A stretch of DNA of 64,000 bases from a phage: assembly GCA_033239445.1 (NCBI GenBank), contig GCA_033239445.1_3953.1. One strand, written 5' to 3'. Shown here piece after piece: positions 1 through 64,000 of this stretch. The translations under genes and the position numbers were made by a program. Position 1 is the first letter of the stretch, and every line of letters begins with the position of its first letter. The notes below the pieces were generated by a model. It ran no database searches. It was not told the DNA's origin and saw only the letters and a list, made by a program, of their open reading frames with translations.

Positions 1-47
1 TTACGGTCTTCAGTTGACTCAAGCGGTCTTTCACTTGACCTCAAAAT

Positions 48-123
48 TGGTGCTCCCACAAGGATTCGAACCCTGATAAGTTGCTTACAAGGCAACCGTA
101 ATAGCCAATTATACGATAAGAGC
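48..123 (-). tRNA. tRNA-Thr (anticodon TGT)
   Basis: Minus-strand cloverleaf read by eye: CCA encoded (tgg 48-50), acceptor gctccca pairs with taagagc (two G:U), T-loop TTCGAAT, anticodon stem gttgc/gcaac with loop CTTGTAA. Confidence 0.8.
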
Positions 124-129
124 ATTGTT

Positions 130-204
130 TGGAGCATCCAGAGGGAATCGAACCCTCAACCTCAGTTTGGAAGACTGTAATTTTCCCGTTTAAACTATGG
201 ATGC
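130..204 (-). tRNA. tRNA-Gly (anticodon TCC)
   Basis: Minus strand; encoded CCA, acceptor gcatcca/tggatgc, T-loop TTCGATT, anticodon loop CTTCCAA, discriminator U. Confidence 0.8.
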
Positions 205-210
205 ACTAAT

Positions 211-286
211 TGGTGGAGAAGCAGGGAATTGAACCCTGTACTTAAGTTTGCAAAACTTACGTTTTAACCATGTAAACTACATCCCC
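211..286 (-). tRNA. tRNA-Ala (anticodon TGC)
   Basis: Minus strand; encoded CCA, T-stem caggg/ccctg, anticodon stem taagt/actta with loop TTTGCAA; acceptor stem carries a G3:U70 pair, the classical Ala identity element. Confidence 0.8.
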
Positions 287-292
287 ATTGTT

Positions 293-368
293 TGGTACAG
301 GTGGAGGGAATTGAACCCATCGTCTTACTGATTAAGAGTCAGCCGCATAACCATTTTGCTACACCTGC
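293..368 (-). tRNA. tRNA-Lys (anticodon CTT)
   Basis: Minus strand; encoded CCA, acceptor acaggtg/cacctgc, anticodon loop CTCTTAA; close paralog of the tRNA at 1747-1822. Confidence 0.7.
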
Positions 369-375
369 ATTAATT

Positions 376-452
376 TGGTACACCTAGAGAGATTCGAACT
401 CACACTGAGCAGATTCTAAGTCTGCTGCCTCTTCCAATTGGGCTATAGGTGC
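376..452 (-). tRNA. tRNA with anticodon TAG (Leu-type anticodon, class I fold with 5-nt variable loop)
   Basis: Minus strand; encoded CCA, U8-A9, D-stem GCC/GGC, anticodon stem GCAGA/TCTGC with loop CTTAGAA, variable region only 5 nt, discriminator A. Confidence 0.6.
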
Positions 453-705
453 ATTAAATCTTTGTAGAGAACTGCTAAGACGCCAAAGCAACAATGGTAT
501 CAAATGCCTTAACAATTCTCTAAAAAGACCTATTGGCCTCTGCATAGTCTTGCTTAATCCGGTGACTAGAACCTTTGGAGAGCTTGATATTATCTCTTCT
601 CCGTGACACCTACTAGGTGCTTTACCAGTGCCGTGTACGCCAATACACGAAGAGGAAACCTGAAACACTTGCTCGAACAGCGAGTCTCAGCTTTAAATCT
701 TATTA

Positions 706-795
706 GGCGGTAGATAAAGGAGTCGAACCCTCACCGTATTTCTACAATGGCAATAGTTTTCAAGACTATTTGGCTTCCATTAGCCGCTACCTACC
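706..795 (-). tRNA. tRNA-Ser (anticodon TGA), class II with long variable arm
   Basis: Minus strand; anticodon stem atagt/actat with loop CTTGAAA, long variable arm, T-loop TTCGACT, acceptor GGTAGGT/ATCTACC with one G:U, CC encoded. Confidence 0.7.
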
Positions 796-808
796 CCTAA
801 TAAGACTT

Positions 809-891
809 TGGCATGGGACGGAGGATTCGAACCCCTTTGAGTAAGTTTTGGAGGCTTACGCACATGCCTTAGTGTCTTAACATCGTCCCAT
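809..891 (-). tRNA. atypical tRNA-like gene, best read as tRNA-Trp (anticodon CCA) with enlarged D region
   Basis: Minus strand; perfect 7-bp acceptor atgggac/gtcccat with encoded CCA, T-loop TTCGAAT, anticodon-like loop CTCCAAA on a 4-bp stem, 5-nt variable loop; D region about 6 nt too long and position 8 is G. Confidence 0.45.
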
Positions 892-1056
892 ACTATATTT
901 CGAAGCTTACCCTGTTATCTCAACACTGTCAAGCTTCTTCTCAGATTATTTACATGTTCTGGAAAACATGAGATACAGACCACCTCCTTATGAGATTGAC
1001 TCTTTCAAGTCAATGCGGAGACCCATAAAGGTCGTCGTAGTAATCTGCTAACTATT

Positions 1057-1177
1057 TGGCAGTCAAGGTAGGAGTCGAACCTACTTACTATCGAAGGGAG
1101 CTACCCTTCAGCAACTTTCCGACTTTCGTTTATCTCTTAACGCGTATCTAAGATAACTTACTCGTGTTGTCTTGACC
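1057..1177 (-). ncRNA. 121-nt tRNA-like RNA (acceptor stem, T-arm and encoded CCA but no anticodon arm)
   Basis: tgg at 1057-1059, acceptor agtcaag pairs with cttgacc at 1171-1177, perfect T-arm gtagg/agtcgaa/cctac; interior holds hairpin gaaggg-agcta-cccttc and palindromic ttatct/agataa but no 5-7-5 anticodon arm. Confidence 0.45.
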
Positions 1178-1185
1178 ATTAAAAT

Positions 1186-1262
1186 TGGCACACCCTACAG
1201 GATTCGAACCTGTAACTGACGGTTTAGAAGACCGTTGCTCTATCCGTTTGAACTAAGGGTGC
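1186..1262 (-). tRNA. tRNA-Arg (anticodon TCT)
   Basis: Minus strand; encoded CCA, acceptor acaccct/agggtgc, T-stem acagg/cctgt, anticodon stem acggt/accgt with loop CTTCTAA. Confidence 0.8.
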
Positions 1263-1510
1263 ATTATCTTTAAAGGCTCTCTTAGAAAACCCTTAAAGAT
1301 GCCCACTTTATTAATCATACCGTGGGCTAGTACGCCAAATTCTTTAACAGGGAGTTGGAATACCCTGCTGGTGTTTAGCCTATTAAGCTACTGCCAGAAA
1401 AACATTATCGTTTGCATTTATTTTTAAGTTTTTAAAATAGACGCTACGCTAACGAAAACTAAGGTTATCTTAAAGTGGTCACATCTGAATGTCAACAACT
1501 TTATGAAATT

Positions 1511-1586
1511 TGGTACTGGTAGGTGGAATCGAACCACCGATATTCCCTTATCAGGGGAGTGTTATAACCTTCTTAACTATACCAGC
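1511..1586 (-). tRNA. tRNA-Ile (anticodon GAT)
   Basis: Minus strand; encoded CCA, acceptor actggta/taccagc, T-stem ggtgg/ccacc, anticodon loop CTGATAA. Confidence 0.8.
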
Positions 1587-1588
1587 AT

Positions 1589-1665
1589 TGGAGGTTCAGG
1601 TGGGAATCGAACCCACATTCATAGGGCTTATGAAACCCTTGCATTACCTTATCTGCGACTGAACC
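1589..1665 (-). tRNA. tRNA with anticodon CAT (elongator Met or Ile2-type)
   Basis: Minus strand; encoded CCA, perfect acceptor ggttcag/ctgaacc, anticodon stem agggc/accct with loop TTCATAA; fully paired 1:72 argues against an initiator. Confidence 0.75.
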
Positions 1666-1746
1666 ATTATAAGTTGCCCCTTTGTAGAGAACTGATTGAG
1701 TGGGTGTTTCCAGCCGCGCATGTGTTCTTCAGTTAAGGGGCGAATT

Positions 1747-1822
1747 TGGTAGAAGTGGAGGGATTCGAACCCGTCGCCTGTCAGATTAAAAGTCTGCCGC
1801 ATCACCATTCTGCTACACTTCC
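1747..1822 (-). tRNA. tRNA-Lys (anticodon TTT)
   Basis: Minus strand; encoded CCA, acceptor agaagtg/cacttcc, anticodon stem tcaga/tctgc with loop CTTTTAA. Confidence 0.75.
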
Positions 1823-2024
1823 ATTAAATCATCTTTGCAGTAACCTACGCAAACCTTGCTAAAGGGTTTGTAGAGTCATCTCTTATAAGCTAATCTAGAA
1901 TCATGCTCAAGAGACTCTTCGGCACTCATGGGACGACTGGTTAGCTCCATAAGTCACTGCAAAGAGGATTACCAGACCGTATTTATCTTAAGTGCTTCCA
2001 TTACACCAACACGCCGTAACGTGT

Positions 2025-2041
2025 GAAGGAATCGAACCTTC
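2025..2041 (-). other. orphan T-arm-like hairpin (gaagg-aatcgaa-ccttc) with no complete tRNA around it
   Basis: Perfect 5-bp stem and TTCGATT-type loop on the minus strand, but no matching acceptor or anticodon arm within 90 nt; flanked by spacer motifs A and B. Confidence 0.3.
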
Positions 2042-2077
2042 GCCTTTTCTTTACCAGAGAAATAGATTGTTTATTGT

Positions 2078-2118
2078 TTGCTGTAAACGGTCTTCTGTAA
2101 AATTGTTGGAACCAGACC
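2078..2118 (-). repeat. tRNA-cluster spacer motif A (TTGCTGTAAACGGTCTTCTGTAAA) followed by motif B (ACCAGACC)
   Basis: Motif A recurs at 2166-2185, 2622-2645 and 2785-2804; motif B recurs at 1971-1978, 2575-2582 and 2735-2742. Confidence 0.6.
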
Positions 2119-2165
2119 AAGTTTTAAATTTTTCAAATTAAATTGGCTTGAAATATTAAAATTGC

Positions 2166-2185
2166 TTGCTGTATTTGGTCTTCTG
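2166..2185 (-). repeat. tRNA-cluster spacer motif A copy
   Basis: ttgctgtatttggtcttctg; same core as the other three copies. Confidence 0.6.
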
Positions 2186-2246
2186 CTCCTTTAAAGAATA
2201 CTCGTAAGAACTCTTTAAGGGAGGGGCTAAAAAGCCCTCTCAAATT

Positions 2247-2323
2247 TGGCGGTTACGAAGGGATTCGAACCCTCATCATCCTCCGTGACAGGGAGGTATT
2301 TTGACCAGTTAAACTACATAACC
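2247..2323 (-). tRNA. tRNA-Asp (anticodon GTC)
   Basis: Minus strand; encoded CCA, acceptor ggttacg/cataacc, anticodon stem cctcc/ggagg with loop CTGTCAC. Confidence 0.8.
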
Positions 2324-2329
2324 TTTATT

Positions 2330-2417
2330 TGGTGCGCCGTGAAGGAGTCGAACCTCCCGAGTCATAATGACAAGTGATTTACAGTCACCACCGCTTCCAT
2401 CTACGGGATAACGACGC
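2330..2417 (-). tRNA. tRNA-Tyr (anticodon GTA), class II
   Basis: Minus strand; 88 nt with long variable arm, encoded CCA, acceptor gcgccgt/acgacgc, anticodon loop CTGTAAA. Confidence 0.75.
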
Positions 2418-2486
2418 ATTTTATTCTATTCAGGCTAAGGACTTGCACCTTACAAATCGGTGAGCAATCGCTTCTCTCCCAAATCT

Positions 2487-2563
2487 TGGCGGTTAGTCAG
2501 GGATTCGAACCCTGTACCATTCGGTTAACAGCCGACCGCACATGCCTTATGTGCTTCCTAACC
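2487..2563 (-). tRNA. tRNA-Asn (anticodon GTT)
   Basis: Minus strand; encoded CCA, perfect T-stem caggg/ccctg, anticodon stem tcgg/ccga with loop CTGTTAA. Confidence 0.75.
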
Positions 2564-2574
2564 ATGTTAGTATT

Positions 2575-2645
2575 ACCAGACCGTATCTTTTCATTTTTTG
2601 CCTATAAAAAATTTTAAGTGTTTGCTGTAAACGGCCTTCTGTAAA
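2575..2645 (-). repeat. spacer motif B (2575-2582) plus motif A (2622-2645) between tRNA-Asn and the CAT-anticodon tRNA
   Basis: On the minus strand motif B reads TGgTAATAC, an extended -10-like element ending about 6 nt before the tRNA-Asn 5-prime end. Confidence 0.5.
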
Positions 2646-2647
2646 TT

Positions 2648-2724
2648 TGGAGGCGGGTGTAGGAGTCGAACCTACCGATAACATGCTAATGAGACATGTG
2701 AGACACCCTTTCTCTATACCCGCA
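2648..2724 (-). tRNA. second tRNA with anticodon CAT, atypical
   Basis: Minus strand; encoded CCA, perfect T-arm gtagg/cctac, D-stem GAGA/TCTC, anticodon loop CTCATTA (pyrimidine at 37), apparent U1:C72 mismatch. Confidence 0.5.
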
Positions 2725-2734
2725 ATTCTTAATG

Positions 2735-2804
2735 ACCAGACCAAATCTTTTTTGGATTTCTATGCGCGAAATTGAAAAGTTTGTTTGCTGTAATTGGTCT
2801 TCTG
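2735..2804 (-). repeat. spacer motif B (2735-2742) plus motif A (2785-2804) between the CAT tRNA and tRNA-Glu
   Basis: Same A and B cores as the other copies. Confidence 0.5.
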
Positions 2805-2811
2805 TCAAAAC

Positions 2812-2889
2812 TGGCATTCCCGAAGGGACTTGAACCCTCAAACCACACCTTGAAAGGGTGTTGACTTTACCTAATTTGTCTACGGGAAT
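2812..2889 (-). tRNA. tRNA-Glu (anticodon TTC)
   Basis: Minus strand; encoded CCA, perfect acceptor attcccg/cgggaat, anticodon stem acacc/ggtgt with loop CTTTCAA. Confidence 0.8.
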
Positions 2890-2895
2890 ATAATT

Positions 2896-2975
2896 TGGTC
2901 TCCGTTGAAGGATTTGAACCTTCGACCCCTTGCTCCCAAAGCAAGTGCTGCTAAACCAAACTGAGCTAAACGGAG
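2896..2975 (-). tRNA. tRNA-Pro (anticodon TGG)
   Basis: Minus strand; encoded CCA, perfect acceptor ctccgtt/aacggag, anticodon stem cttgc/gcaag with loop TTTGGGA. Confidence 0.75.
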
Positions 2976-3098
2976 ATAATCTTTTTAACAACCTATGTAA
3001 CAACTATAACACTATTTTTTAGTGTCTGTCAAGAGGTTTTTTAAAATAATTTGATTTATTTCAGAAAACTTCTTTTTCGTTTCTATGTAGAACATATT

Positions 3099-3130
3099 AA
3101 AGGGTATTAAACACTTTGTCAATACCCTTT
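3099..3130. terminator. hairpin just downstream of the Ro60-like gene, possible bidirectional terminator
   Basis: Perfect 9-bp inverted repeat aagggtatt / aataccctt with 12-nt loop, T-rich flank on the plus side. Confidence 0.35.
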
Positions 3131-3140
3131 TTAAAACTTT

Positions 3141-4556
3141 TTACCAATCGTAGCGTTCAACCATTACTGCTTTGAGCATTACGCTGATAGGGTCAAACTT
3201 CTCACCACCAAGCAAAGCTTTTAAAGTGGCTGGAGAGAAACCAGATACCATCGCTACACCGTTATCCTTTACAGACACTTCGCAAGTACCGTTACGGTTT
3301 GCTAAGTACCAGAATACCAGTTGTGGCATCTCATATCCAGCTTTCTTGTACTTTTCTTGAATTGCTTCAAAGTTAGTACGACCATCTGCTCCATCAACCT
3401 GATTAAACTGCATATCAGAGAAGATGATAAGCTTACTAGGCATCTCTTTCTGAGTCAAGTTGTTTTTAACACCAATCTCAAGGATTCTTGCAAAAGCAGC
3501 TTGTAGGTCAGTTGAACCATACTCTACATGACTCTTCACTTGACGTAAGCGAGTCTGTAAATCACCACTCAATGTGATGAAGTGAGGTCTGCTAGAGTAA
3601 ACCATCAATTCATCTTTAAAGCAACCTGTATTACGTTCTGAAACGTACAGGGCTAAAGATACACCAATGTCTAGCGCTGTAACAGAACCATGTCGCTCCC
3701 AAGTCATAGATGAAGATACATCTGCCATGCACAGAATGTTCTCACCCTCTTTCATCCAGTTTGGTAAAGCTTTCCACTGCTCATTTGCAACGGTTGCATT
3801 ACCATAACCGACTGACTTTGTAATGTCATAAGGGTAGACTGCACCAGCATTAATCTTAGTCTCACCTTTAGTCAGTGCTGCAATGTATGCTGCATAACGC
3901 TCACCATCTTTACGACTGAAGAGTTTTTGATAACGTGCAGCAGCCAGTGAAGGAAGCTTGCTGTAATCAATCTCTCCGAACTCATTTGCTGAAATCTTTT
4001 GTTCAACAGTATCAGATAGTGCTGACAGAAGAACTCGATACTGCTTCTCTGAAAGATTTGCAAACTTACAGAAACGACGAACAAAACGCATGTGTCGTGA
4101 TTTTACTCGTGGTAACCATTTTGCTGCCAGAGCCGATGTTGCAGGGTCTAATAGTGCCGATTCTAAATGCTTGAAAGCATCTGTTTCGTAACGTGTACCA
4201 ACAAAGATTTTGAAGTCATCATAACGACCTAAATCAGAAATCTTGTCCATGATACGTAATACTTGAAACTCATCAAGAATCCCATCAGAGATTGCTTTAG
4301 TAAGAGTATAACGGAATGCTTTACGCTCACCCATACCTTCTCGTGCATCTCGCATATGTAACAGGATTCGAACTGCTACATCAATATCTTCTCGCATTGC
4401 CTTGTAAAACAAGTTTGGAAGAACTTCTACGTTTGTTCTGCTTGAACCAGCAGCTTTGTAGAAATCTACCAGTGCAGACATTGAAGAGGTGTGGTTAACA
4501 GCACCGTTTTCAGTTAAACCTGCATGTAAATGCGAGTGCTTAAATAATTCGCTCAT
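3141..4556 (-). CDS. rsr: Ro60/TROVE-family RNA-binding protein (Rsr-like) with C-terminal vWA domain
   Basis: 471 aa; MIDAS motif LCMADVSSSM, plus GSTDLQ and KLIIFSDMQF blocks, and upstream EGMGERKAFRYTLTKAI and YPYDITKSVGY, all matching remembered Ro60 landmarks (DVSxSM, GGTD, FTDNETF, HPFHIL). Confidence 0.7.
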   Translation of the reverse strand: MSELFKHSHLHAGLTENGAVNHTSSMSALVDFYKAAGSSRTNVEVLPNLFYKAMREDIDVAVRILLHMRDAREGMGERKAFRYTLTKAISDGILDEFQVLRIMDKISDLGRYDDFKIFVGTRYETDAFKHLESALLDPATSALAAKWLPRVKSRHMRFVRRFCKFANLSEKQYRVLLSALSDTVEQKISANEFGEIDYSKLPSLAAARYQKLFSRKDGERYAAYIAALTKGETKINAGAVYPYDITKSVGYGNATVANEQWKALPNWMKEGENILCMADVSSSMTWERHGSVTALDIGVSLALYVSERNTGCFKDELMVYSSRPHFITLSGDLQTRLRQVKSHVEYGSTDLQAAFARILEIGVKNNLTQKEMPSKLIIFSDMQFNQVDGADGRTNFEAIQEKYKKAGYEMPQLVFWYLANRNGTCEVSVKDNGVAMVSGFSPATLKALLGGEKFDPISVMLKAVMVERYDW

Positions 4557-4632
4557 ATTAATTCTCTCTCGTTAGAATGTTTTGGTGAGACAGACTCTAA
4601 CGTTTGATTTAGAACCTGTCAACACCTTTTTA

Positions 4633-5001
4633 TTATTTTTTCAGAGTTGCTACAGCAGAGAACGTTGGTTTGTTCTCCTGTGCTCCCTGATTCCCATTAT
4701 CTGTAGTCTTTTTGTCTACAGCGATGGCTTTCATCTCACCTGCTGAGTGAGTCATGATAACTTTACCAGCTTCCATCATTGACTTGACTTGGATATCTTT
4801 TTGAGTCAAACCAAATTCAGCAAGCTTTACAGGGTCTCTTGTAACAATGGCCTCAAACAGCTTTGCAGCATACTCTGCTGAGTTATCAATAGTCAACTGT
4901 GCCTTGACCAGTGAACTCTTGTTACGTGAGCCTTTGGGTCTACCTGATGGGTTACCAGATTGACCTTTCTTGAATTGGCCTTTGTTTGTTCGTTTCGTCA
5001 T
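4633..5001 (-). CDS. hypothetical basic protein with GNPSGRPKGSRNK motif
   Basis: 122 aa ORF; motif resembles the GNPxGRPKG signature seen in a family of small phage proteins. Confidence 0.5.
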   Translation of the reverse strand: MTKRTNKGQFKKGQSGNPSGRPKGSRNKSSLVKAQLTIDNSAEYAAKLFEAIVTRDPVKLAEFGLTQKDIQVKSMMEAGKVIMTHSAGEMKAIAVDKKTTDNGNQGAQENKPTFSAVATLKK

Positions 5002-5391
5002 TCTTCACCTCTTTTAAGAACTCTTAAAAGGCTTTTAAGATAAGAGATAGATATCCAGAAAGATATCTGTTTAAATAGCCTTTTTAGAAGAGTCTTTTAA
5101 GTAATCTTCTAAGTATTTATTAGGCTACACGTTGTCAAGAGGAATGTCAAGTAAATTTTTTAGTTGCAATACTTCTTGACTTGTTGTATGGATTACTGTA
5201 CCATCTTACTAAAGCTGTAGGTCTGCCTTTATCTACAAAGGAGACTTAATGAGAAACAATTCAAAATTGAAGACAGGTAATAATACCAATCACTGTAAGG
5301 AATCAAAGCGGGTAGAATTACTCTATTACAAATCCTCTGAAATTGGTTTGTACCTATACTTTCAAAATTATAGACGACAAGAGGATTATTT

Positions 5392-5625
5392 ATGTGTAGC
5401 TCCCAACTAGAAATCACAGATATTATTGATTTATACCAAACTGCAAAGAGTCATGGGTATATCACTTCAATTGGAAAGAATAAGCACTATGATGCACTAA
5501 CTGGTATGTATTTCAGAGCAATAGCTCAATCTAGTGAACAGGTTCTAATGGTTTCTTCCAGTGAATTTGCTTCATTTCTCTATTGCAGCAAGATTATCAA
5601 TCGTAGGAGAACTGATAAATGTTAA
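5392..5625 (+). CDS. hypothetical protein
   Basis: 77 aa ORF with SD aagagg upstream; first gene of the plus-strand block. Confidence 0.4.
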   Translation: MCSSQLEITDIIDLYQTAKSHGYITSIGKNKHYDALTGMYFRAIAQSSEQVLMVSSSEFASFLYCSKIINRRRTDKC

Positions 5626-6209
5626 ACGTGAGTTTTAATTATAATGGTGACGGGTCTGTATCAATCACTTCACCATATTCTGATGACCTTCTTAAAGAGT
5701 TGGTTAATCAATGTGAAAGAGGTATGCACTACGTACCTAATTCATTTAAACAGAAAACAATTGCAAATAACTTGATGCGTGTTACTGTTCAGTCAATGAA
5801 CCCAGATTATAACATTGATGGTGAAAGTCCATACTCACTTATGGCTTTAGGTGCTAATAGTGAATTTAAACTGGTGTGTCATGATTCAGAAACATTCTTC
5901 AAAGTATTCTCAAATCTTATCCACAATGCTAAATACAGTTATGTAGCTGGTTCAACATCATTCTCTCCAGCAAACTACACATGTGTTGTGATTGATAACC
6001 TCAGAGAGTCTGAAGATACTTCCACAGAGATTTCTTTCGATGTGAACACCTCTCCAGAGTCCACTCCAAGTAATGACTTTGACATGAACTATGCGTTATC
6101 TCTGAGTAAGAAATCTGATTTCATTGAATACGTCAATGGATTTGGATTTAAGTTGGATGAGACAATGAATCTCAAAAAACTTAAAAACATGCTTAAGACT
6201 ATGGCTTAA
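5619..6209 (+). CDS. hypothetical protein
   Basis: 196 aa ORF, followed by hairpin ggggc-gaaa-gcccc plus T-run. Confidence 0.55.
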   Translation: MLNVSFNYNGDGSVSITSPYSDDLLKELVNQCERGMHYVPNSFKQKTIANNLMRVTVQSMNPDYNIDGESPYSLMALGANSEFKLVCHDSETFFKVFSNLIHNAKYSYVAGSTSFSPANYTCVVIDNLRESEDTSTEISFDVNTSPESTPSNDFDMNYALSLSKKSDFIEYVNGFGFKLDETMNLKKLKNMLKTMA

Positions 6210-6215
6210 GTTTTA

Positions 6216-6240
6216 TGGGGCGAAAGCCCCTTTTATTTGT
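6216..6240 (+). terminator. rho-independent terminator
   Basis: ggggcgaaagcccc hairpin followed by TTTTATTT. Confidence 0.6.
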
Positions 6241-6252
6241 TAAGGATAGATA

Positions 6253-6621
6253 ATGAAGGCAAAGAGTGGAAAAGACTTTTATTGCTTCCTACAATCTTAT
6301 GTCCAAAGTGTTCAAGAAGGTGACAGGTATAATCTTGATGATGTACTTCCGACACCCTTAACATGGCGTGATAGCAAATGGCCTGAGAAGGATATCAACC
6401 CTACCGAAACATATTCCGAATACACACCTAAAATTCCTCTACCAGATACTGAAGAACTTCTTTACCCAATGTTTCATATCGTTGGTCTTGGTACATTTTT
6501 GATGGATATTCAATATGTGATGGGTAAAGGCTATAAGATTGACGGAGTTGTTGTAGGTGATGTTTCACCGCAGCACAAAGGTTATTTTAGACTAAATGCA
6601 AGATTAGAGGCTAAGAAATGA
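6253..6621 (+). CDS. hypothetical protein, paralog of the N-terminal domain of the next gene
   Basis: 122 aa; shares W-P-E-x-D-I, Y-T-P, EELLY and MD(I/L)QY blocks with residues 1-120 of 6618-7502. Confidence 0.55.
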   Translation: MKAKSGKDFYCFLQSYVQSVQEGDRYNLDDVLPTPLTWRDSKWPEKDINPTETYSEYTPKIPLPDTEELLYPMFHIVGLGTFLMDIQYVMGKGYKIDGVVVGDVSPQHKGYFRLNARLEAKK

Positions 6622-7502
6622 TTAAAGCAAAGACATATCCAGATTTTAAAGAGTTCGTTAAAGACTTTGTAGCGAATGTTAAAGCTGGCAAAAGATACGA
6701 CTTCAGAAAGTATCAAGAGGCCGTTCTGCCTCTGACATATAGCTCACCGTGGCCTGAGTCTGATATTCCAGAAGTTACTGACTTCAATTACACACCAGAC
6801 TACACAGTTCCATTTAGTGAAGAACTTTTATATTCAGTTGGTGCTCAGATGAGGACTGCTGACTTCTTCATGGACTTGCAGTATGCAATCATCAATGGGA
6901 AGGATGTTGACACAGTTTATTGTGAATGGTTGGCAAGGGTTAAACCTTTCTCCATGCTTAATGCAAAGTTGAAGGATGCAATCACACCTCCAGTTATTAC
7001 ACAGCAGCCAACTGACCAAACTGTTAACGAGGGTGGAACACTTACACTTTCAGTTGTTGCTACTGGTGCAACTGGTTATCAGTGGAAGAAAGGTGCATCA
7101 AACATCTCTGGAGCAACCTCTGCAACATATACTAAGAATGGCGTAGTCCCTACTGATGCTGGCGCATACACCTGTGTAGTTTCTGGTGAAGGTGGCTCAA
7201 GTGTTAATTCCAACGCTGCCACAGTAACTGTGAATGCACTGCCTGTGATTACACAGCAACCTACTAACCAAGAGATTACAGAGGGAGATACACTCACCCT
7301 TAGCATCGTAGCCACTGGTGCAACTGGTTATCAGTGGAAGAAAGATGATGTAGATATCCCTTCAGCAACATCTGCAACATATGAAAAGACACCGACTTCT
7401 AAAGCTGATGATGAAGGTACTTACTCTTGTGTTGTAACTGGTGTAGGTGGCTCAATCACATCCCAATCTGCCAAGGTGGTTATTAACGCAGTAGGAGGTT
7501 GA
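6618..7502 (+). CDS. protein with two C-terminal Ig-like repeats
   Basis: 294 aa; two tandem ~85-aa repeats (P-V-I-T-Q-Q-P-T ... T-L-T-L-S-x-V-A-T-G-A-T-G-Y-Q-W-K-K ... Y-x-C-V-V) typical of Ig-like domains. Confidence 0.6.
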   Translation: MIKAKTYPDFKEFVKDFVANVKAGKRYDFRKYQEAVLPLTYSSPWPESDIPEVTDFNYTPDYTVPFSEELLYSVGAQMRTADFFMDLQYAIINGKDVDTVYCEWLARVKPFSMLNAKLKDAITPPVITQQPTDQTVNEGGTLTLSVVATGATGYQWKKGASNISGATSATYTKNGVVPTDAGAYTCVVSGEGGSSVNSNAATVTVNALPVITQQPTNQEITEGDTLTLSIVATGATGYQWKKDDVDIPSATSATYEKTPTSKADDEGTYSCVVTGVGGSITSQSAKVVINAVGG

Positions 7503-7969
7503 TAATGCAACTCTCAAGTAAAGGCTTAGAAGCCATTAAGTTCTTTGAAGGGCTTCGTTTAGAAGCCTATAAAGACTCTGCTGGAATCCCTACAATTGGT
7601 TATGGAACAATCCGTATCAACGGAAGACCTGTTACGATGGGGATGAAGATTACTGCTGAACAAGCTGTTCAATATCTCCTTGCAGATGTTGAAAACTATG
7701 TAGGTGCAGTAAACAAAGCAATCAAGGTTCCAACTACGCAGAACGAATTTGATGCACTTGTTGTAGAGACTTACAACATCGGTATCAGTGCTATGCAGGA
7801 TTCAACTTTTATCAAGCGTCACAATGCTGGTAACAAAGTTGGTTGTGCAGAAGCTATGCAGTGGTGGAACAAGATTACAGTGAATGGTCAAAAAGTAACT
7901 TCCAAGGGTCTACAAAATAGACGTAGTTTGGAAGCCAAGATTTACCTTGACGCTGTTTATCCAAAATAG
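7499..7969 (+). CDS. phage lysozyme (GH24-type muramidase, endolysin)
   Basis: 156 aa; N-terminal FEGLRLEAYKDSAGIPTIGYGT matches the GH24 catalytic motif E-x8-D-x5-T. Confidence 0.8.
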   Translation: MIMQLSSKGLEAIKFFEGLRLEAYKDSAGIPTIGYGTIRINGRPVTMGMKITAEQAVQYLLADVENYVGAVNKAIKVPTTQNEFDALVVETYNIGISAMQDSTFIKRHNAGNKVGCAEAMQWWNKITVNGQKVTSKGLQNRRSLEAKIYLDAVYPK

Positions 7970-7979
7970 TAGATTAAGA

Positions 7980-8002
7980 GGCTCCTTCGGGAGCCTTTTT
8001 TA
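7980..8002 (+). terminator. rho-independent terminator after lysozyme
   Basis: ggctcc-ttcg-ggagcc hairpin followed by TTTTTTATTT. Confidence 0.7.
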
Positions 8003-8007
8003 TTTCT

Positions 8008-8418
8008 ATGGAGAAAACTATGAAGCTTTGGGCAAATGATAATGGTACTTTCAAGTACACAAGAAGTGGTATGAAGGTTCGTATTGCAGGAACCAAGTTG
8101 ATTACGATGGGTGACAAGGTGTTCACAAAGTTTGTTGTTGAGGTCATTGAACGCTCACCTATCACAATGGCTAACAAGGGTTTCTTTGCTGGTGAACTGT
8201 ACAACGTTGATGACAATGGCATGTTCTCACCTTTAGGTGAAAGTTCTCTTGATATTATTTCAGAGCACCCCTTGACAAGAGAGCAGTTATCAGGTTACTA
8301 TAAACTTCTACTTGAGCAGAAGAAGAAGTTACACCAGAGTGAGGCGACATACCATAACAATGAGTGTATAAAACTTCTGGATAAAATTGAGAAAGCTGAG
8401 AGAGGTTATTATGAATAA
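8008..8418 (+). CDS. hypothetical protein
   Basis: 136 aa ORF. Confidence 0.5.
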   Translation: MEKTMKLWANDNGTFKYTRSGMKVRIAGTKLITMGDKVFTKFVVEVIERSPITMANKGFFAGELYNVDDNGMFSPLGESSLDIISEHPLTREQLSGYYKLLLEQKKKLHQSEATYHNNECIKLLDKIEKAERGYYE

Positions 8419-8791
8419 GATTGATGTATTGGTTGACACATCCGGTCACGATTTAGATGAGTCTGGTGATTTTGCAAAAGCAATTATTTTCCAAGACAAT
8501 GGAAGACTGAAATTGCAGTTTGAGTCAGGTAGCACCCTATCATACCGTGGTGATGATGCAGACGGTTGTCCAATTTTTGGATGGTTTGACCTGAACTTTC
8601 ACAAATATGCTTACCACTACCCAGATGGTCAGGAAGATTGGACTACACAAGCTATCTTTGATGAACTTAATGGTGTACCTCTAGAAGATGAGGTTTCAGC
8701 ACCAACTCTTCTAACTTTCACCTTCATCAAAGAAGAAAAAGTCGGTGATATCTCCGTAACAGAAGCGTTGCAAGTTACACAGGTAGTTTGA
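8387..8791 (+). CDS. hypothetical protein
   Basis: 134 aa ORF, short overlap with upstream gene. Confidence 0.5.
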   Translation: MRKLREVIMNKIDVLVDTSGHDLDESGDFAKAIIFQDNGRLKLQFESGSTLSYRGDDADGCPIFGWFDLNFHKYAYHYPDGQEDWTTQAIFDELNGVPLEDEVSAPTLLTFTFIKEEKVGDISVTEALQVTQVV

Positions 8792-8792
8792 C

Positions 8793-9086
8793 ATGAGTAA
8801 AGTACAGGTTATCTTTCCGATTAATGATTTCAGCTATGAAGCTGAGTTTGACCTGTACGAAGAACTCACTGATGATGTTATCTGGAGTGTGGTGACAAAG
8901 GCCATTAAGAGACTTTATGGTGGCCTTTTAAACCCTAATAACCCAAAAGTATCAACAAAGCAAGTTTCTGAGCCATACACCAGCTATGATGCTGAAAAGA
9001 GTAAGTTCGAGATTACTTGCTATGACCTTCTGGTATCTGATAACAAAATCAACTACTTCTTCGTCAGAGAATATACAGATGCTTAA
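8793..9086 (+). CDS. hypothetical protein
   Basis: 97 aa ORF. Confidence 0.45.
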   Translation: MSKVQVIFPINDFSYEAEFDLYEELTDDVIWSVVTKAIKRLYGGLLNPNNPKVSTKQVSEPYTSYDAEKSKFEITCYDLLVSDNKINYFFVREYTDA

Positions 9087-9423
9087 GCTCCACATCGTTG
9101 TTTATAAGAATTTTGCAGATATACAAGAAGCCCTGTCATCGAGGCTGGACAAATGTCAGCAAAGACTATTTCTGATGTTTGATATGCTTGACTATAAACA
9201 ACCTGATAAGCTTGTATATAAAGATGGTACAGTAATCTTTAAAAGTGAAGAGTCAGTGACCATCTTTGTTAAGCATGATATGCCAGCTAAAAATATAGGG
9301 ATGCTTGAGTTCTACATCTACCAATCCACAGGTATGCGTGGTGAGGGCATCAAAATAGATTCTATTGAGGTCTTTGAAAAACCAAAGACACCACTTAAAA
9401 AGTATTTAGTGAGGAAGTTATAG
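9079..9423 (+). CDS. hypothetical protein
   Basis: ORF-track frame 8986-9423 trimmed to in-frame ATG at 9079 to avoid long overlap. Confidence 0.45.
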   Translation: MLKLHIVVYKNFADIQEALSSRLDKCQQRLFLMFDMLDYKQPDKLVYKDGTVIFKSEESVTIFVKHDMPAKNIGMLEFYIYQSTGMRGEGIKIDSIEVFEKPKTPLKKYLVRKL

Positions 9424-9424
9424 T

Positions 9425-10018
9425 ATGAGTGTACACATTAAAGAAAAGGGTGGAGTTGATTCTCCACAAGTTGCATTAGTCCAACACTACGGTAATGTTC
9501 AGGGTGTGCTTGCTGCGTTCCAGCCAAACATTAACTCACCAGCAAAAGTTGTCAAATTGACTATGGATGTGAACAACATCTCTGCATGTATCATTGAAGA
9601 TGTACAGTACTTTAAGTTCTCATCTAAAGAAGTTGATGAAGCACTTCTGAAGTACCGTTTAGACCTTGAGAAAGACATTAACCACCAAGAGGTTGTGAAA
9701 CTGTTTGGTGACCTACATGATATGCTTGATAAAGTCCACAAGCGTACATATTACATGAATGGTGGTTCAGTTATCACTACGTACACTTCTCCATTCACTA
9801 AAGAGGTCATCTTAACCGATGATGAGCAGTTCTTTGTTATGACTGCTTCAAGCTCAGATTGGTGGATGAAGAACACAGGAATGAAGACGATTATTGAAGC
9901 TATTCGTCAGCATATCCCAAACTTCAGCCCTTGGAAGGGTGCTTCTGATGACTTCATAGCTATCCTTGAAGATGTTCGAAGCAGAAAAAGTAAATTACTG
10001 CCTAGAAAATATACTTGA
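9425..10018 (+). CDS. hypothetical protein
   Basis: 197 aa ORF. Confidence 0.55.
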   Translation: MSVHIKEKGGVDSPQVALVQHYGNVQGVLAAFQPNINSPAKVVKLTMDVNNISACIIEDVQYFKFSSKEVDEALLKYRLDLEKDINHQEVVKLFGDLHDMLDKVHKRTYYMNGGSVITTYTSPFTKEVILTDDEQFFVMTASSSDWWMKNTGMKTIIEAIRQHIPNFSPWKGASDDFIAILEDVRSRKSKLLPRKYT

Positions 10019-10088
10019 CAGTAATATCTAGAATTTTGTATGATGGGAGCTATCGAAAGGTGGTTCCCTTTTTTATTGGAGAGATAAA

Positions 10089-10829
10089 ATGGTTAAAGTT
10101 AAAGAGACAGACACAATTTACATTTATGTAAAGGCTTCACCATCCCAAAGAACTAAGGCATTTGTTACGTATGTGTCTGATAGCGGGGTTGTGTACTTCC
10201 GACCTATGAAGACATTACATTTCAAGATTTATCCAGCAACATCACTTGGTCCAGAAGCACACTTATGGGCTGGTAAAGTCTATTCGACCACTGATATTGA
10301 AAACTTAACCTTCACAGGAAGCTTCAGAAAGCTTCTGGGTATTTCTTTACAAGATACTGTGGTAGGGGATGAAGAAGAAACTGAAAAGGCAACTTTTGAG
10401 GCAACTCCGACTCTGAAGAAAGAGGCAACTCCAAAGGTTAGAACGATTGATGTTACTATAGAGGCTCCTACACACAGACTTGCAGATGTACCTGAGCAAG
10501 AGTCTCGATACCAAACTAAAGAAGATGGTCATCAAACTCTGGTTGTAGATAACGTCAGAGATTACTTCAAGTATTTCTGTGATGCAAATCCACATAGTCA
10601 TGCTTGGACTACACCACAAAAGAAATTTAACTCCATGTTGACCAGCGCTTGTGAAGATGCTAAAAAGAATGTGGAAGAGTTAAAAGAAGCAATCAGTGTC
10701 ACAGACCATGTGGTTAATAAGAATGACATTGAGTACACAGTAAGAATGATGTTAAAAGCTGGTTTCACACCTTATCAGATTGCTGAAGAGATTCAAAGGC
10801 AATTCTACAACGCAATGGTGAAAGAATGA
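10089..10829 (+). CDS. hypothetical protein
   Basis: 246 aa ORF. Confidence 0.55.
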   Translation: MVKVKETDTIYIYVKASPSQRTKAFVTYVSDSGVVYFRPMKTLHFKIYPATSLGPEAHLWAGKVYSTTDIENLTFTGSFRKLLGISLQDTVVGDEEETEKATFEATPTLKKEATPKVRTIDVTIEAPTHRLADVPEQESRYQTKEDGHQTLVVDNVRDYFKYFCDANPHSHAWTTPQKKFNSMLTSACEDAKKNVEELKEAISVTDHVVNKNDIEYTVRMMLKAGFTPYQIAEEIQRQFYNAMVKE

Positions 10830-11044
10830 AAAAGTTTACAACTTTAGGTGAATACTGGAAGCTCTCTGTTTCTGAGCAGTACAGACGAGCTAAGAAGACT
10901 AAACAGTGTTATGGCAAAATTGCCAGAGGTGATATCTTAGTATGTACTGAAGAATCACTTAAGAACGTTACTCCCAGAGGTAAGACATTCCAGAGAATGA
11001 TTGACAGAGAGTGGAATGCACGATTAAAGAGGATTGAACAATGA
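10826..11044 (+). CDS. hypothetical protein
   Basis: 72 aa ORF, start overlaps upstream stop. Confidence 0.4.
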   Translation: MKKFTTLGEYWKLSVSEQYRRAKKTKQCYGKIARGDILVCTEESLKNVTPRGKTFQRMIDREWNARLKRIEQ

Positions 11045-11547
11045 TTTACGAAGATTCAAGAGACCAGATTTCTTATGAGAAGTCAAGACACCATGTATCT
11101 TTCAAGATTGTGAAAGCAAACGGTGATAAAGGAACTATTTCACACTTCGGAGGTGAAAATTGGTTTGGTACAGGATGCTTTGAAGGTTACAGCAGAGAAT
11201 ACTTGAAAGCTTTCTACAGAGACTTCTCAGCAGACTACAACGAACTTATCAATCTGGAAAATAAGCGTAGAAATGCTGAGTATAACACCAGAGGATGGGC
11301 AGGGATAGCAATTATGTTATCTGTAGTTCTTGCTATGATTTGTATCATCTCTTTTGGAAGTGTGTACATGCAAGACTTAACGTTTAACCAAGCTGAGAAG
11401 AAAATTTCTGAGATTTGGTTCTTGTATGTGATTCCAATAGTTGGTATCATCCTATCATGTTTGAGAATGACGACTTACAAGAAGAAGATTGTAGAGTTTG
11501 AGAGTAAGTTTGAAGAGGTAAGTAAAGAATGCAACCTAAAATTTTAG
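11041..11547 (+). CDS. hypothetical membrane protein
   Basis: 168 aa; two hydrophobic helices (WAGIAIMLSVVLAMICIISFG, WFLYVIPIVGIILSCL). Confidence 0.5.
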   Translation: MIYEDSRDQISYEKSRHHVSFKIVKANGDKGTISHFGGENWFGTGCFEGYSREYLKAFYRDFSADYNELINLENKRRNAEYNTRGWAGIAIMLSVVLAMICIISFGSVYMQDLTFNQAEKKISEIWFLYVIPIVGIILSCLRMTTYKKKIVEFESKFEEVSKECNLKF

Positions 11548-11617
11548 TAATTTGTATCCGCTATGCTATTGCGGAAATGATTAACCAGAAAATCCTAAAA
11601 GATATCTCGGAGGGTAA

Positions 11618-11827
11618 ATGATTAGAACACCTGTCAAGCCTTTTGGCTTTAACACTCTGGAAGAGTTCAAAGAGTACCTTGAGAAAGGTTTCTACAACGA
11701 ACAGCCAGTAACAGTGATTAAATCTGACTTAGCACAGCTTGTTGACATTGCTATTGCATCAACTGAGACTAAGAAGAAAGATAAAAAGACTTTATCAAAG
11801 AAAGATAAAGAATCTGTTGAAGAGTAA
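11618..11827 (+). CDS. hypothetical protein
   Basis: 69 aa ORF. Confidence 0.4.
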   Translation: MIRTPVKPFGFNTLEEFKEYLEKGFYNEQPVTVIKSDLAQLVDIAIASTETKKKDKKTLSKKDKESVEE

Positions 11828-11870
11828 TCTGTCAAGGGGTGTAAAAGCCCCTGTTTAGAGGTAGCGAAAA

Positions 11871-12326
11871 ATGAGTTTAAAATTGAAAGAAGGTCAGAAA
11901 GTTGTCGTTGTTGATTATGCCACAAAGACCGTGATGGCAAAAGGTGAAGTCACTGAGATATACACTTCAGCAGCATACCCTATCGCTGTAAGGATTGACA
12001 ACTCCTTTGTAAAAACCTGCTGTGATGAGGATATGCCATTTCAATCTGGAGAACGCTTAACATTCAATAGTGAGTATCTGTTTCGTGGTAAACATCATAG
12101 CTCACATAATGATTTTGATTTAGAAGTTCTCTCTGAGGAATACTATAACAGAGTTTACCTTGAAAGAGTCTCAAGCACTTACAAGTATCTGATGGATTCC
12201 TTCTTAAAAGAAGCTGTAAAGGTTTCTGAAGATGTAGATAAAGCAATTGCTTTGTTGATTCCACACATCAAGTCTGGTAAATTATCTGTAGAGGCAGTTA
12301 AAGCACTTATTGAGGAAAATCTATGA
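11871..12326 (+). CDS. hypothetical protein
   Basis: 151 aa ORF. Confidence 0.5.
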   Translation: MSLKLKEGQKVVVVDYATKTVMAKGEVTEIYTSAAYPIAVRIDNSFVKTCCDEDMPFQSGERLTFNSEYLFRGKHHSSHNDFDLEVLSEEYYNRVYLERVSSTYKYLMDSFLKEAVKVSEDVDKAIALLIPHIKSGKLSVEAVKALIEENL

Positions 12327-12619
12327 CTCCACAATCCAGAGGCGTTAAAGGTATCCATCCTCCAAAGGGTGGTTGGAAAGATAACACTTTCTACATCGTT
12401 GAAGTTGCTTACAAGCCACTTAACATGATTCATAAAGCGATGTTCTACACAGGGTTCTGTGATGATAACGGTGTACCTGCTGGTTACAACTGGCTTATGA
12501 ATGGTGGTTATGAAGAACTTTGCAGTATTCAAGAAGCTTATTACTTGAAAGCTATTGCAGAGTTACCTGATGAGTTTCAAATTGAGAGAGATGAGGATTG
12601 GAGAGATGAAGAATGTTAA
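12323..12619 (+). CDS. hypothetical protein
   Basis: 98 aa ORF. Confidence 0.45.
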   Translation: MTPQSRGVKGIHPPKGGWKDNTFYIVEVAYKPLNMIHKAMFYTGFCDDNGVPAGYNWLMNGGYEELCSIQEAYYLKAIAELPDEFQIERDEDWRDEEC

Positions 12620-13040
12620 AGAGACAGTACGCAAAGCTATGCTTAACAACGGTACTAAAGATGATATGTACAAAGATATCGTTGCAGAACTTGGTTGCTC
12701 AAGACATGCTGCAAAGGTTCTTCTCCATAGCTTTATCTGGGAGTGTTCAGAAGCTTACATGCAATCTGTAATAACTGAAGGGCTTGATATGTCTCTACCT
12801 GAACGCTTCAAAGAAGAGACTAAGGCTAGTTCCATAAAGCTAAACACACTCTATATTGTAGAAACCGTTGATACAGGTGAACCAGTAGGCACAATACATA
12901 TTGAAAGTATGTGTGATGGTAAGTTCCTCGGTTATGGTGAAGCAAACGCATATAGTGCATTCTCAACCGCACACTGGATAGTTGAAAATGATGGGTATAT
13001 TCAGGTCAATGGTAAAAATACTTTCAAACTTAAGATGTGA
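12606..13040 (+). CDS. hypothetical protein
   Basis: ORF-track frame 12555-13040 trimmed to ATG at 12606. Confidence 0.45.
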   Translation: MKNVKETVRKAMLNNGTKDDMYKDIVAELGCSRHAAKVLLHSFIWECSEAYMQSVITEGLDMSLPERFKEETKASSIKLNTLYIVETVDTGEPVGTIHIESMCDGKFLGYGEANAYSAFSTAHWIVENDGYIQVNGKNTFKLKM

Positions 13041-13708
13041 TTATGGGACACCTACTGAAGAAGAGTTGGAAGAACTTAACAGATATGGTTCCCCATCTGA
13101 AGAGGAAGAGAAAGAACTCCGAAGAATGGGAAGCAATTACTAAGAAATGCTTTAAGGATTTGATAGAGATGAAAAAGTTTAAACTTGAAAGAAAGTATCT
13201 GGTACTTAGCCTAGATGATATCAACACACATCTTGATGAAAGTGAGAAGTGGTCTTTAGACTTACTTGTTAATCGACTTAAGATGGAACGAGAAGATTCA
13301 GGTAAAGAGCCACTTGAAGGTGTCTTTGTCAAGAAGTCTTATCCGTTCTTTGAAGATACTTTGAAGAAACTTGAGATGTATGTTAAGCAGCAGAACCGTA
13401 AAGAGTTCTCTATGATTTCTCTTGGTGGACAACAAATGCTGGTTATGGAAGATATAAACCCTAAGAGAACCAACAAAGGTGTTTGTATCAAGGTCACAGG
13501 TAAAGAAGAATTTGTTGAATATGACATACTCAGACACATTATAGATGGTTTGGGTGTTGTACTGAACATGAATGAATACCATATTAGTTCACACCCGATT
13601 AAGGGTGACCAGATAATGATTCAGGTAAGAGAACGGCATAATGGGTTCACACACTTCTTCCAGACTTCTAAAACTTCATTGCAAGCCATGCTTAGTGAAT
13701 TGATGTAA
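13037..13708 (+). CDS. hypothetical protein
   Basis: 223 aa ORF; last gene of the plus block. Confidence 0.55.
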   Translation: MIMGHLLKKSWKNLTDMVPHLKRKRKNSEEWEAITKKCFKDLIEMKKFKLERKYLVLSLDDINTHLDESEKWSLDLLVNRLKMEREDSGKEPLEGVFVKKSYPFFEDTLKKLEMYVKQQNRKEFSMISLGGQQMLVMEDINPKRTNKGVCIKVTGKEEFVEYDILRHIIDGLGVVLNMNEYHISSHPIKGDQIMIQVRERHNGFTHFFQTSKTSLQAMLSELM

Positions 13709-13716
13709 GACTATAC

Positions 13717-13740
13717 AGCCCCTTAATTGGGGCTTTTTAT
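13717..13740 (+). terminator. rho-independent terminator
   Basis: agcccc-ttaatt-ggggct hairpin followed by TTTTTATT. Confidence 0.6.
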
Positions 13741-15224
13741 TGAGTAAAATTTACGAAATTTATAATTTTTATAAAATTTGGGATTCACTCCGTTCATCTT
13801 GGGTCACCATGATATGTGATAAAATATCTATACCCTTCTAAACACCCTCTCTAAGCATCATCTCTATATAGTATTATATAGTATTATATAGTATCTATAT
13901 AGCCTCTTAGTCCCTAAATAGTGCTCTCTATATAGCCCTCTATAAAGCCTTCTAAGCCTACCATTAATCAACCCTATACAATCACCTTCCTAACCTCTTC
14001 CTAGCCCCTTAGAAGCCCCTATACTCATCTTAATCTCTAGGTAAACGATAGTACCCTATATAGCAGAATCACTAGGTATTACTAAGCCTCTATATAGACT
14101 GTTATATAGCACTAAACAGGTATTCCCTGTAAAGGCTTATCCTACAAGGTCTAACACGGTACTAACAAGGTCTCTTATAAGCCTGTTAATTCCTGTTTTA
14201 TATAAGATAGTGTATAGATAGTTATTCAGAATTATAAAATTTTTATAAAATAGACTAGGTAGGTTACTTTTTAGGGTCTTTGGAGAATCTGAAAAATATC
14301 TACAGAGGATGTATATCTGCTTGGTAGCCCTTAACAGCCCTGTAACATCCCCTTTGCAAAATCTTAAAATATCATTAACAATCTCTTAACAACTCTTCCA
14401 AGTCCTTAACATCTCTCCAGAGTTCTTAACAGTCTCTTAACAGAACTAACAAGAGCTTAACAAGTCTGTAACATTACTAACAAGAGTCTAACAAGTTGCT
14501 TATAAGTTGCTAAATAGTTAAATCTTAAGAGTTATTTTGTTAAGATAATTAACAAGTTCTAAACCTTTTTAACAAGCTATTAACATGGTCACTATCTCTT
14601 GGTCTATAGTTCCTTATCCTTTCTTAGTGATTCTCTATAAAGCCCTGTATAGCTCTGTATAGCCTCTTCTAAGATTCTCCCTAGTAACTACACCCCAACT
14701 ACCTGTATAGCTCTTTGTAGGGCTTTCTAGGGGCTTATACAGGGACTTCAAAGAGTCTAACAAGCTCTTAACATACCACTAACAAGGATTTAACAAGGGG
14801 CTAACAAGCATAACTATGTTGCATTTGTTAAGATTTTGTTAAGAGAATGTAAAGGGGGCTAACTTTTACGTTACTTTTAAGCTCTTTTTAGACTCCATAA
14901 CATACTTTGAAGTAACTATCAAGCCCCTGTTTAACCATTCACAAGATTCTATCCAGCTTATAAGCTTATACCCTTATAAGATTCTTTTAAGGCTCTAGAA
15001 AGCTCTATAAAGGGTTTTTAAGAAGTGGTTAATATGATTGCTTAAGATGAGATGATAAGCCCGTATAGAGCGTTATAGAGCGTTTTAGGGATTGCCCTTC
15101 CCTTTCGGGTTATGGGCTTATATTTAAGTTGATTTGATAAGAGGATATAGAGTAAGCTATAGAGTTATTATTCTAAATGTATGGGATAGATTCTAGGAAG
15201 GTTTCTTTATAGACGTAAAAAGCC
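13741..15224. repeat. 1.5-kb non-coding region rich in short direct repeats (tattatatag x3, CTGTATAGC copies, about 15 YTAACAAG copies, tatagagcgt x2)
   Basis: No ORF of 60 aa or more on either strand; lies between the 3-prime ends of convergent gene blocks. Confidence 0.6.
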
Positions 15225-15250
15225 CCATCTAAGGGGCTGTAAAGGTGTCT
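15225..15250 (-). terminator. rho-independent terminator (minus strand)
   Basis: On the minus strand agcccc-ttagat-ggggct followed by TTTTTA. Confidence 0.55.
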
Positions 15251-15279
15251 GGGGCTATTTGCCCCGTTGCGGCGACTTG

Positions 15280-15531
15280 TTAGTTATTGAAGCCGTCAAC
15301 TTCATAGTAAAGCGTGATAAGAGAATCACCCCAATAGTAAGAGGATTTACCATCCTTTAAGACTTCTTGTTTTACTTCTTTCCAGAACCACTCAGATTGA
15401 TTGTAGTCCTGAATAGTTGCTTTTAGACACATATCAACCATGCCAAAAACATCGCCAGTTCCAACCATATCAAATTTAACATCTAATACATGGAAGCCAA
15501 AATTGTTAACAGTTGCGTGGATAGTAGCCAT
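15280..15531 (-). CDS. small hypothetical protein (small-gene array)
   Basis: 83 aa; ATG preceded by conserved leader CCTAAACTGGAGAATCTGAAA with SD GGAGA. Confidence 0.55.
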   Translation of the reverse strand: MATIHATVNNFGFHVLDVKFDMVGTGDVFGMVDMCLKATIQDYNQSEWFWKEVKQEVLKDGKSSYYWGDSLITLYYEVDGFNN

Positions 15532-15596
15532 TTTCAGATTCTCCAGTTTAGGAATTTAGGTTAGTGGGGAAGTCTCCCTCCCCGTTGAAAGTAATA
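15532..15596 (-). promoter_or_regulatory. conserved leader cassette, type II (GC-rich hairpin plus shared SD leader)
   Basis: ggggaagtctccctcccc hairpin followed on the minus strand by AACCTAAATTCCTAAACTGGAGAATCTGAAA-ATG. Confidence 0.5.
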
Positions 15597-15860
15597 TTAA
15601 TTCATTGCTGCATAAGTTGCAAGTCTTTTTTCATTGTATTTTGTAAGAATCTCACAAGATAAAACGTCATACTTTGCAACGGCTTCAGATTTAGTTAAAC
15701 CGAAATGGCTTACAATTTCACCATTCATGAATCCGACTACTTCATAAGATTCTGCGATGATTTCACCGTTGAACCAATCACTTTCAATACGTTTGCAAAG
15801 TTGGATATCTTCTTTGTCAGTACCGATTTGTAACAGGATAGTGATTTCTTGATTATTCAT
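15597..15860 (-). CDS. small hypothetical protein (small-gene array)
   Basis: 87 aa; conserved leader upstream. Confidence 0.55.
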   Translation of the reverse strand: MNNQEITILLQIGTDKEDIQLCKRIESDWFNGEIIAESYEVVGFMNGEIVSHFGLTKSEAVAKYDVLSCEILTKYNEKRLATYAAMN

Positions 15861-15920
15861 TTTCTAGTCTCCAGTTTAGGATTGTTGGGGAAGGTCATTC
15901 CCTCCCCGTTGATAAGTACT
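15861..15920 (-). promoter_or_regulatory. conserved leader cassette, type II
   Basis: ggggaaggtcattccctcccc hairpin plus CCTAAACTGGAGA leader. Confidence 0.5.
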
Positions 15921-16448
15921 TTATAGATTTGTGATGATTTCGTCAAGGGAATTTTCTAAGTTTTTTAAAGATTGTTCGTAAAGCCTAATTCCCCTATTTA
16001 ATGCTTCCCCTAACGTAATTTTAAAATTAGTTGTTGGGTAGTCACTTGTAAAGATGTTTTCCACTTCATAGAGTGGGTATTGTTGGTTACCCGTTCCCAT
16101 AGCATACATGCCTGTATAGTGGATTGCAATAAAAAGATTATGGGACTTAATAGAGCGCTCATAAGCCATTTTAAAGCGGTTTAACTCGTTTTTAGTTGCC
16201 TTAATAGCCATTTCGTGAATTTCTGCGACTATAGCCATATAATCATTCAGAATAAGAGAAATAGCCCCCATAAAGTTGTTGGCTGTTACCGCTTTTACAT
16301 TTGGTCGGTGTACATAAAACTTCTTACCTTCCCCTTTTGTGATAACTGCAAAAACTTTGCTCTTTAAGGTAAATTCCCAAGTATCTTTACAAGGCTTGCT
16401 CATCACTTCACGGCTACGGATTGCATTAACAGTATTAAACTTATTCAT
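15921..16448 (-). CDS. hypothetical protein (small-gene array)
   Basis: 175 aa; conserved leader upstream. Confidence 0.6.
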   Translation of the reverse strand: MNKFNTVNAIRSREVMSKPCKDTWEFTLKSKVFAVITKGEGKKFYVHRPNVKAVTANNFMGAISLILNDYMAIVAEIHEMAIKATKNELNRFKMAYERSIKSHNLFIAIHYTGMYAMGTGNQQYPLYEVENIFTSDYPTTNFKITLGEALNRGIRLYEQSLKNLENSLDEIITNL

Positions 16449-16512
16449 TCTAGATTCTCCAGTTTAGGAATTTTGTTTAGTGGGGAAGTCTCCCTCCCCG
16501 TTGATGAATACT
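16449..16512 (-). promoter_or_regulatory. conserved leader cassette, type II
   Basis: ggggaagtctccctcccc hairpin plus CCTAAACTGGAGAATCTAGA leader. Confidence 0.5.
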
Positions 16513-16653
16513 TTACTTGTTTTGATTCTGCATTGCAAGTAGTTTTTTATCAAAAAGTTTATCTGAGATTTCACCAATGATGAGCATTGCTAATGGCAAC
16601 ACAACAGAAACAATCATACCGCAAAGGATAGGGTTTTTAATGATATCTAACAT
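16513..16653 (-). CDS. small hypothetical membrane protein (46 aa)
   Basis: Below ORF-track cutoff; ATG preceded by CCTAAACTGGAGAATCAC leader; C-terminus LAMQNQNK identical to that of 20006-20353. Confidence 0.4.
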   Translation of the reverse strand: MLDIIKNPILCGMIVSVVLPLAMLIIGEISDKLFDKKLLAMQNQNK

Positions 16654-16849
16654 TTAGTGATTCTCCAGTTTAGGAAGTTGCCTTTTGAAGATACTATATA
16701 GATATGATTAGACCTTTGCAAGTACTTTTTACGCTTATCTATAAAGAATCTATTAAGTTAATCCCTTTTAGATAAACCCCCTCGAACAAAGTTACACTTG
16801 TCAAGGGGCATTGTCAATAGTTTTTCAAAAGATTTTTATAAGTTGTTGA

Positions 16850-17191
16850 TTAGCTTATAAAGATTTTTTCTGGCTTAACATAGGTTAATGACTGTTTTTT
16901 AAGCAAATCAGACCAAATGAGCGCGGCAATGTGACTATATCCCTTTTCTCTTAACTCCTGCATAGCTGATTTGCGAGTTTCGAAACGTGTAGCATAGTAT
17001 TCAGTGTTAAGGGTAGTTTTATTCCCTTCATTGTCAACATGTACAATCTGCATCACTTGAAACGGGCTTACATCTTCTCCCCTGTTCCATTGCTCAAAGT
17101 ACTTGAGACACTGCATAGGTTTCATTTTGTCGTTAACTTGGGTAGACCATGACGAATTTTCTTTATCGGTGATAATTGTTACATAGGCCAT
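16850..17191 (-). CDS. hypothetical protein (small-gene array)
   Basis: 113 aa; conserved leader upstream. Confidence 0.55.
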   Translation of the reverse strand: MAYVTIITDKENSSWSTQVNDKMKPMQCLKYFEQWNRGEDVSPFQVMQIVHVDNEGNKTTLNTEYYATRFETRKSAMQELREKGYSHIAALIWSDLLKKQSLTYVKPEKIFIS

Positions 17192-17283
17192 TTTTAGATT
17201 CTCCAGTTTAGGATTGTTGGTAAAGCTCTTTCTCTGGGGCTTAAGATACTAGCTTTTAAACCCCATGTAAAGCACTTTATTAG
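17192..17283 (-). promoter_or_regulatory. conserved promoter/leader cassette, type I (sigma70-like TTTACA-N17-TATCTT inside GGGG/CCCC inverted repeat)
   Basis: Minus strand reads TTTACAtggggtttaaaagctagTATCTTaagcccc ... CCTAAACTGGAGAATCTAAAA-ATG. Confidence 0.55.
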
Positions 17284-17505
17284 TTATTTGTAGTAATAGT
17301 ATGTAAAATCATTTATCAGGCTTCCAGCCTCATCGTTATACTGCTTATGACTAGCCAGATAACCGCCATTAGCTAGAATTTCATCAATCAACTTTTTAGC
17401 GTCATCGTTGGGAATTCTAACAGGGTTATTAAACGGTTGTAAATAGGTACGACGAACATTTGAGAATTTAAAATCAATGGTTTTTACGTTAAGAACTTGC
17501 AACAT
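17284..17505 (-). CDS. small hypothetical protein (small-gene array)
   Basis: ORF-track frame 17284-17583 trimmed: its first 26 codons translate the conserved leader (NNPKLEIQK); true start taken as the ATG after the SD. Confidence 0.5.
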   Translation of the reverse strand: MLQVLNVKTIDFKFSNVRRTYLQPFNNPVRIPNDDAKKLIDEILANGGYLASHKQYNDEAGSLINDFTYYYYK

Positions 17506-17583
17506 TTTTTGAATCTCCAGTTTAGGATTGTTGGGATGTTTCCCGTTGATGAATACTTTACTTTCTTGCGTTTTCAGTGTCAA
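17506..17583 (-). promoter_or_regulatory. conserved leader cassette, type II variant
   Basis: gggatgtttccc hairpin plus CCTAAACTGGAGATTCAAAAA leader. Confidence 0.45.
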
Positions 17584-17814
17584 CTACTTTTCTATAAGAA
17601 TCTCATATTCACCATTCACACTATCAAAGTAAATACCTTCATCATCTTCTGACTTATAGTAACATTGGATATCATCCGATGTTGGGTAGTCTTGCCTTGC
17701 TATCTGACAGGCAACAATAGCATTATTTTCGCTACCTGTAAACTCTTCTAAACCTTTAAAGTCACATTGTGAACCATTGCAGATAGATAAGATAAGATAG
17801 ATTGTTGTAAGCAT
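17584..17814 (-). CDS. small hypothetical protein
   Basis: 76 aa; own RBS, no conserved cassette; hairpin agccccgcacaggggct in its 5-prime region. Confidence 0.5.
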   Translation of the reverse strand: MLTTIYLILSICNGSQCDFKGLEEFTGSENNAIVACQIARQDYPTSDDIQCYYKSEDDEGIYFDSVNGEYEILIEK

Positions 17815-17877
17815 CTTTTAAGCCTCTTGTAAGCCCCTGTGCGGGGCTTTTCTAGTGAACTGGCATGATTCTATGGT

Positions 17878-18435
17878 TTATGCTGTTAATTCGTTTATAG
17901 CCGTTTCTGCTACGTTACATTGCATTGTGTCAAAGATATCACAATATACATTGCTCATCTCATCACTACGTTGGACTATTGCCGCAATGTTGCGTAATTC
18001 ATCCGGTATATAACCCAAGTTCCTATTATTCAGGTTAGGGACAAAGAAAGGCGCATACATAGCATTAAATTCAGTTGTGTAAACCTTTTTAATCCATTCT
18101 TTATCGAAATATTCTGTAAAGCTTGCTACGTCGCTCATGTTCTCACAGCTCCAGTCATCTTGTAAATCATCTTCTGGAATATCCAGTTCCAAGATAACAA
18201 GCTTTTGTGACTTCATTTGATAGGCTGCTGTAATGCTTGCGCTATCAAGCGCGTTTCTAATACCTTCATCTGTGATTTGTTCGTCATCCAGATTCTCTAC
18301 ATCATAGAACTTGTTAACAGGGTAGACGTAAAAACATCCATCCATATCAGAGCAATTCCAGACTCCTGATGGTTTATCACCGCCATTGATAAGGTTTACG
18401 AAGTTTTCTTGTGTAGTACCGTGGAAGCATTTCAT
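17878..18435 (-). CDS. hypothetical protein (small-gene array)
   Basis: 185 aa; conserved leader upstream. Confidence 0.6.
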   Translation of the reverse strand: MKCFHGTTQENFVNLINGGDKPSGVWNCSDMDGCFYVYPVNKFYDVENLDDEQITDEGIRNALDSASITAAYQMKSQKLVILELDIPEDDLQDDWSCENMSDVASFTEYFDKEWIKKVYTTEFNAMYAPFFVPNLNNRNLGYIPDELRNIAAIVQRSDEMSNVYCDIFDTMQCNVAETAINELTA

Positions 18436-18519
18436 TTTAGATTCTCCAGTTTAGGATTGTTGGTAAAGCTCTTTATCTGGGGCTTATCTTATCTAACTAT
18501 AAACCCCATGTAAAGGACT
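18436..18519 (-). promoter_or_regulatory. conserved promoter/leader cassette, type I (TTTACA-N17-TAAGAT)
   Basis: -35 TTTACA is the complement of 18509-18514, -10 TAAGAT the complement of 18486-18491, 17-nt spacer; followed by CCTAAACTGGAGAATCTAAA-ATG. Confidence 0.6.
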
Positions 18520-18768
18520 TTATTTAGTTTTCTTTGTAAAGATTAGTTTAACGGCAACAGTTGGTAACTCTTCAATACTTGTGAACAAAGTCACTTTTTG
18601 AGTCTTAACATTATAGCCATACTTTGAACCATAAGCCGTAAAACGGTTTACAATGTAACTGTAAGTTTTTGCAGTGTTATCTGGCATATGATATAAAAAC
18701 GGCTTGCCAAGGTTATCAAATTGTGTTAAGAGTCGGCAAGTGTCAGGGATATTCAACATATTAAACAT
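18520..18768 (-). CDS. small hypothetical protein (small-gene array)
   Basis: 82 aa; conserved leader upstream. Confidence 0.55.
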   Translation of the reverse strand: MFNMLNIPDTCRLLTQFDNLGKPFLYHMPDNTAKTYSYIVNRFTAYGSKYGYNVKTQKVTLFTSIEELPTVAVKLIFTKKTK

Positions 18769-18855
18769 TTTCAGATTCTCCAGTTTAGGATTGATTTAGT
18801 AAAGCTCTTTATCTGGGGCTATCTTATCAACTTGATAACCCCATGTAAAGCACTT
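18769..18855 (-). promoter_or_regulatory. conserved promoter/leader cassette, type I
   Basis: Minus strand TTTACAtggggttatcaagttgaTAAGATagcccc plus shared leader. Confidence 0.6.
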
Positions 18856-19104
18856 TTAGATGTTTTTATAACCTGCCGATGTGCATAAACCTTTTACAAG
18901 TTCAAAAGTCCATAATAAATCTTTGTATTCTATTTGAATCTCAGTTACAAGGTCTGTTTTTCGTTCGTTAGTTTTGAAATTCACTGTATACGTGTACTCA
19001 AAATCGAAATTACTTTTTATTTCCCCATACCGTCTACATTCTTTGTATACATCATCGAGAAAACCATTTTTCATCATACTTTTGAGTTGTGTTTTTGTTT
19101 TCAT
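18856..19104 (-). CDS. small hypothetical protein (small-gene array)
   Basis: ORF-track frame 18856-19176 trimmed; upstream 24 codons translate the conserved leader. Confidence 0.5.
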   Translation of the reverse strand: MKTKTQLKSMMKNGFLDDVYKECRRYGEIKSNFDFEYTYTVNFKTNERKTDLVTEIQIEYKDLLWTFELVKGLCTSAGYKNI

Positions 19105-19176
19105 CTTTTGAATCTCCAGTTTAGGGTTGTTTCGTTGTCTGATGAGTACTTTACTACTATGCTTTTGCAGTGTCAA
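19105..19176 (-). promoter_or_regulatory. conserved leader cassette, degenerate type II
   Basis: CCCTAAACTGGAGATTCAAAAG leader present; upstream part diverged. Confidence 0.4.
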
Positions 19177-19584
19177 TCAAATTTCTGAATAAATTGCGTC
19201 ACAAATTTCACGGAAAATCTCTTTTGAAAGATTACGCTGTAACCATGTTGCAAAGAAATCAGCAATTGCAAAGTTTGCATCAAAATCAACACATAGCCAC
19301 ACTTTAACAGCAAATCTAAACATTTTCAAGTCAAGTTCTTTATTCATTACTTTTGACTTTGACAGCATTTCCTTCATCTCATATTGAGCACCGTCAATTA
19401 TAGCTCCTGCTGCTACATCTTGCAAGGATTCTTTAAGCTGTTTTGTGTCTACTACTGCGCCCTGAATTTTACCGATGATATTATGTAGTGTTTCGTCTGG
19501 TGCTGCTGATGTTACAATGTTGATGCGGTTAATGGTCAAACGTGCTTTCAAAATTGCAACTTCTTTGTGATTAACATTAGTCAT
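19177..19584 (-). CDS. hypothetical protein (small-gene array)
   Basis: 135 aa; conserved leader upstream. Confidence 0.6.
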   Translation of the reverse strand: MTNVNHKEVAILKARLTINRINIVTSAAPDETLHNIIGKIQGAVVDTKQLKESLQDVAAGAIIDGAQYEMKEMLSKSKVMNKELDLKMFRFAVKVWLCVDFDANFAIADFFATWLQRNLSKEIFREICDAIYSEI

Positions 19585-19673
19585 TTTCTAGTCTCCAGTT
19601 TAGGTTAGTTTTAGATAAATCTCTTTATCTGGGGCTATCTTAGCAACTTGATAACCCCATGTAAAGCAATTTA
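19585..19673 (-). promoter_or_regulatory. conserved promoter/leader cassette, type I
   Basis: Minus strand TTTACAtggggttatcaagttgcTAAGATagcccc plus leader. Confidence 0.6.
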
Positions 19674-19946
19674 TTAGACTAAATACAATTTTTTACCACT
19701 AACAATAATGTAACTTACGCCGCTATTACTGTAAACATCTTGATAAATTCTGCGTAACTTTCCAAGGTATCGAACTTTCCAAGATGTAGGAATTTTCTTT
19801 CCATATCCTGTGGCGGTTTTTTGTAAACCTGCTACTTGCCAATCTAATAGGTGCTGTTCTGCTCTTAACTCTTCAAAGTTTAATACACCGTCTATATAGT
19901 GTTTTAAAGTTACGTTCAAAGTTCGACCGTCATTAGTAGTATACAT
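19674..19946 (-). CDS. small hypothetical protein (small-gene array)
   Basis: 90 aa; conserved leader upstream. Confidence 0.55.
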   Translation of the reverse strand: MYTTNDGRTLNVTLKHYIDGVLNFEELRAEQHLLDWQVAGLQKTATGYGKKIPTSWKVRYLGKLRRIYQDVYSNSGVSYIIVSGKKLYLV

Positions 19947-20005
19947 TTTCAGATTCTCCAGTTTAGGATTGTTGGGGCTTCTATCTTGCCCCGTTGATGA
20001 ATACT
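19947..20005 (-). promoter_or_regulatory. conserved leader cassette, type II
   Basis: ggggcttctatcttgcccc hairpin plus CCTAAACTGGAGAATCTGAAA leader. Confidence 0.5.
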
Positions 20006-20353
20006 TTACTTGTTTTGATTCTGCATTGCAAGCTCTTTTTTATTAATTTCTTGCGCTATCACGATATAATAATCTTTCAGGTTTATATCTTGAATTGACT
20101 CAAGAAGTATGTCATAATCACTGATTAATTTAAAATCACCGTCTAGGATGTTATCAATCCGGTATGTTTCTGCTTTGAATCGAAAGCTCATCTCTAAGCG
20201 TTTCAATTGTTCTAAGCTTAAACGCTCTAGAAAGCCCCGTACAAGGTTTATTTTTAAATCCCTTGTAAGTGCCTTATTAGCTATACTGTGCGCTTGTAAG
20301 GCTTTATAGAGCGCCACAATAGAGATAAAAATTGCAACGTATGTGATTAACAT
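20006..20353 (-). CDS. hypothetical membrane protein
   Basis: 115 aa; N-terminal hydrophobic helix; second gene of a two-gene unit with 20347-20643. Confidence 0.5.
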   Translation of the reverse strand: MLITYVAIFISIVALYKALQAHSIANKALTRDLKINLVRGFLERLSLEQLKRLEMSFRFKAETYRIDNILDGDFKLISDYDILLESIQDINLKDYYIVIAQEINKKELAMQNQNK

Positions 20354-20643
20354 TTGTTTTTACCTTTGTGGAATAGTTTACCAGTGTGACTAATTTCATA
20401 TGAATCAACCATATCTCTAGTGGTCTTAATCGATGACTTATTAGTGTTATCATAGATATCAACCTGAAGCAATGGTTTTTTGTATTCTTTACAAAAGTTC
20501 CATACACAAATTATTACTTCCTTTTTGTTAATCTTTCCATGATACCACTCTACGGCTTCAGATGTACGGCGCATAGATTCAATGAATTGGATATTACTTA
20601 ATAGCTGGCTTAATTTAGTTCTAACGTTTGCGGCAATAAACAT
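20347..20643 (-). CDS. small hypothetical protein (small-gene array)
   Basis: 98 aa; conserved leader upstream. Confidence 0.55.
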   Translation of the reverse strand: MFIAANVRTKLSQLLSNIQFIESMRRTSEAVEWYHGKINKKEVIICVWNFCKEYKKPLLQVDIYDNTNKSSIKTTRDMVDSYEISHTGKLFHKGKNKC

Positions 20644-20727
20644 TTTAGATTCTCCAGTTTAGGATTGTTTGTAAAGCTCTTTATCTGGGGCTATCTTATC
20701 AACTTGATAACCCCATGTAAAGCACTT
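20644..20727 (-). promoter_or_regulatory. conserved promoter/leader cassette, type I
   Basis: Same TTTACA-N17-TAAGAT core inside GGGG/CCCC repeat plus leader. Confidence 0.6.
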
Positions 20728-21240
20728 TTAGATATTAAAGATATTCATAACAGAATCTTTCAAGGCTTCTAAACGTTCCATTACTTCAGATTCTCCATCG
20801 GAGTTCGACACTTCCTCTTCTAATCGTGAATCTAAATCTTCCCCGTCAAGATAGCACCAATCGAAGCCATAAGCAAGAGAAAAGCTATTTAATACTGTAT
20901 TACCTTCTTTATCTTCTACCTTTGCAAATAGCACGTAGCTGTTAGCCTCTAAATCTCTTTGTAATTCATCTTGTAAGCTCTTGTAAGCCTCTATAGATGG
21001 ATTTTCGCGGCCTTGTTTAGCATAATCACTCATCAATTGTGAAAGGCTGTAATGCTGTGGAATTGCATATTTGTACCCGTTACGCTCTGGATTTTTAAGT
21101 TTGATTGTAACCCCGCCTTTGTGCTCATCGGTAAACTTCCAATTCTCCACACAATGGGATGCTTCACAAATATTAACAGCTTCATAGATGATAGTGAATT
21201 TTTCTTTTTGGACTTCAAAGGTAGCTTCAACAAAATTCAT
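20728..21240 (-). CDS. hypothetical protein (small-gene array)
   Basis: 170 aa; conserved leader upstream. Confidence 0.6.
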   Translation of the reverse strand: MNFVEATFEVQKEKFTIIYEAVNICEASHCVENWKFTDEHKGGVTIKLKNPERNGYKYAIPQHYSLSQLMSDYAKQGRENPSIEAYKSLQDELQRDLEANSYVLFAKVEDKEGNTVLNSFSLAYGFDWCYLDGEDLDSRLEEEVSNSDGESEVMERLEALKDSVMNIFNI

Positions 21241-21331
21241 TTTAGATTCTCCAGTTTAGGACTATTGGTTAGTAAAGCTCTTTATCTGGGGCTTATATTA
21301 TCTAACTATAAACCCCATGTAAAGCACTTTA
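21241..21331 (-). promoter_or_regulatory. conserved promoter/leader cassette, type I (TTTACA-N17-TAATAT)
   Basis: Minus strand TTTACAtggggtttatagttagaTAATATaagcccc plus leader. Confidence 0.6.
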
Positions 21332-21589
21332 TCAGATTAAATTGTCAGTTAATGATAAGTGCATTTTATAACCTTTCTTCGTGTAGACGTTAGTTCTACC
21401 GATTGCTTTTACACCTTTGAAAAGGTCATAGGAACTACGTTTTAAAGTAATTTCCTTATCACATTTTACGCCCCATCTTACAGCAGATTCTTTTCCGTTG
21501 TCAACCACTTTACCATTTAGTTTTTTAGCAGTTGCGCGAGCGTCATCACGAGATTTTGCAGATACAATGATGTTTTTGATAGTAGCCAT
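21332..21589 (-). CDS. small hypothetical protein (small-gene array)
   Basis: 85 aa; conserved leader upstream. Confidence 0.55.
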   Translation of the reverse strand: MATIKNIIVSAKSRDDARATAKKLNGKVVDNGKESAVRWGVKCDKEITLKRSSYDLFKGVKAIGRTNVYTKKGYKMHLSLTDNLI

Positions 21590-21680
21590 TTTTGATACTC
21601 CAGTTTAGGTTATTGTTTGGTAAAGCTCTTTATCTGGGGCTTATCTTATCTAACTATAAACCCCATGTAAAGGACTTTAT
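21590..21680 (-). promoter_or_regulatory. conserved promoter/leader cassette, type I
   Basis: TTTACA-N17-TAAGAT core plus CCTAAACTGGAGTATCAAAA leader. Confidence 0.6.
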
Positions 21681-22061
21681 TTAGTTAATTTTGAAAACTG
21701 TAACGTAGCCGTCACTACCAATAGTTTGAGATACTCCAGCTTTCTCTACATCATACCCCATTTTATCAAGATGGTACATTGCATCTTCATACCCATATTT
21801 ACCGCCTTGATAGCGTCTTTTTTCACAGCGTATCACAGTTTTACCACGTCCTGCAATAGCATTTATTATAGCTTTTTCACCGGATAGTGTACCGTCAAGC
21901 ATAGTAGCTTTGTAGTGGTTAATACGGTTACCATTAACATCATACTTAAAATTGTAAGCGTGAACAACAATTATTTTTCCTTTGAAGTTTTCTTTCATAG
22001 TTTCCTCTAAGATACTACGAAAGTTTTCTTTGTTGATAAATTTAGGCGCACGATATTTCAT
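21681..22061 (-). CDS. hypothetical protein (small-gene array)
   Basis: 126 aa; conserved leader upstream. Confidence 0.6.
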   Translation of the reverse strand: MKYRAPKFINKENFRSILEETMKENFKGKIIVVHAYNFKYDVNGNRINHYKATMLDGTLSGEKAIINAIAGRGKTVIRCEKRRYQGGKYGYEDAMYHLDKMGYDVEKAGVSQTIGSDGYVTVFKIN

Positions 22062-22145
22062 TTTAGATTCTCCAGTTTAGGATTGTTGGTAAAGCTCTTT
22101 ATCTGGGGCTTAAGATACTAGCTTTTAAACCCCATGTAAAGCACT
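22062..22145 (-). promoter_or_regulatory. conserved promoter/leader cassette, type I
   Basis: TTTACA-N17-TATCTT core plus leader. Confidence 0.55.
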
Positions 22146-22352
22146 TTAAACGTTATAATAATAAATTGCTGTATGCCTTGTAAACTGTCTTGTATGAGTT
22201 GTCAAATAACAATCAGACCTGATTGACGTATCAACATATTCATCAAAATCCTTTTCTGAGATACGTTGCCAAACATCACAAATTAGCATATAGAAACGAC
22301 GTTTATTTGTTTTGTTGTTGTCAACAATCATTAACTCACGTTGATATAACAT
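22146..22352 (-). CDS. small hypothetical protein (first gene of the array)
   Basis: 68 aa; conserved leader upstream. Confidence 0.5.
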   Translation of the reverse strand: MLYQRELMIVDNNKTNKRRFYMLICDVWQRISEKDFDEYVDTSIRSDCYLTTHTRQFTRHTAIYYYNV

Positions 22353-22410
22353 TTTTAGATTCTCCAGTTTAGGATTGTTGGGATGTTTCCCGTTGATGCA
22401 AATACTATAA
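22353..22410 (-). promoter_or_regulatory. conserved leader cassette, type II variant
   Basis: gggatgtttccc hairpin plus CCTAAACTGGAGAATCTAAAA leader. Confidence 0.45.
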
Positions 22411-22603
22411 GACTGGATTTATGAAGTCAACAAAATTTTTAAAAATATTTTCGATGCTTCGTGAATAGAACGCACGTATGCGAATACACTAAAACAGAAA
22501 TCTAGTCAAGAATTATTTTTCAGTTCTCTACAAATTTTTAGCTTGACTTTTAGGAGGAAGGGGAGTAAGAGGGGATGGTGGGTCTGGCTTCCTACAGCTA
22601 CCT

Positions 22604-22815
22604 GCCTGCACAATTTGAAAATGAATTTTCCCTTTGGAGTCCAACTGCATCTGCACAAATTGAAAATGAAAAAGCTCTTTGGAGTCTAGACCTGCACGTT
22701 TTGAAAATGAATTTTCCCTTTGGAGTCCAGCTAAAGAAATCTGTCCAGAGTTCTACAAAATAATACCTGCACAAATTTGAAATGAAAAAGCCCCCCTTAC
22801 CTGAGATTTAAAACT
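22604..22815. repeat. four imperfect tandem direct repeats of about 45 bp
   Basis: Units at about 22604, 22644, 22690 and 22774 share CTGCACAA(A)TTTGAAAATGAA ... CTTTGGAGTC; non-coding region between the small-gene array and the macro-domain gene. Confidence 0.6.
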
Positions 22816-22856
22816 CAAACTTTGGAGGGCTTGTCTATATTTATCTAGGTGACTTA

Positions 22857-23651
22857 TTAGTTACGTGCTTCAACATAGTTTACGTCTTCATGTGTGATAT
22901 AATATTCTGCAAACTCTTCTGTAGTCGCATTGATATACACACTTGCATCATCACCAAACGTTACCGCTCTGTGGTAGTGGCCCTGTAACGGGTGGGTAAC
23001 TTGAGCGTTACTTTGATTGTACTTCTCAACCGGAGGGTAACTGGTGTGTACCTTGCCATTACGCTTCACCTTGAGGGTAACTTTATCCTTGCCTACCACA
23101 GCAACACCATCAAAGTATTGAGGCTCACTGAAGTTCTCCCAACCAGTAACAGGACTAGTCAACTGACTGTACATCTTATCTTCATAGACATACATATATA
23201 CGTCAACATCTTTCATGGTCTGATTAATAATGGACAGCACAGCCATACTATCAAGACCACCAATCCCTGCACCAATCATAGGGAGTCCAACCTTCTTAAG
23301 CTGGTTTACTTTACAGTAGTTGTTAAGACGCTGTAAAGCTGCTTCTAAGGCATTGTATCGTGCATTTTTTCCAGTGATAACCTGAGTATAAAGGTTAGCA
23401 ATTCGACCCTGCTTCAAACGTGCTACAGAGATGTTACCAAGCATTAGATGCTTAGGGTTATGGTTTTCACCACCTACTGTAGCATAAACTTCAGCGTCAG
23501 TTTCATAAGCTTTTGGGTAGCGTTTAGCAATTGTTGCTGCGATACCTGCACCCATCAAGTTCATGCAGTTACAACCGTGACCAATGATATCAAACTTCTT
23601 ACCATCAAAGTCTTTAAAGATATCACCTTTAATAATTTTTACGATACCCAT
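22857..23651 (-). CDS. macro-domain protein (putative ADP-ribose binding or hydrolase) with C-terminal extension
   Basis: N-terminal KGDIF ... DIIGHGCNCMNLMGAGIAATIAKRYP resembles the macro-domain core; start trimmed to ATG at 23651, which overlaps the upstream stop. Confidence 0.5.
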   Translation of the reverse strand: MGIVKIIKGDIFKDFDGKKFDIIGHGCNCMNLMGAGIAATIAKRYPKAYETDAEVYATVGGENHNPKHLMLGNISVARLKQGRIANLYTQVITGKNARYNALEAALQRLNNYCKVNQLKKVGLPMIGAGIGGLDSMAVLSIINQTMKDVDVYMYVYEDKMYSQLTSPVTGWENFSEPQYFDGVAVVGKDKVTLKVKRNGKVHTSYPPVEKYNQSNAQVTHPLQGHYHRAVTFGDDASVYINATTEEFAEYYITHEDVNYVEARN

Positions 23652-23652
23652 A

Positions 23653-23853
23653 TTAGTAATGCTCCCAACGTTCGTTATCTTCAGATGGTTTAACTCGGTT
23701 ACCTTCATGGTCTACCCATAGAGCACCGCAACCTTCACAGATTACTGGCATTGCTGAACCAGCTTCAAATTCTGCCTTTGTAAAGAGACCTTTTAAGTCT
23801 CCTGTATCTTTTCCAAACATCTCAACAGAACACTTAGTGCAGAAATCAGCCAT
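23653..23853 (-). CDS. small zinc-ribbon-like protein
   Basis: 66 aa with CxxC ... CxxC (CTKCS, CEGCG). Confidence 0.45.
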   Translation of the reverse strand: MADFCTKCSVEMFGKDTGDLKGLFTKAEFEAGSAMPVICEGCGALWVDHEGNRVKPSEDNERWEHY

Positions 23854-24082
23854 TTGATATTACCTCTTGGAAGTATGTATCACCTTCATAAGAGTAATTA
23901 CACTTAAACTCTTCTAAGCTTAATCTTGTAAGCAGAGGATTCAGGTAGTGTTTAAAATCCCCTATCTTGAAGTTGTAGTGAATCAAGGGGTTCATGAATG
24001 TTATTACCTCATCCCGTCCAACAAATATAGCCCCTACTAACACTTGACGTGTAACTTTACTTCTTACCAGAATTGCTTTCAT
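23846..24082 (-). CDS. hypothetical protein
   Basis: 78 aa ORF. Confidence 0.4.
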   Translation of the reverse strand: MKAILVRSKVTRQVLVGAIFVGRDEVITFMNPLIHYNFKIGDFKHYLNPLLTRLSLEEFKCNYSYEGDTYFQEVISNG

Positions 24083-24386
24083 ACATCACCTTTTCAGTTA
24101 GCTCAAACAGGTCAACATGTTCGATGCTTTCAATATGGATACCAACTTTTGCATAGCGTTCTTTAACATTCTCTGCATTAAGCCATATCAGACACCAATG
24201 ATTCTCTATGGATTCTTCAAGCTTGTCAACACAATCTTTAAAAGATTTCATATCTCCACGAGTACCAATGAATGCAACAACCCCATAGAGAAACTCTTTA
24301 CCACTGTGACAGACTTGTGCTGTACCAATTTCTTTCTCACCGTCTGAAAAGACGGCTACATAATTCTTACCATCTAGTTGCATCAC
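24057..24386 (-). CDS. hypothetical protein
   Basis: 109 aa ORF. Confidence 0.45.
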   Translation of the reverse strand: MMQLDGKNYVAVFSDGEKEIGTAQVCHSGKEFLYGVVAFIGTRGDMKSFKDCVDKLEESIENHWCLIWLNAENVKERYAKVGIHIESIEHVDLFELTEKVMYESNSGKK

Positions 24387-24392
24387 TAACCC

Positions 24393-24662
24393 TCACTTCC
24401 TCGTTTTAAGGACTGCATAGATTTCTTTAGAATCTTCCCCGAACCATGTGTAGTGATTCTCGTTGATTTCAGGATGGTTGTCAACACGTATTTTGCAATC
24501 TCTTCCAACTTGTTTAAGTTGTGCAGAAACACCCTGCATAAAGATGTGACAAGTTACATCATCCATAACCGTTGGCATGATGTCAAATCTCATGTAAGTG
24601 TTACTTGGTCTTGGTAACAGAAGATAACCTTCCACAAAAAATGTTTCATTCTTCTCTGTCAT
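24393..24662 (-). CDS. hypothetical protein
   Basis: 89 aa ORF. Confidence 0.45.
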   Translation of the reverse strand: MTEKNETFFVEGYLLLPRPSNTYMRFDIMPTVMDDVTCHIFMQGVSAQLKQVGRDCKIRVDNHPEINENHYTWFGEDSKEIYAVLKTRK

Positions 24663-24928
24663 TGCTGCTTATTCCCTAACAAAATCATATCAATCAAATT
24701 GTTTGCCTTGATAGTACATTCATAGTAACCATCACGATAAAACTCAAGAGCACTTGCAAGGTCTGCACCTTTAGTACCTTTAACCTCATACCGTGCTTCT
24801 TCTTGAGTGTACTTGTCACTCTCACTTACTTGGGAGTTTTTGAAGGTACTGTTCACTTTGTTCGTTGAACACCCTGACATAAGGCTCAGTAGCACAATCA
24901 TTAATAAAGACTGTCTTAGTTTTTTCAT
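24659..24928 (-). CDS. lipoprotein, possible outer-membrane spanin (Rz1-like)
   Basis: 89 aa; signal peptide ending in lipobox LMSGC; overlaps the C-terminus of the next gene in another frame. Confidence 0.45.
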   Translation of the reverse strand: MKKLRQSLLMIVLLSLMSGCSTNKVNSTFKNSQVSESDKYTQEEARYEVKGTKGADLASALEFYRDGYYECTIKANNLIDMILLGNKQQ

Positions 24929-25169
24929 AGTTCAATACCTCTTTGGTGTGTTTGTTTTTAGCAAGCACATCTTTCAAATCATTTTTGTAATTGGAGCTAA
25001 GATTTGATAAACCTTCTTGATAAGCATCTTTAGCAACACTCACAAGTCTCTGGTTAGTTAACTCCTTTTCATTAACTTGGCTGGTCTTGTAAGTGTAACC
25101 TCCCCAAGCACCAACACCTGTTAAGAAAATGATTACAAAAGCTGCTTGACAAAATTCTTTAAACGTCAT
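24822..25169 (-). CDS. membrane-anchored protein, possible inner-membrane spanin (Rz-like)
   Basis: 115 aa; N-terminal TM helix then charged helical region; embedded-overlap arrangement with the lipoprotein gene. Confidence 0.4.
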   Translation of the reverse strand: MTFKEFCQAAFVIIFLTGVGAWGGYTYKTSQVNEKELTNQRLVSVAKDAYQEGLSNLSSNYKNDLKDVLAKNKHTKEVLNYEKTKTVFINDCATEPYVRVFNEQSEQYLQKLPSK

Positions 25170-25182
25170 TTAACTTCTCCTA

Positions 25183-25210
25183 GAAATGAAAAAGGCTCCC
25201 GAAGGAGCCT
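25183..25210 (-). terminator. rho-independent terminator (minus strand)
   Basis: On the minus strand ggctcc-ttcg-ggagcc followed by TTTTTCATTTCT. Confidence 0.65.
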
Positions 25211-25221
25211 CTATAATAACT

Positions 25222-25686
25222 TTAACCAAGAACTTTCACAAGGACATTTGCTGCCATTGTTGAGGCTTTTGAAGCAGCAGCTACGCCAGCCTTAATGGTA
25301 TTGTCCTTAATCGCAGAAACCGTTGCAGTATCTGTGAAGAGGTAAGTGGTAGTTTGAGAACCACTTGTAAAGGAAAGCATAAGAGCAGTTTCCAGATTGA
25401 AAGAACGGTAAGGAGCACCGGATTGTACAATCCCTTTTGCACCTAACTCTGAAGCCATACCCATATCATAGATAGTCATCAGATTTTCTTTATGAGCAGT
25501 AGTTGAACCAACACCCTTAACGTGTTTTGTGACATTCAACATTGCACGATACTCACGAATGTTACCATCAGCTTTCACGTTTACTGCACGGAAGATTTTA
25601 CCATCGAAATTACTTTTGATAATCTCACGAACTACCTGTGATTTGTTACCGGAAGCATCGATAGCTACTGTAATAATGTTTTGCAT
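25222..25686 (-). CDS. hypothetical protein
   Basis: 154 aa ORF. Confidence 0.55.
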   Translation of the reverse strand: MQNIITVAIDASGNKSQVVREIIKSNFDGKIFRAVNVKADGNIREYRAMLNVTKHVKGVGSTTAHKENLMTIYDMGMASELGAKGIVQSGAPYRSFNLETALMLSFTSGSQTTTYLFTDTATVSAIKDNTIKAGVAAASKASTMAANVLVKVLG

Positions 25687-25697
25687 GGTTTACTCTC

Positions 25698-26393
25698 TCA
25701 GTTTTTAACAAGCATTGTTTTGATGTGTGGTAAGATTCTTTCAACCTTCTCCACGTTCTTCACTGTATCTTCTATAAAGCATACTACATCATAGTAAGGT
25801 AGAATGCAAGACTGAAGCATACGAACTTTCAAACTTTCTGCACTAATCTCATTGTCACCAAATCCACGCATAAACAGTAGGAAATCACTGTCTACATTCT
25901 CATTCAGGAAAAGATGTGTGACAACTCTTTGTGATTCACCACGAGCAGTTAAGAATCCTATATCAGCATTTCTTGATATACCACACAGAATGTTAAAAAC
26001 ATATGTTGGTTTAGCTCTGCGAGAGTCTACCAAGTTAGTATACTGTGAGTAAGTACCATCATCTAACAAAGTTGCATTAAGTTTCTTGTCAAAGCTTGTA
26101 AGAACACCATCAATGTCTGCTAAGACCATTTTACGTTTTTCTTCCAAGTTCTTTGCAACCAAGATAAGGCTGTTACGACCAACATATACAGCTTTACCTG
26201 TTAGCAAATCCTGACAAGGAATCTGTGTCTTTGTTGAGTGGAAGTCTTCAAAGCTACACACAACATTTCTTGCTGTATCTGCAAAGTCAGCTTTAGCAAT
26301 ATCTGACCAACTTGCAGAACTGATATCTAAATCAAGTGGCTTGATATCATAAGCATGACACAGAACCATGTCAAATTGTTTTGATTCGCTCAT
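25698..26393 (-). CDS. HAD-superfamily phosphatase-like protein (possible nucleotidase)
   Basis: 231 aa; motif I-like LADIDGVL (DxDG). Confidence 0.4.
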   Translation of the reverse strand: MSESKQFDMVLCHAYDIKPLDLDISSASWSDIAKADFADTARNVVCSFEDFHSTKTQIPCQDLLTGKAVYVGRNSLILVAKNLEEKRKMVLADIDGVLTSFDKKLNATLLDDGTYSQYTNLVDSRRAKPTYVFNILCGISRNADIGFLTARGESQRVVTHLFLNENVDSDFLLFMRGFGDNEISAESLKVRMLQSCILPYYDVVCFIEDTVKNVEKVERILPHIKTMLVKN

Positions 26394-26943
26394 ATTTTAC
26401 CTTTTTAATGTTTGTTGCAAACTCACATTGAGCCAGCAGTTTCATGTTATTGTACACATCTTGAGAGTATTGTCTAGCCTTTGGAATCTTGTATTTGTAA
26501 CCAGCATTATAAGAAGCTAGGACACGCTTCATAGAGTACTTTCCATCTGGGTTACCATGAACCTTAGTCCAGAATAATAGCTCTTTATGAGCCTCTTTCG
26601 CTGAGTAATGGAAGTCACTTACTAACTTCTTCTTAGCAACCTTTGGAGATACCTTGTTACGCTTTACAACAGTCTTCAAGTGATTCTGGAAAACACCATA
26701 ATCATGAGTCTTTTTATTTTCTAACATGACACCTAATTGTGACTCTTGTAAGGCTATAGCTGCTAAAGGGATTCCCCAACCTTTCCCCATCTGCCCTTCG
26801 CCATAGTTATATGCTTTTAACATATTAACTTTCTGGCTGATTGTAAGCTCTGGACAGTCAGATGCTGTAGCTAAATGTGCTGTAAAGAATAAGCACAAAC
26901 CTAAAACAAATTTCTTCATTTGCACTCCTATTTTGTTAAACAT
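26371..26943 (-). CDS. secreted lytic-transglycosylase-like (SLT domain) protein
   Basis: 190 aa; N-terminal signal peptide; ALQESQLG ... DYGVFQNH resembles the SLT catalytic E-S and D-x-G-x-x-Q signature. Confidence 0.45.
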   Translation of the reverse strand: MFNKIGVQMKKFVLGLCLFFTAHLATASDCPELTISQKVNMLKAYNYGEGQMGKGWGIPLAAIALQESQLGVMLENKKTHDYGVFQNHLKTVVKRNKVSPKVAKKKLVSDFHYSAKEAHKELLFWTKVHGNPDGKYSMKRVLASYNAGYKYKIPKARQYSQDVYNNMKLLAQCEFATNIKKVKYERIKTI

Positions 26944-26984
26944 GCAGACAATTATACACTAACCTGCACATTTTTCAAATAAAA

Positions 26985-27005
26985 AAGGCTGCCGAAGCAG
27001 CCCCT
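26985..27005 (-). terminator. rho-independent terminator (minus strand)
   Basis: On the minus strand ggctgc-ttcg-gcagcc followed by TTTTTTATTT. Confidence 0.65.
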
Positions 27006-27020
27006 TTAGGAATTTACTTA

Positions 27021-28142
27021 TTAAACTTCACGTTTACGCTGAGAAATCAGTTCACCAGCAGTACCTACAACTACGTGGAGTGCTTCTGAACCATCCCACT
27101 CTTTGATGACTTCACGGCGACTATTTACAATCGCTGCAACTTCATAGCGGGAAGCTCGCATTTTCATGTCGTTGTAGTCAGTTGGTACTGAAACAACATC
27201 ACGAGGATGAACACGAACTTTCAGGATAGTGTCACCAGAGAAGCTAGTTACATAATCCCAAGCACCAACGTGCAGACCCTGAGAGCAGGTTACATGACGG
27301 TTATTATCAACCATCCAACGTGGCATCTCTACAATGTTACCCAAATCATTTGGAACTTTGCAGGTACGAGAGTCAAACAGTTTACCACCACGAGTTGTGA
27401 CTTTCTTCCAGCCGATGATATAACCTTCTTCATCAATTTCAACATCAAGGTGTGATACAAAGCCCCAAAGTTGTTCTACAGAATCTTTTGATGGGTTTTC
27501 CATCAGTTTTTCGAAGAATGCAATCAGTCGAACAAAACCATTATCACCTTTCTTCATCATATCCAGAATACGGTCTACCAGAGTTGAGCGCATCTGAACA
27601 GCACCGTAATACAGGTTGTCACCTTTGATGGTTACAGCACCTTGAGTGAAGTTCTCAATAGACTTGCGAATGTTCATCAGTTCAAAAGCTTTCTTGTACT
27701 CACCTGAAACAACAGCCATTACAATATCAGTGTAGTTAGGATGAGTTGACTCAACAATCTCAGACTCTGCACCGAAAGTCATGATAACAGAATCACCAGT
27801 AATCATGTACTCAATCTGGCTGTTATTCTGCATTGCTTCATGCAGAGCATTTACAGGTTCTGCTTTGACTGCTTCTTTAACAGCTTTTGCAACAGGTTTC
27901 TGCTTAGATACCTTCTTAGCCGCTTTAGCTTTCTTAGCACTCTTTGCAATATCTTTCAGAGTCTTTGCAGGTTTTGCTTTGGTTTTCCCTGACAGCAGTG
28001 TTGCTTCATGACGCTCTACAGCACGACCTACCGAACGGGTTGAAGTGTTATACTTCAGAGCGATTGCAGTTTTGGTCAGTTTACCTTCTTTAACCAGTGC
28101 ATAGATTTCTGCGTCGATTTGTGCTTTAGTCTTAGTAGTCAT
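27021..28142 (-). CDS. rIIB-like protein (tentative)
   Basis: 373 aa gene immediately downstream of, and co-oriented with, the GHKL-ATPase rIIA-like gene; assignment by synteny only. Confidence 0.4.
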   Translation of the reverse strand: MTTKTKAQIDAEIYALVKEGKLTKTAIALKYNTSTRSVGRAVERHEATLLSGKTKAKPAKTLKDIAKSAKKAKAAKKVSKQKPVAKAVKEAVKAEPVNALHEAMQNNSQIEYMITGDSVIMTFGAESEIVESTHPNYTDIVMAVVSGEYKKAFELMNIRKSIENFTQGAVTIKGDNLYYGAVQMRSTLVDRILDMMKKGDNGFVRLIAFFEKLMENPSKDSVEQLWGFVSHLDVEIDEEGYIIGWKKVTTRGGKLFDSRTCKVPNDLGNIVEMPRWMVDNNRHVTCSQGLHVGAWDYVTSFSGDTILKVRVHPRDVVSVPTDYNDMKMRASRYEVAAIVNSRREVIKEWDGSEALHVVVGTAGELISQRKREV

Positions 28143-28221
28143 TTCAATATCTCTCTTTGTTGTTTAAAATTACTTAGTGGTTCGTATTCTAAGGGGCTTT
28201 TCAGCCCCTGTCAAACTATTT

Positions 28222-30594
28222 TTAATCCCAGCATACAGTATCTTCTGGAATGCTCTTAGTGTCAAAACCTAAAAACTTACCAACTTCGACTGGTGATACT
28301 TTATTCCAATCCAGATTAGAAAGCAAGAAGTTTTCTTTACGGCGTTTCTCAAAGTAATCTTTGAACTTGCTTTCAAGACGCTTCTTAGCATTATCCAGAA
28401 CCTTTCTTGGCTTACAAGAACCTCTCATATTCCTACGAATGGTATCAAGAGTGCTGGTAATATCTTTGTAAGCAACTGGTGCAGCAGTATATGCCAAGCG
28501 TCCAAACATTGCTTCTATAGCCTCTTCATTCCCCTCTAAGAAAATAGTCTTCTTAAAGTCTTTACTGTAAATGTGGCCTCTGGACTTACGCTTATCAGCA
28601 AACATAAAGTTTCGAGAAATCACATTACAATCAGTGATATCATGATTATTAGTCATATATTGGTGAGTCAAGTAACGGTGATACTCAATCCAATGAGTAT
28701 TATCAATAAAATCTTTCATCACTTGTTCATTGACTTCTGTCCAGTCTTCAGGAATCTTTTTCCAGTTGGCTTTACGGAAGACATAAACTGACTGTCCAGT
28801 TAACTCTGTCATCAACGTTGCAGCACGTTCTGGTGAACATGAGAAGATTCCACCAATCACTTCATCACTCTGTGCTTTGATATACAGTTGTGGTTCTTCA
28901 ATCTCATCAAAGTTCTCTTTAACCTCTGTATAGCGAATCATGTCAGTATTTGGACATATAAATGCTTTATACAGTTTTACAACACCACGTACAATAGTAC
29001 GTTTCTCATAGTGGTGCTCTTTAGATGACATTGTATGCACACTTAACAGACTCTTGTCAAGCATATGCAAATCTACAAACTCATCAAATTGCTGCTGACT
29101 GCTGAACAAGAAAGCAATACCATTGTAGCGACGGAAGTTAGAGTCTTCCTGTTCACGGTCACGGCAAGCCCCACGGATAATCTGGTTTTTACCAGTTGTC
29201 TTTTCAGACCCGTTCTTGTTTCGACGGTCATTGATAAGGAACAAATAGTTGCTCAACTTATCTTTACTCATTGCACCAAAGATACTAAACATTGCTGCAT
29301 CTTGTGAATAAGTTGCTGAAGTTGCTCGAATACGGTTCTCCAGACTGCTGTACTTGTAGTATGCTACAGGTTCATACAGATTACCAATATTAGGAACTGG
29401 ATTACCATCTTTGTCAAGCCTCAAGTTACCTGCATCATCTTTCAAGAATGATGGAGAACCATCTGCTTCAGTTAACTGACCACGACGGATACCTAACAGT
29501 TTTTGTTCAAGCTTTTTCAAGTTCTGGCCTTGCCATTCCAGAGAATCTTGGACGTGAATAAAGATTTCACGAGCCTCCTTCCTTATGGTATCATAGGCTT
29601 GAGCAGCATCAATCAGAGTTGGCTTGTTAGCAATCTCTTTTACCACATCTTCTACGATTGTCTTAGTGATTTTCTTCACAGCTTCAACAATCTTGGTCTT
29701 AGTGGTCTCATTCATCTGCAATGCTTCACGAGATGCAGCAATAGCCACTGAACCAATTGGCATGTAGATGTTAACAAGGTCTACAGCACTACGGAAGAAC
29801 TGAGGCAGAATGCTTGTAAACTCTGAACCAAGCAACTCACCCATTTCAACAGGATAAGCAATATTACCCATGATTACATTGAAATGGACACTGTTACTAT
29901 TTGAACGCCAGTTCTCTTTGTACTTCATTGCATCATAGACACCATCTTCACGAGAAATGGAAGTCATTGCTTCAAGAATGTCATAGTACTCAACATTACA
30001 CTCTGGCTTAACTTTAAAGTACGAGTATACATTGCTCGCTTCTTCATGAAACTTGTTGATACGGTTATCGGATACCGCTACTCGAACAGCTAAACCATTT
30101 GGCTCTGTAGTTGGGTTAGTAGTCAACTTAGTTACTTGAGGGATACCATTCTCAAGGTAAACTGAGTATTTGTTAACTACACCATCAACATAGCTTGATA
30201 CAGTGAATGACTGAGCAATTGCAAAAGGTGACTTTGAACCGATACCCATAGCACCAATGTAGTCGTTTGAATCGTTCTTTGTAGATTCTCCATAGGTCAT
30301 GTAAAGTTTCATAACTTTATCATGAGTCAGCCCTGTACCAAAGTCACGAACTTCAAAGAATGGCTCGAAACGAGTTGGTAAGTGAACCAAGAAAGGTTTA
30401 TCAACGTTACCAGAATCAATGTGAGCATCTACTGCGTTACATGACAATTCACGAATTACAGCACGTTCTTTATATGTGTAAACACCTGAGCTTAGAAGAC
30501 TGAACATTTCAGGTGTCATCTTAATCTGAGCCTGAGAGGTTTCCAGTGTACTTGAGCTTTTAATTACCGTTGCGTGGTCATTTACCATGCGCAT
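28222..30594 (-). CDS. rIIA-like protein with N-terminal GHKL (Bergerat-fold) ATPase domain
   Basis: 790 aa; N-box RELSCNAVDA, G1 box VRDFGTGL, G2 box GAMGIGSKSPF. Confidence 0.55.
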   Translation of the reverse strand: MRMVNDHATVIKSSSTLETSQAQIKMTPEMFSLLSSGVYTYKERAVIRELSCNAVDAHIDSGNVDKPFLVHLPTRFEPFFEVRDFGTGLTHDKVMKLYMTYGESTKNDSNDYIGAMGIGSKSPFAIAQSFTVSSYVDGVVNKYSVYLENGIPQVTKLTTNPTTEPNGLAVRVAVSDNRINKFHEEASNVYSYFKVKPECNVEYYDILEAMTSISREDGVYDAMKYKENWRSNSNSVHFNVIMGNIAYPVEMGELLGSEFTSILPQFFRSAVDLVNIYMPIGSVAIAASREALQMNETTKTKIVEAVKKITKTIVEDVVKEIANKPTLIDAAQAYDTIRKEAREIFIHVQDSLEWQGQNLKKLEQKLLGIRRGQLTEADGSPSFLKDDAGNLRLDKDGNPVPNIGNLYEPVAYYKYSSLENRIRATSATYSQDAAMFSIFGAMSKDKLSNYLFLINDRRNKNGSEKTTGKNQIIRGACRDREQEDSNFRRYNGIAFLFSSQQQFDEFVDLHMLDKSLLSVHTMSSKEHHYEKRTIVRGVVKLYKAFICPNTDMIRYTEVKENFDEIEEPQLYIKAQSDEVIGGIFSCSPERAATLMTELTGQSVYVFRKANWKKIPEDWTEVNEQVMKDFIDNTHWIEYHRYLTHQYMTNNHDITDCNVISRNFMFADKRKSRGHIYSKDFKKTIFLEGNEEAIEAMFGRLAYTAAPVAYKDITSTLDTIRRNMRGSCKPRKVLDNAKKRLESKFKDYFEKRRKENFLLSNLDWNKVSPVEVGKFLGFDTKSIPEDTVCWD

Positions 30595-30656
30595 AAGAGT
30601 ATCTCCTTAGTTGTCGATGTGGCAAACTATATAATTTTATAGATGCCACTGTCAAG

Positions 30657-30837
30657 TTACTTTTTAAATTTCTTTCCAGTTCCATTACAGTAAGGGCAAC
30701 AATGCCCTATACCAACTACCCCAGAACCTTCACACTCATCACAAGGTTCAGTCTCTGAGAAGTACTTGCATAGTAACACTGCAATAGCAACTATACAACC
30801 GAGTGAAAGAACAATTTCTAACCAATAACCTTGCATA
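30657..30837 (-). CDS. small membrane zinc-ribbon protein (59 aa)
   Basis: Below ORF-track cutoff; hydrophobic helix then CDEC ... CPYC. Confidence 0.3.
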
Positions 30838-31165
30838 CCTTATCTCCTATAGTTCTGAATAGGACAAAACTTCTGTCATGAACAATACTCGAAGATACTG
30901 CAAAACTATTCTCAAGTATCTTTTTGTTTGGATTGTAAAATTCTTCTTGAAACAAATCAAGAGCTTCTTGATGGTTCTGTGGAAGACCTTTGATATAAAC
31001 CTTCAAAGTAACCGTTGTATAAATCTCAGAAGCTAACTCTGATTGTGCTGCTTGAAACAGTTCATTGATAAACTTATGACCATCTTCATGGCGCTTGATG
31101 TTTTCCCAACGTTCTTCAATGATTAAATTAACATTCATCTGTTTAATTTTCATAGTAATCTCCAC
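30818..31165 (-). CDS. hypothetical protein
   Basis: 115 aa ORF. Confidence 0.5.
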   Translation of the reverse strand: MEITMKIKQMNVNLIIEERWENIKRHEDGHKFINELFQAAQSELASEIYTTVTLKVYIKGLPQNHQEALDLFQEEFYNPNKKILENSFAVSSSIVHDRSFVLFRTIGDKVCKVIG

Positions 31166-31177
31166 AAATTAAAAAGG

Positions 31178-31197
31178 CTCCCGTAGGAGCCTCTTAT
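31178..31197 (-). terminator. rho-independent terminator (minus strand)
   Basis: On the minus strand ggctcc-tacg-ggagcc followed by TTTTTAATTT. Confidence 0.65.
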
Positions 31198-31206
31198 CAT
31201 ACTGTT

Positions 31207-33024
31207 TTAAAGTTGCTTGTCAATAGTATTTCGAACATCACGCAGGTTAATGTAACCGTAAGGTTGCGAGTTGCTAAATACCAGTTTCAAAGCACTATGA
31301 CAGTTGTCAATTGCACCTTCAAACTCTGCAAAGCCAAAACCATCTACAGCTACCAGCTTGTCACCATCCCACATAGGGACAACTCCACCAAAAGCAGACT
31401 TCTTAAGACCACTGTCAGTTTTAGGGTCTTTAGCCAGCATAATTTCTTGACCATCCATCTGTGCAAGAGTTGCTTTAACAGCAAATGCAAAGGTGTCACG
31501 AGTCAGGTACTGATAGGTGTATGAGCCTACACCAAACACTACGTTAGAACTTGCAAAACCTTTATCAGCAAGACGTGACAGAATCTCATTAGCCCTTTCC
31601 AGAGTGATAGAATCACCGTAGATTAATCCAATGTGCTCATCCAGTACTTTGTACCCTTTGGAGTTAACAGTGCCACCAAAGATGTTATATAGCGTGTGGA
31701 TAGCTCCGTCAATTTCTGCTGTCAGCATACGCTTCACAGTAAACTGTCCAGTCTTCTGAGCAGTAATAAGGTTGATTGTATCAGCAGATTCAAAATCTTC
31801 TTTATCAACAACCATCTCATAACCTTCAGAGATTAGCCAAGCAGAGAACCCAAAGCCAATATCAGACATTTCACAATTCAAGATTGTGTCATGCAGATGT
31901 GTATTGTTCGGTGCAAGCTCTTTCATGTGCTTATAGAACATTGACTTAGCAGTTTCCCATTCAATGGCTTTGTAACCTGTGACAATGTGAACAGGGTCTC
32001 CAGAGTCTGGACGGATTACCAACTTACCATCACGATTCAGGATTACATTACGTAGCTCTGGCAGAATCTGTGTAACAGTACGCCAGAAGTTGTAAGTATC
32101 TGATACAACACTTGCAATACCAATTGGATAAACATCTACCAGAAGATGTTCAAAAGTTTTAACCTCACCACGCCAACGCATTGCATCAAGCAAGTTGTCA
32201 GATTGTGAAAGATGCCAATCACTTACCTCTTTGTTAAGACTGTTCCATGAGATATTTGCACACATCACAGAGTGCTCGGTGGCTGGGACAGAGTTGCCAA
32301 TCTCACCCACAGTCATATATTGACCATATGCACGTTTAGCTGTATACACAGCAGGGAAGCTGTCAGTACCTTTAAAACTTGTCAGGTGACCTACTGCGTT
32401 AAACGCATCATCTGTGAAGCCAGACATACCACGCATTGCAAAGTCATGACACTGCCAAGGTAAATGGAAGTCGTTGTCACAGGTCTTGTCAGCCCATTGC
32501 TTACAAATACGTTTGTAATGCAGTGCAATAGTTGCAATCGTACAAGCCTTCCAGATTTCAGCAGAGAAAGCATCTTCAAGGTAACCAGCTACCCAATGGA
32601 ATCCTTCTACAGTGTTTTTGAAGACAATCATCGGGACACGCATAGGGACAATTGTACCTTCCTCTACAGAGTAGACTTCAACAGGCAGGTAACCCAAGTC
32701 ATGAAGTTCTTCCCAATGTTGACGACCAATAGCATCTGCACCGAGAACACCATTCATGATTTCCAAGATTTCGTCAATGGCTTCTTTCTTATCACGTTCA
32801 AAGAACGTTGCATTCCAGTGGTCTACCAGATAGTCTTTTACAAAACGCTGAATACCAAAGGCTACAACACCATCAATCTCTAACGGAGAGTTAAACCATT
32901 TGTCTCCACGAGGGGTTAAGTTAAGCATAAGATACTGTGTAGCATCTGGATACTGGTAGATATGCCCCGCTTTATAAGCATCTGCATTAAGACCTGCTGG
33001 TACTGCATAGATTGATTTAGTCAT
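31207..33024 (-). CDS. nadV: nicotinamide phosphoribosyltransferase family protein (NAMPT/NadV-like; could equally be a Namat-type enzyme)
   Basis: 605 aa; AYKAGHIYQYPD, HDFAMRGMSG ... FKGTDS, VPATEHSVM, VVSDTYNFW and IRPDSGDP match remembered NAMPT blocks (SYKVTHYKQYPP, HDFGYRG ... FKGTDT, VPAAEHS, VVSDSYD, IRPDSGNP). Confidence 0.85.
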   Translation of the reverse strand: MTKSIYAVPAGLNADAYKAGHIYQYPDATQYLMLNLTPRGDKWFNSPLEIDGVVAFGIQRFVKDYLVDHWNATFFERDKKEAIDEILEIMNGVLGADAIGRQHWEELHDLGYLPVEVYSVEEGTIVPMRVPMIVFKNTVEGFHWVAGYLEDAFSAEIWKACTIATIALHYKRICKQWADKTCDNDFHLPWQCHDFAMRGMSGFTDDAFNAVGHLTSFKGTDSFPAVYTAKRAYGQYMTVGEIGNSVPATEHSVMCANISWNSLNKEVSDWHLSQSDNLLDAMRWRGEVKTFEHLLVDVYPIGIASVVSDTYNFWRTVTQILPELRNVILNRDGKLVIRPDSGDPVHIVTGYKAIEWETAKSMFYKHMKELAPNNTHLHDTILNCEMSDIGFGFSAWLISEGYEMVVDKEDFESADTINLITAQKTGQFTVKRMLTAEIDGAIHTLYNIFGGTVNSKGYKVLDEHIGLIYGDSITLERANEILSRLADKGFASSNVVFGVGSYTYQYLTRDTFAFAVKATLAQMDGQEIMLAKDPKTDSGLKKSAFGGVVPMWDGDKLVAVDGFGFAEFEGAIDNCHSALKLVFSNSQPYGYINLRDVRNTIDKQL

Positions 33025-33068
33025 CTTTTTATCTCTCTCAAAGTGGGGCTTTTCAGCCCCTAAAGTTG

Positions 33069-33968
33069 TTATTCAATATTTGCTACGGTCACTTGTGAGA
33101 AGTGGGAAAGACCACGGTCTTTTTCATCCCCTAGTGAGTTTGTAGTGTAGATATGGTCGATACCATTGTCAAGGAGATTTTCAACACCTTTAGAGAAAAT
33201 CCCATGAGTAACATAAAGCTCTACACGTTCTGCTCCAGCTTCACGAAGATACTTTGCAGCCTCGATAAAGGTTCGACCACCATCACAGATATCATCCAGA
33301 ATCATAACAGTCTTACCTGTTAAGTCTACATCATCAAGGATGCGCATACCAGTGATTTCACCAGTTTTCAGGTTTCGTACCTTCGCCATTGTAATATAAG
33401 GTTTCTCAACCTCTTTAGCAGCCTCTTCAGTCTTCTTAGCTGCACCTGCATCTGGAGCCACTAAGTAATCAATACGTGGGTCACTTGCAAAGTGGACTGC
33501 TGCCTCTTTTTGAGGGAGGTTGTAGAAGCTCTTAAACAAATTCTCTGCAACATTACTGTGAGTATCCAGAGCACATACTGCATCGAACTCCATAGCATTT
33601 ACAAGATTTGCAAAGACTTTAAGTGCTGCTGAATCACCTTTAAACATGTGACGGTCATAGCGAGCATTTGGTAAGAATCCAAAAAGAACAGTTTTCATGG
33701 TTGCTTTCTGAGGAATCAAGCGGTCAATAGCCTCTTTAGCCATAGCCAATGCAAAGAGTGTGTCTTTGTCATAACCTTGTACAGTGAAGATAACATTTTC
33801 AATCTTACCAGCAGCATGTTCAACAAAGCCTACTAAGTCTTCTGAGAAGTTACCACCAATCTCCCCAGAAGGGAACTGGATAATGTTGAAGGTCTCTTGA
33901 TGAGAACCTTTGGAATTTGAATTAAGTAGAACTCGAATAGTAGTTTTCATAATATATCTCTCAGTCAA
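33069..33968 (-). CDS. prs: ribose-phosphate pyrophosphokinase family protein (PRPP synthetase-like; could be an ADP-ribose pyrophosphokinase of the Adps type)
   Basis: 299 aa; FPSGE near N-terminus, VAPDAGAAKK, and PRPP-binding loop VMILDDICDGGRTF. Confidence 0.75.
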   Translation of the reverse strand: MTERYIMKTTIRVLLNSNSKGSHQETFNIIQFPSGEIGGNFSEDLVGFVEHAAGKIENVIFTVQGYDKDTLFALAMAKEAIDRLIPQKATMKTVLFGFLPNARYDRHMFKGDSAALKVFANLVNAMEFDAVCALDTHSNVAENLFKSFYNLPQKEAAVHFASDPRIDYLVAPDAGAAKKTEEAAKEVEKPYITMAKVRNLKTGEITGMRILDDVDLTGKTVMILDDICDGGRTFIEAAKYLREAGAERVELYVTHGIFSKGVENLLDNGIDHIYTTNSLGDEKDRGLSHFSQVTVANIE

Positions 33969-34266
33969 AAGTTACAAATGTTACAGCCATAGCTGATTTA
34001 CATTTCTTTGGGTCTACAATGTGGTAGATAACTGAACAGTTTCCTGTTCCGTCTGGTACTGGTTTTGTCCAAGTACGTTCAATATTTGGCTCTCCAAACT
34101 CTTTATAGAATCCGTTGGAGTAGTGGTCTATCATCTCAATAGCAAGTGCATCTGGGACGTGACCACGTATCATATACATCTCACTACCATTTCCAGCTTC
34201 ACTAATAAGCTCTTTGATATCCCATTGTTCTCTAGCCATGATAAGTTGCCTCATAAACTGTCTCAA
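33961..34266 (-). CDS. hypothetical protein
   Basis: 101 aa ORF. Confidence 0.45.
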   Translation of the reverse strand: MRQFMRQLIMAREQWDIKELISEAGNGSEMYMIRGHVPDALAIEMIDHYSNGFYKEFGEPNIERTWTKPVPDGTGNCSVIYHIVDPKKCKSAMAVTFVTFD

Positions 34267-34747
34267 GCTTCAACAAGAGTGATATTGCCAGAACTGCATA
34301 TTCCCTGTCAAGCATTGGTGGCATATTATTTTTGAGATATGCTTTCTGTTCCTCCCAAGTCATCTTAGGGGCTTCTGGAAGCTTCTCTCCCTGCTTCTGG
34401 TTATCTTCTTGAGTCTGGATAAACCAGTTCGAGCAATGGTGCTCTCCACCTTTTGTCACGGGCTTATGGTGGCCTAATGTGAAAGCTTTCTTTCCAGAAT
34501 ATCTACAAAGCTTATTAAGGGTTGCAATAGTGTTCTTGACAACGCAGTATTCATAGAGGTTGTCAATAGTGTAATGAGGGTAGTACTGAAACAAGGCACT
34601 ATCACGGAACTTACCACGATTCCAAAGCACCATGTGATTAGAATTTGAAGGGTCATACTGATGTGACTCGATGAACTCTTGACGCTCATCAAAATCAAGA
34701 CGAAGAACAGACATTGCAGCAGCACGTTTCAGATTTGAATGGTACAT
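34232..34747 (-). CDS. possible HNH-family nuclease
   Basis: 171 aa; LGHHKPVTKGGEHHCSNW resembles an HNH core (HH ... P ... KGG ... N). Confidence 0.35.
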   Translation of the reverse strand: MYHSNLKRAAAMSVLRLDFDERQEFIESHQYDPSNSNHMVLWNRGKFRDSALFQYYPHYTIDNLYEYCVVKNTIATLNKLCRYSGKKAFTLGHHKPVTKGGEHHCSNWFIQTQEDNQKQGEKLPEAPKMTWEEQKAYLKNNMPPMLDREYAVLAISLLLKLETVYEATYHG

Positions 34748-34761
34748 GATTTCTCCAAAAT

Positions 34762-34785
34762 AAAAAGGGAACCTTTTACAGTTCC
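34762..34785 (-). terminator. rho-independent terminator (minus strand)
   Basis: On the minus strand gggaac-tgtaaaagg-ttccc followed by TTTTTTATTTT. Confidence 0.6.
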
Positions 34786-34799
34786 CTAATCATATACGC

Positions 34800-35111
34800 T
34801 TACTGAGCTATTTTCAAGACTTTTAAGAAACCTTCCTCGCCAATTGCATCATAAACGTTTTCAGTTGGCTTGATAAGGTTGTTCAAGCATACAATTTTCT
34901 TACGCTTCTTGTCATAAGTAAGCTTCAGTTGTTTCAACTCTTTGTCATCTTCAGGGTGCTCATTGTACATCTTCACAGCTTCTTTGAAGCTAATGTAGCC
35001 ACCACCTAAAGTAAGGAAACCTGTACCACAATAGTGGGAGTTGTGTTTATCAGCCATAAACTGGCACAGGATAGAAATCTGAATTTTACGAGTGTTATAA
35101 ATCTTTTCCAT
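34800..35111 (-). CDS. hypothetical protein
   Basis: 103 aa ORF. Confidence 0.5.
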   Translation of the reverse strand: MEKIYNTRKIQISILCQFMADKHNSHYCGTGFLTLGGGYISFKEAVKMYNEHPEDDKELKQLKLTYDKKRKKIVCLNNLIKPTENVYDAIGEEGFLKVLKIAQ

Positions 35112-35122
35112 TTTAATAATCC

Positions 35123-35380
35123 TTACTTGCTACGTTTACGGTTGCGAGCTTTTTTAGCTGCACGTTTAATTGCTGCTGCACCAGTTTGGCGATGAGCTTG
35201 CTTCTTACCACCTTTACCACGTCCAACATGGATGTAAGGTTGCTGTTCAATCTGGCTTGCAAGAACCTGTGCAACTGCTGAAGCGTCTACTCCAACCTGC
35301 TTACCAGTCATTGAAACGATAGCTGCTGCTTTTGCCAGAGCTGCTAAGAAACCTGCTTTCATGTTTGAAAAAATTCCCAT
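35123..35380 (-). CDS. small basic hypothetical protein
   Basis: 85 aa; lysine/arginine-rich C-terminus. Confidence 0.45.
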   Translation of the reverse strand: MGIFSNMKAGFLAALAKAAAIVSMTGKQVGVDASAVAQVLASQIEQQPYIHVGRGKGGKKQAHRQTGAAAIKRAAKKARNRKRSK

Positions 35381-35395
35381 TTTAATATCTCTCTT

Positions 35396-35653
35396 TTAAA
35401 GTTTAATACAGAACTGTTTTAGTTCTTCTTCTGTTACGGAAATTACTTTGTCATCTTCAACAATATTTGTTGCGTAGAAGTTTGACATGTGTGACTTATA
35501 TTTTACTCTGAAAACTTCAACTTCTGCAAGCTTTTTTAAAGCGTCTAGTCCGGTTGTATCAAAAAGACTCTTTGTGTACTTCTGCCAATCTTCAAGAGTG
35601 TTAGGGTTAACCTTATACTCTCCAAACAGTGAGCTATTGCAATAGATGGTCAT
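35396..35653 (-). CDS. hypothetical protein
   Basis: ORF-track frame 35396-35794 trimmed to internal ATG at 35653 (SD ggtgag) to remove overlap with nrdG. Confidence 0.4.
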   Translation of the reverse strand: MTIYCNSSLFGEYKVNPNTLEDWQKYTKSLFDTTGLDALKKLAEVEVFRVKYKSHMSNFYATNIVEDDKVISVTEEELKQFCIKL

Positions 35654-35678
35654 AATCTCACCTCTTTGAAAACCCGCT

Positions 35679-36170
35679 CTATTCTGCTCTCCATTGACAG
35701 TCGCCTTGCCAGCCATATTCTTTTCTCCAAAGTATTTGATTGTCAGACCCACGATACGGTTTGTGTGTCGGTTTAGAAGCATCATACTTACCATCTATTA
35801 CCACGTCAACATATTTCATCACTTCTAAGTTAATTTTTTCATGTAGTTGGTAACCTGTCCATAACCAGATAGACTTGTCTGGGTATACGGTTTTAATCCG
35901 CTTACAGATATTTGTTACTGTCTGAACATTCCTATCATCAAGTGGTTCTCCACCAAGGATAGATAGACCACTGATTCCATCATCATTCATTATCTGCATA
36001 ATGCCATAAAGGTTTGCATAAGTAAACTCTTTACCAGCATTAAACTTCCAAGATTCCTTGTTAAAGCAACCTTCACAGTGATGTTTGCAGCCAGCTACAA
36101 AAAGACTGACACGAGCACCTTCACCGTTCGCTGTATCGAATTTTCGTATTTCCATGTAGTTCATTAGCAC
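35679..36170 (-). CDS. nrdG: anaerobic ribonucleotide reductase activating protein (radical SAM)
   Basis: 163 aa; CKHHCEGC cluster in the N-terminal region; directly downstream of nrdD. Confidence 0.85.
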   Translation of the reverse strand: MLMNYMEIRKFDTANGEGARVSLFVAGCKHHCEGCFNKESWKFNAGKEFTYANLYGIMQIMNDDGISGLSILGGEPLDDRNVQTVTNICKRIKTVYPDKSIWLWTGYQLHEKINLEVMKYVDVVIDGKYDASKPTHKPYRGSDNQILWRKEYGWQGDCQWRAE

Positions 36171-36556
36171 ACCTCAACTTCAAAACTTACATGTTTTGTG
36201 ACGTACTCTTCACAATGCTCTTTAATAAATTCCTGAAGCAGTTCATCTTCCTGAGCACGAGTCATCAAAGCAACATACTTTGGATTCATTGTTTGCTGAA
36301 TACTGTAGAAAGACATGTCACCAATTTCTGTACCATATGAATCTGACCATGTTCCAGTTACTACTAAGACTTTATCACTCAACTCCGTAGGGAGTTCAAT
36401 GTCATCATCCTTTGCGTCATCAATAACAGAGTCAGTTATTAAAAGAGTACATGCTATGTAAAACTCTGAGTATTTTCTGTGGGTTTTCTCACAAGAGCCA
36501 CACTCTAAAGCATAGTCTTTAAGCCAGTTCATTTGATTTTTATTTAATTTAGTCAT
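36164..36556 (-). CDS. hypothetical protein
   Basis: 130 aa ORF. Confidence 0.5.
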   Translation of the reverse strand: MTKLNKNQMNWLKDYALECGSCEKTHRKYSEFYIACTLLITDSVIDDAKDDDIELPTELSDKVLVVTGTWSDSYGTEIGDMSFYSIQQTMNPKYVALMTRAQEDELLQEFIKEHCEEYVTKHVSFEVEVC

Positions 36557-36652
36557 TTCTCTTTCCTTTCAATGTGTTGTATAAAAGCCCTAACAAGAAA
36601 CCTAGTAAGACAGAGCCTACTAAGGTGACTAACAAGAATGTCTTAATCATCA

Positions 36653-36910
36653 TCAATACCACCATATTGTTTGGTTGTTATCACAAACATACAGGTACTC
36701 TGTCCCGATTTGTGGGACGATGATTGTAGTGTTGCCTGATATGACTGTCATATAGTATAGGTAATTTCTACTCTGTGACGTTTGCTGACAATGGTTTGCA
36801 GTCATCCAAAGCTTAGTGTGGTAACTGTCATACACAGCAAAACCTATCAGAATTACTAATGCAATCCCAAGAAACCATAACCAAAATTTAGGCCAAAAAT
36901 CATAGCTCAT
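36653..36910 (-). CDS. small hypothetical membrane protein
   Basis: 85 aa; hydrophobic segment WLWFLGIALVILIGFAVY. Confidence 0.45.
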   Translation of the reverse strand: MSYDFWPKFWLWFLGIALVILIGFAVYDSYHTKLWMTANHCQQTSQSRNYLYYMTVISGNTTIIVPQIGTEYLYVCDNNQTIWWY

Positions 36911-36979
36911 ACGTTAATTCCATACTCAATAAAAAAGGTGATGTAAGCCTATCAAGACCTACACCACCTTGTCAACTAC

Positions 36980-39124
36980 TTACATAGATTTTCTATCCTG
37001 AATTTCAGCAATTTTTGCATCGTTCATTCTGGAAGTACCTTTAATCTTAGTCCAGCCAAGATAACCACAAACACGGTTAATCACAGAGATATCGTGTGAG
37101 TTGCACTTAGGACACAATTCAACATCTGCACTTGGACGGTGACCACAATTCTCACAGATTGCCAAGTCAAAGTTAACACCTTGATAGAAACCTTTACCCA
37201 TACCTCTTGTCACACAAGCCCTAATAGCTTTATGATTCTCTGGATTAGCAATACGAACGTACTGGATATGACCACCATTACAAGCATGGAAGAAAGGTTC
37301 TTCTAAGTCTTGCTTTTCAAATGGTGTAATATCTGCACCAACATTCATGTGGAAGCTGTTTGTAAAGTATTCTTTATCAGATACACCTTTAACAACTCCA
37401 AACATGTTTCTAAACTGCTTCAATTGCGTACCACAAAGGCTCTCAGCAGGTGTACCATAGAGGGCATACAAGAAACCATCTTCCTGTTTAAACTGCTCCA
37501 GTTTGCCATTCAGGTAGTTTAAAACCTTACTTGCAATATCACCGTCTGACTCATGTAATCTCTTACCTTGTGCAAGGACTGTCAACTCATCCAATGCAGT
37601 GACACCGAAAGAGGCTGTAAAAGACTTCACAGTATCCCAACCAATCTTGTCAGTTGGCTTCTTATGACCTTTATACAAACCACCTTGTGTGAATGCCAGA
37701 GGGTTAGAACTTGCTGGCATATTAGCAATCATCTCATAACGCTTTTTATGGAAGCTTCTAATCATCTCAAGATACTTGTCAAGTTCTGTCCAGAAGTCTA
37801 AACCATTCTCTTCAGAATACTTGTAAATCATTGGCAGATTAAGAGATACTGCACCGATATTTGCTCGCCCTGTGTAGAACTCTTTACCATCTTCATCATG
37901 ATATGGAGATAAGAAAGCTCTGCAACCCATTGGAGAGATGACTGCACCTGAACGCTCAAAAGCTTCTGCAACAGAACCATGACCAGAAACACTTAAGAAG
38001 TCTGGGTACATAGCTTTAGAACAGCACTCAATAGCTTTGTCATAAAGAGTTCCCTGCCAAGGGTCTAACATGTGTCTTGTTTCATCATAGATGTAAACCA
38101 GTTTAGGGAATACAACAGGCTTCTTAGATTTACCTTGACCATTCATTCTCACATCAAGAATAGTCTTCGCAATCATAAATTGCAAGCGGTTATCTTCACT
38201 AGCCATATCTGGTTCGAGTAAACCAAATGTTAAGGTTGTGAATGCAAAGTCACCACGGCTGCAAGGAACTGTATTCAGTTTCATTTCCAGAGATTGGAAG
38301 CCTTGGGTTAGCTCAATCTGAAGTTGTTCTTTAGCATAGTGGTATGCACCACCTCTCCCTGTGATATTATACTGCTTTGCTTTTTCCAGATGATACTCAA
38401 AAGACTTCTTAGCATATGGCACAAGAACCTTGTCAATCTCTGGGATAGTGAACCCACCAAACTGCTGTGCAGTTGCTGAGAGTACAACGTCACCAATAAC
38501 CTGTAAAGCTGAAAGTACAGACTTTGGTTCACAGTATTCAATGCCGGACATTTCAAAACCACCTTTCAAGACACTTCCAATGTCAAACAGGCAACAGTTA
38601 ATACCACCGAAGATTAAATCTCTTAAGTCATGGATATAAATGAACCCATCTTCAATAGCACTTGCTTCTTCTGGTGTCAAGTGATACTGCTTAAAGATTT
38701 CTTTTGTCAAATATCCACGGATGATTGAACCTTTTGTAGAGATTAAGCTACTATCAAAGTTAGCATTCTCACGGTCACCTAAGAAGAGTGTGTCTTTAGT
38801 TTTCTGGTAAAGTTCATCCCAATTCTGTGCAACCTCTTTACGATAGTTTCTGTAGGTTGAATATGACTCATAGATTTCATGGTTTATCTCTGCCAGAGTT
38901 CCTTCCACAATACTGTGAACATCATCTACAGAGATGAGCATAGCATTCTGATTAGTTGCTCTGACAAGCAGTCTCATAAAGGCTGATTCAAGAGCATGGA
39001 TAACTTCTAGTGGTAACTCTTTGTAGCCAACTCTATTAGCTGACTTGGTAACTGCTTCGACGATTTTATTTACATTTGGTTTTTCCAGTGAACCGTCTTT
39101 CTTAATAATTTGTACTTTAACCAT
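36980..39124 (-). CDS. nrdD: anaerobic ribonucleoside-triphosphate reductase
   Basis: ATP-cone N-terminus, C-terminal zinc ribbon CENCGH ... CPKC and glycyl-radical motif RVCGYLG; start trimmed to ATG at 39124 with SD aggag. Confidence 0.9.
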   Translation of the reverse strand: MVKVQIIKKDGSLEKPNVNKIVEAVTKSANRVGYKELPLEVIHALESAFMRLLVRATNQNAMLISVDDVHSIVEGTLAEINHEIYESYSTYRNYRKEVAQNWDELYQKTKDTLFLGDRENANFDSSLISTKGSIIRGYLTKEIFKQYHLTPEEASAIEDGFIYIHDLRDLIFGGINCCLFDIGSVLKGGFEMSGIEYCEPKSVLSALQVIGDVVLSATAQQFGGFTIPEIDKVLVPYAKKSFEYHLEKAKQYNITGRGGAYHYAKEQLQIELTQGFQSLEMKLNTVPCSRGDFAFTTLTFGLLEPDMASEDNRLQFMIAKTILDVRMNGQGKSKKPVVFPKLVYIYDETRHMLDPWQGTLYDKAIECCSKAMYPDFLSVSGHGSVAEAFERSGAVISPMGCRAFLSPYHDEDGKEFYTGRANIGAVSLNLPMIYKYSEENGLDFWTELDKYLEMIRSFHKKRYEMIANMPASSNPLAFTQGGLYKGHKKPTDKIGWDTVKSFTASFGVTALDELTVLAQGKRLHESDGDIASKVLNYLNGKLEQFKQEDGFLYALYGTPAESLCGTQLKQFRNMFGVVKGVSDKEYFTNSFHMNVGADITPFEKQDLEEPFFHACNGGHIQYVRIANPENHKAIRACVTRGMGKGFYQGVNFDLAICENCGHRPSADVELCPKCNSHDISVINRVCGYLGWTKIKGTSRMNDAKIAEIQDRKSM

Positions 39125-39139
39125 TCTGACTCCTAATGC

Positions 39140-39163
39140 GAAAAAGGTCTCCGAAGAGACCCT
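39140..39163 (-). terminator. rho-independent terminator (minus strand)
   Basis: On the minus strand gggtctc-ttcg-gagacc followed by TTTTT. Confidence 0.65.
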
Positions 39164-39173
39164 TATATTAATT

Positions 39174-39374
39174 CTACTTATAAAACTTTTCAATAAGCTT
39201 TTTAAGCTTTCCGCTCAAATCATGTTTGATATCTAATATCTCAAAGATAACCCATACTAGCATAGCTCCAAAGAGAGCACCTTGTTTTAAATCAGTAAAC
39301 AGACTAGTAACCATGAATGCCAGAGCAATCATCGGAGCATCTTCAACAAAACCATCCCATAAACGTTTAAGCAT
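39174..39374 (-). CDS. small hypothetical membrane protein
   Basis: 66 aa; two hydrophobic segments. Confidence 0.45.
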   Translation of the reverse strand: MLKRLWDGFVEDAPMIALAFMVTSLFTDLKQGALFGAMLVWVIFEILDIKHDLSGKLKKLIEKFYK

Positions 39375-39609
39375 TATTCACCTCTGCCATAAAGTTCTGT
39401 AGTGTTCCAACAGGTTTCATTTCATTGTCTTCAACCTTCATAATAAAAGGCATCTGACGAACAGGTATCTTTGCAATATCCATCAGGTCACTTAGCTCAT
39501 AATCTTTCCCAAGCATTCTTACAACATGGTCTAATCCACGAGCCTGAGCAAAGTTCTTAGCAGTCACACACTGTGGGCAGCCATCTTTTGAGTAAATTAC
39601 ATAAGTCAT
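39367..39609 (-). CDS. nrdH: glutaredoxin/NrdH-like redoxin
   Basis: 80 aa; CPQC active site near the N-terminus; adjacent to nrdB. Confidence 0.8.
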   Translation of the reverse strand: MTYVIYSKDGCPQCVTAKNFAQARGLDHVVRMLGKDYELSDLMDIAKIPVRQMPFIMKVEDNEMKPVGTLQNFMAEVNNA

Positions 39610-40682
39610 TAAGGAACCTCTAAAAATCCTGAATTTAAATCATCAACAACAGTATTCAAAAGATACGCACCATTTTGTTGTTCTTGGTTAGCGTTTTGCT
39701 CTTTATCAATTTCCATCTTCTTAATCATATATTTCAAAGGTGGTTCTTTAGGAGCTACAAAGTCTCTTGGAATACCAAACATATCATACAATGGAGCAGC
39801 GTTGTAGTAAACCCATTCGTGAAGAAGTTTTGTATTCAAACCTACAACAGCACGTCCTTCAGAGAAGATATAATAAGACCATTTCTCTTCACTTTCAACT
39901 ACTTCATCCAGAATTACTTTAATTTCTGGGAGTACTTGACGGAAAGCTTCTTGCCACTCTTCATCTTTCAAAGTTTCTTTTAATGCTTCGATATCAATCT
40001 TTGTGTGAATGATTTCGTCAAGCATAATTTTCTGTACTGCTTGTGCAATCCCTTGGAATTTATCTTGTGCATCAAGTGCAAAGGTACATGCAAAGGATGC
40101 CATGAAGGAAATACCCTCAAGTGCTGTTACTGCAAAGAGACCTTTTAAGATTACTTTGTGGAAGTGTAAAGGGTCTTTCTCCATTAACTCTTGACGAACA
40201 TAGCTTAAACGATAGTTAATACCTTCGTCAAGTAATTCTGCCAGTGCTCTGTTCACAGTCTTCAATCTGTCCTGAACAGCAGCATTCTGGTTAATCTCAT
40301 CAAGGATTGTTTCAGGGTTCTTGATACACTGACGGACAATCTCTGAATAAGTTAGTGCATGAAGGTTCTCAATTTCTGATTGCTTCATGATAGCAGTTGC
40401 ATAGATATCATCAGAGATGAACGGTGCAAATGCAAAAGCTAAACTCTTAGCAACCTGTGTATCTGCTTCCCATTGCCATTTCAGAATCTCAAGCATTACA
40501 CCAGACATTGATTGAGGGACACTCTCAAAGTCTAAACGTGACTGTTCAAATGGGAACTCCTCTTCAGACCAGTCTTGTGCTTTCTGCTGCTTATACAGTT
40601 CAAAGATTTTTGGATAGTGTTTATTCAGTGAATCGAAAGTTTTTCGTTCACCGCCTAAGAAAATTGGATGTGGATTAATCAT
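39609..40682 (-). CDS. nrdB: ribonucleotide reductase class Ia small subunit
   Basis: 357 aa; ferritin-like diiron motifs (LEGISFMASFA, LDEIIHT); immediately downstream of nrdA. Confidence 0.85.
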   Translation of the reverse strand: MINPHPIFLGGERKTFDSLNKHYPKIFELYKQQKAQDWSEEEFPFEQSRLDFESVPQSMSGVMLEILKWQWEADTQVAKSLAFAFAPFISDDIYATAIMKQSEIENLHALTYSEIVRQCIKNPETILDEINQNAAVQDRLKTVNRALAELLDEGINYRLSYVRQELMEKDPLHFHKVILKGLFAVTALEGISFMASFACTFALDAQDKFQGIAQAVQKIMLDEIIHTKIDIEALKETLKDEEWQEAFRQVLPEIKVILDEVVESEEKWSYYIFSEGRAVVGLNTKLLHEWVYYNAAPLYDMFGIPRDFVAPKEPPLKYMIKKMEIDKEQNANQEQQNGAYLLNTVVDDLNSGFLEVP

Positions 40683-41062
40683 TCTGGTAAGATTCCTGTA
40701 TCTAGAAAGTTTCTGGCTTCAGTTGTTGTCATAACAACCCATCTGTCCTTGTTGAACATATCAAGTGGCCTTGCATATGTTTGCTTTGGATTAAAACAAT
40801 CAACATATCGTATATGTTCTTTCCAAGAACCATCTGGCATCTTAACTTTTAAGTCTAAGTCTGCAATATAATACAAAGACCGTCTTGGAATATAAAATAA
40901 ATATAGTGAGTTATCTTTACTACGTATTCTCGCATTGCGAATTAAATCTAGCATACCTTTCTCCAAGTTAATTTTAGAGGGTCTTTTACGACCCTCATAG
41001 TTATTCAAACTAAACGCCGCAACCCTCACAGTAGGCATCTTGTAGTGCTGATTTACCAACAC
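40679..41062 (-). CDS. hypothetical protein between nrdA and nrdB
   Basis: 127 aa ORF overlapping the nrdA 3-prime end; no recognisable nuclease motif. Confidence 0.35.
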   Translation of the reverse strand: MLVNQHYKMPTVRVAAFSLNNYEGRKRPSKINLEKGMLDLIRNARIRSKDNSLYLFYIPRRSLYYIADLDLKVKMPDGSWKEHIRYVDCFNPKQTYARPLDMFNKDRWVVMTTTEARNFLDTGILPE

Positions 41063-43244
41063 CGATACGGCTGTTCAGGTAGTACATAGTTTTCAAACCA
41101 ACAAGGTTTGCATAAATCATGTACTTCAAAGCTTGCTCTAATGATACCTTCTTAGACCTCGAGTAGTCAACATAGAAATCTGAAGAGATAGCTTGACCAG
41201 TGAATTTTTGAACAATTGCATAGCAATCAATCATATCAAATGTGTCAATATCCCAAGCAATTTCATATACATACTTCAACTCTTCATAATCAGGTACAAT
41301 AAACAGAACGTTACCAGTTGCAGACTTCTTAGTTAAGATGAAGTCACGAATAGGGTATAGGCCGTTTGTCGTGTTAGTTGCCAGAGAAGAACTCTCATTA
41401 GGCATGTAAGCCTCTAACACAGAGTTACGGATACCTCCATTTTCCTTGATTCGCTGTGACAGGTCATCCCAATCATAACGAAGTTTTGCATCGTGCTTTT
41501 CATCAATTTTCTTGTTAGCAGTCTTTGGTGGAACCCAACCGTCAGGGTACTTAGTAAACTGCATGTACTCTGGTACACCACGCTCTTTTGCGAGTCTTAA
41601 AGATGCTTCATGCAAGAAGTAAGAGTGCATCTCAGCCAACTCATGAAGTTTAGTTTTACCAGCCCTTGATGAGTAGTTCACATAGTTCTTCGCAAGGTAA
41701 TGGGCCACATTAGTAAGACCAATACCAACAGAACGACGTTTCTGAACATGGTTACGCATTGACGGATACGGATAATCCATAAGGTCAATAACGGAGTCAA
41801 CCATTGCAAGAGCATAATAAGCAACGTCAGCGTATTCATCTTCTGTGATTCTCCCTGCAACCAAACTAGCTAGGAAGCAAAGAGCAACTTCACCGTCTTC
41901 TTTCTTGGCTGTGTAGCTATACAGGTCTCTTTCATCCTCAAAACCATGAACTGGTAAGACAATCTCCATACACAGGTTTGACATTTTCAAAGGCTCTTTG
42001 AAAGGTGTATGATAGTTTGCGTTGTTAGTAAAGAACGGGTAAACACGTCCTGTAGCATAACGTTGTTGAATAAACAACTTGGCAACTTCACGAGCCTTCA
42101 CACGTTTATGTTTAACACCTGTATGAACTGCGTGACCTACTGCCATAGCAAATTCATCAGCACTTGCTGTGTAGAACATGTCATACAGTCTTGGTGCATC
42201 TTTGTAAGAGAATAGCAACCAATCTGTATCGTACTGTACACATTGCCAGAAGTAATCATTTGCACCAAATGAGTAATCCATTTCATTAATACGTTTTGCA
42301 GTAACCGTTGTAGGGTGCTTCAAGCGTAGCAAATCCTCAATCTGTGGGTCTAATGCAGTGAAGAAGTTATTAGCTGAACCACCACGACTCTTCTGCTTAT
42401 TAGCCTCTACAGCAGCACGTACAAGCTTATAATAAGGGAGTTTTCCCATATGCTCAATAGTGTTTTGTCGGATTCCATCACCAATTGTTCTGGTCTCCAT
42501 CAGCATACCAATACCTGCTTGCTTAGTGGTCATGTCATAAGCTACTTTTGTAGCAATGCCAAGAGATTCAGCAGTATCATTTGCTTTAATTAGGCAGCAT
42601 GAAGCATAGCCAGATTTTGTAGCTCTCAGACCATTCAGATACGGTGTAGGAGCATTAATCTTCAGGTCAGATAGATATGTGTAGAGTTTAATAACATCAT
42701 CTAAACGACGCTGTTTAGGCTGTCTTTCAAAGGCTTTCATAGCCATACCCATGAACATAAACTGTGGAGACTCAAATAGCTTACCACTTTTAATGTCACG
42801 GATTCCATACTTATCACGGAACTGCTTCAGTACTGCATACCCATAAGAGATATCTTTTGAATGTACGATGTGACCTTGTAAGTAGTCAATCTCTTCAGGT
42901 GTGTAATCCATATGTTCCCAAAGCCCCATCTGCTCCATCTTCATCACAAATGGAAGTAACTGAGGAACCTTTGTAAATCCACCAAAAGCTTCTTTGTAGA
43001 TAATGCCAAGAAGTAGTCTCCCAGCCATATCAGAGTACTCTTGAGTTTGCTTATCAATACAAACGTCAATCATAGCTTGGTGCATTTCTTTTGTTGTACA
43101 ACCTTCATAAACACGCTTCATAGCTTCCATTACAACTTCTGACCAGATAATTCCTCTCTTGTCAGCCCATGAAGCCCATTTATTTAAACGTTCTGGTTCG
43201 AATGGTACGATTGTACCGTCTGATTTGCGAATAGTAGTAATCAT
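41010..43244 (-). CDS. nrdA: ribonucleotide reductase class Ia large subunit
   Basis: 744 aa; N-terminal ATP-cone (ITTIRKSDGTIVPFEPERL), C-terminal cysteine pair CEGCG. Confidence 0.9.
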   Translation of the reverse strand: MITTIRKSDGTIVPFEPERLNKWASWADKRGIIWSEVVMEAMKRVYEGCTTKEMHQAMIDVCIDKQTQEYSDMAGRLLLGIIYKEAFGGFTKVPQLLPFVMKMEQMGLWEHMDYTPEEIDYLQGHIVHSKDISYGYAVLKQFRDKYGIRDIKSGKLFESPQFMFMGMAMKAFERQPKQRRLDDVIKLYTYLSDLKINAPTPYLNGLRATKSGYASCCLIKANDTAESLGIATKVAYDMTTKQAGIGMLMETRTIGDGIRQNTIEHMGKLPYYKLVRAAVEANKQKSRGGSANNFFTALDPQIEDLLRLKHPTTVTAKRINEMDYSFGANDYFWQCVQYDTDWLLFSYKDAPRLYDMFYTASADEFAMAVGHAVHTGVKHKRVKAREVAKLFIQQRYATGRVYPFFTNNANYHTPFKEPLKMSNLCMEIVLPVHGFEDERDLYSYTAKKEDGEVALCFLASLVAGRITEDEYADVAYYALAMVDSVIDLMDYPYPSMRNHVQKRRSVGIGLTNVAHYLAKNYVNYSSRAGKTKLHELAEMHSYFLHEASLRLAKERGVPEYMQFTKYPDGWVPPKTANKKIDEKHDAKLRYDWDDLSQRIKENGGIRNSVLEAYMPNESSSLATNTTNGLYPIRDFILTKKSATGNVLFIVPDYEELKYVYEIAWDIDTFDMIDCYAIVQKFTGQAISSDFYVDYSRSKKVSLEQALKYMIYANLVGLKTMYYLNSRIGVGKSALQDAYCEGCGV

Positions 43245-43267
43245 TATATTAAATCCTACAGGTGAAA

Positions 43268-43290
43268 AAGGGTCTCCGAAGAGACCCCTT
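43268..43290 (-). terminator. rho-independent terminator (minus strand)
   Basis: On the minus strand ggggtctc-ttcg-gagaccc followed by TTTTTCAC. Confidence 0.65.
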
Positions 43291-43295
43291 AGAGA

Positions 43296-43631
43296 TTAAA
43301 TGCTAAAAATCTTTTTACTTTCCCAGAGTTCAATGAACTTCTGTGACACTTTTGTTAGTGAACCTTTAGACATTGTATTCATGTACCAGTAACGTTTACC
43401 TTCATCGAATGCCATGTCAAGTTTCTCACTAATATCTTCTTCAAGTCTTGCAATTGAAAAGTTACCACGTACTTTGCAGACAACTCGTCCAAATTTGATA
43501 TCGCTGCGACCTTTGCAATCTTCAGTGTACATTACAAAGTCACCATGATGTAATGTCTCACCAAACTTATCATTGCCTAGTTCTTCACCAGCTTTGATTT
43601 CTTCTTTAGTTAACTTTTTAATTTTAGACAT
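43296..43631 (-). CDS. hypothetical protein
   Basis: 111 aa ORF. Confidence 0.5.
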   Translation of the reverse strand: MSKIKKLTKEEIKAGEELGNDKFGETLHHGDFVMYTEDCKGRSDIKFGRVVCKVRGNFSIARLEEDISEKLDMAFDEGKRYWYMNTMSKGSLTKVSQKFIELWESKKIFSI

Positions 43632-43950
43632 GATATCTATCCAAGTTTCGTTTCAAGTAAATCCACTGGTCATCTGTGCGCTCTACACCCATGAACAGGG
43701 GGGCTACAACAACTTTACCAAAAGTATTTCTGTGCTGGCAAATCTCGTAAGAGTACGGTTTATCAATATTTAAGCCATACTTATACAACACTGCTGCTAA
43801 TACTTGTTCATTATCCAGAATCGTTTCTGGCTTCTCTCCGTACTTGTCTAACAGTGAATCATTCATAAACACTGTCATAGAGAGATTGTAGTTGGAGAAG
43901 TGGCTTTTTGCCACCACTTCTTCACATTTATTAATGTTCTGTGAATCCAT
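43624..43950 (-). CDS. hypothetical protein
   Basis: 108 aa ORF. Confidence 0.5.
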   Translation of the reverse strand: MDSQNINKCEEVVAKSHFSNYNLSMTVFMNDSLLDKYGEKPETILDNEQVLAAVLYKYGLNIDKPYSYEICQHRNTFGKVVVAPLFMGVERTDDQWIYLKRNLDRYHV

Positions 43951-44686
43951 TATAACCGACTCCTTTCAACCACTGCTTGAGGTTGATTGCATCATAATTC
44001 AATTTCGGATATGAGGTTACATGGAACTTCTCACCATCATAGTACACAATATCCGCAAGCCATAATCCATTCTCACGGCAGAAGTCTTTATCTGCTTTTG
44101 AAGAGATTGGTTCAACTTTAGAAAAGTTTTTAATGCCAAGACTACCAAGACTTCCAATCAGCCCTTGGCAGATAACGCATGTGTCAGATGTTACCACAAA
44201 TAATTCTTTTGCGTCAACTTCTGCAATAAAACTTTCAAGTTGAACTTTTGGAAGATTAGACTGCTTCATAATCTTACCATCAGACTTGCGAATAATCGCA
44301 AACCACTCTTTACCTTCAATAATTGATTGACGCAGGTAACATTCATCACCAGTACGTTTCTCAATATCAAACATTCGCTGTAAAGCTTCTTGATAGTCGT
44401 CTGTGTATTTGAGGTTGTTGTTTTCACAAACAACCTTGATAGCACCATCATGGTCATGTTGTGTCAGGAAAATTAAACCATCAAGTACATACTGCAAATC
44501 AGCTTGAGCATCAAGGGTCTCAACAGGGTCTTTGGCTTCTACTGCTGCAACTAGCTCTCTAGCTTCTTCAAGCATACACAGAGACTGACTTTTCAGTGAT
44601 TCCCAATACTCTGTGCTGTATGGTTCTTTTGGATTATTGCCACAACGTAGATTCCAATTTCTTACGGATTCTCTGGAATTAAACAT
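43931..44686 (-). CDS. hypothetical protein (weak resemblance to MazG-like NTP pyrophosphohydrolase N-terminally)
   Basis: 251 aa; helical N-terminal half with acidic E/D pattern; function guess is weak. Confidence 0.5.
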   Translation of the reverse strand: MFNSRESVRNWNLRCGNNPKEPYSTEYWESLKSQSLCMLEEARELVAAVEAKDPVETLDAQADLQYVLDGLIFLTQHDHDGAIKVVCENNNLKYTDDYQEALQRMFDIEKRTGDECYLRQSIIEGKEWFAIIRKSDGKIMKQSNLPKVQLESFIAEVDAKELFVVTSDTCVICQGLIGSLGSLGIKNFSKVEPISSKADKDFCRENGLWLADIVYYDGEKFHVTSYPKLNYDAINLKQWLKGVGYNGFTEH

Positions 44687-44916
44687 TAAGCCTCCTTATC
44701 TTCAAACAACTTTTGTTGAGACTCAATATAGTCCATTCGTTCTTTGAGTTCAACACGTTTGCTTAACAGATGTTGAATTTGTGATTCCAGAGCATCCATC
44801 TCAGCTTCTGTAGCTGACTTAGCTTTACTGATAGTTTCCTTCAGTGCTGCTACACCACTCTGGATTTTAGAAACATGGTCATTTTTGATTTTATTAAACA
44901 TTTTAAACTCTCTCAT
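44686..44916 (-). CDS. small hypothetical protein
   Basis: 76 aa; coiled-coil-like. Confidence 0.4.
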   Translation of the reverse strand: MREFKMFNKIKNDHVSKIQSGVAALKETISKAKSATEAEMDALESQIQHLLSKRVELKERMDYIESQQKLFEDKEA

Positions 44917-45403
44917 TAAGTTTCATGATTTTAGTGATTCTCTTCTCAGCTTCATCATAAGTCTCTTTTGTAAGAAACTTGATTGCTGCAATGTTCGCAT
45001 TGTAGAAGAGTCGAAGCTTAGAGTCAATCCTTTTTGTCATGACGTCAAACTTATGTTGTAGGTTAGCTTCGCCATAAACTAAGCCACCTCGCGTATAGTA
45101 AGTCTGGATGATGTAGAAGTCAAACTCTTTTTCACCAAAAGATTCAATATCCTTCTTAATGTACTCAGAAGATGTTTGGTAAGTCATCCAATCACTTTCT
45201 TTTGTCACGACTTTACGTCTGGTCTTTCCAGCAACCTTTTTCTTAGTGACGTTATTAAATTGTTTCTTTCCAATATAATATTGTCCAGTTTTCTTACAGT
45301 ATACTAAATAGACAAAACCAAAATAGTTAGCGGGGTTAATTTCCCCGCACAGTGAAACCCAATGTCCATAAACAGGGCAATTTCCAAATCCTTTAATCTT
45401 CAT
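44903..45403 (-). CDS. possible GIY-YIG domain nuclease
   Basis: 166 aa; VYLVYCKKTGQYYIGKK resembles the GIY ... YIG motif pair. Confidence 0.4.
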   Translation of the reverse strand: MKIKGFGNCPVYGHWVSLCGEINPANYFGFVYLVYCKKTGQYYIGKKQFNNVTKKKVAGKTRRKVVTKESDWMTYQTSSEYIKKDIESFGEKEFDFYIIQTYYTRGGLVYGEANLQHKFDVMTKRIDSKLRLFYNANIAAIKFLTKETYDEAEKRITKIMKLNERV

Positions 45404-46460
45404 TCATAACTGGCTCCCAATTGTATTTTTTAAACGTAAAATCATCTTTAGGATTTCGTTCTTGATAAGCAATCCAGAAGTGTTGCTCCATTAATTCTAG
45501 TGGAGTTCTTGTCACAATCTGACCATCCCACGATTCATAAGTGTATGACTCTTTCTTAGCATAAAGCTCATAGATTGCGTCTAAGCACTCTTTGTAGGTA
45601 GTTTTACCTTCCAGTGCATTCATCACCGCAACCTTACCAGCACCTTTTAAACCGAAGTAGTTGTCTGCATTATCACCTGCTACAGCTTGATAGCAGAGGA
45701 ATTTAAAACCTACTCCGACTGTCTTCTTAGCTTTCGGTTTAGATTTGATAGGGCAATCCCAAATCTCACCAACGTTATTATCTGCAATGAAAATTAATGG
45801 AGCTTTCTCATAAGTCATATCAATACAGTAAGTTCCTTCAGCTTGACGAAGGTCTTTATCAATACTCATCAGAGCAGCTTTTTTACCCATCTTCTCAGCT
45901 TTTGCAATAACGATAGAGTCTGCTTCGAAGCCCCCTTTTAGGAGCTTAAACTCTGGTCGTGACAGAAGATACTCACGACAAGCAACTAGGTGTGTAGGTG
46001 TTACAGCTTCTTTTCTGTTACCTTGGTATTGGTGTTCAAGACCTTTGATATCCTTGTGTTTATGAACACCTTTCTCAGTAAGGTAACCCATCCATTTGCG
46101 TTCTTTACCAACGACTTTCAACCACTCCTGAAGAACTTGCTGTGTAGCCATAATTGCTTCAGCTTCACTCTTAGCCTCCTTCCAAGTCTGTCTTTCCCAT
46201 TCATCTTCATCAAAGTCAAGTCCTAACTCTTCAGTTAAAACTCTTTGGTCAGACAGCCATTGTGCTGCCAGTTTTGCACTATCAAAAGCGTCGGATTCTT
46301 CAGCAGTGATTTTATTCACATACTTGTACTTTGCTTTTTCAACTACACAAGCACCTTTGTAAGCAATGCTATCAGAGTCAATAAAGACGTGTGTAACGCT
46401 CTCTGGGAGCTTTGTTAAGGTGTATTGTTCCATTGTACTCTCCATACGAAAAAGCCCCAT
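45393..46460 (-). CDS. 5-prime to 3-prime exonuclease / flap endonuclease (RNase H-like)
   Basis: 355 aa; helix-3-turn-helix block AVAGDNADNYFGLKGAGKVAV typical of FEN-family 5-prime nucleases. Confidence 0.75.
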   Translation of the reverse strand: MGLFRMESTMEQYTLTKLPESVTHVFIDSDSIAYKGACVVEKAKYKYVNKITAEESDAFDSAKLAAQWLSDQRVLTEELGLDFDEDEWERQTWKEAKSEAEAIMATQQVLQEWLKVVGKERKWMGYLTEKGVHKHKDIKGLEHQYQGNRKEAVTPTHLVACREYLLSRPEFKLLKGGFEADSIVIAKAEKMGKKAALMSIDKDLRQAEGTYCIDMTYEKAPLIFIADNNVGEIWDCPIKSKPKAKKTVGVGFKFLCYQAVAGDNADNYFGLKGAGKVAVMNALEGKTTYKECLDAIYELYAKKESYTYESWDGQIVTRTPLELMEQHFWIAYQERNPKDDFTFKKYNWEPVMNED

Positions 46461-46463
46461 ACG

Positions 46464-46490
46464 TCTGTACAGGGCTTTGTAGTAGTTACT
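46464..46490 (-). terminator. possible rho-independent terminator (minus strand)
   Basis: On the minus strand agccc-tgtacagacgtatg-gggct followed by TTTTTC. Confidence 0.4.
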
Positions 46491-46495
46491 GACTA

Positions 46496-47356
46496 TTACT
46501 CGTCGTCAGTTTCGAAATCATCTTCGTCGTCATCATCTGGGTTTGGCAGGTCGTCGTCATCGTCATCACCACCTTTACCTTCATCACCAGAATCTTTTGC
46601 ATCTTCTTCAGTGATTTCACCGTTGTCTTCAACACCTGCAAGACCAAGCATTGCCAGTTCATCTTCATCCAGTTCAGTCTCAGTAGCACCACCAGTACCA
46701 CCAGTGTAAGGAACCAGAGTATCAATGATAAATTGTTCCTGAATTGGCTTGGTCAGAACGTTACCTTCAAATGTGTAGAAGTGAGTCGCCAGAATCACAC
46801 TACCAAATGAGCCGTTACCAACTGCAATATCTGGATGAATTACATCGTAAGTCTTATCATCATCGTGCTTATCAGATTTTGCTGCCTTGATTTTCTTCAT
46901 AGGCTGCTTAACTGCAACACGCTTACCGTTGATTTCTTCAACCAGCATTACAGGGAAACTCTGTTTTGCTGACCACACAGCACCGTCTTTATATGCTGCT
47001 GAACGGCTAACCTTCAGGATGTGATAGGTGTCAGCTTCAAACGGAGGCTCACAACCAAACTTCTCTTCGAAGTCATCTGCATCAACAGCCTCTGTAGTAA
47101 CTTTATCCCAACCTTCAGGACTCTTTTTAGACTTGGTGAACTCTTTAAAGAGCTTGTTACCATCTTTTGCCAGAATTGAAACGCTGTAGTTACAATCTTT
47201 GCCCGGAAAATGCTTATCCACAGATTTACCCTTTTGAGGGCGTGGAATAGTGTTCAGGTAATAGAACCAAACATCTTTCAGCAGGTAACGCAGAGTCTCA
47301 CGTTCTTGACCATTGTACTTCTCTACCGGAGCTTTCATTTTAACAACTTTAGACAT
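46496..47356 (-). CDS. possible single-stranded DNA-binding protein with acidic C-terminal tail
   Basis: 286 aa; C-terminus GGDDDDDDLPNPDDDDEDDFETDDE, reminiscent of T7 gp2.5-type tails. Confidence 0.45.
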   Translation of the reverse strand: MSKVVKMKAPVEKYNGQERETLRYLLKDVWFYYLNTIPRPQKGKSVDKHFPGKDCNYSVSILAKDGNKLFKEFTKSKKSPEGWDKVTTEAVDADDFEEKFGCEPPFEADTYHILKVSRSAAYKDGAVWSAKQSFPVMLVEEINGKRVAVKQPMKKIKAAKSDKHDDDKTYDVIHPDIAVGNGSFGSVILATHFYTFEGNVLTKPIQEQFIIDTLVPYTGGTGGATETELDEDELAMLGLAGVEDNGEITEEDAKDSGDEGKGGDDDDDDLPNPDDDDEDDFETDDE

Positions 47357-47441
47357 TTTAATACCTCTTTCTCAAATTAACTTTCAACTCAACTATCAAG
47401 GAGTACAATCTTACAGACTTCGTACTCCCTTGTCAAACACT

Positions 47442-47579
47442 TTAAGCAGATTTCTTAGCTGCTTTACGAGCCGTCTTACCTGTACGAACTCGCTTCTGTA
47501 CATAGTGTTCAGCAGATTTACCAGCAGTTGCTTTCATGGAATCGCCAAATACTTTCTCGAATGCTTTAGAATGTTTCAT
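47442..47579 (-). CDS. small basic protein (45 aa)
   Basis: Below ORF-track cutoff; start overlaps upstream stop (ATGA). Confidence 0.3.
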   Translation of the reverse strand: MKHSKAFEKVFGDSMKATAGKSAEHYVQKRVRTGKTARKAAKKSA

Positions 47580-47857
47580 GAATCTCTCCGATATATTTCA
47601 TATTCAAAATGTTTATTAGTCAAGGTAAAGATGTAAACTGTAGATAACCCATCAATCGCTAATGCAAATTGCTCAACATTATCTTTTGATAAGTGTTCAA
47701 ACTTTACTTCATGTCCCTTGTTGATGAGTACTTTACCGAACTGCTCTATCTTAGTCAAGCACTCTTTTACAAATTTTTCTCTGCTTTTTTCTGAATAGAA
47801 GGGTTCAAAACCCTCCTTCAGATAACTATCAATCAGTTTCGAACGGACAGTCATCAT
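47576..47857 (-). CDS. hypothetical protein
   Basis: 93 aa ORF. Confidence 0.5.
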   Translation of the reverse strand: MMTVRSKLIDSYLKEGFEPFYSEKSREKFVKECLTKIEQFGKVLINKGHEVKFEHLSKDNVEQFALAIDGLSTVYIFTLTNKHFEYEIYRRDS

Positions 47858-49814
47858 TATCCTCGTTAATCACAGGTGGAATGGTGGAGCTTTCACGTTG
47901 CTCTTGTGTGTAAATCTCTCCAGATTCACGGTCAAAATCAACATCTTCATAGTGTGGCATAGAGTCATCATAATGGTCTTCAGCCTCACCAATACCAAAC
48001 TGCTGACGAATATTCTCTGCTGCACCATCAATATCAACACCACATCCAGCAGCCTTTACAAGACGGCCTGTATCTGGATTGTACCAAGTGTGACCAGCAA
48101 TACCAGTTGATTTACCATGACGACGACATTTCGTTAACTTGATTTTTGTCAAGTTCTTTTTAACAGGGTCTGGGTCAACCTTGTTACGCATAAGTAAAAT
48201 GTTGTTCATGGAAATCTGGAAGTATGCACCAGAACCCTTGATATCTTCTTCAGAAATATCACCACCTTCAGAGTTAGCCTTTTGACCACCTGCACTCTTA
48301 CGAACGTGACACACGTTTACCTGAGCATACTGATAACGCTTACAGCGACGAAGTAACTCAGACAGAACTTCTTCTTCATCTGTATCAGAGCGTGACAGCG
48401 CCAATGTAATAGGGTCAAGGATGATAATCTTACAATCAAGACTGTTAACAAGGTAGTCAACAAACTCTAGCAAGTTATCTTGGTCAATAGCCCCTTGGTG
48501 GTCAACGATATGAATACGACGACCTTTCGACAATTCTGCGTGAGCAGTCTTAATCTCATCCCAATTACGCTCATCATAAGGAATCTCTGAAATCTGCTTA
48601 CTCAGGTGGATTGCACAGAGCATCTCCATGAGTTCTTCGTAAGTGTCTTCCACTGGAATTACACCAATATTATATTCAGTGTCTTTCCAAGCTGTGTAAA
48701 TCATCTCACGAGTATATGCAGACTTACCTACAGATGATGGTGCAGCTAACGTAGTAATCTCACCTAATCCATAACCACCATAAGTCAGTTTGTTCAAATC
48801 CCCAAAAGATTCTGGGAATGGAATCAAAGGAATCTGACCACGATTCTTCATTGCTTCAAAGCCATCTGCAAAGTTCTTAATACCAGCAGGGCAATAACGA
48901 GGCGCATTGTAGATTCTTTGCTTAAATCCTTCTAAGACTGTTTCTTTATCTTTGAAGAATTTAGTCCACCACTCACTTAAGTCTTTAATACCTTCAGGGT
49001 ACTGGAACAGACGAACCTTTTCAATTGGCAGTATACCAGCAGCTTCCTTAGTTACTTTCGCACCCGCTTCATCATTATCAAAGCAAAGGTAAATCTCATC
49101 AAAAGATGTGATGTACTGATAATTCTCTTTGATTGATTTAACGTTTGCACCAGATGGGACAGATACATGGCAGTAATTTTTTCTGCGTGACTTATCCTTA
49201 ATTGCTAAAGAAGTCATGTAGACTGCTGTAGCGCACTCCATCTCACCTTCCCAGATGAATAGGCGATTACCACCTTCAGGGGCAATCCATGAACCAAACA
49301 TTGCAAGTTCACCTTTAATATCACCTACACCACCTGAGAAATCTTTTAACTTGCCACGAAGTTGCTCTTTTGGATGGTCATCAGGGTATTTGTGACGTAC
49401 ACGATAGCCAACATGCTTAAGCTTACCATCTTCATCTTTCTTATATGTTGGGTAAAAGTGAGCATCAATATCTCCATTTTCATCAACATCAACCTTGATT
49501 CCAAGACGCTCAAGAACCTTCGCAGGAATCTTTCTGTCTTTTAAGTCCAGTGCTTCCAGATTGTCTTTAACGTCATCTAAATCCATACCACGAAACTTAC
49601 GATTCTTATTATCCGAACCTGTAGACATAGTGCTCACAATTTGACCCTTATCAAAATCCCACTCTGGAAAACCTTTATTGCAACTGAAGCAAGTCATTGA
49701 ATATGAATCATCATCATGGTGATAGATTGAACCTGCATCAGACGAACCACACTTTGGACAAGCACAATGACCTACAAACTGACCAGCCTCTTTTAATTTT
49801 CTAGTTTTAGCCAT
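47829..49814 (-). CDS. bifunctional DNA primase/helicase (T7 gp4-like)
   Basis: 661 aa; N-terminal zinc finger CACPKCGS ... CFSCNKG, central TOPRIM-like acidic region, C-terminal DnaB-type Walker A LAAPSSVGKSAY. Confidence 0.85.
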   Translation of the reverse strand: MAKTRKLKEAGQFVGHCACPKCGSSDAGSIYHHDDDSYSMTCFSCNKGFPEWDFDKGQIVSTMSTGSDNKNRKFRGMDLDDVKDNLEALDLKDRKIPAKVLERLGIKVDVDENGDIDAHFYPTYKKDEDGKLKHVGYRVRHKYPDDHPKEQLRGKLKDFSGGVGDIKGELAMFGSWIAPEGGNRLFIWEGEMECATAVYMTSLAIKDKSRRKNYCHVSVPSGANVKSIKENYQYITSFDEIYLCFDNDEAGAKVTKEAAGILPIEKVRLFQYPEGIKDLSEWWTKFFKDKETVLEGFKQRIYNAPRYCPAGIKNFADGFEAMKNRGQIPLIPFPESFGDLNKLTYGGYGLGEITTLAAPSSVGKSAYTREMIYTAWKDTEYNIGVIPVEDTYEELMEMLCAIHLSKQISEIPYDERNWDEIKTAHAELSKGRRIHIVDHQGAIDQDNLLEFVDYLVNSLDCKIIILDPITLALSRSDTDEEEVLSELLRRCKRYQYAQVNVCHVRKSAGGQKANSEGGDISEEDIKGSGAYFQISMNNILLMRNKVDPDPVKKNLTKIKLTKCRRHGKSTGIAGHTWYNPDTGRLVKAAGCGVDIDGAAENIRQQFGIGEAEDHYDDSMPHYEDVDFDRESGEIYTQEQRESSTIPPVINEDNDDCPFETD

Positions 49815-50022
49815 TCACACCTCTCCGACGCAATTCTGATTTAAGACCATTTTCAATCTTATCTAATTCGTGAATTTCTTCTGCAATCTCTTTCCGACGA
49901 GAAGCGACCCTCTCAAGTCGCTCCATCATAACTTCTTTAGAAAGAGATGAGAGTTCTACACTACGGTGGTCAATAACTTTCAGATTATTATCTCTCATCT
50001 TAATTCTCTTTTCAAAGGCCAA
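49807..50022 (-). CDS. small hypothetical protein
   Basis: 71 aa ORF. Confidence 0.4.
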   Translation of the reverse strand: MAFEKRIKMRDNNLKVIDHRSVELSSLSKEVMMERLERVASRRKEIAEEIHELDKIENGLKSELRRRGVNG

Positions 50023-50752
50023 TAATGGCTGTTAGTTTACCTTTAAGCTCATCCAGAGTCCCGTTATTTTGAATGATATCACGACCAAAGTTTGTTGAGA
50101 TGCCCTTCTCAGAAGAATGAGATGCAACCTGTGTAGCATTACTTCTCTTCACCTCAATGATTTGACTGTCATAACTTTGAAGGAACTCAGCCTCAATGTC
50201 AAATCGTAAGTCACAAATCAACATAACTGGTGTGTGACCTGCCTTATCACACTCTCCGTAGAACTTCTCCATTCTCTCTGCTAAATCAACAATCCAGAAT
50301 CGCTCACCCAGAGTTTTTCTCACAACCTCACTGCCCCAAACCTGCTGAATTTGACGTGAAGAGATATAGTAGTCATTTCTCAAACCAAGTCGAGTCTTGA
50401 TAGTTGGCTTCCCAACTTTCTTTAACTCTTTGATAAGCTTGTCAGCGATTTCACCACAAAGTTTAGAGTCTTCGTGAATCTTTTTGCCTTTCATGTGCCT
50501 CTGGAAAGCCCAAGTGACGCGAGACTCAATATTATCAAAGTCGAGATTGAACTTCTGAGGCATCTCTTTGGTTTCCCCATAAAGGTCTTGCCAGTTAAGG
50601 TCGAAGATTGTTCCAGCAGTGGCTTTCAGATTGTCTGCGAATGCAAAGACTTTAACAGCGTAACCTTCATCAATCAAGATGTTTTTTACAATAGTACATG
50701 AAGTGTCTTTACCAGAACGTGCCTTACCAGTGAATGCAATAATATCTTTCAT
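50012..50752 (-). CDS. P-loop kinase, probable deoxynucleoside monophosphate kinase
   Basis: 246 aa; Walker A FTGKARSGKDT at the N-terminus. Confidence 0.55.
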   Translation of the reverse strand: MKDIIAFTGKARSGKDTSCTIVKNILIDEGYAVKVFAFADNLKATAGTIFDLNWQDLYGETKEMPQKFNLDFDNIESRVTWAFQRHMKGKKIHEDSKLCGEIADKLIKELKKVGKPTIKTRLGLRNDYYISSRQIQQVWGSEVVRKTLGERFWIVDLAERMEKFYGECDKAGHTPVMLICDLRFDIEAEFLQSYDSQIIEVKRSNATQVASHSSEKGISTNFGRDIIQNNGTLDELKGKLTAIIGL

Positions 50753-50808
50753 AATAACCTCTCAATAATAAAAAGCCCCCAATTAAGGAGGCTTGGGAAA
50801 ACTAATGA

Positions 50809-51612
50809 TTACTGCTCAGTAGCTTGTGAGTTTTCACGTTCAGCCATTGCATCAAGCTGTTCACAGAACTCTTCACCAAAAGTAATTGCAATCTTTTCAC
50901 GTACAATTGCTGCACCTGTCTGGGTAAACACTTCATAAAGCGCACCTACACTTGCCCCTCCAGACATTTCTTCTACAAAGCTTGGTTCAGCATCGAGAAT
51001 TTTTGATACCTCTAAAAGAGCATGGATACCCATCACACTAATCACAGCAGACAGGATTGACGTCAGTTTAATCTGACTAGCATCAATACCTGCTACAGAC
51101 TCTGACGCTGCAACTTGCTCAAGTTTCTGCACTGAAGACTTAGCATACTCTTTAGCAACATCAGAGATGGCATCATACCCCCAATCCAGCTTTTGATAGC
51201 GAGGTGAATGGTCATTCATTCGTTTCTCAAGAGAGGCCATCACAGCAGCAACTGGTGCTACAGTGGCATTTACCAGTTCTTCTTCGCTCATCTTGTCAAG
51301 CTCTTTTAAACCAGCCTCTGTGATTGCATTGTAACCACCTGCATACATCTCATTAAAGATATACTCAGCAAAAGTGTCAAGGCCAATTACAATGGACTGT
51401 AAAGCGGCTTTACGATTGTCAAGCAAGAACTTAACCTCGTTTCGGAATTTCTCATCAGAGTCTACACCAGCCCCATCTGGACGGAGTGAGTCTGGGATTA
51501 CTTTTCCAGACAGTGAATTACTACGCATAACTACAGCAAGTGTCTCCACTGTGTTAAGCAGGAAGTTCTCATTGATACCTTTTTCAAGCAACACTTCATT
51601 TACAGTTTTCAT
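50809..51612 (-). CDS. hypothetical protein
   Basis: 267 aa ORF. Confidence 0.55.
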   Translation of the reverse strand: MKTVNEVLLEKGINENFLLNTVETLAVVMRSNSLSGKVIPDSLRPDGAGVDSDEKFRNEVKFLLDNRKAALQSIVIGLDTFAEYIFNEMYAGGYNAITEAGLKELDKMSEEELVNATVAPVAAVMASLEKRMNDHSPRYQKLDWGYDAISDVAKEYAKSSVQKLEQVAASESVAGIDASQIKLTSILSAVISVMGIHALLEVSKILDAEPSFVEEMSGGASVGALYEVFTQTGAAIVREKIAITFGEEFCEQLDAMAERENSQATEQ

Positions 51613-52036
51613 TTTTAATCTCTCTCATTTTGTTAATAGTAAGTCGTGATAATCTTAAACCTTCCTGTGAAGAGAAGTCAAGTCCTTTTTCAGACCTTGG
51701 GAAGTAATGCCTATCCCAAGTGCTCTCTGCATCTTGAAGAAGTGTTGCTAGACTAACTAAGTCTGTTCCGTTTTGCAACTTCTTTTTTAAGGTGTCTATC
51801 AAAAATGTTGTATCTTTTGCTTTACGCCTCTCAGAAGAAATCTCCTTCATATGCTCAAAGACTGAGCACTTCATTTCTTCGTCATATCCTTCAGACAACT
51901 CTATCTCGTGCTGAACATCAACCATACGACGATGTTGATAAGCGTACTCCTTCTGTGATTCTAAGTCAAGCTTTTCGATTTTCTCTAGAGCCTCAATGAA
52001 ATTCAAGATATCTGGGTGAACGTACATCCTCTGCAT
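51596..52036 (-). CDS. hypothetical protein
   Basis: 146 aa ORF; first gene of the minus block. Confidence 0.5.
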   Translation of the reverse strand: MQRMYVHPDILNFIEALEKIEKLDLESQKEYAYQHRRMVDVQHEIELSEGYDEEMKCSVFEHMKEISSERRKAKDTTFLIDTLKKKLQNGTDLVSLATLLQDAESTWDRHYFPRSEKGLDFSSQEGLRLSRLTINKMREIKNENCK

Positions 52037-52214
52037 GATTGCCTCTGTTAAGTTTCTATAAAGAGTTTAATCTCTTATCTTTACGTATTCTATACGTATA
52101 CTTTAAAGCTTTTAAAAGGCTATTAAAAGTCTTTTAAGGGTTTTAAAGAATCTGTATAGTAAGTCTGTAAAGGGAGTCTATTAAGATAAAACCCACTTCG
52201 CAAAGATTAACACC

Positions 52215-52258
52215 TTGTCAAGTGCTTTGTCAACTTGCTTTTTCAAAAAAAGTAGAGT
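52215..52258 (+). promoter_or_regulatory. possible promoter upstream of the DNA polymerase gene
   Basis: Two TTGTCA -35-like hexamers (52215-52220, 52228-52233) and TAGAGT -10-like hexamer in a divergent intergenic region. Confidence 0.3.
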
Positions 52259-52294
52259 AGTGTATTACCCAGACTGATTTGAGAGGGAGTTAAA

Positions 52295-54994
52295 ATGGAA
52301 AATGTAGATTTTGAAAACTTGCATTTAGTTGGTGATACAGAAACTGATGGGTTGTTGCTTGAGTTCACAAAAGCTCACGTTATGGCCTTTGCAGATTACA
52401 AAGATGACAGTGACGAACCTCCTGTTTGGGTATTCACTGATGAACCTATCCTTGGTCACAAGTATACCAAATACATTAAAGGTGGCTTACGAGAAGGGGT
52501 TGAGTTTGCTTTAAAGGCAAAAAGACTTTGCATCCACAATGGTCTGGGTTATGACTGGTGGGTGTTTAACCACATTGCACCTGATTTATGGAACTTTGAT
52601 AATCCAAAGTGTAAACCTTGGGGTGATTTCTTCCAAGACTCACTTATTCAGTCTCGCGTTCAGTGGATGGATAGGCCAACACCAAAAGGCTACAAAGGTG
52701 CTCACGGATTGGCTGCGTGGGGTGCTCGTGTTGGTGTTCGTAAACCTGAGATTGAAGAGTGGGGTGTATGGAATGCAGAAATCCTTAACCGTGTTGTTGA
52801 AGATATCCGCATTAACGCCAAAGCAAAAAGGGCTATGGATAATGAGTATCTAAAACTGAAGAAGTGTGGTGTTGATACTTATGAAACATACATGAGAGCC
52901 AAGGAAACATCTTTTTGGATGAGTCAGCAAGCAATCAATGGTTGGAAAGCTGATATCAACAAAATGAAAAGTTGTATCAAAGAGTTGGATAAGATGACTT
53001 CTGACTTAGCTTCTGAGGTAGAACCATTCTTACCACCAACTATCAAAACAAAAGGTAAAGTTACTGGTGAAGAATTTGCCAAGTCATGGAATGAGTACGT
53101 AGAGACATTTGGTGGTGCAGATGGTTTGAAGAGAATCACAAAGTACCCTAAGACAAAATATCGTCAGCAGGTTCGTAATGGTGAGATGCAAAGTTATCCT
53201 ATCAAGCCATATGGAAAACCAACTACAAAGATTTTCAGCATTGAAAAAAGAAATTGCTACACTCCAACTAACACCGTTACTGGAGAAGAGTACAAAGAAG
53301 GTTTTGTAGCGATGAAAGATGCTCGTGCAGTTTGCAATGAGTTAAATGCTAAAGTGGATAAGAAGTGCAAAGATTGGAAGCCAGTTAAGACAGTGAAGAT
53401 TGTGAAGTACTACAACAACCATGTAGTTAATCACTTTGGTCTTGAATCAAGTCGATACACAGGGTTGATTGATGCACCGTATACACCTATTGAGTTTGAA
53501 GTGTCACGAATGACTCAGGTGGCTGTTGTTAAGGATTACTTGAAGACTTTAGGTTGGATTCCTGATGATTGGAATTACAAGAAGGATTCAGATGGTCGTC
53601 CTGTGAAAGTTTGTCGATTCAAAGATAACAAGAAAATGATTCGCAAGCACCCAAAATGGGATGAAATGGTTGAGCGTTGTGGATTGAACTATGTTGAGCA
53701 CGAAGGTATTCAGTACATTGAGCATAACTGGTCTGTCAAAAAGTACACAGACTTGCTTGAGCCTTGCTTGATTCGTACTTCACCAAAACTGACTGAATCA
53801 TCTTATGACACCATTGAAGGTGAACTTGGACAGAAGATTGCGAAGTACTATACTTTGATGCACCGACGTAGAACTATTGAGAACTCAAAAGATGATGAAA
53901 AGGGCTGGTTGAACCAGATTCGTCCAGATGGTCGTTTGAGTGCTGGTGCAATGGTGTTTGGTACATCTACTGGACGTATGACGCAGTATGGTATTGTAAA
54001 CGTACCTTCTGGTGCTGCCGTTTATGGGGAACCAATGAGGGCAGTTTGGATTTGTGAAGAAGGGACAAACGTAGTCTCTGTAGATATGAACTCTGCACAG
54101 CTTGTTCTTCTTTGTAACTTTATGGGTGATAAGGATTTCACAAAGGCTGTAACTGAAGGTAAAGAAGAGATTGAGTTTGTTCGTCAAGAAGATGGTCGTT
54201 ACTATTGCAAACACTTTGATGAATACTTGAACCCTGAAGTTGACAAGTATCTTCGTTATGACCATGAAAATGACCTGTATGTAGTTTACTCAGGTACTGA
54301 TGCTCATACACTGAACAGTATCTACTTTAGTTTGAATGATGAGCAGGATATCTTGACTTGTCGTATGACTCAGGATGAAAATCTTCTTCACGAAATTAGT
54401 AAGGGTCGTAAGAAAGCTAAGAATGGTATCTATGCACTGTTGTTCGGTGCAGGTGATGAAAAGTTTGCTAAGACCATTAAAGCAGCTACCACTCAGGAAG
54501 GTGCATTAACTAAACAGACTTACTTTGTGCGTTTGCCGAAGATTAAGAAACTGTTAGACAACTTAGAAGCCGACTTTAAAGCTACTAAGAAAGCACTGGA
54601 AGAGGTGTTTGGTAAAACTGCTGCTATCGCTAAAGGTGGTTTTGTTAAGGTTGCTGGTGCTTGGTTGTGGTGTAAATCTCCACATAAACTTTTGAACTAT
54701 CTGTTGATGGGTTCAGAAGCACAAGTACAGAATGAAGCAATCAACCTTGCTTGTCGTCGTATGATTGATGAAGGGTTAATGAAACTGAATGGTCGTAAAC
54801 CAGCTATTGGTGCTCGCCTACTCTGTGCTTACCACGATGAAACAAGCTGGGAATGTCCAGAGAGCATGACAGCAGAAGTCAAAGCAGTAACTGACTGGTA
54901 CTACGGGCAAGCTTCTAAGAACTTAGGTCTTAAAAAAGATACCCTTGTAACTGGTGCTGGTAAGGTTGGTAAAAGCTGGCTGGAAGTTCACTAA
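52295..54994 (+). CDS. family A DNA polymerase with 3-prime to 5-prime exonuclease domain
   Basis: 899 aa; exo I DTETDGL, motif A-like VVSVDMNSAQL, motif B-like KNGIYALLFGAG, motif C-like LLCAYHDETSWEC. Confidence 0.85.
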   Translation: MENVDFENLHLVGDTETDGLLLEFTKAHVMAFADYKDDSDEPPVWVFTDEPILGHKYTKYIKGGLREGVEFALKAKRLCIHNGLGYDWWVFNHIAPDLWNFDNPKCKPWGDFFQDSLIQSRVQWMDRPTPKGYKGAHGLAAWGARVGVRKPEIEEWGVWNAEILNRVVEDIRINAKAKRAMDNEYLKLKKCGVDTYETYMRAKETSFWMSQQAINGWKADINKMKSCIKELDKMTSDLASEVEPFLPPTIKTKGKVTGEEFAKSWNEYVETFGGADGLKRITKYPKTKYRQQVRNGEMQSYPIKPYGKPTTKIFSIEKRNCYTPTNTVTGEEYKEGFVAMKDARAVCNELNAKVDKKCKDWKPVKTVKIVKYYNNHVVNHFGLESSRYTGLIDAPYTPIEFEVSRMTQVAVVKDYLKTLGWIPDDWNYKKDSDGRPVKVCRFKDNKKMIRKHPKWDEMVERCGLNYVEHEGIQYIEHNWSVKKYTDLLEPCLIRTSPKLTESSYDTIEGELGQKIAKYYTLMHRRRTIENSKDDEKGWLNQIRPDGRLSAGAMVFGTSTGRMTQYGIVNVPSGAAVYGEPMRAVWICEEGTNVVSVDMNSAQLVLLCNFMGDKDFTKAVTEGKEEIEFVRQEDGRYYCKHFDEYLNPEVDKYLRYDHENDLYVVYSGTDAHTLNSIYFSLNDEQDILTCRMTQDENLLHEISKGRKKAKNGIYALLFGAGDEKFAKTIKAATTQEGALTKQTYFVRLPKIKKLLDNLEADFKATKKALEEVFGKTAAIAKGGFVKVAGAWLWCKSPHKLLNYLLMGSEAQVQNEAINLACRRMIDEGLMKLNGRKPAIGARLLCAYHDETSWECPESMTAEVKAVTDWYYGQASKNLGLKKDTLVTGAGKVGKSWLEVH

Positions 54995-55054
54995 TAGTGT
55001 TGACAAGGTGCTCATGGAAGAGTACCTTATACTATATCTTGTATAGGAGGTCAT

Positions 55055-55273
55055 ATGACACTTTCAGAGATTGAAGTACAATTGCAGTGTGCAGGTTATT
55101 CTCAAAAAGAGATTGAAGGTATGTTTATTGCTCTTTGCAGTGGTTCTAGAAATTTGAAGGTAAACCCTGAAGTTCTGCGTAAAGTAGATATCTTTATTGC
55201 TGGTGGGAAAATTGCAAAAGATAAGACAGGCTACTTAAAAGGTGAGCACGTAGATATTGAGAGTTTACTATGA
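55055..55273 (+). CDS. small hypothetical protein
   Basis: 72 aa ORF with SD aggagg. Confidence 0.45.
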   Translation: MTLSEIEVQLQCAGYSQKEIEGMFIALCSGSRNLKVNPEVLRKVDIFIAGGKIAKDKTGYLKGEHVDIESLL

Positions 55274-55479
55274 GCCACCGTGGAAGAACACATCTGGCAA
55301 TGATGAAAGATGCTTCAAAGGAGACTATTAAGAACCGTAAGCAGAAGTTGTTTGAGAGAATGAACAGACTCATTGATAACACTTCTCTTTCTGGTAGTGA
55401 GAAGGTTTTCTTGAAAGGGAATCTGAAAAGTATTGCACAGGAACTTATTGACATTGAATTTTGGAGACACCAAAAATGA
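55270..55479 (+). CDS. small hypothetical protein
   Basis: 69 aa ORF. Confidence 0.4.
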   Translation: MSHRGRTHLAMMKDASKETIKNRKQKLFERMNRLIDNTSLSGSEKVFLKGNLKSIAQELIDIEFWRHQK

Positions 55480-55727
55480 GCAGTAGAGAAGAAGAAGCTT
55501 TAGCAATCTTCAAGAATGAAGACAAATCAATAGCTTTTGTCTCAGAGGCTTGGTGCAGAGGTTTGGGATATGATTGGTATCTTTTCTTATGCGCTAAGAA
55601 AGATGTTAAACCAGTTGATGAAACCCGATTCAAAGAACTGTATAATATCTGCCAAGAGGGTTATGAAGAACATTACGAAGGTTCTTTGAATCCTGTAAAT
55701 TCAAAAGCTTCAGACTTATTTTATTGA
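55476..55727 (+). CDS. small hypothetical protein
   Basis: ORF-track frame 55461-55727 trimmed to ATG at 55476. Confidence 0.4.
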   Translation: MSSREEEALAIFKNEDKSIAFVSEAWCRGLGYDWYLFLCAKKDVKPVDETRFKELYNICQEGYEEHYEGSLNPVNSKASDLFY

Positions 55728-55737
55728 GAGGTTTAAA

Positions 55738-55983
55738 ATGTTAAAATTATTGATACCAGCTTTAGTAGTCTTACTGGTGGGGTGCAACCCTTCTTATGAG
55801 AATAAGGATGCCTCTTACAGACTTCCTCCAGAAATGCAAGACTGCAAGATTTATAAGCTTAATGGTGATGCCATTAGCAGGGATGTTATTGTAGTTCGCT
55901 GCCCAAATTCTCAGACTACAACTTCTTACAAGTATGGGAAGAATAGTCAGTCACACACCACAGTTTTTGATGGAGAATATTGA
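55738..55983 (+). CDS. small lipoprotein
   Basis: 81 aa; signal peptide with lipobox LVGC. Confidence 0.45.
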   Translation: MLKLLIPALVVLLVGCNPSYENKDASYRLPPEMQDCKIYKLNGDAISRDVIVVRCPNSQTTTSYKYGKNSQSHTTVFDGEY

Positions 55984-55984
55984 T

Positions 55985-56191
55985 ATGCAGGTTCTGGTAA
56001 ATTTTATCTATAAGTATGACGTTGTTCACTCAACTACAACTGTAGCACAACGTAACCCAATAGTGCCACGAGAAGGTGAATGGGTAAGGATTGATGGTTG
56101 GACTTACACTGTAGAGAATATCATTCATAAGTTTGATGTTTGTGGAGACACACAAGTTATTGATGTAGAAATTGGTGGGAAACGTAAATGA
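55985..56191 (+). CDS. small hypothetical protein
   Basis: ORF-track frame 55934-56191 trimmed to ATG at 55985 with SD ggaga. Confidence 0.35.
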   Translation: MQVLVNFIYKYDVVHSTTTVAQRNPIVPREGEWVRIDGWTYTVENIIHKFDVCGDTQVIDVEIGGKRK

Positions 56192-57288
56192 CAATTCTGT
56201 ACAAACAAAATAAAGATGGTTCTTTCAACGTCTGGTCATGTGTTGCTGTAGGTGATAAAGTAGTCACGACTTATGGTAAAGAAAATGGCAAGATGATGTT
56301 CGAAGAGTACACAGCAGAACCTAAGAACATCGGTAAAAAGAATGAGCGTAATGCTGAACAGCAAGCTCTCTTTGAAGTTGCTGCTAAGTACAAGAAGCAG
56401 GTTGACCGTAAAGGGTATGCTTACACAAAATCTGAAGCAGAGAATGTTGAAAAGGTTGGTGTACAGCTTGCTCAGGATGCTTCCAAGATAAGTCACAAGA
56501 AGTATCTGGTATTCCCTGCCGATGCTCAACCTAAACTTGACGGGGTTCGTTGCAGGATTTCAAGAGATGCTGACTCAGAAAGTTTTACGGCATATTCTCG
56601 TGAGAACACGGTATACAACATTCCTGTAGAGTTGATTCCTGATGTTCTTCTTATGCTGAAGCTTCATAAAGATGTTGAAGATTTCGACGGTGAGATTTAT
56701 GCTCATGGTTGGGACTTGGAAGATATTGTGTCTATGATTAAGAATGCTGACAATCCAGACCGTCACCTTCTTAAATTCTACTGGTATGATATCTGTGACA
56801 AGACTAAATCTTGGCCTGAGCGTCGTGAAGTTATTGATAATTCACCAATCGTTGAACTCGGTGATGCTTGCAGGGTTGTACCTGTTCAGACAATCCGTGT
56901 TAACTCTTGGGAAGAATTTGATAATGCTCATGACAATTGGGTTAAACTCAAGTTTGAAGGGGCAATGTATCGGTCAATCTCACCAGATTCGTTCTATGAG
57001 TGTGGTCACCGTTCGTACTTCTTGATTAAACACAAGAAGATGCACACGCAGGAGTTCATAGTAACTGGTGTAAAGACTGATAAACGTGGTCATGGTAAGT
57101 TCGTTGTAGAGACTCTTCCTAACGTCTTTGTAGATGTTTCATGGAAAACTACACACGAGAAGAAAAAGTATCTTGCTGAACATCCTGAAGAGTTTATCGG
57201 GAAGCCTTTAACGGTTCAGTTCCAGAAGATGACTCGTAAGGGTTCTTTACAGTTCCCTGTTGGGCTTGTTATACGAGATTATGAATAG
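56188..57288 (+). CDS. ATP-dependent DNA ligase
   Basis: 366 aa; adenylation motif I KLDGVRC; size typical of phage ATP-dependent ligases. Confidence 0.75.
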   Translation: MTILYKQNKDGSFNVWSCVAVGDKVVTTYGKENGKMMFEEYTAEPKNIGKKNERNAEQQALFEVAAKYKKQVDRKGYAYTKSEAENVEKVGVQLAQDASKISHKKYLVFPADAQPKLDGVRCRISRDADSESFTAYSRENTVYNIPVELIPDVLLMLKLHKDVEDFDGEIYAHGWDLEDIVSMIKNADNPDRHLLKFYWYDICDKTKSWPERREVIDNSPIVELGDACRVVPVQTIRVNSWEEFDNAHDNWVKLKFEGAMYRSISPDSFYECGHRSYFLIKHKKMHTQEFIVTGVKTDKRGHGKFVVETLPNVFVDVSWKTTHEKKKYLAEHPEEFIGKPLTVQFQKMTRKGSLQFPVGLVIRDYE

Positions 57289-57297
57289 AGGTTAGCA

Positions 57298-57447
57298 TGT
57301 TTAGCGCAATTATCCTGTTTGTTTTTGTTGTTTTATCATTATCTTACTTCATAAGTAAACTTTTAAGTATAACATACAAAGCAGCCTTAGCCCTTACTCT
57401 GTTATCATTTGTAGTAAATGCAGTAGTCAGAGAATTTTTAATATAAA
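57298..57447 (+). CDS. small hydrophobic protein (49 aa)
   Basis: Below ORF-track cutoff; two hydrophobic segments. Confidence 0.3.
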
Positions 57448-57451
57448 GTTG

Positions 57452-57479
57452 TTGACATAGAAAATTTGGTGAGTATACT
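57452..57479 (+). promoter_or_regulatory. sigma70-like promoter (TTGACA-N16-TATACT)
   Basis: -35 TTGACA at 57452-57457, -10 TATACT at 57474-57479; predicted start near 57487. Confidence 0.55.
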
Positions 57480-57550
57480 GAGCAGCATAAACCAACGGGT
57501 ACTCACCAACATCACTTAAGAGTCTTTGAAAAGGGTTTTTAAGTGATGCT

Positions 57551-57627
57551 CGGTAAGGTTCGGTTCGGTTGGGTGTGGTATGGTCTGGTATGGCTGGGTT
57601 GGGTCTGGTCCGGTTTGGTGAGGGTAG
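57551..57627 (+). repeat. GGTNN pentanucleotide-periodic array A (about 15 units)
   Basis: cggta aggtt cggtt cggtt gggtg tggta tggtc tggta tggct gggtt gggtc tggtc cggtt tggtg agggt; GGT recurs every 5 nt. Confidence 0.75.
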
Positions 57628-57630
57628 TTA

Positions 57631-57664
57631 GTCTCAGCTACATTAAAATGAGACTCACCTTTTT
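57631..57664 (+). terminator. rho-independent terminator
   Basis: gtctc-agctacattaaaat-gagac hairpin extended by ggtgag/ctcacc, followed by TTTTT. Confidence 0.55.
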
Positions 57665-57699
57665 AAAAGGTCTTTAAAGAGGGTCTTTTAATGAGGTTT

Positions 57700-57772
57700 C
57701 GCTAGGTAGGGTAGTGTCCGGTTGGGTCTGGTAAGGTCAGGTTAGGTAAAGTGAGGTAAGGGTGGATGGTAG
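57700..57772 (+). repeat. GGTNN pentanucleotide-periodic array B
   Basis: Follows conserved module aaaaggtctttaaagagggtcttttaatgagg; ends ggatggtagtagcc like array D. Confidence 0.7.
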
Positions 57773-57851
57773 TAGCCACGTTAAAAATCTACCAAGTTTC
57801 TAAAGAGTCTTCTGTTGAGGGTTCTTTACAAACAACTTAACAATCAACTAA

Positions 57852-58457
<606 letters not shown>

Positions 58458-58459
58458 TT

Positions 58460-58900
58460 ATGAATACAAAAGCATTAGCAGCAAAGTTCAGTTACGGTGA
58501 TACTGTATCACACTCTGAGATGGACACCTTCTTAGGTATTGTGAAGCCGACTTATCAAGGTGACATTGTTAAGTACGAAGATGAAATGAAAGCTTACGCA
58601 CTTACACGCCTAAATCGACTTGAGAAGTTTATTGAGAAGCTTCTTAAAGAAGAGAAGATTTATCTGGTCACTTCAATGGGTGTTGGTTATCGTGTGGTGG
58701 AACCTAAACATCAAGCAACTATTGCAAAACGTAAAATGTCTAGTAAGATTGGTCGTGCTTTAAAGCAAGCCACTCAAGCGATTGAGAATGTGAACACTAT
58801 GGCACTTAGTCATCAAGAACGTTCACGACTGATTGAACAGCAAAACCATTTAGCTGCCATGAAAGCTAACATTAACAAACAACGTAGAAAACCTTTCTAA
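58460..58900 (+). CDS. hypothetical protein
   Basis: 146 aa ORF. Confidence 0.55.
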   Translation: MNTKALAAKFSYGDTVSHSEMDTFLGIVKPTYQGDIVKYEDEMKAYALTRLNRLEKFIEKLLKEEKIYLVTSMGVGYRVVEPKHQATIAKRKMSSKIGRALKQATQAIENVNTMALSHQERSRLIEQQNHLAAMKANINKQRRKPF

Positions 58901-58908
58901 GTTAGATA

Positions 58909-58935
58909 GGTAGCCTCTTCGGAGGCTCCTTTTTA
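58909..58935 (+). terminator. rho-independent terminator
   Basis: agcctc-ttcg-gaggct hairpin followed by CCTTTTT. Confidence 0.65.
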
Positions 58936-58965
58936 AAAGGTCTTTAAAAGGGTCTTTTAATGAGG

Positions 58966-59013
58966 CTGGGTTTGGTCTGGTTCGGTGTGGCAAGGTGGGG
59001 TTAGGTATGGGTA
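58966..59013 (+). repeat. GGTNN pentanucleotide-periodic array C
   Basis: Follows second copy of module aaaaggtctttaaaagggtcttttaatgagg; tail gggtagttaatcggagctacat parallels array A. Confidence 0.7.
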
Positions 59014-59043
59014 GTTAATCGGAGCTACATAAAAATTCGATTA

Positions 59044-59148
59044 CATCACTTAAGAGTCTTTGAAAAGGGTTTTTAAGTGATGTTTGGTCGGGTGTGGTTC
59101 AGTCAGGTAAGGTTGGGCGAGGTCAGGTCGGGTGCGGAAGGATGGCAG
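59044..59148 (+). repeat. second copy of the 10-bp-stem hairpin (59044-59082) followed by GGTNN array D (59083-59148)
   Basis: Hairpin catcacttaa ... ttaagtgatg identical to 57510-57548; array ends ggatggcagtagcc. Confidence 0.7.
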
Positions 59149-59170
59149 TAGCCTTATAAAAAATCTGCCA

Positions 59171-59217
59171 AATAAGCTATAAAATCTGTTGACAAGTCAG
59201 GTGTTATAGCTTATTTT
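59171..59217 (+). promoter_or_regulatory. possible promoter with -35 TTGACA (59189-59194) inside a perfect 8-bp inverted repeat (agctataa / ttatagct)
   Basis: Spacer 17 nt to TATTTT; the palindrome flanking the -35 is operator-like. Confidence 0.4.
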
Positions 59218-59257
59218 TATACTCAAATGTATACAAAATTTTATATAGGAGGTAGTT

Positions 59258-59638
59258 ATGAAAAAGTTACTTGTTGGTGTTGTTGCTCTTGGTATGAGTT
59301 TTAGTGCAGCAGCTATGAAGATGCCTGAAGCAAACTTTAATGGTGTTGCTTTAGAATCTTGTAAGATTGTACAGAAAATCGCTTCAAATGCTGGAGAGTT
59401 GACTAAACCGTTGTCTGCTCAGACTGTTCAAGAAATGACTGATAAGATGGTTGACTACAACTACCATTTTATGGGAGATTACTATGACAGATTGGCAGAT
59501 GAGATGGTTACTCAGAACGTTGACCTTCTTGATAGCAAAGGTATTGAGACTGTAGAAGATGTGAAAGACAACTTTATGCGTGAGTCTTTCAAAGGTGTTC
59601 AATACTTTATTGAAAATCGTCACTGCATGGGTTTATAA
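59258..59638 (+). CDS. secreted hypothetical protein
   Basis: 126 aa; N-terminal signal peptide; strong SD aggagg. Confidence 0.55.
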   Translation: MKKLLVGVVALGMSFSAAAMKMPEANFNGVALESCKIVQKIASNAGELTKPLSAQTVQEMTDKMVDYNYHFMGDYYDRLADEMVTQNVDLLDSKGIETVEDVKDNFMRESFKGVQYFIENRHCMGL

Positions 59639-59640
59639 TC

Positions 59641-59844
59641 ATGAAGAAGAACATCTGTAGAACAGACTATGGTGAAGTGGTCGATGATGACGGAGTAGTT
59701 ATTTACAGAGTTTGGGCTAATGATTTTGCAACCGTTGTAGAGTCTTTAGATAACTACATCAATGGGACTCGTGAAAACGTCAGAGCAACTAATCTTGATT
59801 CGTTAATAGACACTTCTCGAAAACGGAGAAAGAAAGATGAATGA
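59641..59844 (+). CDS. small hypothetical protein
   Basis: 67 aa ORF. Confidence 0.4.
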   Translation: MKKNICRTDYGEVVDDDGVVIYRVWANDFATVVESLDNYINGTRENVRATNLDSLIDTSRKRRKKDE

Positions 59845-60136
59845 AGTCTTTGACCCATATGCACCTCAAGATTCTTGGGAGGCTGATAGAGAGGTTGAAA
59901 TGGAGAGTTATATCTGTCCAATGGATATAGAAGAGATGAAAGATTTTGTATCTTTCAGATTCTCTAAAGAGATTGAGAAGCTAAAACTTTCTCAGGCTCA
60001 AGTAGCAACTGTTTGTGAAATCTCACAGAGTCGTGTGTCAAATATCATTAACGACCCTCAAAAGATTTCTTTAGAGTACATGCTTAATGCTTGTACAAAA
60101 CTTGGTGTAAATTTTAACTTAAGGCTGGCAGATTAA
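59837..60136 (+). CDS. small protein with helix-turn-helix-like segment
   Basis: 99 aa; LSQAQVATVCEISQSRVSNII resembles an XRE-type HTH. Confidence 0.4.
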   Translation: MNEVFDPYAPQDSWEADREVEMESYICPMDIEEMKDFVSFRFSKEIEKLKLSQAQVATVCEISQSRVSNIINDPQKISLEYMLNACTKLGVNFNLRLAD

Positions 60137-60137
60137 T

Positions 60138-60497
60138 ATGAAACGTGAAAATGCAATCTTTAACGATAACTTTGCAATTGGCTTCTATGGTAAACCAACT
60201 CCAGCAGAGAAACTTTATGGTAATGCAATTCTGGAGACCTTGAAAGAGGTTTACACAACTGGTGGTATGAAGCATACTGAAGCAAACCGTGTAAGAGGTT
60301 ATATGGCAATTGGCTCTGCAATCTCTAACATCAAACTTGAAACTACAAGTGCTAAAAAGGTACGAGACCACTTCATCAAAGAGTTGTCAGAGAACCTAGA
60401 TGGTGTTGATGTTAAGGCTGTCTGGTTAGATGTTGATGGTCACAACTACACAACTTTTGTGTTTAAAAATGAGGATATCAAATGTCTCTTCCCTTAA
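60138..60497 (+). CDS. hypothetical protein
   Basis: 119 aa ORF. Confidence 0.5.
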   Translation: MKRENAIFNDNFAIGFYGKPTPAEKLYGNAILETLKEVYTTGGMKHTEANRVRGYMAIGSAISNIKLETTSAKKVRDHFIKELSENLDGVDVKAVWLDVDGHNYTTFVFKNEDIKCLFP

Positions 60498-60985
60498 AAC
60501 TTGATTTATACTTTGGGTACAGTGTATTGCAAGGCAGCATACTGTCACTACCAAAGTCAGATTATCGTTGTGATTTAGGTTCTGTGAAACGTGCATCACA
60601 CTTTAACAACAACATCTTAGGCTTGCAGACACTTCACAGGTGGCTTGAGGAAGATGGACGGTTGAATGAATATCTTCACCAACTAGAACTAGCCAAAGAA
60701 GAAGGGCATATGGGTTGGAATTTACTACCCCATCTGTACAAACCTGCAAGTCCTATGGAGATACGCTATAACGAACAAGCAATTGATAGCTATAACAAAT
60801 ATAATATAACTATTGGCTCAAGAGCTTGGAAGGAATATGAAAAACTCCGTGAAATCATTATACAGACCATTGGAAAGCGTGTAGCAAAAGGTCTTGCTTA
60901 TGATGAAAAGGTTGACTGGAAGACACAGAAGTGTATAAAATTCTTCAAGTACGATAATGACAAAGATACTTTTGTAGAGGTTTAA
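60482..60985 (+). CDS. hypothetical protein
   Basis: 167 aa ORF. Confidence 0.5.
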   Translation: MSLPLKLDLYFGYSVLQGSILSLPKSDYRCDLGSVKRASHFNNNILGLQTLHRWLEEDGRLNEYLHQLELAKEEGHMGWNLLPHLYKPASPMEIRYNEQAIDSYNKYNITIGSRAWKEYEKLREIIIQTIGKRVAKGLAYDEKVDWKTQKCIKFFKYDNDKDTFVEV

Positions 60986-60986
60986 C

Positions 60987-61502
60987 ATGAAAATTGGAAT
61001 TACCCTTTGCCAGCCTGAAGCAGAGTTCTTGAAATCAATGTTGTCTGAGCATATGAAGTCTACAAATCATACTGAGAAGACATTCTTGATTGACACTAAC
61101 TATGATGCAGGAACTATTGAGTTCATTGATGAAGACACTGCTGACTCTCTGTGTGTTCTTCCTGCTCACTTATTTACTCCAGAGCTACGTGACAGCCGTT
61201 CTATTGAAGTTAATCTGGAGCCAAGTATTGAACTGTACTCAGACACACAGTATCCAAGAAGTTTTAAAGCATTGCTAAACATCTTCATAGCTGATATTGT
61301 AGAGATTGTTAAGCAGACTGAAGGTAGTCATGTAGTAACTGCTGAATATGAACAAGGGACAATTAAGCTGACAGGTGACTTTGGTTCTATGGGTTTCCTA
61401 GACTTTGTTCCAAAACACTTTGAAGATTTCCTGTCAAGTGAAGTTGATGACCTTGATTTCATACTAAAATTTGAACGCACTTTTAAGGTAAACAAAAAAT
61501 GA
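60987..61502 (+). CDS. hypothetical protein
   Basis: 171 aa ORF. Confidence 0.5.
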   Translation: MKIGITLCQPEAEFLKSMLSEHMKSTNHTEKTFLIDTNYDAGTIEFIDEDTADSLCVLPAHLFTPELRDSRSIEVNLEPSIELYSDTQYPRSFKALLNIFIADIVEIVKQTEGSHVVTAEYEQGTIKLTGDFGSMGFLDFVPKHFEDFLSSEVDDLDFILKFERTFKVNKK

Positions 61503-61771
61503 AAATCTTAAGCGGAGTATCACAGTGTTACATGAATAATGGTGAGCCAGTTAAATGCTGCCATTGTGGAGGTGAGAACTTCCAAGGTGAAGTTTCAGAG
61601 ATTGTCTCTGGCAATATCGCTGAAGAGTACACCCGTTGCTGTGGATGTGGAAAGATTTTATCTTTTTGGGCTTATGGAAGTTATGAACCACAACCTCACC
61701 TTATTTACCATCCAAACAGGATTGTGAAGCGTGTTCTGAACTGGTTCATTATCAAAGGATTTACAAAATGA
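61499..61771 (+). CDS. small cysteine-rich (zinc-binding-like) protein
   Basis: 90 aa; CCHCGG ... CCGCGK. Confidence 0.45.
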   Translation: MKILSGVSQCYMNNGEPVKCCHCGGENFQGEVSEIVSGNIAEEYTRCCGCGKILSFWAYGSYEPQPHLIYHPNRIVKRVLNWFIIKGFTK

Positions 61772-62313
61772 TTAAGTTAATTTTTGCAAGTGGTATTAAC
61801 GGGGAGTTTGGCACAGCTACTGGAATGCCTTGGCCTCGTAATAAACAAGATATGGCAGAGTTTAAGAAGCAGACTGTTAACCAGTTAGTCTTGATGGGTA
61901 GCGAAACTTGGAAGACTCTTGGGAGCAAGCCTTTGCCAAACCGTGAGAACCTTGTCTTGACAAACTCTCTTGACTTTTATGGTCTGGATTTTAAAGATGA
62001 CTCTTATTGTAAAGCAAGAGTTAAGCCTGAAGCTTTTGGGGCTTTCCTGAAGTATATTGATAGCTCTATTGATGAAGATGTTTTAGTAATCGGTGGAGCC
62101 AATATCTTAATCTCAGCTTTGCCGTATGCTGACGTAGTTTTCCACAGTGTTATTAAGGAAGTTACTGAAGAGGCTACTGTCAAGCTACCTTATGAGGGTT
62201 TCTTCCAGTACTTGTATGACACAGAATTATTTGCTAAAGTACAGTCCAAACCCTCAGAAGATAAGTCTGTGGTTTTTGATACCTATGTTCCACAAGTAAG
62301 AGGACGTTTCTAA
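61768..62313 (+). CDS. folA: dihydrofolate reductase
   Basis: 181 aa; N-terminal IFASGINGEFG ... GMPW ... LVLMGSETWKTLG ... PLPNRENLVLTNS pattern; immediately upstream of thymidylate synthase. Confidence 0.85.
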   Translation: MIKLIFASGINGEFGTATGMPWPRNKQDMAEFKKQTVNQLVLMGSETWKTLGSKPLPNRENLVLTNSLDFYGLDFKDDSYCKARVKPEAFGAFLKYIDSSIDEDVLVIGGANILISALPYADVVFHSVIKEVTEEATVKLPYEGFFQYLYDTELFAKVQSKPSEDKSVVFDTYVPQVRGRF

Positions 62314-62314
62314 T

Positions 62315-63214
62315 ATGTCACAAGCAGATGTAAGCTACAAAGCTATTTTAAACCATGTTTTATCAGTTGGTGAGTTGCGTAAAACCAGAACTGGCTCAGT
62401 GATTTCGACCTTTGCTCCACCTGAGTTCCGTTTTGATATGCGTAGTGGATTTCCATTAATCACCTCAAAACAAACATTTATGCGTCAAGTCCTCGGTGAA
62501 GCATTATGGTTTATGAACGGTGAAAACCAACTAGGCCATTTGCGTTACAGAACTTGGGGAGAGAACGACGGAGAGCGTTGGACTATCTGGACAGATGATT
62601 TTAAACGTTGGTTGAAAACAACCTATGCTACAGAGAATGATTGGCTGGAGGACGCTGGAGGAAGAATCTATGGAGTCCAATGGAGAGCCTACGAAGGTCA
62701 TGGTGGAGTTGTTGTAGACCAGTTGAGTAATCTTGTAGAGAAGATGAGAAAGTCTCCTACAGACCGTTACATGCTCGTTAACGCATGGAATGCAGCAGAT
62801 ATATCAAGTAACTCTATGGCATTAGCACCTTGCCATGTACTTTTTCAGATTTACATCTCGAACACTAATGAGGTGGATTTGAAATGGTATCAGCGCTCTT
62901 GTGATACGTTCTTAGGGTTACCATTTAACATTGCTTCCTATGCCTTTATCTTGGAGGTGTTGTGTAAACTAACGGGATATACACCGCGATATCTGGTAGG
63001 GACTTATGGTGATACTCAAATCTATCAGAACCATATGTCGCAGGTTTTTCAGCTTCTTGGCAATGAAGAGTTTCCAGCACCTAAGTTTGAAATTCATCAA
63101 GATTTAAAGTCTCTTGAAGATTTGAGACATATGACAGCAGATGACTTCCTAGGTGGGTTGAAAGGGTATAAACATGCTGGTAAGATTGAAGCACCTTTAT
63201 CAGTAGGTAAGTAG
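62315..63214 (+). CDS. thyA: thymidylate synthase
   Basis: 299 aa; active-site region LAPCH with catalytic Cys, plus ThyA-like blocks (RTGSV, DRYMLVNAWN). Confidence 0.9.
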   Translation: MSQADVSYKAILNHVLSVGELRKTRTGSVISTFAPPEFRFDMRSGFPLITSKQTFMRQVLGEALWFMNGENQLGHLRYRTWGENDGERWTIWTDDFKRWLKTTYATENDWLEDAGGRIYGVQWRAYEGHGGVVVDQLSNLVEKMRKSPTDRYMLVNAWNAADISSNSMALAPCHVLFQIYISNTNEVDLKWYQRSCDTFLGLPFNIASYAFILEVLCKLTGYTPRYLVGTYGDTQIYQNHMSQVFQLLGNEEFPAPKFEIHQDLKSLEDLRHMTADDFLGGLKGYKHAGKIEAPLSVGK

Positions 63215-63215
63215 A

Positions 63216-63245
63216 AACAAAAAAGGCTCCCGTAAAAAGGAGCCT
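63216..63245. terminator. bidirectional rho-independent terminator
   Basis: ggctcc-cgtaaaaa-ggagcc hairpin with A-run upstream and T-rich tract downstream; between convergent genes. Confidence 0.6.
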
Positions 63246-63250
63246 TAGAA

Positions 63251-63625
63251 TTATTTCTTTTTAGTGCTTTGGGTATTTTGTTCTGTAATTGCTTGCAAAG
63301 CTGATACAGATTGTGCTAAGTTGTTAACACTGTCAGAGAACTTATCAAGGGTCTTAGTCAACTTAGCGTTTTCTCCCTTAACATTCTCTAGCTGAACTTT
63401 CTGGTTCTCCATCCCTAATTGTAGGAGCTTCATATCAGATTGTAAGTCACGAATAGCTGAATAGTTACCTTTTGAGTAACCATCCAACTGTTGTAACTTA
63501 TTTGTGATAGACACTTCCTGTTTACCATCAGAGACCTGCATTGTAGTGTACATACCAATTACACTGAAAATACCTACAACGATTGCACCAATATTATTCT
63601 TAAAAGCATCTTCAAGCCACTTCAT
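63251..63625 (-). CDS. membrane-anchored coiled-coil protein
   Basis: 124 aa; N-terminal TM helix then heptad-like helical region. Confidence 0.5.
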   Translation of the reverse strand: MKWLEDAFKNNIGAIVVGIFSVIGMYTTMQVSDGKQEVSITNKLQQLDGYSKGNYSAIRDLQSDMKLLQLGMENQKVQLENVKGENAKLTKTLDKFSDSVNNLAQSVSALQAITEQNTQSTKKK

Positions 63626-63819
63626 TATTTCTCACCTTTAAAAGCCTTTTCCAAGGTATCTACAAATTCATCATCAATAGGTGTATCTGTTTTACTCGCA
63701 AGGTATCTTGCAAGCTTAAAGAACACTTTTTCAATCATGTATTCACTGAGAAGAGAAAAAAGAAGCTTCCAAAAGAATGCCCCAAGGTTTTTCATGAGGA
63801 TTGCTAGAATGGTTGGCAT
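63625..63819 (-). CDS. small hypothetical protein
   Basis: 64 aa ORF with hydrophobic N-terminus. Confidence 0.4.
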   Translation of the reverse strand: MPTILAILMKNLGAFFWKLLFSLLSEYMIEKVFFKLARYLASKTDTPIDDEFVDTLEKAFKGEK

Positions 63820-64000
63820 TTAATCACCTTACTTCTTGAGCCAAGATGGTGAGAATACCTACTAAGAAATATTAACACCATCTTGACAGTTAGTCAACAA
63901 GGTAATTATGCAGTTCTTACCCAAGCCATTAATTTAATGTAAGTGTTAAGAACACTGAATGCTGCACCAGAACCAGTTGCACCAGTGTTACCACTGAATG

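Follow-up and report, generated by a model that had tools for sequence, protein, structure and literature searches.

The DNA analysed here, a stretch of 64,000 nucleotides referred to as the window, comes from a Mooglevirus (Ounavirinae, Felix O1-like), and its core (30-50 kb) is 97.8% identical, with 100% coverage, to phages 3HA14 and Sf13-Sf19. Unlike this core, the variable early-gene array at 15280-22440 on the minus strand, composed of 18 small genes and 16 regulatory cassettes, is covered in the same relatives only to about 50%. Intergenic cassette sequence constitutes 20% of the array, and all ten array proteins tested matched PHROG families of unknown function. Scanning of the window revealed 16 copies of the leader CCTAAACTGGAG(A), against 1.5 expected, all of them on the minus strand and inside the array. 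Just beyond the last gene lies a terminator-like hairpin with a T-run (15221-15238, minus strand), which was the sole canonical minus-strand site of this kind detected for the array in a terminator scan; Moogle, Mordin and Michonne each have a terminator annotated at the corresponding position.

The cassettes are built, from 5' to 3', of an A+T-rich tract, a sigma70-type promoter with 17-bp spacing, a G4/C4-clamped stem-loop and an invariant leader, AACAAT-CCTAAACTGGAG-N7-9-ATG. The 20 nt upstream of the promoters contain on average 78% A+T, against 65% array-wide. A -35/-10 pair separated by exactly 17 bp was found in 16 of 16 cassettes, with 8-10 of the 12 consensus positions matched. Eight cassettes (class I) have TTTACA-N17-TAAGAT/TAATAT/TATCTT placed inside a long stem-loop; the example at 18436-18519 (minus strand), where TTTACA-N17-TAAGAT lies in a stem-loop of about 50 nt followed by the leader, was found 1,457 times across 288 phage records. 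The other eight (class II) have TTGACA/TTGCAA/TTGACG/TTGACT-N17-TAAAGT/TAATAT/TAGTAT/TATAGT, and six of these bear a short hairpin beginning about 11 nt after the -10 hexamer. A promoter scan of 8 kb gave 41 promoter-like sites, with 28 expected. A single match thus carries little weight, and the argument for promoters draws on a pattern that is repeated and positionally fixed. On this basis we infer that the cassette promoters are probably active, of the host sigma70 type, with transcription starting about 7-8 nt after the -10.

Two minus-strand genes of the array run into such promoters. The 46-aa ORF at 16513-16653 encodes a predicted small membrane protein (phrog_7482 over residues 1-46 of 46), whose homologues bear the annotation putative membrane protein; together with its cassette it is absent from Moogle, HP1, SUSP2 and wV8. 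The 115-aa ORF at 20006-20353 has a hydrophobic N-terminus, and its first 7 nt lie within the upstream gene (20347-20643). Both end with LAMQNQNK and a stop codon, as the earlier note had stated. Pairwise alignment showed that 16496-16539 (copy A) and 19989-20032 (copy B), 3.5 kb apart on the minus strand, are identical in register over 44 nt, that is, the 24 nt of the eight codons, TAA and 17 nt beyond the stop; when extended out to 16553/20046, the identity is 54/58. The 21-mer AGTAAAGTATTCATCAACGGG occurs three times, with none expected. Copy A thus contains the promoter of the 175-aa gene and the final eight codons and stop of the 46-aa ORF, and copy B the promoter of the 90-aa gene (19674-19946) and the corresponding end of the 115-aa ORF.

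The identity sets in precisely at the -35 hexamer belonging to the promoter of the following gene, and it takes in the stop codon, which forms the first half of the -10 hexamer. In A, the -35 TTGCAA (16533-16538) encodes L-A of the tail and is followed after 17 bp by the -10 TAAAGT (16510-16515), with 16513-16515 being the stop of the 46-aa ORF; in B, the scored -35 TTGCAA lies at 20026-20031 and the -10 TAAAGT at 20003-20008, with 20006-20008 as the stop of the 115-aa ORF. These hexamers are imperfect, A and B each matching 8 of 12 positions, where A was scored at the site homologous to B and not at the automatic pick. The TAA of a -10 is the stop of four upstream genes (16513, 20006 and 15921 within TAAAGT, 15597 within TAATAT). 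Beyond 17 nt past the stop the copies diverge, with hairpin GGGGAGGGAGACTTCCCC in A (16482-16499) and GGGGCAAGATAGAAGCCCC in B (19974-19992), and converge again at the leader CCTAAACTGGAGAATCT, which with its ribosome-binding site occupies 16456-16468 in A (CCTAAACTGGAGA, then ATG 16446-16448) and 19955-19967 in B (then ATG 19944-19946). The previously described identity of the downstream sequence therefore holds for the first 17 nt and is lost from there to the leader. The term "module duplication" was an overstatement, since no gene is duplicated: comparison of repeats in the window revealed no coding sequence common to the two ORFs beyond the eight codons, and the shared part is only about 44 nt of promoter. 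The earlier reading had not recognised the shared codons as promoter.

We regard it as probable that LAMQNQNK is a translated promoter. Under tight gene packing, the promoter of gene n+1 would overlap the 3' end of gene n, and the two ORFs would read through the -35 TTGCAA and the spacer to end at the TAA of the -10 TAAAGT; because the promoter copies are identical, unrelated genes would share their last eight codons. The earlier note's proposal that the cassette includes the final codons of the gene before it holds, in view of the span of the identity, from the downstream -35 through the stop, and of the lineage-specific nature of the tail.

Several other explanations of the shared sequence may be considered. 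Chance or misassembly (for instance a collapsed or chimeric repeat) has a negligible probability. Assemblies are known to go wrong at repeats, and the Sf17 and Sf18 records carry odd deletions exactly within these cassettes, which could be assembly errors; however, the longest exact repeat in 20 shuffled versions of the window reached 14-17 nt, against 44 nt observed, and the same arrangement is present in the independently sequenced 3HA14, Sf13, KPS64, Mordin and Michonne. The alignment of the two junctions, proposed in the earlier note, bears out the shared sequence. It is also very unlikely that protein selection has kept LAMQNQNK as a functional C-terminal peptide, for instance as a signal for sorting, interaction or degradation, its resemblance to a promoter being incidental. 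Although both ORFs combine a hydrophobic membrane-like segment with a charged, polar tail that is retained in several phages, the same DNA is non-coding, with the -35/17 bp/-10 geometry intact, in six others. In Silverhawkium, KMM4, HP1, SUSP2 and mistaenkt, TTGCAA-N17-TAAAGT/TAAATT lies 3' of the 115-aa homologue, which has a stop codon of its own 1-17 nt before the -35, and wV8, which lacks the 46-aa gene, has the A-type promoter (TTGCAAaggcaaatcaaaacaagTATAGT) between genes. The conserved block extends 17 nt beyond the stop, and the differences within the tail (M/I, Q/K, MQ/KA) all change amino acids. Most 115-aa homologues lack the tail: the match of the 115-aa ORF to the 110-position profile of phrog_4375 covers residues 1-110 only, leaving the final five outside, the LAMQNQNK-type tail of this family was confined to the Sf13/SUSP1 group in the protein alignment, and homologues in Silverhawkium, KMM4 and Felixounavirus phages end with QEINKRK(K/NS/QNS/QNC). 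The Sf17 record, if correct, has both genes without the tail. Judged from these comparisons, the promoter predates its overlap with coding sequence and the tail is not conserved as protein, though once translated it may since have gained a function.

A single ancient duplication of the gene end and cassette, inherited vertically since then without ongoing exchange, is a less remote yet still improbable alternative. It would agree with the promoter subtype of A and B being absent from the other 14 cassettes and being old, as it is present in wV8 too. However, over 43 nt A and B have no mismatches within the window, 3HA14, Sf13 and Silverhawkium, and one within KPS64, Mordin and Michonne, whereas orthologous copies of A or B differ between lineages by 3-6 nt; the distance matrix favours grouping by genome, and three distinct A=B haplotypes exist (TGCAGAAT, TAAAGAAT and AGGCAAAT). 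A differs from B in KMM4 and in mistaenkt, the 13 nt of difference in the latter looking like the unconverted state. Moreover, the flanks immediately upstream of the -35 keep their A-type or B-type identity throughout the compared genomes, the older C-terminus of the 115-aa family differs from LAMQNQNK, and the sharing of coding sequence stops at the eight codons. The greater similarity of paralogues than of orthologues points to gene conversion between two of the 16 cassette copies, which appears to explain the A/B identity better than one old duplication, and such conversion would keep A and B identical. Exchange of whole blocks between phages could partly cause the identity within genomes.

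The same repeat-mediated homologous recombination would insert, delete and duplicate gene-plus-cassette modules. In comparison with five relatives, 18 of 20 indel endpoints fell in cassettes (binomial P 1e-10, the endpoints being not fully independent), and scars were found in KPS64 (cassette A and the gene tail duplicated in tandem), Michonne (the leader-ATG fused to CTTTACATGGGG beside a duplicated 258-nt gene) and Mordin (a double class I cassette that is chimeric). In any phage, recombinants with broken genes would be lost to selection, so that breakpoints are expected to lie at gene boundaries; cassette-mediated homologous recombination nevertheless seems the most economical reading of them.

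Cassettes also affect the calling of gene starts. The mechanical ORFs 17284-17583 (99 aa) and 18856-19176 (106 aa), both with TTG starts, contain NNPKLEIQK directly before an internal methionine, and the earlier note had considered their N-terminal extensions false, predicting that automated calls would go wrong. The false TTG of both is that of the -35 TTGACA, from which the frame, as it happens, meets no stop in the leader before the ATG. The 26 extra codons of the first correspond to a class II cassette at 17506-17583 (-35 at 17578-17583, -10 TAAAGT at 17555-17560, hairpin GGGAAACAUCCC, leader 17514-17526), and the 24 of the second to one at 19105-19176 (-35 at 19171-19176, -10 TAAAGT at 19148-19153, no hairpin, leader 19113-19125), all on the minus strand. 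That the long forms are real TTG-initiated proteins is highly improbable. The window, 3HA14, Sf13 and Sf18 do have these frames open, and GenBank carries the first gene in its 300-nt form as Sf13_gp45 and Sf18_gp83, but also in the 222-nt form as KPS64_gp114, 3HA14_1090, Mordin_113, Michonne117 and Sf17_gp133, so the predicted confusion has occurred. The TTG lacks a ribosome-binding site and would fall upstream of the predicted transcript start, whereas a GGAG ribosome-binding site precedes the internal ATGs by 8-9 nt. The homologues of the 73-aa gene in KPS64, Sf17, Mordin and Michonne have no start codon in frame upstream; in Mordin and Michonne this gene stands behind a class I cassette, and in wV8 (gene 23) the upstream frame is closed after six codons. 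PHROG profiles of 73 and 82 positions match the short forms end to end. On this sequence evidence, the extended forms are artefacts and the genes start at the inner ATGs, giving 17284-17505 (73 aa, ATG 17503-17505, phrog_10118 over 1-73 of 73) and 18856-19104 (82 aa, ATG 19102-19104), the module of the latter being missing from five of six close relatives examined.

The stem-loops of the two classes may differ in role. The hairpin of cassette A (GGGGAGGGAGACUUCCCC, 16482-16499) begins 11 nt 3' of the -10 and would stand at the very 5' end of the predicted transcript, and that of B (GGGGCAAGAUAGAAGCCCC, 19974-19992) has the same position and a different sequence. The whole 64-nt cassette A (16449-16512) folds with an MFE of -16.5 kcal/mol (z -1.5) and the whole 59-nt cassette B (19947-20005) with -12.8 kcal/mol (z -1.8), the hairpin, of 7 bp in A, being retained in both centroid structures. 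Class I folding is stronger (-22 to -26 kcal/mol, z -3.0 to -4.4; for 18436-18519, -21.9 kcal/mol and z -3.0). The class I stem persists in 49 distinct copies, among which one pair is compensatory (GC<->UA) and two change from wobble to Watson-Crick; this covariation is thin and the counts are not independent, the copies being related by descent and conversion. We infer that class II hairpins may act as 5'-terminal mRNA stabilisers and class I stem-loops as attenuators of read-through transcription. It is possible, if doubtful, that the cassettes are instead mainly terminator/promoter junctions, whose stem-loops stop or attenuate upstream transcription and insulate genes, with no role in mRNA stabilisation. 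Class I stem-loops are strong and would be confined to read-through RNA, because the predicted start is 3' of them, and in the T4-type phage RB49 one PeSL stem-loop was shown to lower the expression of a downstream lacZ to about the same extent as rrnB T1 (PMC2839356). On the other hand, none of the array hairpins examined is followed by a U-run, the only canonical minus-strand terminator is that at the array end, two class II cassettes (16674 and 19125) have no hairpin, and the remaining class II hairpins sit 3' of their own -10 and within 2-3 nt of the predicted 5' end, a position more in keeping with a 5' stabiliser.

The closest analogue of the cassette is the PeSL cassette of T4-like phages. 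The studies of Felix O1 and wV8 list these repeats without interpretation, and in Felix O1 the ORFs 16, 20 and 21, located downstream of equivalent repeats, have their expression peak at 5 min. In the explanation we favour, and hold as a whole to be likely, nearly every gene of the array would be its own unit of transcription and translation, supplied by a cassette of 60-100 nt. A protein tail shared through promoter copies would then be a tidy and fairly ordinary piece of phage biology.

The 46-aa ORF (16513-16653) and the 115-aa ORF (20006-20353), both on the minus strand, terminate in the same peptide, LAMQNQNK, placed directly before the stop codon, as the earlier note had claimed and as is evident from the ORF listing. 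When the two ends were compared in register, 16496-16539 (copy A of the repeat) and 19989-20032 (copy B) proved identical at 44 of 44 nucleotides, a run composed of 17 nt past the stop, the TAA and eight codons; extension of the match to 16553 and 20046 gave 54 identical positions out of 58. A coincidental short match could be ruled out, since in 20 shuffles of the window the longest exact repeat was at most 17 nt, as compared with 44. The further claim, that the sequence downstream of both genes is identical, holds up to CAACGGGG and again at the leader, but not between these points, where the hairpins at 16482-16499 and 19974-19992 differ. As had also been proposed, the cassette supplies the last codons of the upstream gene. 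On the minus strand the tail reads C-TTGCAA-TGCAGAATCAAAACAAG-TAAAGT, so that LAMQNQNK and its stop correspond to the -35 box, the 17-bp spacer and the opening three bases of the -10 box of the next predicted promoter, which serves the 175-aa gene behind the 46-aa ORF and the 90-aa gene (19674-19946) behind the 115-aa ORF. A stop codon within the -10 box occurs in two more genes, at 15921-16448 (TAAAGT after TTGACG) and 15597-15860 (TAATAT after TTGCAA). The shared gene ends are non-random and had been read correctly. We propose that the shared end is a putative promoter which is translated as a gene end and held identical by gene conversion, and that it is the Ounavirinae counterpart of the promoter-early stem-loop (PeSL) cassette.

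The window derives from a Mooglevirus (Ounavirinae, Felix O1-like). Its 30-50 kb part is fully covered, at 97.8% identity, in Escherichia phage 3HA14 and Shigella phages Sf13-Sf19; only about 50% of the 16-21.5 kb part is covered in the same phages, which assigns the shared ends to a variable block of small genes. All genes of this array (15.3-22.4 kb) lie on the minus strand, and 10 of 10 tested proteins match PHROG families of unknown function.

The array is marked by a 13-mer leader, CCTAAACTGGAGA, present in 15 exact copies and one copy with a single mismatch, against 1.5 expected; all 16 are on the minus strand, at 15540-22373, within 7 kb. On the basis of the 95 nt upstream of each leader copy, two classes of minus-strand cassette, eight copies each, were defined. 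Class I has the form (T)AAAGTGC-TTTACA-N17-TAAGAT, TAATAT or TATCTT, followed by AGATAAAGAGCTTTACC, AACAAT and the leader. In class II, the promoter is TTGACA, TTGCAA, TTGACG or TTGACT-N17-TAAAGT, TAATAT, TAGTAT or TATAGT, and after the -10 box come about 10 nt, a G4...C4 hairpin (missing in two of the eight), AACAAT and the leader. The pair of hexamers is spaced by exactly 17 bp in each of the 16 cassettes and agrees with the consensus at 8-10 of 12 positions, a consensus match by which these promoters are predicted; cassette A was scored at the site homologous to B, in place of a tied alternative, TTGATA/CAGAAT, that automatic scoring had chosen. Over the 20 nt preceding each of the 16 -35 boxes the mean A+T content is 78% (range 70-95%), compared with 65% for the array, and in every cassette the leader ends with CTGGAG, followed after 7-9 nt by ATG.

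Class I cassettes fold into a stem-loop of about 50 nt around the -35 and -10 boxes (-22 to -26 kcal/mol, z from -3.0 to -4.4). The stem is preserved in 49 distinct copies from 15 phages; covariation among these non-independent copies is thin, amounting to one G-C/U-A switch and two changes from wobble to Watson-Crick pairs. The TAAAGT at the 5' edge of class I, considered as a second -10 box, was rejected on inspection, as a conserved -35 box 16-18 bp upstream is missing; this motif forms part of the lower stem. A MotA-type middle promoter, considered because the class I TGCTTTA resembles the T4 Mot box, was rejected too. For the hairpin-bearing class II copies, the fold of the entire cassette has -10 to -18 kcal/mol (z from -1.1 to -2.7), and their hairpin starts 11 nt after the -10 box, that is 2-3 nt from the expected transcription start. 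A terminator scan of the minus strand found no T-run after the cassette hairpins, which thus lack this mark of an intrinsic (Rho-independent) terminator; the sole canonical terminator-like site on that strand lies at 15221-15238, just beyond the last gene of the array. Scanning of 13.5-23.5 kb against Rfam 15 revealed no known family, with one miRNA match at chance level (E 0.38; 22.7 bits, the gathering threshold being 80 bits).

Several other sites in and around the array were noticed. Between the plus-strand block and the array end there are about 1.4 kb of non-coding DNA (13860-15220), containing many short repeats with 10-11 bp periodicity (TATATAGTAT, CTTAACA..., CTCTGTATAG). No CDS is annotated in the equivalent region of the KPS64, 3HA14, Sf13, Moogle and Mordin records; the 570-bp terminal repeat_region of HP1 lies near it, and the KMM4 and mistaenkt records begin there. 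The stretch is possibly the genome terminus or packaging region, or else a replication origin. At the other side, a unit of 41-45 nt (CCTGCACAATTTGAAAATGAATTTTCCCTTTGGAGTCCA...) is repeated in tandem about three times at 22605-22729, and also occurs at 22767-22791, within the gap of about 500 nt from a macro-domain gene (22857-23708) to the first promoter of the array; small plus-strand ORFs are inconsistently annotated there (KPS64_gp126, Sf13_gp58, Moogle115), and the units could be iterons or an operator array. The spacer upstream of the 46-aa gene is unusually long (16654-16849, 196 nt) and bears tandem TTGACA motifs within a long inverted repeat (TTGACAATGCCCCTTGACAAGTGTAACTTTGTTCGAGGGGG); conservation of this spacer extends to wV8 (L015 3677-3897). 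The array's only intergenic spacer with neither the common leader nor an obvious promoter, 17815-17877, contains a GC hairpin (AAGCCCCGCACAGGGGCUU), and the gene that follows at 17584-17814 has a ribosome-binding site of its own there, AGAGG. Outside the array, exact direct repeats of at least 30 nt occur as the pairs 7062/7314 and 57509/59043.

Identity of the two protein ends might be ascribed to selection acting on the peptide; comparison with relatives argues against this. In the alignment of the 115-aa family, the ELAM(Q/K)NQNK tail is confined to the Sf13/SUSP1 group; homologues from Silverhawkium, KMM4 and Felixounavirus phages end with QEINKRK(K/NS/QNS/QNC/NSS), and the PHROG profile of this protein ends at residue 110. 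In Silverhawkium, KMM4, HP1, SUSP2 and mistaenkt the homologue has its own stop, 1-17 nt upstream of the -35 box, and the promoter is intergenic, with the 17-bp geometry kept and the spacer variable. A comparable situation exists for the other copy: in wV8, an A-type promoter (TTGCAAaggcaaatcaaaacaagTATAGT) lies in a non-coding spacer before the 175-aa homologue, and the 46-aa gene is missing, as it also is from Moogle, HP1 and SUSP2; the endpoints of its deletion relative to the window, 16482 and 16659, are both in leaders. Moreover, the differences between phages within the tail (M/I, Q/K, MQ/KA) all change the amino acid. A tail limited to one lineage, a promoter that is intergenic elsewhere and exclusively amino-acid-changing differences speak together against selection on LAMQNQNK. 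The search with the 46-aa protein returned just two near-identical clusters, too little depth for evolutionary analysis. As a separate matter, the 115-aa homologues HP1_126 (L012) and that of ESCO49 (P0009) are labelled 'tail tube protein', which for a small membrane-like early protein is almost certainly a propagated misannotation.

What keeps the two copies alike is indicated by comparison of A with B over 43 nt, from the -35 box to 14 nt past the -10 box. Within one genome, A and B differ at no position in the window, 3HA14, Sf13 and Silverhawkium, and at one position in KPS64, Mordin and Michonne; between the lineages of these phages, orthologous A copies, or orthologous B copies, differ at 3-6 positions. 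At greater distance, copy B of the window has 8 mismatches to that of HP1 and 13 to that of SUSP2, and A and B within mistaenkt differ at 13 positions. Three haplotypes with A equal to B were found, their spacers starting with TGCAGAAT, TAAAGAAT and AGGCAAAT, and in all of them the 14 nt upstream of the -35 box are specific to the locus (tgataaaaaactac for A, taataaaaaagagc for B). Such a pattern is the signature of what we take to be gene conversion between repeats 3.5 kb apart. The converted tract would run from the -35 box to the hairpin foot in the window, and onward through the hairpin in Mordin and Silverhawkium. In the most economical history, the lineage of Sf13, Mordin and Moogle acquired a copy of the A-type promoter in place of its B promoter; this would have taken away the stop of the 115-aa gene, the ORF then running on to the TAA of the -10 box. 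An exact-pattern scan of IMG/VR with the 29-nt A/B promoter returned the Sf13 genome only.

The cassettes also account for apparent gene starts. The earlier note regarded the N-terminal extensions of the ORFs at 17284-17583 and 18856-19176 as false, and this is borne out by the starts of homologues and by PHROG profiles, according to which the true genes are 17284-17505 (73 aa) and 18856-19104 (82 aa). Both long, TTG-started ORFs were found by mechanical ORF calling. In the corresponding cassettes, 17506-17583 and 19105-19176, the upstream stop (TAG or TGA) lies directly before TTGACA, and an open frame, TTG-ACA-CTG..., crosses hairpin and leader (AAC AAT CCT AAA CTG GAG ATT CAA AAA/AAG ATG); because the frame happens to stay open, mechanical calls begin at the -35 box. 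No in-frame upstream start is available to the 73-aa homologues of KPS64, Sf17, Mordin and Michonne, the upstream frame of wV8 gene 23 is closed after six codons, and the PHROG profiles correspond in length to the short forms. GenBank calls are split: Sf13_gp45 and Sf18_gp83 are given as 300 nt, and five other records have 222 nt. Sf18_gp78 is likewise annotated from the TTG of a -35 box, TTGCAA.

Differences between close relatives concentrate at the cassettes. Comparison by blastn of 14-24 kb with KPS64, 3HA14, Sf13, Mordin and Moogle revealed ten indel events, and 18 of their 20 endpoints fall in intergenic cassettes, whose share of the array is 20% (binomial P 1e-10, an overstated value, because selection against broken genes adds to the pattern). 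The 82-aa gene with its cassette (18793-19140) is missing from all five of these phages; among Moogleviruses it was found in Sf18 only, where it is 100% identical; elsewhere, Felixounavirus and Hafnia phages and one record labelled Listeria phage have it at 61-70% identity, which suggests that the module has been exchanged between genera or kept in few lineages. Sf13 and 3HA14 have an extra gene, flanked by a class I cassette on either side, where the window has a single cassette (17192-17282, which aligns twice). In KPS64, a tandem duplication comprises cassette A and the 3' end of the 46-aa gene; in Michonne, a 258-nt gene is duplicated, with the leader-ATG fused to CTTTACATGGGG at the junction; and Mordin bears a double, chimeric class I cassette. 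The 73-aa gene is preceded by a class II cassette in the window and by a class I cassette in Mordin and Michonne.

Short deletions lying exactly within cassettes were observed in the records of Sf17 (L011, at 927, 1909 and 4238) and Sf18 (L016, 3126-3160), with fused or extended annotated ORFs as a result. Those in Sf17 remove the -10 box from both A and B (Sf17_gp127 is annotated at 375 nt), and that in Sf18 takes out everything from the hairpin to the seventh nucleotide of the downstream gene's start, Sf18_gp78 with its TTG start being the affected call. Such deletions are either genuine, with the repeats as mediators, or errors of assembly at repeats.

The closest known parallel is provided by the PeSLs, described as 'mobile regulatory cassettes' of the T4-like phages RB49/phi1, T4/PST and KVP40/nt-1 (Arbiol et al. 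2010, PMC2839356; Comeau et al. 2014, PMC4122927). Like PeSLs, the Ounavirinae cassettes are about 100 bp long and intergenic, with a tract rich in A+T, an early promoter (here a predicted one) of sigma70 type spaced by N17, and a Shine-Dalgarno sequence and ATG; they are grouped in variable regions beside genes of unknown function, and differences between close relatives have their junctions in them. Class I comes near the T4/PST consensus, TTTACW-N17-TAYWAT, and also possesses the PeSL stem-loop, formed by a G-run and a C-run between -35 and -10 or over the -10 box; class II presents only a variant of it, with the hairpin after the -10 box and two copies without any. Unlike PeSLs, the cassettes described here have an invariant leader of 12-13 nt, a second class with the hairpin downstream of the -10 box, and promoters overlapping the upstream coding sequence, with the -10 box providing the stop codon. 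They also belong to another subfamily; the likeness is one of architecture and is known here from sequence alone, whereas promoter activity, terminator or attenuator activity of the stem-loop and packaged mini-circles, which arise when neighbouring cassettes recombine, have been shown experimentally for PeSLs. Six architectural and comparative traits of PeSLs were recovered and the range of T4-like myoviruses was not, for which reason we regard the cassettes as an analogue in another subfamily, not as a relative. Morons of lambdoid phages are similar in that one small accessory gene with its own promoter is present or absent between collinear relatives (PMC2839356). They have their own promoter and terminator, their flanks are not conserved repeats, and their insertion is thought to be illegitimate (PMC2839356); here, in contrast, the flanks are 16 near-identical cassettes of one orientation, and the junctions lie inside them.

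Class I cassettes were found at 1,457 places in 288 phage records, Erwinia phages included, and judging by organism names and by the taxonomy of 16 records these all appear to be Ounavirinae. As repeats, the elements have been noted before: among the 'direct repeats' of Felix O1 (Whichard et al. 2010, PMC3185647), the 57-bp CTTTACATGGGGCTTAAAAGTCTGTAAAGTAAGCCCCAGATAAAGAGCTTTACCACT is class I and the 39-bp TTGACACTGGTTTTTAGATAGATTAAATTACACATCAAC is class II. The same elements appear as features DR_1-DR_9 in the wV8 record, and the 14-nt repeat_region of Mordin is the leader. The putative promoters given in the Felix O1 paper are five others, and the organisation of transcription is called unknown (PMC3185647); the repeats are recorded there as repeats only, with no tie to promoters, hairpins, gene shuffling, shared ends or mis-called starts, and the wV8 paper makes no mention of DR_1-DR_9. 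Our literature search on early promoters, transcriptomes and PeSL-like elements of Felix O1 and Ounavirinae yielded nothing beyond lists of repeats, and no paper was found that relates them to promoters, to PeSLs, to shared gene ends or to wrongly called starts.

In the proposed mechanism, host RNA polymerase would start about 7-8 nt after each -10 box. At 2-3 nt from their 5' end, class II transcripts would then have a hairpin, which by analogy may shield them from RNase E. A stem-loop very near the 5' end is the geometry required against 5'-end-dependent attack by this enzyme, and a 5'-terminal stem-loop in the ompA 5' UTR was reportedly described as an mRNA stabiliser by Emory, Bouvet and Belasco in 1992. 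The resemblance to this stabiliser stands or falls with the predicted start site, and the hairpin that it requires is missing from two class II cassettes. Class I transcripts would begin just 3' of the large stem-loop, which would form only in RNA derived from upstream and could act there as an attenuator of transcription or as a mark for processing. From the invariant leader, every gene would receive one common ribosome-binding region, and the 60-100 bp or so of common sequence would allow homologous recombination, by which modules are added, removed, duplicated and converted. The sole expression data found are for Felix O1, in which ORFs 16, 20 and 21, located downstream of equivalent repeats, peak at 5 min by RT-PCR.

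A separate question is why the leader is so constant. By analogy with T4 RegB/RegA, a phage factor may jointly shut off early genes through the GGAG that the leader contains; as the Mordin_137 homologue has no RegB match in Pfam, we leave this as speculation. Mordin_137 itself is annotated as 'similar to T4 endoribonuclease RegB'; its homologue in the window (26371-26943) has a signal-peptide-like N-terminus and only a sub-threshold Pfam match to SLT transglycosylase, and the RegB label looks doubtful.

In practical terms, the cassettes explain why gene calls disagree among dozens of deposited Felix O1-like and Moogle-like genomes, several of them from candidates for phage therapy or biocontrol. 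The errors include 300 versus 222 nt for the same gene, TTG starts at -35 boxes and ORFs fused across deleted cassettes, and a simple annotation rule follows, namely that the start is the ATG 7-9 nt after CTGGAG. On a small scale, the locus neatly illustrates how regulatory repeats evolve in concert, and how a predicted promoter can be read as the C-terminal end of two unrelated proteins. A broader reading, which we consider improbable, covers about 290 Ounavirinae genomes with some five class I copies each: the cassettes might form a subfamily-wide system of recombination and expression that, in addition to shuffling genes, homogenises its own copies through gene conversion and writes promoter-derived tails, and occasionally heads, onto neighbouring small proteins. 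If true, regulatory DNA would in this way become part of coding sequence. Current views are not overturned by these results, which offer a testable transcription map for this phage group. With them, the idea developed for PeSLs, of cassettes that both drive and shuffle accessory genes, would reach from T4-like phages to an unrelated subfamily of myoviruses.

Follow-up and report, generated by a model that had tools for sequence, protein, structure and literature searches.

The window, that is, the whole stretch of 64,000 nucleotides that was analysed, comes from a phage similar to Mooglevirus, within the Ounavirinae, the subfamily of Felix O1. The region considered here shares 94-97% nucleotide identity with Shigella phages Sf13-Sf19 and Citrobacter phages Mordin and Michonne (Mooglevirus), and about 75% with Suspvirus and Felixounavirus. 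All the genes flanking the repeat array are encoded on the minus strand. On this strand, rIIA and rIIB are followed by a gene annotated as RegB-like, the polynucleotide kinase gene, the spanin genes, a macro-domain gene, a non-coding gap and the small early genes. The gap itself presents, in the same direction, a strong terminator, four repeat units, a C-rich box and promoters, and it leads into 16 small early genes. The features of the locus are the following:

22146-22352, minus strand: first small early gene
22352-22373, minus strand: leader CCTAAACTGGAG and start codon of the first small early gene, conserved
22353-22856, 504 bp: non-coding gap holding the array
22402-22455, minus strand: main early promoter TTGACT-17-TAGTAT with an AT-rich, UP-like upstream stretch (promoter scan)
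22504-22548: back-to-back TTGACT elements around an AT-rich spacer (22509-22504 on the minus strand, 22543-22548 on the plus strand; by eye)
22553-22583, minus strand: C-rich box ACCCACCATCCCCTCTTACTCCCCTTCCTCC, G-rich on the plus strand
22606-22641, minus strand: unit 1 (A-type), GACTCCAAAGGGAAAATTCATTTTCAAATTGTGCAG
22651-22686, minus strand: unit 2 (T-type), GACTCCAAAGAGCTTTTTCATTTTCAATTTGTGCAG, without stable hairpin (-2.4 kcal/mol, z = +0.8)
22692-22727, minus strand: unit 3 (A-type), GACTCCAAAGGGAAAATTCATTTTCAAAACGTGCAG, the unit missing from three-copy variants
22767-22790, minus strand: unit 4 (T-type), CTTTTTCATTTCAAATTTGTGCAG, doubling as terminator tail
22788-22833, minus strand: intrinsic terminator hairpin ending the rIIA-to-macro-domain block (-20.7 kcal/mol, z = -4.2)
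22857-23708, minus strand: macro-domain "phosphatase" gene
26951-26982, minus strand: looser copy of the motif, TTATTT-N7-GTGCAG, directly after the rIIB terminator

The presence of four repeats at the head of the small-gene array, proposed in a sequence-only reading of this DNA, was recovered with Tandem Repeats Finder, a repeat search and pattern searches. Tandem Repeats Finder reported positions 22605-22729 (period 45/41, 2.9 copies, score 146). The repeat search found copies of 42 nt at three positions (22605, 22650 and 22691), together with a 25-nt family that has four members (22606, 22651, 22692 and 22767). The number of four proposed for the units therefore stands, but not their description as regular 45-bp units, since they are spaced by 45, 41 and 75 bp. 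Similarly, the second half of the repeat (CTTTGGAGTC) is present in three copies, whereas the fourth copy enters the terminator stem at this point, and the stretch is non-coding as stated, although it measures 504 bp instead of 450 bp. The 20-mer CTGCACAAATTGAAAATGAA, with up to three mismatches, has four matches in the 64 kb, all of them in the array (0.02 expected; none of 100 shuffled sequences reached four). The bipartite core TCATTT-N(5-9)-GTGCAG was also found four times in the 64 kb and only in the array, for 0.08 copies expected. These four copies (22767-22785, 22692-22710, 22651-22669 and 22606-22624 in minus-strand reading) all have a spacer of seven bases (TCATTT-N7-GTGCAG) and the same orientation, forming direct repeats of 18-19 bp that read from TCATTT to GTGCAG along the direction of transcription. 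No further strict copy of the core was detected in the rest of the window or in the remaining 26 kb of the Mordin genome.

At the upstream end of the gap, the terminator hairpin is also annotated in wV8. In the alignments, its 5' arm differs between genera with pairing maintained, and its U-tract (CTTTTTCATTT) is at the same time the first half of unit 4. A-rich and U-rich runs flank the hairpin, one on each side, and it could terminate transcription in both directions. Downstream of the units, the C-rich box is nearly invariant among the aligned Mooglevirus, Suspvirus and Felixounavirus, and a related box exists in Kolesnikvirus. The box is missing from tootiki, phiWec177 and BPSELC-1, which have an unrelated module at its position, with CCCACC motifs on the opposite strand. 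The C-rich box includes CCTCTTAC, which resembles boxA of lambda nutR (CGCTCTTAC). An insertion, CTGTCTCTAGAGACAG, is found within the box of Escherichia phage VpaE1_ev035 (LR699048), with CTCTTACTCCCCCT duplicated on its two sides; it looks like the scar of a transposase mosaic end or an assembly artefact.

The back-to-back TTGACT elements possibly form a divergent promoter pair, the plus-strand member of which would be aimed into the array. In the window, their -10-like hexamers are poor (TATTCG and TAAGAG, by eye), and the plus-strand candidate, TTGACT-17-TAAGAG, is weak, its -10-like hexamer being without the final T. The counterpart in Kolesnikvirus is a good divergent promoter pair (10/12 for each member), and the sigma-70-like promoter that faces the array on the antisense strand reads TTGACG-18-TATACT (10/12). 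The alternative module of the tootiki type presents at the same position TTGACT-N14-TGG-TAGCCT (by eye), a plausible promoter. The main early promoter, for its part, is kept in all aligned relatives. Its UP-like part includes the AT-rich stretch 22431-22455, which lies about 150 bp from the nearest unit. None of the motif copies of the array overlaps the main early promoters, which are 130-330 bp away.

The leader CCTAAACTGGAG occurs in 16 exact copies in the window (15541-22373, minus strand; 0.35 expected), one 5' of each small gene, which indicates that the Shine-Dalgarno sequence of the small genes is GGAG in a fixed context. The RegB endoribonuclease of T4 cuts GGAG in early mRNAs, and a gene annotated as similar to it (26371-26943 in the window) is found in the same genomes as the GGAG leaders. 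Elsewhere in the window, a 471-aa protein (3141-4556, minus strand) adjoins a block of 16 tRNA genes and matches the "RNA-binding protein" of Mordin, with a vWA domain and DUF2828. According to the PhageMaP preprint, gp130, its counterpart in Bas63, is structurally similar to Ro60, and the same preprint speculates that some of the "tRNA" genes near gp130 are Y RNAs.

The fifth and looser copy of the motif, after rIIB, overlaps the -35 element and the spacer of a sigma-70-like promoter (TTGAAA-16-TATAAT, 11/12), at about -38 to -20. It is kept in Mooglevirus and Felixounavirus, and was looked for without success in Kolesnikvirus and in the unclassified contig described below. This copy could share its ancestry with unit 4, as a terminator tail with the sequence downstream of it.

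We then considered the conservation of the array. It is syntenic in Mooglevirus, Suspvirus, Felixounavirus and Kolesnikvirus, and in one unclassified 88-kb contig of IMG/VR (3300045988_063805, hereafter L217). Alignments of eight, then thirteen relatives place the four units in register in the first three genera. Comparison of the Mooglevirus group with the Felixounavirus/Suspvirus group gives an identity of 99.5% for the half-sites, against 62% for the N7 spacer and 62% for the DNA between units. In Kolesnikvirus (Erwinia phage vEam_S_24 and Salmonella phage SE5), the macro-domain protein shows 35% amino-acid identity, and ordinary blastn against the window locus gave no match. The gap that follows the macro-domain gene in these phages contains four units, TTTTTCATTTTCAATTTGTGCAT, spaced by 37, 37 and 39 bp, and these units are the sole parts to align in a sensitive blastn between the window and the Kolesnikvirus loci. 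Over about 30 nt, the Felixounavirus ortholog of unit 1 is nearly identical to unit 3 of Kolesnikvirus. In L217, four units also come after the macro-domain gene, with spacings of 36, 148 and 38 bp. Metagenome contigs provided extra Felix-O1-like copies and no new lineage, and a 14-mer scan of IMG/VR returned mostly unrelated contigs.

The number of repeats, whose free variation among isolates had been named as an argument against a functional array, does not vary freely. Four units are present in 30 of 35 distinct arrays and three in the other 5, and we never found 0-2 units or more than four. The three-copy state is a clean unit-to-unit deletion. The spacing between units, in turn, depends on the lineage (45/41/75 in the window and 73/39/45 in another lineage, besides the 37/37/39 and 36/148/38 given above), which makes a fixed looped architecture unlikely. 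Phages of the Si3 type had their upstream gene and the 5' arm of the terminator replaced, while retaining the 3' arm and the units. Likewise, tootiki, phiWec177 and BPSELC-1 retain the units and the promoters despite the swap of the C-rich box. The array thus survives the exchange of modules on both sides, and the C-rich box is no obligatory partner. On the 5' side of TCATTT, the units have a flank of five nucleotides that belongs to one of two types, T5 or A4-5. The succession of types is T, A, T, A for the window, T, T, A, T for Kolesnikvirus and A throughout for L217, so that the type is not tied to unit position across lineages. In L217, moreover, the TCATTT-N7-GTGCA units (about 640-1010) lie directly beside a run of TTAACA-type repeats. 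Similar TTAACA-type repeats are found in the window 6.5 kb from the array, at the far end of the small-gene array, and the adjacency in L217 suggests that the two families of repeats may belong together.

Several explanations of the array can be set aside or are improbable in view of these data. A protein-coding gene had been annotated at this place, either on the plus strand (22575-22763, 62 aa, PHROG 15689) or, in wV8, on the minus strand. The plus-strand frame is annotated in Mordin, Michonne, Moogle, CHB7 and mistaenkt and matches phrog_15689, and substitutions within the Moogle clade show a slight excess at third positions (e.g. 4/4/8). However, phiSUSP1 lacks the start codon and has a shifted frame, ESh21, mistaenkt and UAB_Phi87 have in-frame stops, the indels do not come in multiples of three, and outside the Moogle clade substitutions are spread evenly over codon positions (e.g. 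17/16/19). The annotated lengths range from 62 to 102 aa, the strand varies between records, and some records have no ORF. The match to phrog_15689 merely mirrors these annotations. A gene is thus highly improbable here; as the sequence-only reading had it, the frame exists and merely translates the repeats, its reading frame not being conserved. Tandem terminators were also rejected: in units 1-3, the segments that precede the U-rich part fold at -2.4 to -4.0 kcal/mol (z = +0.4 to +0.8), compared with -14.8 and -20.7 kcal/mol for real terminators, and units without a stable hairpin are not terminators. A stable GC-rich hairpin with a U-tract was found solely at 22788-22833. The units could instead be an evolutionary relic, tandem duplicates of the terminator tail and the sequence downstream of it, functionless or acting as weak back-up terminators. 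The terminators of the phage end in TTTTTYATTT, unit 2 (GACTCC-AAAG-AGC-TTTTTCATTT) looks like a truncated form of the canonical GGCTCC-TTCG-GGAGCC-TTTTTCATTT, and some isolates have lost exactly one unit. The units probably did arise, judging from their sequence, by duplication of a terminator tail with about 25 nt of downstream DNA. Nevertheless, half-sites that are about 99.5% identical in surroundings at 62%, units that persist in Kolesnikvirus and L217 where the flanks are unalignable, and the unstable hairpins of units 1-3 make a relic improbable: selection has since kept TCATTT and GTGCA, and not the hairpin. A genome terminus or packaging signal is the least credible of these explanations. 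In T7-like phages, the ends lie between the end of a gene block and the early promoters, which is the location of the array, and the deposited record of Escherichia phage Andreotti (MN850610, 1-235) begins within the array. This record is about 4-5 kb shorter than those of its relatives, and its start is probably an assembly break at the repeats and not a true terminus. In the related phage UAB_Phi87, Bal31 digestion and run-off sequencing located the physical ends (PMC4837284). The UAB_Phi87 record has identical ends of 542 bp, which lie within the tRNA region and by homology fall about 1.3 kb beyond the left edge of the window (the part concerned being positions 1-123 and the DNA before them), roughly 22 kb from the repeats; this refutes the packaging element that had been suggested. 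Short direct terminal repeats of about 580-610 bp are described in Felix-O1-like phages (PMC8303462, PMC6454146, PMC4837284). The Fifi318 record, rearranged from PhageTerm output, starts between the tRNA block and the terminase gene.

Other explanations involve an RNA or a replication origin. A globally structured RNA was rejected: the sense and antisense strands fold with z = +0.77 and +0.05, respectively, and the covariance models of Rfam 15 gave only chance-level matches outside the array (E >= 0.27, far below gathering scores). The plus strand might still produce an antisense non-coding RNA of about 300 nt, fired by the plus-strand promoter through the G-rich box and the four units and stopped at the bidirectional hairpin, with repeated UGCAC...AAAUGA modules that would bind a protein or another RNA. 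The array-facing promoters of Kolesnikvirus, of the tootiki-type module and of the window, together with a hairpin that has A-rich and U-rich sides, are consistent with this model, and the succession of promoter, repeats and terminator is the layout of type III antitoxin arrays. Against it stand the defective -10 hexamer of the window, a plus strand that folds no better than its shuffles, the A5/U5 flips between units, which would alter the RNA, the fact that GGAG and other plus-strand features are not kept in Kolesnikvirus, and the lack of any match in Rfam. Nor was a similar repeat found in the genomes of 185,579 bacterial species (one genome per species), in 72,556 plasmids or in 5,426 E. 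coli genomes. Owing to the promoter facing the array and the possibly bidirectional hairpin, the antisense RNA stays a live rival, though we consider it fairly unlikely. An array of RegB targets on the plus strand was discarded, as GGAG is not kept in the Kolesnikvirus units. The array could also imitate a host repeat or act as its decoy, be it as the pseudo-antitoxin of a type III toxin-antitoxin system or by resembling a CRISPR repeat. The unit length of 37-45 nt falls in the range of type III antitoxin repeats, and the invariant AAAAUGA of the plus strand contains AAAU, at which ToxN cuts. However, the matches in bacterial genomes were unrelated repeats, many of them with periods that are multiples of three and none in Enterobacterales. 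Plasmids gave nothing related (three short chance-level matches), E. coli genomes gave no match, and no host antitoxin array linked to ToxN or AbiQ and similar to the units was found in any of these three sets. This absence of a host counterpart already largely refutes the mimic, to which we give very little credence, and the irregular spacing (41/45/75) also speaks against it. The main rival to a transcriptional binding array is an iteron-type replication origin, in which the units would bind an initiator and the GC-skewed box with the AT-rich stretch of the divergent promoters would serve as the site of transcriptional activation and unwinding. The array has three or four direct repeats of about 19 bp, in one orientation and unique in the genome, and next to them a GC-rich box and then an AT-rich stretch with promoters on both strands, a layout resembling that of plasmid and lambda origins. 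In addition, the L217 units adjoin a TTAACA-repeat region that is like a 1.5-kb repeat-rich non-coding stretch of the window. That stretch (about 13740-15230) is located between convergent terminators, closes the other end of the small-gene array, and contains CTTGTTA/TGTTAAG repeats at periods of about 10-11 bp and CTATA[N]AG[R]GC; it is itself a candidate origin or another cis element, and at least as good a candidate for the origin as the array. Moreover, the units are spaced by 37-75 bp in a lineage-variable manner, without the regular, helically phased close packing at about 22 bp of classical iterons, no initiator gene was recognised among the neighbouring small proteins, and the GC skew follows the direction of transcription and gives no origin signal. 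We found no description of a replication origin in the literature searched on Felix-O1-like phages. An origin at the array is a minority possibility.

The reading that we tentatively prefer, without holding it to be probable in absolute terms, is that the array is a row of putative sites at which a protein would bind the DNA in a sequence-specific manner and thereby act on the early control region, most likely on its transcription. This corresponds to the regulator-binding array of the sequence-only reading: near-invariant half-sites, free spacers, conservation over the whole subfamily and A/T flips of the flanks make it the best supported part of that proposal, the protein being its conjectural part. 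Three characteristics favour DNA over RNA. The T5/A4-5 flips are one of them, since duplex DNA contains an A-tract in both cases, on one strand or the other, whereas an RNA would be altered. Another is the presence of two short invariant blocks around a variable AT-rich spacer of fixed length, which is typical of protein-DNA recognition in two adjacent grooves. The third is that neither strand is structured. The copy after rIIB, inside an 11/12 promoter, counts for a role in transcription as far as can be judged from the motif. On the other hand, natural isolates can do without one unit (5 of 35 distinct arrays), which speaks against binding sites, as do the lineage-dependent spacing, the distance from the main early promoters and the lack of the copy after rIIB in Kolesnikvirus and L217. 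The T-type units also resemble the phage terminator tails TTTTTYATTT, so that their conservation could in part reflect origin and not function.

We infer the following scheme. A putative protein, encoded by the phage or provided by the host as a factor common to Enterobacterales, would read the half-sites TCATTT and GTGCA, about 12-13 bp apart across the AT-rich spacer. On three or four sites in the same orientation, a nucleoprotein complex would then form in the interval that separates the terminator of the rIIA-macro-domain block from the clustered promoters of the small early genes. Such a complex might set or switch the activity of the early control region: it could, for example, shut off the early promoters, prevent traffic from one block to the other or act on the divergent promoter pair. 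The single related site would act inside the promoter after rIIB. Compared by eye with the consensus sequences for sigma-54, the MotA box, the MarA/SoxS/Rob marbox, IHF, Fis, the DnaA box, OmpR/PhoB, EcoKI and Chi, the motif appears to fit none of them at its invariant positions; in particular, TCATTT and GTGCA do not coincide with the core positions of IHF or marbox sites. A general promoter motif of the phage was rejected, as the genome has no other copy besides the looser one after rIIB. Some relatives have the motif TATA[N]AG[R]G behind units 1 and 4; this motif clusters in the non-coding region at 13.8-15.0 kb and not upstream of genes. A sigma-70 promoter in each unit was also rejected: only unit 4 scores 9/12 (TTTTCA-17-TATTAT), and its -10 element is not kept in relatives.

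The array can be compared with several known systems. The iterons of the lambda origin and of plasmids F, P1, R6K, RK2 and pSC101 are 3-7 direct repeats of 17-22 bp in the same orientation. Like the array, they are unique in their replicon and close to promoters. AT-rich DNA adjoins them, for which the candidate here is the UP-like stretch about 150 bp from the nearest unit. Their protein recognises an asymmetric site in two parts, which recalls the bipartite asymmetric motif described here. They differ from it by their packing at intervals of about 22 bp, against 37-75 bp with lineage-specific values, and by their initiator, no gene for which was recognised here. Phages also have asymmetric operators and enhancer-like clusters, such as the C1 operators of P1 and the O1-O3/IAS region of Mu. 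As in the array, several non-palindromic sites lie in an early control region, and one related site overlaps a promoter; unlike them, the array does not overlap the main early promoters, and it has no sequence similarity to them. To our knowledge, no repressor is known in the virulent Felix-O1-like phages. The ToxI arrays of type III antitoxins and the pseudo-ToxI of phage PhiTE are tandem non-coding repeats of about 36-45 nt. The array resembles them as a set of tandem non-coding phage repeats that may lie between a promoter and a terminator of the same strand, and departs from them in having no counterpart in host genomes, plasmids or E. coli, an irregular spacing and A/T flips that do not suit an RNA unit. 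Finally, with regard to the phage's own terminators, unit 4 is a real tail and the T-type units share with them the TTTTTCATTT tail and remnants of the GGCTCC stem, but units 1-3 have lost the hairpin, and the conserved TCATTT and GTGCA are lacking in the terminators elsewhere in the genome.

The array is thus familiar as a kind, that of repeated cis-acting sites in a phage control region, and appears to be new as a specific, subfamily-wide element. In the literature searched, we found no description of the array and no transcript map for Felix-O1-like phages, and the Bas63 PhageMaP preprint contains no data on the intergenic region of the array. Other direct repeats are listed in the paper on the Felix O1 genome, which does not mention the present ones and says that how transcription is timed is not understood (PMC3185647).

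Felix O1 and its relatives are classic phages for typing and therapy. In all the lineages examined, a unique bipartite motif of 18 bp is present in three or four copies at one syntenic site, in surroundings that have diverged beyond alignment, which offers an experimental handle. The array is usable as a bait for the factor that would bind it, Bas63, Sf14 and Felix O1 are tractable phages in which it could be altered, and it gives a direct approach to the question of the timing of transcription. The annotation is corrected as well: many GenBank records, and phrog_15689, place ORFs where the array lies, on one strand or the other, and these are very probably not genes. Felix-O1-like phages have, as far as we know, no RNA polymerase of their own and no known sigma-modifying proteins. 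It is conceivable, at rather long odds, that the array is the recognition element of a master protein of these phages, either a replication initiator or an early-to-middle switch factor; a remoter variant would make it a non-coding DNA or RNA decoy against host defence. If the master protein were a replication initiator, the array would be the origin of Felix-O1-like phages.

What the first reader, a model, noticed from the sequence alone, without database searches (positions are those of the whole stretch)
22857..23651. Macro-domain protein in the early region
The N-terminal half matches the macro-domain core (KGDIF ... DIIGHGCNCMNLMGAGIAATIAKRYP). Macro domains bind or hydrolyse ADP-ribose and its derivatives; in a phage this suggests reversal of host ADP-ribosylation-based defence or processing of ADP-ribose from NAD+ cleavage, linking it to the NAMPT/PRS pair.
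Basis: partly seen in the sequence, partly recalled or inferred. Interest (0 to 1): 0.55.

Follow-up and report, generated by a model that had tools for sequence, protein, structure and literature searches.

The report
Phage Tk.4-type macrodomain anti-defence enzyme
This gene of a Felix-O1-like (Mooglevirus) phage does encode a macro-domain ADP-ribose hydrolase, related to two recently described phage counter-defence enzymes, so the reading is correct but largely known; the only unstudied part is an extra C-terminal domain.

Summary
Confirmed. A 264-aa protein is encoded on the minus strand at 22857-23651. Residues 1-157 are a macro domain: Pfam PF01661 scores 34 bits against a cut-off of 22, and the AlphaFold model matches TARG1, Poa1p and DarG. 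The window is a Mooglevirus (98% identical to Shigella phages Sf13/Sf15), where this gene is already annotated as "macro domain-containing protein" or "phosphatase".

The domain belongs to a family with the motifs HGCNC, NLYTQ and IGAGIGG. A conserved Gln sits where DarG and TARG1 have their catalytic Lys, as in SCO6735. Two members have published functions:
- T4 Tk.4 (AdfM), whose deletion sensitises T4 to DarTG2.
- Adpp of Vibrio phage Gary, an ADPR-1''-phosphate phosphatase inside NARP1 operons that defeats aRES.

The window protein shares Tk.4's motifs and short loop. It lies 7.5 kb from the phage's NARP1-like PRS/NAMPT pair. None of about 128 NARP1-adjacent macro proteins combines NLYTQ with the short loop.

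Best guess (about 0.45): it removes DarT2-made ADP-ribose from phage DNA. Main rival (about 0.25): it is an Adpp-like phosphatase feeding NARP1.

Residues 158-264 form a domain restricted to Ounavirinae-like phages, with no detectable relatives or fold match. Nothing here is categorically new.

The parts
22857..23651 (-). CDS of 264 aa plus the TAA stop: a two-domain macro-domain protein.
   Evidence: ORF list, sequence and translation. The same 795-nt CDS is annotated in Sf18 gp70, Sf13 gp59 and Mordin_127. Clusters that are 75-95% identical are also 263-264 aa long.
23181..23651 (-). Macro domain, residues 1-157, of the ALC1-like / Poa1p-TARG1-DarG class.
   Evidence: Pfam PF01661 at 34 bits against a cut-off of 22. 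Profile hits to TARG1, DarG, BT1257, Poa1p and SCO6735. AlphaFold2 model with Foldseek matches at TM 0.74-0.86 to TARG1, Poa1p and DarG.
23565..23579 (-). Motif H25-G-C-N28-C. H25 aligns with H24 of Gary Adpp. N28 aligns with active-site N23 of PhiKZ AdfM and N27 of SCO6735.
   Evidence: H25 and N28 are invariant in alignment A1.
23382..23396 (-). Motif N86-L-Y-T-Q90. Q90 occupies the position of the catalytic Lys of TARG1 (K84), DarG (K80) and PhiKZ AdfM (K78), and of Gln85 of SCO6735. It is followed by a short 7-residue loop.
   Evidence: Profile alignment to TARG1, MAFFT column mapping and loop lengths. The SCO6735 Q85A mutant is inactive (PMC9411070).
23256..23282 (-). P124-M-I-G-A-G-I-G-G132, the glycine-rich diphosphate-binding loop of the macro fold.
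   Evidence: P124, G127 and G129 are invariant in A1. The motif aligns with PRIGCGLD of TARG1. The role of this loop is established macro-domain knowledge and was not tested here.
22860..23180 (-). C-terminal domain, residues 158-264. Predicted as a short helix, six beta-strands and a C-terminal helix. No known family or fold; restricted to Ounavirinae-like phages.
23662..23666 (-). GGGAG ribosome-binding site, 10 nt upstream of the ATG. The upstream gene's TAA ends one base before the ATG, so translational coupling is likely.
   Evidence: Read from the sequence. Mordin annotates a ribosome-binding site at the equivalent place.
22780..22832 (-). Terminator-like hairpin with a U-run, 25 nt after the stop codon. 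The macro gene would be the last gene of its transcription unit.
   Evidence: RNA fold of -21.1 kcal/mol, z = -2.3 against shuffles, followed by a U-run. The simple terminator scan missed it because the loop is long.
31207..33968 (-). Context only: a NARP1-like pair. PRS/Adps-like at 33069-33968 and NAMPT/Namat-like at 31207-33024, 7.5 kb upstream on the same strand.
   Evidence: Pfam and PHROG assignments. The PRS protein is 75-82% identical to those of several Escherichia and Salmonella phages of 86-89 kb. NARP1 was defined in Bas63 (preprint 10.1101/2024.02.11.579819). A functional link to the macro gene is not shown.

Best explanation
The gene encodes a catalytically competent macro-domain ADP-ribosyl hydrolase that the phage uses against host immunity. 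That general statement has a confidence of about 0.85.

The specific mechanism I commit to has a confidence of about 0.45: it is the Ounavirinae counterpart of T4 Tk.4 (AdfM). After infection, a host DarT2 toxin would ADP-ribosylate thymidines in single-stranded phage DNA and block replication. The macro domain would bind the ADP-ribose through its two glycine-rich loops. Asn28 and Gln90 would position the distal ribose and a water molecule, as proposed for SCO6735. The N-glycosidic bond would then be hydrolysed, releasing free ADP-ribose and restoring the DNA.

Shown here: the fold, family membership, conservation of the active-site residues, and the shared Tk.4 signature. Inferred: the substrate, the anti-DarT2 role and the timing of expression.

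The role of the C-terminal domain is unknown. My guess is that it is a targeting or binding module.
For: - Macro fold and family.
- The closest characterised relative by identity and motifs is T4 Tk.4, at 39-40% identity over about 136 aa (E=2e-20). It shares HGCNC, NLYTQ and IGAGIG.
- A clean tk.4 knockout sensitises T4 to DarTG2, and tk.4 was the single significant hit in a transposon screen (preprint 10.1101/2025.11.20.689424).
- Q90 and N28 align with Gln85 and Asn27 of SCO6735. That enzyme cleaves thymidine-linked ADP-ribose from DNA and is inactivated by Q85A and almost completely by N27S (PMC9411070; alignments).
- The 7-residue loop after the Gln is shared by the window protein, all 13 two-domain relatives aligned, T4 Tk.4 and most T4-like short homologues. 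All 11 aligned NARP1-adjacent Adpp proteins have 11-14 residues.
- In the Adpp table of about 128 entries, only 2 carry NLYTQ, and both are truncated and long-looped.
- The gene lies outside the NARP1 operon.
- The DarG profile scores the window protein at 54.5-55 bits, above T4 Tk.4 (30-36) and Gary Adpp (35-45).
Against: - No assay exists for this protein or for any Ounavirinae orthologue.
- The T4 evidence is genetic only and comes from a preprint.
- The neighbour-joining tree does not resolve whether the Ounavirinae clade is closer to Tk.4 or to Adpp; deep nodes have bootstrap support of 6% or less.
- BLAST bit scores to an untested Adpp (JG004, 80.5) and to T4 Tk.4 (72) are similar.
- The short loop is probably ancestral, since TARG1 and PhiKZ AdfM also have it. 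It excludes the protein from the Adpp clade rather than proving shared function with Tk.4.
- The phage does carry NARP1, which an ADPR-1P phosphatase would complement.
- The catalytic Lys of bona fide DarG2 and of chimallivirus AdfM is absent.
Confidence: 0.45

Rival explanations
1. It is an Adpp-like ADPR-1''-phosphate phosphatase acting in trans with the phage's NARP1 pair. Host aRES (RES-domain) enzymes split NAD+ into nicotinamide and ADPR-1''-phosphate, which Adps cannot use. The macro domain would remove the 1''-phosphate to give ADPR, and the PRS-like Adps and NAMPT-like Namat would then rebuild NAD+.
For: - Same protein family as Vibrio phage Gary Adpp (31% identity, 64.7 bits). H25 aligns with Gary H24, a residue the authors targeted with an H24A mutation.
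- Gary Adpp converts ADPR-1P to ADPR in vitro and is required for NARP1-AP to defeat aRES.
- The window encodes the NARP1-like pair.
- The three Ounavirinae-like genomes examined (this window, the P0010 contig and phiEa21-4) carry both the two-domain macro gene and a NAMPT gene upstream of rIIA. The PRS gene was seen in this window and in phiEa21-4.
- Close homologues (at least 60% identity) of the macro protein and of PRS occur in similar numbers of phage records, 244 and 253.
- aRES was cloned from E. coli, Klebsiella and Enterobacter, which are relatives of this phage's hosts.
- PHROG 335 is labelled 'phosphatase'.
Against: - The gene is 7.5 kb and 13-14 genes from the pair, separated by a predicted terminator. 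Adpp was defined by lying within two genes of NARP1.
- No Escherichia, Shigella, Salmonella or Citrobacter phage appears in the Adpp table.
- 105 of about 128 Adpp entries carry YGQ rather than YTQ, and every one inspected has an 11-14-residue loop after the Gln. The window protein has NLYTQ and a 7-residue loop, like T4 Tk.4.
- Most phages with this macro family lack NARP1: 957 Escherichia-phage records have the macro protein against 178 with PRS.
- Co-occurrence within one phage subfamily is lineage inheritance, not independent evidence.
- The extra domain is unexplained for a small-molecule phosphatase.
Confidence: 0.25
2. It is a hydrolase for another ADP-ribosylated substrate. Candidates are mono-ADP-ribosylated proteins (modified by the host or the phage), ADP-ribosylated RNA, or O-acetyl-ADP-ribose. 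This would be TARG1/SCO6735-like de-MARylation unrelated to DarT2 or aRES.
For: - TARG1 is the best profile and fold match.
- SCO6735, with the same Asn/Gln active site, also removes ADP-ribose from auto-modified PARP1 (PMC9411070).
- Bacterial homologues are stand-alone genes with no DarT or any other conserved neighbour, which suggests a general housekeeping substrate.
Against: - The Lys/Asp dyad that TARG1 uses for Glu/Asp-linked ADP-ribose is absent. Its positions are Q90 and G131 here.
- No ADP-ribosyltransferase is annotated in the half of the related Sf13 genome that was inspected.
- The two phage homologues with known phenotypes point to DarTG2 and aRES instead.
Confidence: 0.12
3. It is a non-catalytic binder: a sponge or reader for ADP-ribose-derived immune signals such as Thoeris cADPR isomers or His-ADPR.
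For: Macro domains can act as pure readers. For example, the type II Thoeris ThsA macro domain binds His-ADPR (preprint 10.64898/2026.06.04.730250). Phage sponges for such signals exist (my own knowledge).
Against: H25, N28 and Q90 are strictly conserved across phage and bacterial homologues. These are the residues whose equivalents were mutated or are required for catalysis in Adpp, SCO6735 and DarG. That pattern fits an enzyme.
Confidence: 0.05

Closest known systems
T4 Tk.4 = AdfM, 'anti-DarT factor Macrodomain' (bioRxiv 10.1101/2025.11.20.689424)
   Same: Same macro subfamily, at 39-40% identity over about 136 aa. Identical HGCNC and NLYTQ motifs, an IGAGIG loop and the same 7-residue loop after the Gln. 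Both are orphan phage genes with no toxin partner.
   Different: T4 Tk.4 is a single domain of 155 aa. The window protein has 107 extra C-terminal residues that are not homologous to the T4 downstream gene tk.3. T4 lacks NARP1 (my own knowledge). The anti-DarTG2 phenotype is shown for T4 only.
Adpp of Vibrio phage Gary, part of NARP1-AP (bioRxiv 10.64898/2026.01.28.702374)
   Same: Same Poa1p-like family, at 31% identity. The His, Asn, Gln and glycine loops are conserved. The phage also carries Adps/Namat homologues.
   Different: Adpp sits inside the NARP1 operon and has HQCNC, NVYGQ and a 14-residue loop. The window gene is 7.5 kb away and has the Tk.4 signature plus an extra domain.
SCO6735 of Streptomyces coelicolor (PDB 5E3B; PMC9411070)
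   Same: ALC1-like-class macro domain with Asn plus Gln in place of the DarG/TARG1 Lys. It is an orphan with no cognate DarT. The profile match is E=2.1e-14.
   Different: It is a bacterial housekeeping protein with a longer, Lys-bearing mobile loop. A direct residue-level alignment to 5E3B could not be printed with the tools. The equivalence rests on the paper's structural alignment to TARG1 K84 plus my alignment of Q90 to that Lys.
DarG2 antitoxin macro domain and chimallivirus AdfM (PhiKZ gp104; PMC13309987)
   Same: Macro fold, with the Asn conserved (N28 aligns with PhiKZ N23). Both have a two-domain layout (macro plus a C-terminal domain), and DarG removes ADP-ribose from thymidine in ssDNA.
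   Different: Only 21% identity to PhiKZ AdfM. The catalytic Lys is replaced by Gln. The DarG profile gives 55 bits here against 133-138 for PhiKZ AdfM and an NCBIfam cut-off of 250. The C-terminal domain shows no match to DarG's DarT-binding domain, and there is no adjacent DarT.
Human TARG1/OARD1 and yeast Poa1p
   Same: Best solved-structure matches, at TM 0.74-0.86 normalised to the target. The His before the Asn position is shared with TARG1 and with Poa1p.
   Different: The TARG1 Lys84/Asp125 dyad is absent. These are eukaryotic proteins with cellular roles. Sequence identity is 22-25%.

Membership tests
Macro domain superfamily (Pfam PF01661) | Profile score above the curated gathering threshold. 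| tested here: met
   34 bits against a cut-off of 22, E=3.1e-8, residues 25-141.
Macro domain superfamily (Pfam PF01661) | Three-layer alpha/beta/alpha macro fold. | tested here: met
   In the AlphaFold2 model, 10-residue block-mean pLDDT is 78-96 over residues 1-160. Foldseek probability is 1.00 and TM is 0.74-0.86 to TARG1, Poa1p and DarG.
MacroD-type hydrolases | Catalytic Asp and His in the first glycine loop (GGGVDxxIH-like). The motif is recalled from my own knowledge. | tested here: not met
   The loop reads MGAGIAATIA, with no Asp or His at those positions. MacroD structures are not among the top sequence or fold hits.
ALC1-like class, Gln subtype (SCO6735-like) | Asn in strand 1 plus Gln at the position of the TARG1/DarG catalytic Lys. 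| tested here: met
   N28 and Q90 are invariant in A1. Q90 aligns with the Lys of TARG1 LITK and with PhiKZ K78. The definition comes from PMC9411070.
T4 Tk.4 / AdfM type | HGCNC, NLYTQ and IGAGIG motifs with a 7-residue post-Gln loop. | tested here: met
T4 Tk.4 / AdfM type | Single-domain protein of about 155 aa. | tested here: not met
   The protein is 264 aa, with an extra conserved domain at residues 158-264.
T4 Tk.4 / AdfM type | Protects the phage from DarTG2. | not testable with these tools
   This needs a phage knockout plated on DarTG2-expressing hosts.
DarG2 antitoxin (NCBIfam NF048014, PADLOC DarG) | Full-length equivalog score of at least 250 bits. | tested here: not met
   55.3 bits, covering profile positions 2-152 of 338 only. 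PADLOC gives 54.5 bits.
DarG2 antitoxin (NCBIfam NF048014, PADLOC DarG) | Catalytic Lys (K80). | tested here: not met
   Gln90 is at that position.
DarG2 antitoxin (NCBIfam NF048014, PADLOC DarG) | C-terminal DarT-binding domain and an adjacent darT gene. | tested here: not met
   The DarG profiles do not extend into residues 163-264. The five neighbouring ORFs that were scanned have no Pfam family and only unknown-function PHROGs, and none of the annotated neighbours in related phages is called a DarT.
Adpp / NARP1-AP | Poa1p-like macro domain with the conserved His (Gary H24). | tested here: met
   H25 aligns with Gary H24. Poa1p is among the top hits.
Adpp / NARP1-AP | Encoded within two genes of Adps/Namat, which is the operational definition in the preprint. 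| tested here: not met
   The gene is 7,555 bp and 13-14 annotated genes away, with a terminator-like site in between.
Adpp / NARP1-AP | Sequence signature of the NARP1-adjacent set: mostly YGQ, with an 11-14-residue loop. | tested here: not met
   The window protein has NLYTQ and a 7-residue loop.
Adpp / NARP1-AP | ADPR-1''-phosphate phosphatase activity. | not testable with these tools
   This needs an LC-MS assay with purified protein.

The most novel reading that the evidence does not exclude
The lineage-specific C-terminal domain may give the enzyme a second, non-enzymatic mode of action. It could bind DarT2 directly, or tether the hydrolase to single-stranded DNA or the replisome. The Ounavirinae protein would then be a convergent functional analogue of the full two-domain DarG antitoxin, built with a non-homologous second domain. 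In addition, the ADP-ribose it releases could be recycled by the phage's own NARP1 enzymes.
Probability: 0.12. Interest if true: 0.55.

Novelty: new member of a known kind. Interest (0 to 1): 0.3.

Why it matters
If the protein is an AdfM-type enzyme, then Felix-O1-like phages carry a built-in answer to DarTG2. These phages are widely used for Salmonella, E. coli and Shigella biocontrol and typing. If it is an Adpp acting in trans, it would show that NARP1-AP need not be an operon, so the 15% figure for NARP1 phages with a phosphatase would be an underestimate.

Either way the gene helps predict which host defences these phages can overcome. The practical value is annotation: 'phosphatase' and 'hypothetical protein' labels in about 250 Ounavirinae genomes could be replaced by a testable function.

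The analysis also shows that two unrelated active-site types now share the name AdfM: the Lys type in chimalliviruses and the Gln type in T4. The C-terminal domain is a small, well-defined unknown that deserves a pull-down experiment.

Tried and rejected
1. The longer 283-aa ORF starting at 23708 was rejected. It overlaps the upstream gene, and homologues start at the 23651 equivalent.
3. The idea that the C-terminal domain is a fused copy of T4's downstream gene tk.3 was rejected. hhalign gives a probability of 0.2%.
4. Homology of the C-terminal domain to DarG's DarT-binding domain was not found.
6. Charge as a clue (an acidic ssDNA mimic or a basic DNA binder) was uninformative. The pI of the domain ranges from 4.6 to 9.7 across homologues.
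7. A neighbour-joining tree meant to place the protein with Tk.4 or with Adpp left the deep nodes unresolved.
8. Co-occurrence with NARP1 within Ounavirinae is uninformative, because both genes were found in all three lineages examined.
9. Bacterial genomic context gave no conserved neighbour and no DarT. A NADAR-like neighbour family occurs in 3 of 72 loci.
10. The afdb50 fold library was unavailable.
11. A direct printed alignment to DarG or SCO6735 PDB chains could not be obtained, because five TARG1 entries filled the display limit.
Full report
**The observation.** The finding's coordinates hold a minus-strand gene. The ATG is at 23651 and the TAA stop at 22857-22859, giving 264 aa. A GGGAG ribosome-binding site lies 10 nt upstream, and the stop codon of the preceding 66-aa gene ends one base before the ATG. 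A hairpin followed by a U-run lies 25 nt after the stop (-21.1 kcal/mol, z = -2.3). The gene therefore closes a small transcription unit. The same 795-nt CDS is annotated in the close relatives Sf18, Sf13 and Mordin.

**Origin of the window.** The surrounding 4 kb is 97-98% identical to Shigella phages Sf13, Sf15, Sf17 and Sf18, and 94% identical to Citrobacter phage Mordin. These are Mooglevirus, subfamily Ounavirinae, the Felix-O1-like myoviruses. In those records the gene is already called 'putative macro domain-containing protein', 'phosphatase', or 'hypothetical protein; contains macro domain'. The bare observation is therefore already in public annotation.

**Is it a macro domain?** Yes.
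- Pfam PF01661 scores 34 bits against a gathering cut-off of 22 (E=3.1e-8, residues 25-141).
- PHROG 335 ('phosphatase') matches the whole protein at E=9.5e-106.
- A profile of 23 homologues hits TARG1 (3.7e-18), M. tuberculosis DarG (8.8e-16), BT1257, Poa1p (1e-14), SCO6735 (2.1e-14) and T. aquaticus DarG.
- The AlphaFold2 model has mean pLDDT 81.8. Ten-residue block means are 78-96 across residues 1-160.
- The top Foldseek matches are TARG1, Poa1p and DarG, with TM-scores of 0.74-0.86 normalised to the target.

MacroD-type catalytic residues are absent. The protein belongs to the ALC1-like (TARG1/DarG/Poa1p/SCO6735) class.

**Active site.** Thirteen residues are invariant across the 23 aligned homologues: I23, H25, G26, N28, M33, G36, A38, N86, T89, Q90, P124, G127 and G129.
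- In both the HMM alignment to TARG1 and a MAFFT alignment with PhiKZ gp104, Q90 occupies the position of the catalytic Lys. That position is the Lys of the TARG1 LITK motif (K84) and PhiKZ K78, equivalent to DarG K80.
- N28 aligns with PhiKZ N23, equivalent to DarG N22 (published residues from PMC13309987).
- This Asn plus Gln arrangement is what PMC9411070 describes for SCO6735. That orphan bacterial macro domain removes ADP-ribose from thymidine in ssDNA. Its Q85A mutant is inactive and its N27S mutant almost so.
- H25 aligns with H24 of Vibrio phage Gary Adpp, a residue those authors targeted with an H24A mutation.

The domain has everything expected of an active enzyme. It uses the Gln-type chemistry, not the Lys-type chemistry of DarG.

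**Two published functions in the same family.**

*T4 Tk.4.* The window protein is 39-40% identical over about 136 aa to T4 Tk.4 (E=2e-20), with identical HGCNC and NLYTQ motifs. A 2025 preprint found tk.4 as the single significant hit when a T4 transposon library was challenged with DarTG2. It showed that a clean knockout becomes DarTG2-sensitive, and it renamed the gene adfM (10.1101/2025.11.20.689424).

*Adpp.* A 2026 preprint describes Adpp, a Poa1p-like macro protein encoded inside NARP1 (Adps/Namat) operons in 15% of NARP1 phages. The purified Gary protein converts ADPR-1''-phosphate, the product of the aRES defence, into ADPR so that NARP1 can rebuild NAD+ (10.64898/2026.01.28.702374). 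The Adpp sequences in its Table S1 clearly belong to the same family (H-x-x-N-C ... N-x-Y-[GT]-Q ... IG[AC]GL).

*A naming clash.* A third protein, chimallivirus AdfM (PhiKZ gp104; PMC13309987), shares the name AdfM but is a true DarG2-like, Lys-type domain. It is only 21% identical to the window protein. It scores 133-138 bits on DarG profiles, against 54.5-55 for the window protein, 35-45 for Gary Adpp and 30-36 for T4 Tk.4.

**Which function applies here?** Overall similarity does not decide. BLAST gives T4 Tk.4 72 bits, Adpp JG004 80.5, Adpp phiAbaA1 71, Adpp Gary 64.7 and bacterial orphans 80-95. In a neighbour-joining tree the two-domain Ounavirinae proteins form their own clade (58% bootstrap), and the deep nodes are unresolved.

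Three discrete features favour the Tk.4 type:
1. *Motif.* Of about 128 NARP1-adjacent macro proteins, 105 carry YGQ, 11 NAYTQ, 4 LHAQ and only 2 NLYTQ. Those two are truncated Aeromonas phage proteins.
2. *Loop length.* The loop between the Gln and the next conserved Tyr is 7 residues in four groups: the window protein, all 13 aligned two-domain relatives, T4 Tk.4 and most T4-like short homologues. It is 11-14 residues in all 11 aligned Adpp proteins and 9-10 in bacterial orphans.
3. *Position.* Adpp was defined by lying within two genes of Adps/Namat. Here the PRS-like gene (33069-33968) and the NAMPT-like gene (31207-33024) lie 7,555 bp upstream. The intervening region holds 13-14 annotated genes, including rIIA, rIIB, a lysozyme-like gene, PNK and the spanins, plus a terminator-like site at 25191-25212.

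Two caveats apply. First, TARG1 and PhiKZ AdfM also have the short loop, so it is probably ancestral. It places the protein outside the Adpp clade but does not prove a shared function with Tk.4. Second, the phage does own a NARP1-like pair. All three Ounavirinae-like genomes checked combine the two-domain macro gene with a NAMPT gene upstream of rIIA; these are this window, the 86-kb contig carrying P0010 and Erwinia phage phiEa21-4. The PRS gene was also seen in this window and in phiEa21-4.

That co-occurrence reflects lineage inheritance: 244 phage records hold a close macro homologue and 253 a close PRS homologue. Across phages generally the family is independent of NARP1, since 957 Escherichia-phage records have the macro protein against 178 with PRS.

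I therefore rate the AdfM-like DNA de-ADP-ribosylation role at about 0.45 and the Adpp-in-trans role at about 0.25. Other ADP-ribosylated substrates get about 0.12 and a non-catalytic binder about 0.05. The two main roles are not mutually exclusive.

**The C-terminal domain (residues 158-264).** This is the only unstudied part.
- *Distribution.* It is present in 264-aa proteins that are 75-95% identical, in Felixounavirus-like proteins at about 64% identity, and in 246-259-aa proteins at 34-48% identity. The more distant ones come from phage contigs with the same rIIB ... PNK ... macro synteny. It diverges much faster than the macro domain. Against the most distant two-domain proteins it is 12-26% identical, compared with 42-51% for the macro domain.
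- *Selection.* It is under purifying selection, but less strongly than the macro domain. dN/dS is 0.17-0.38 against 0.02-0.08, from small counts.
- *Relatives.* It has no Pfam or PDB sequence match. It shows no homology to DarG's C-terminal domain or to T4 Tk.3. In an exhaustive search of 1.84 billion representatives, the only genuine relative was its own family.
- *Charge.* Net charge is not conserved.

Its function is unknown. A binding or targeting role is my inference only.

**Bacterial relatives.** A scan of one genome per species confirmed 344 loci encoding relatives of the protein. In the 72 of the 80 retained loci where an HG[CA]N[CT]-motif ORF could be delimited, 61 ORFs are 140-159 aa and the rest are longer. 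The members that were aligned carry N[AG]Y[TS]Q. They occur in Bacteroidota, Planctomycetota, Verrucomicrobiota, Proteobacteria and others. No neighbouring gene is conserved: the largest shared neighbour family occurs in 6 of 72 loci, and no DarT-like neighbour was recognised among the recurrent neighbour families inspected. The phage enzymes thus derive from a widespread orphan 'repair-type' macro domain, not from a toxin-antitoxin module.

**Verdict.** The protein is a new, untested member of a family whose anti-defence roles were described in 2025-2026, with an additional orphan domain. Interest is modest.

Noticed in passing
window 22606-22791: The roughly 0.45-kb gap downstream of the macro gene holds four direct copies of a motif of about 20-42 nt (core CTGCACAAATTGAAAATGAA). 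The expected number of matches by chance is 0.02, and the motif occurs nowhere else in the window. A 62-aa plus-strand ORF (22575-22763) made of these repeats lies where relatives annotate a plus-strand hypothetical protein (Sf13 gp58, Mordin_126) and may not be a real gene. The repeats could be regulatory, but their function is unknown.
   Followed up: partly
window 23653-23853 (-): A 66-aa protein with two CxxC pairs (zinc-ribbon-like; PHROG 2210, unknown function) lies immediately upstream of the macro gene and is apparently translationally coupled to it. Its stop codon ends one base before the macro ATG.
   Followed up: no
window 31207-33968 (-): A PRS-like and NAMPT-like gene pair, homologous to the NARP1 Adps/Namat operon first characterised in phage Bas63. 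It sits upstream of rIIA/rIIB, and the same arrangement is found in phiEa21-4 and in an uncultured 86-kb phage contig.
   Followed up: partly
L087:27518-28006 versus L002:238-705: Two different proteins share the name AdfM in the literature. PhiKZ gp104 is a Lys-type DarG2-like macro domain scoring 133-138 bits on DarG profiles. T4 Tk.4 is a Gln-type domain scoring 30-36 bits. They align poorly with each other and probably use different catalytic mechanisms.
   Followed up: partly
L027:5520-6017 and two other bacterial loci: In 3 of 72 bacterial loci the Tk.4-like macro gene has a neighbour from one shared protein family. In L027 that neighbour lies directly upstream and looks NADAR/YbiA-like by eye; NADAR is the domain that reverses guanine ADP-ribosylation. 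This hints at paired de-ADP-ribosylases in some bacteria.
   Followed up: no
window 25698-26393 (-): The gene annotated 'polynucleotide kinase' matches PHROG 3970 at E=1.6e-127 but no Pfam family at E<=0.01. In related contigs only weak HAD_PNKP hits are recorded. It may be a divergent HAD-type phosphatase rather than a full Pnkp.
   Followed up: no
window 24659-25169 (-): The i-spanin and o-spanin lysis genes sit in the same-strand gene block as rIIA/rIIB and the macro gene, just downstream of a terminator-like hairpin at 25191-25212. This is an unusual place for lysis genes.
   Followed up: no
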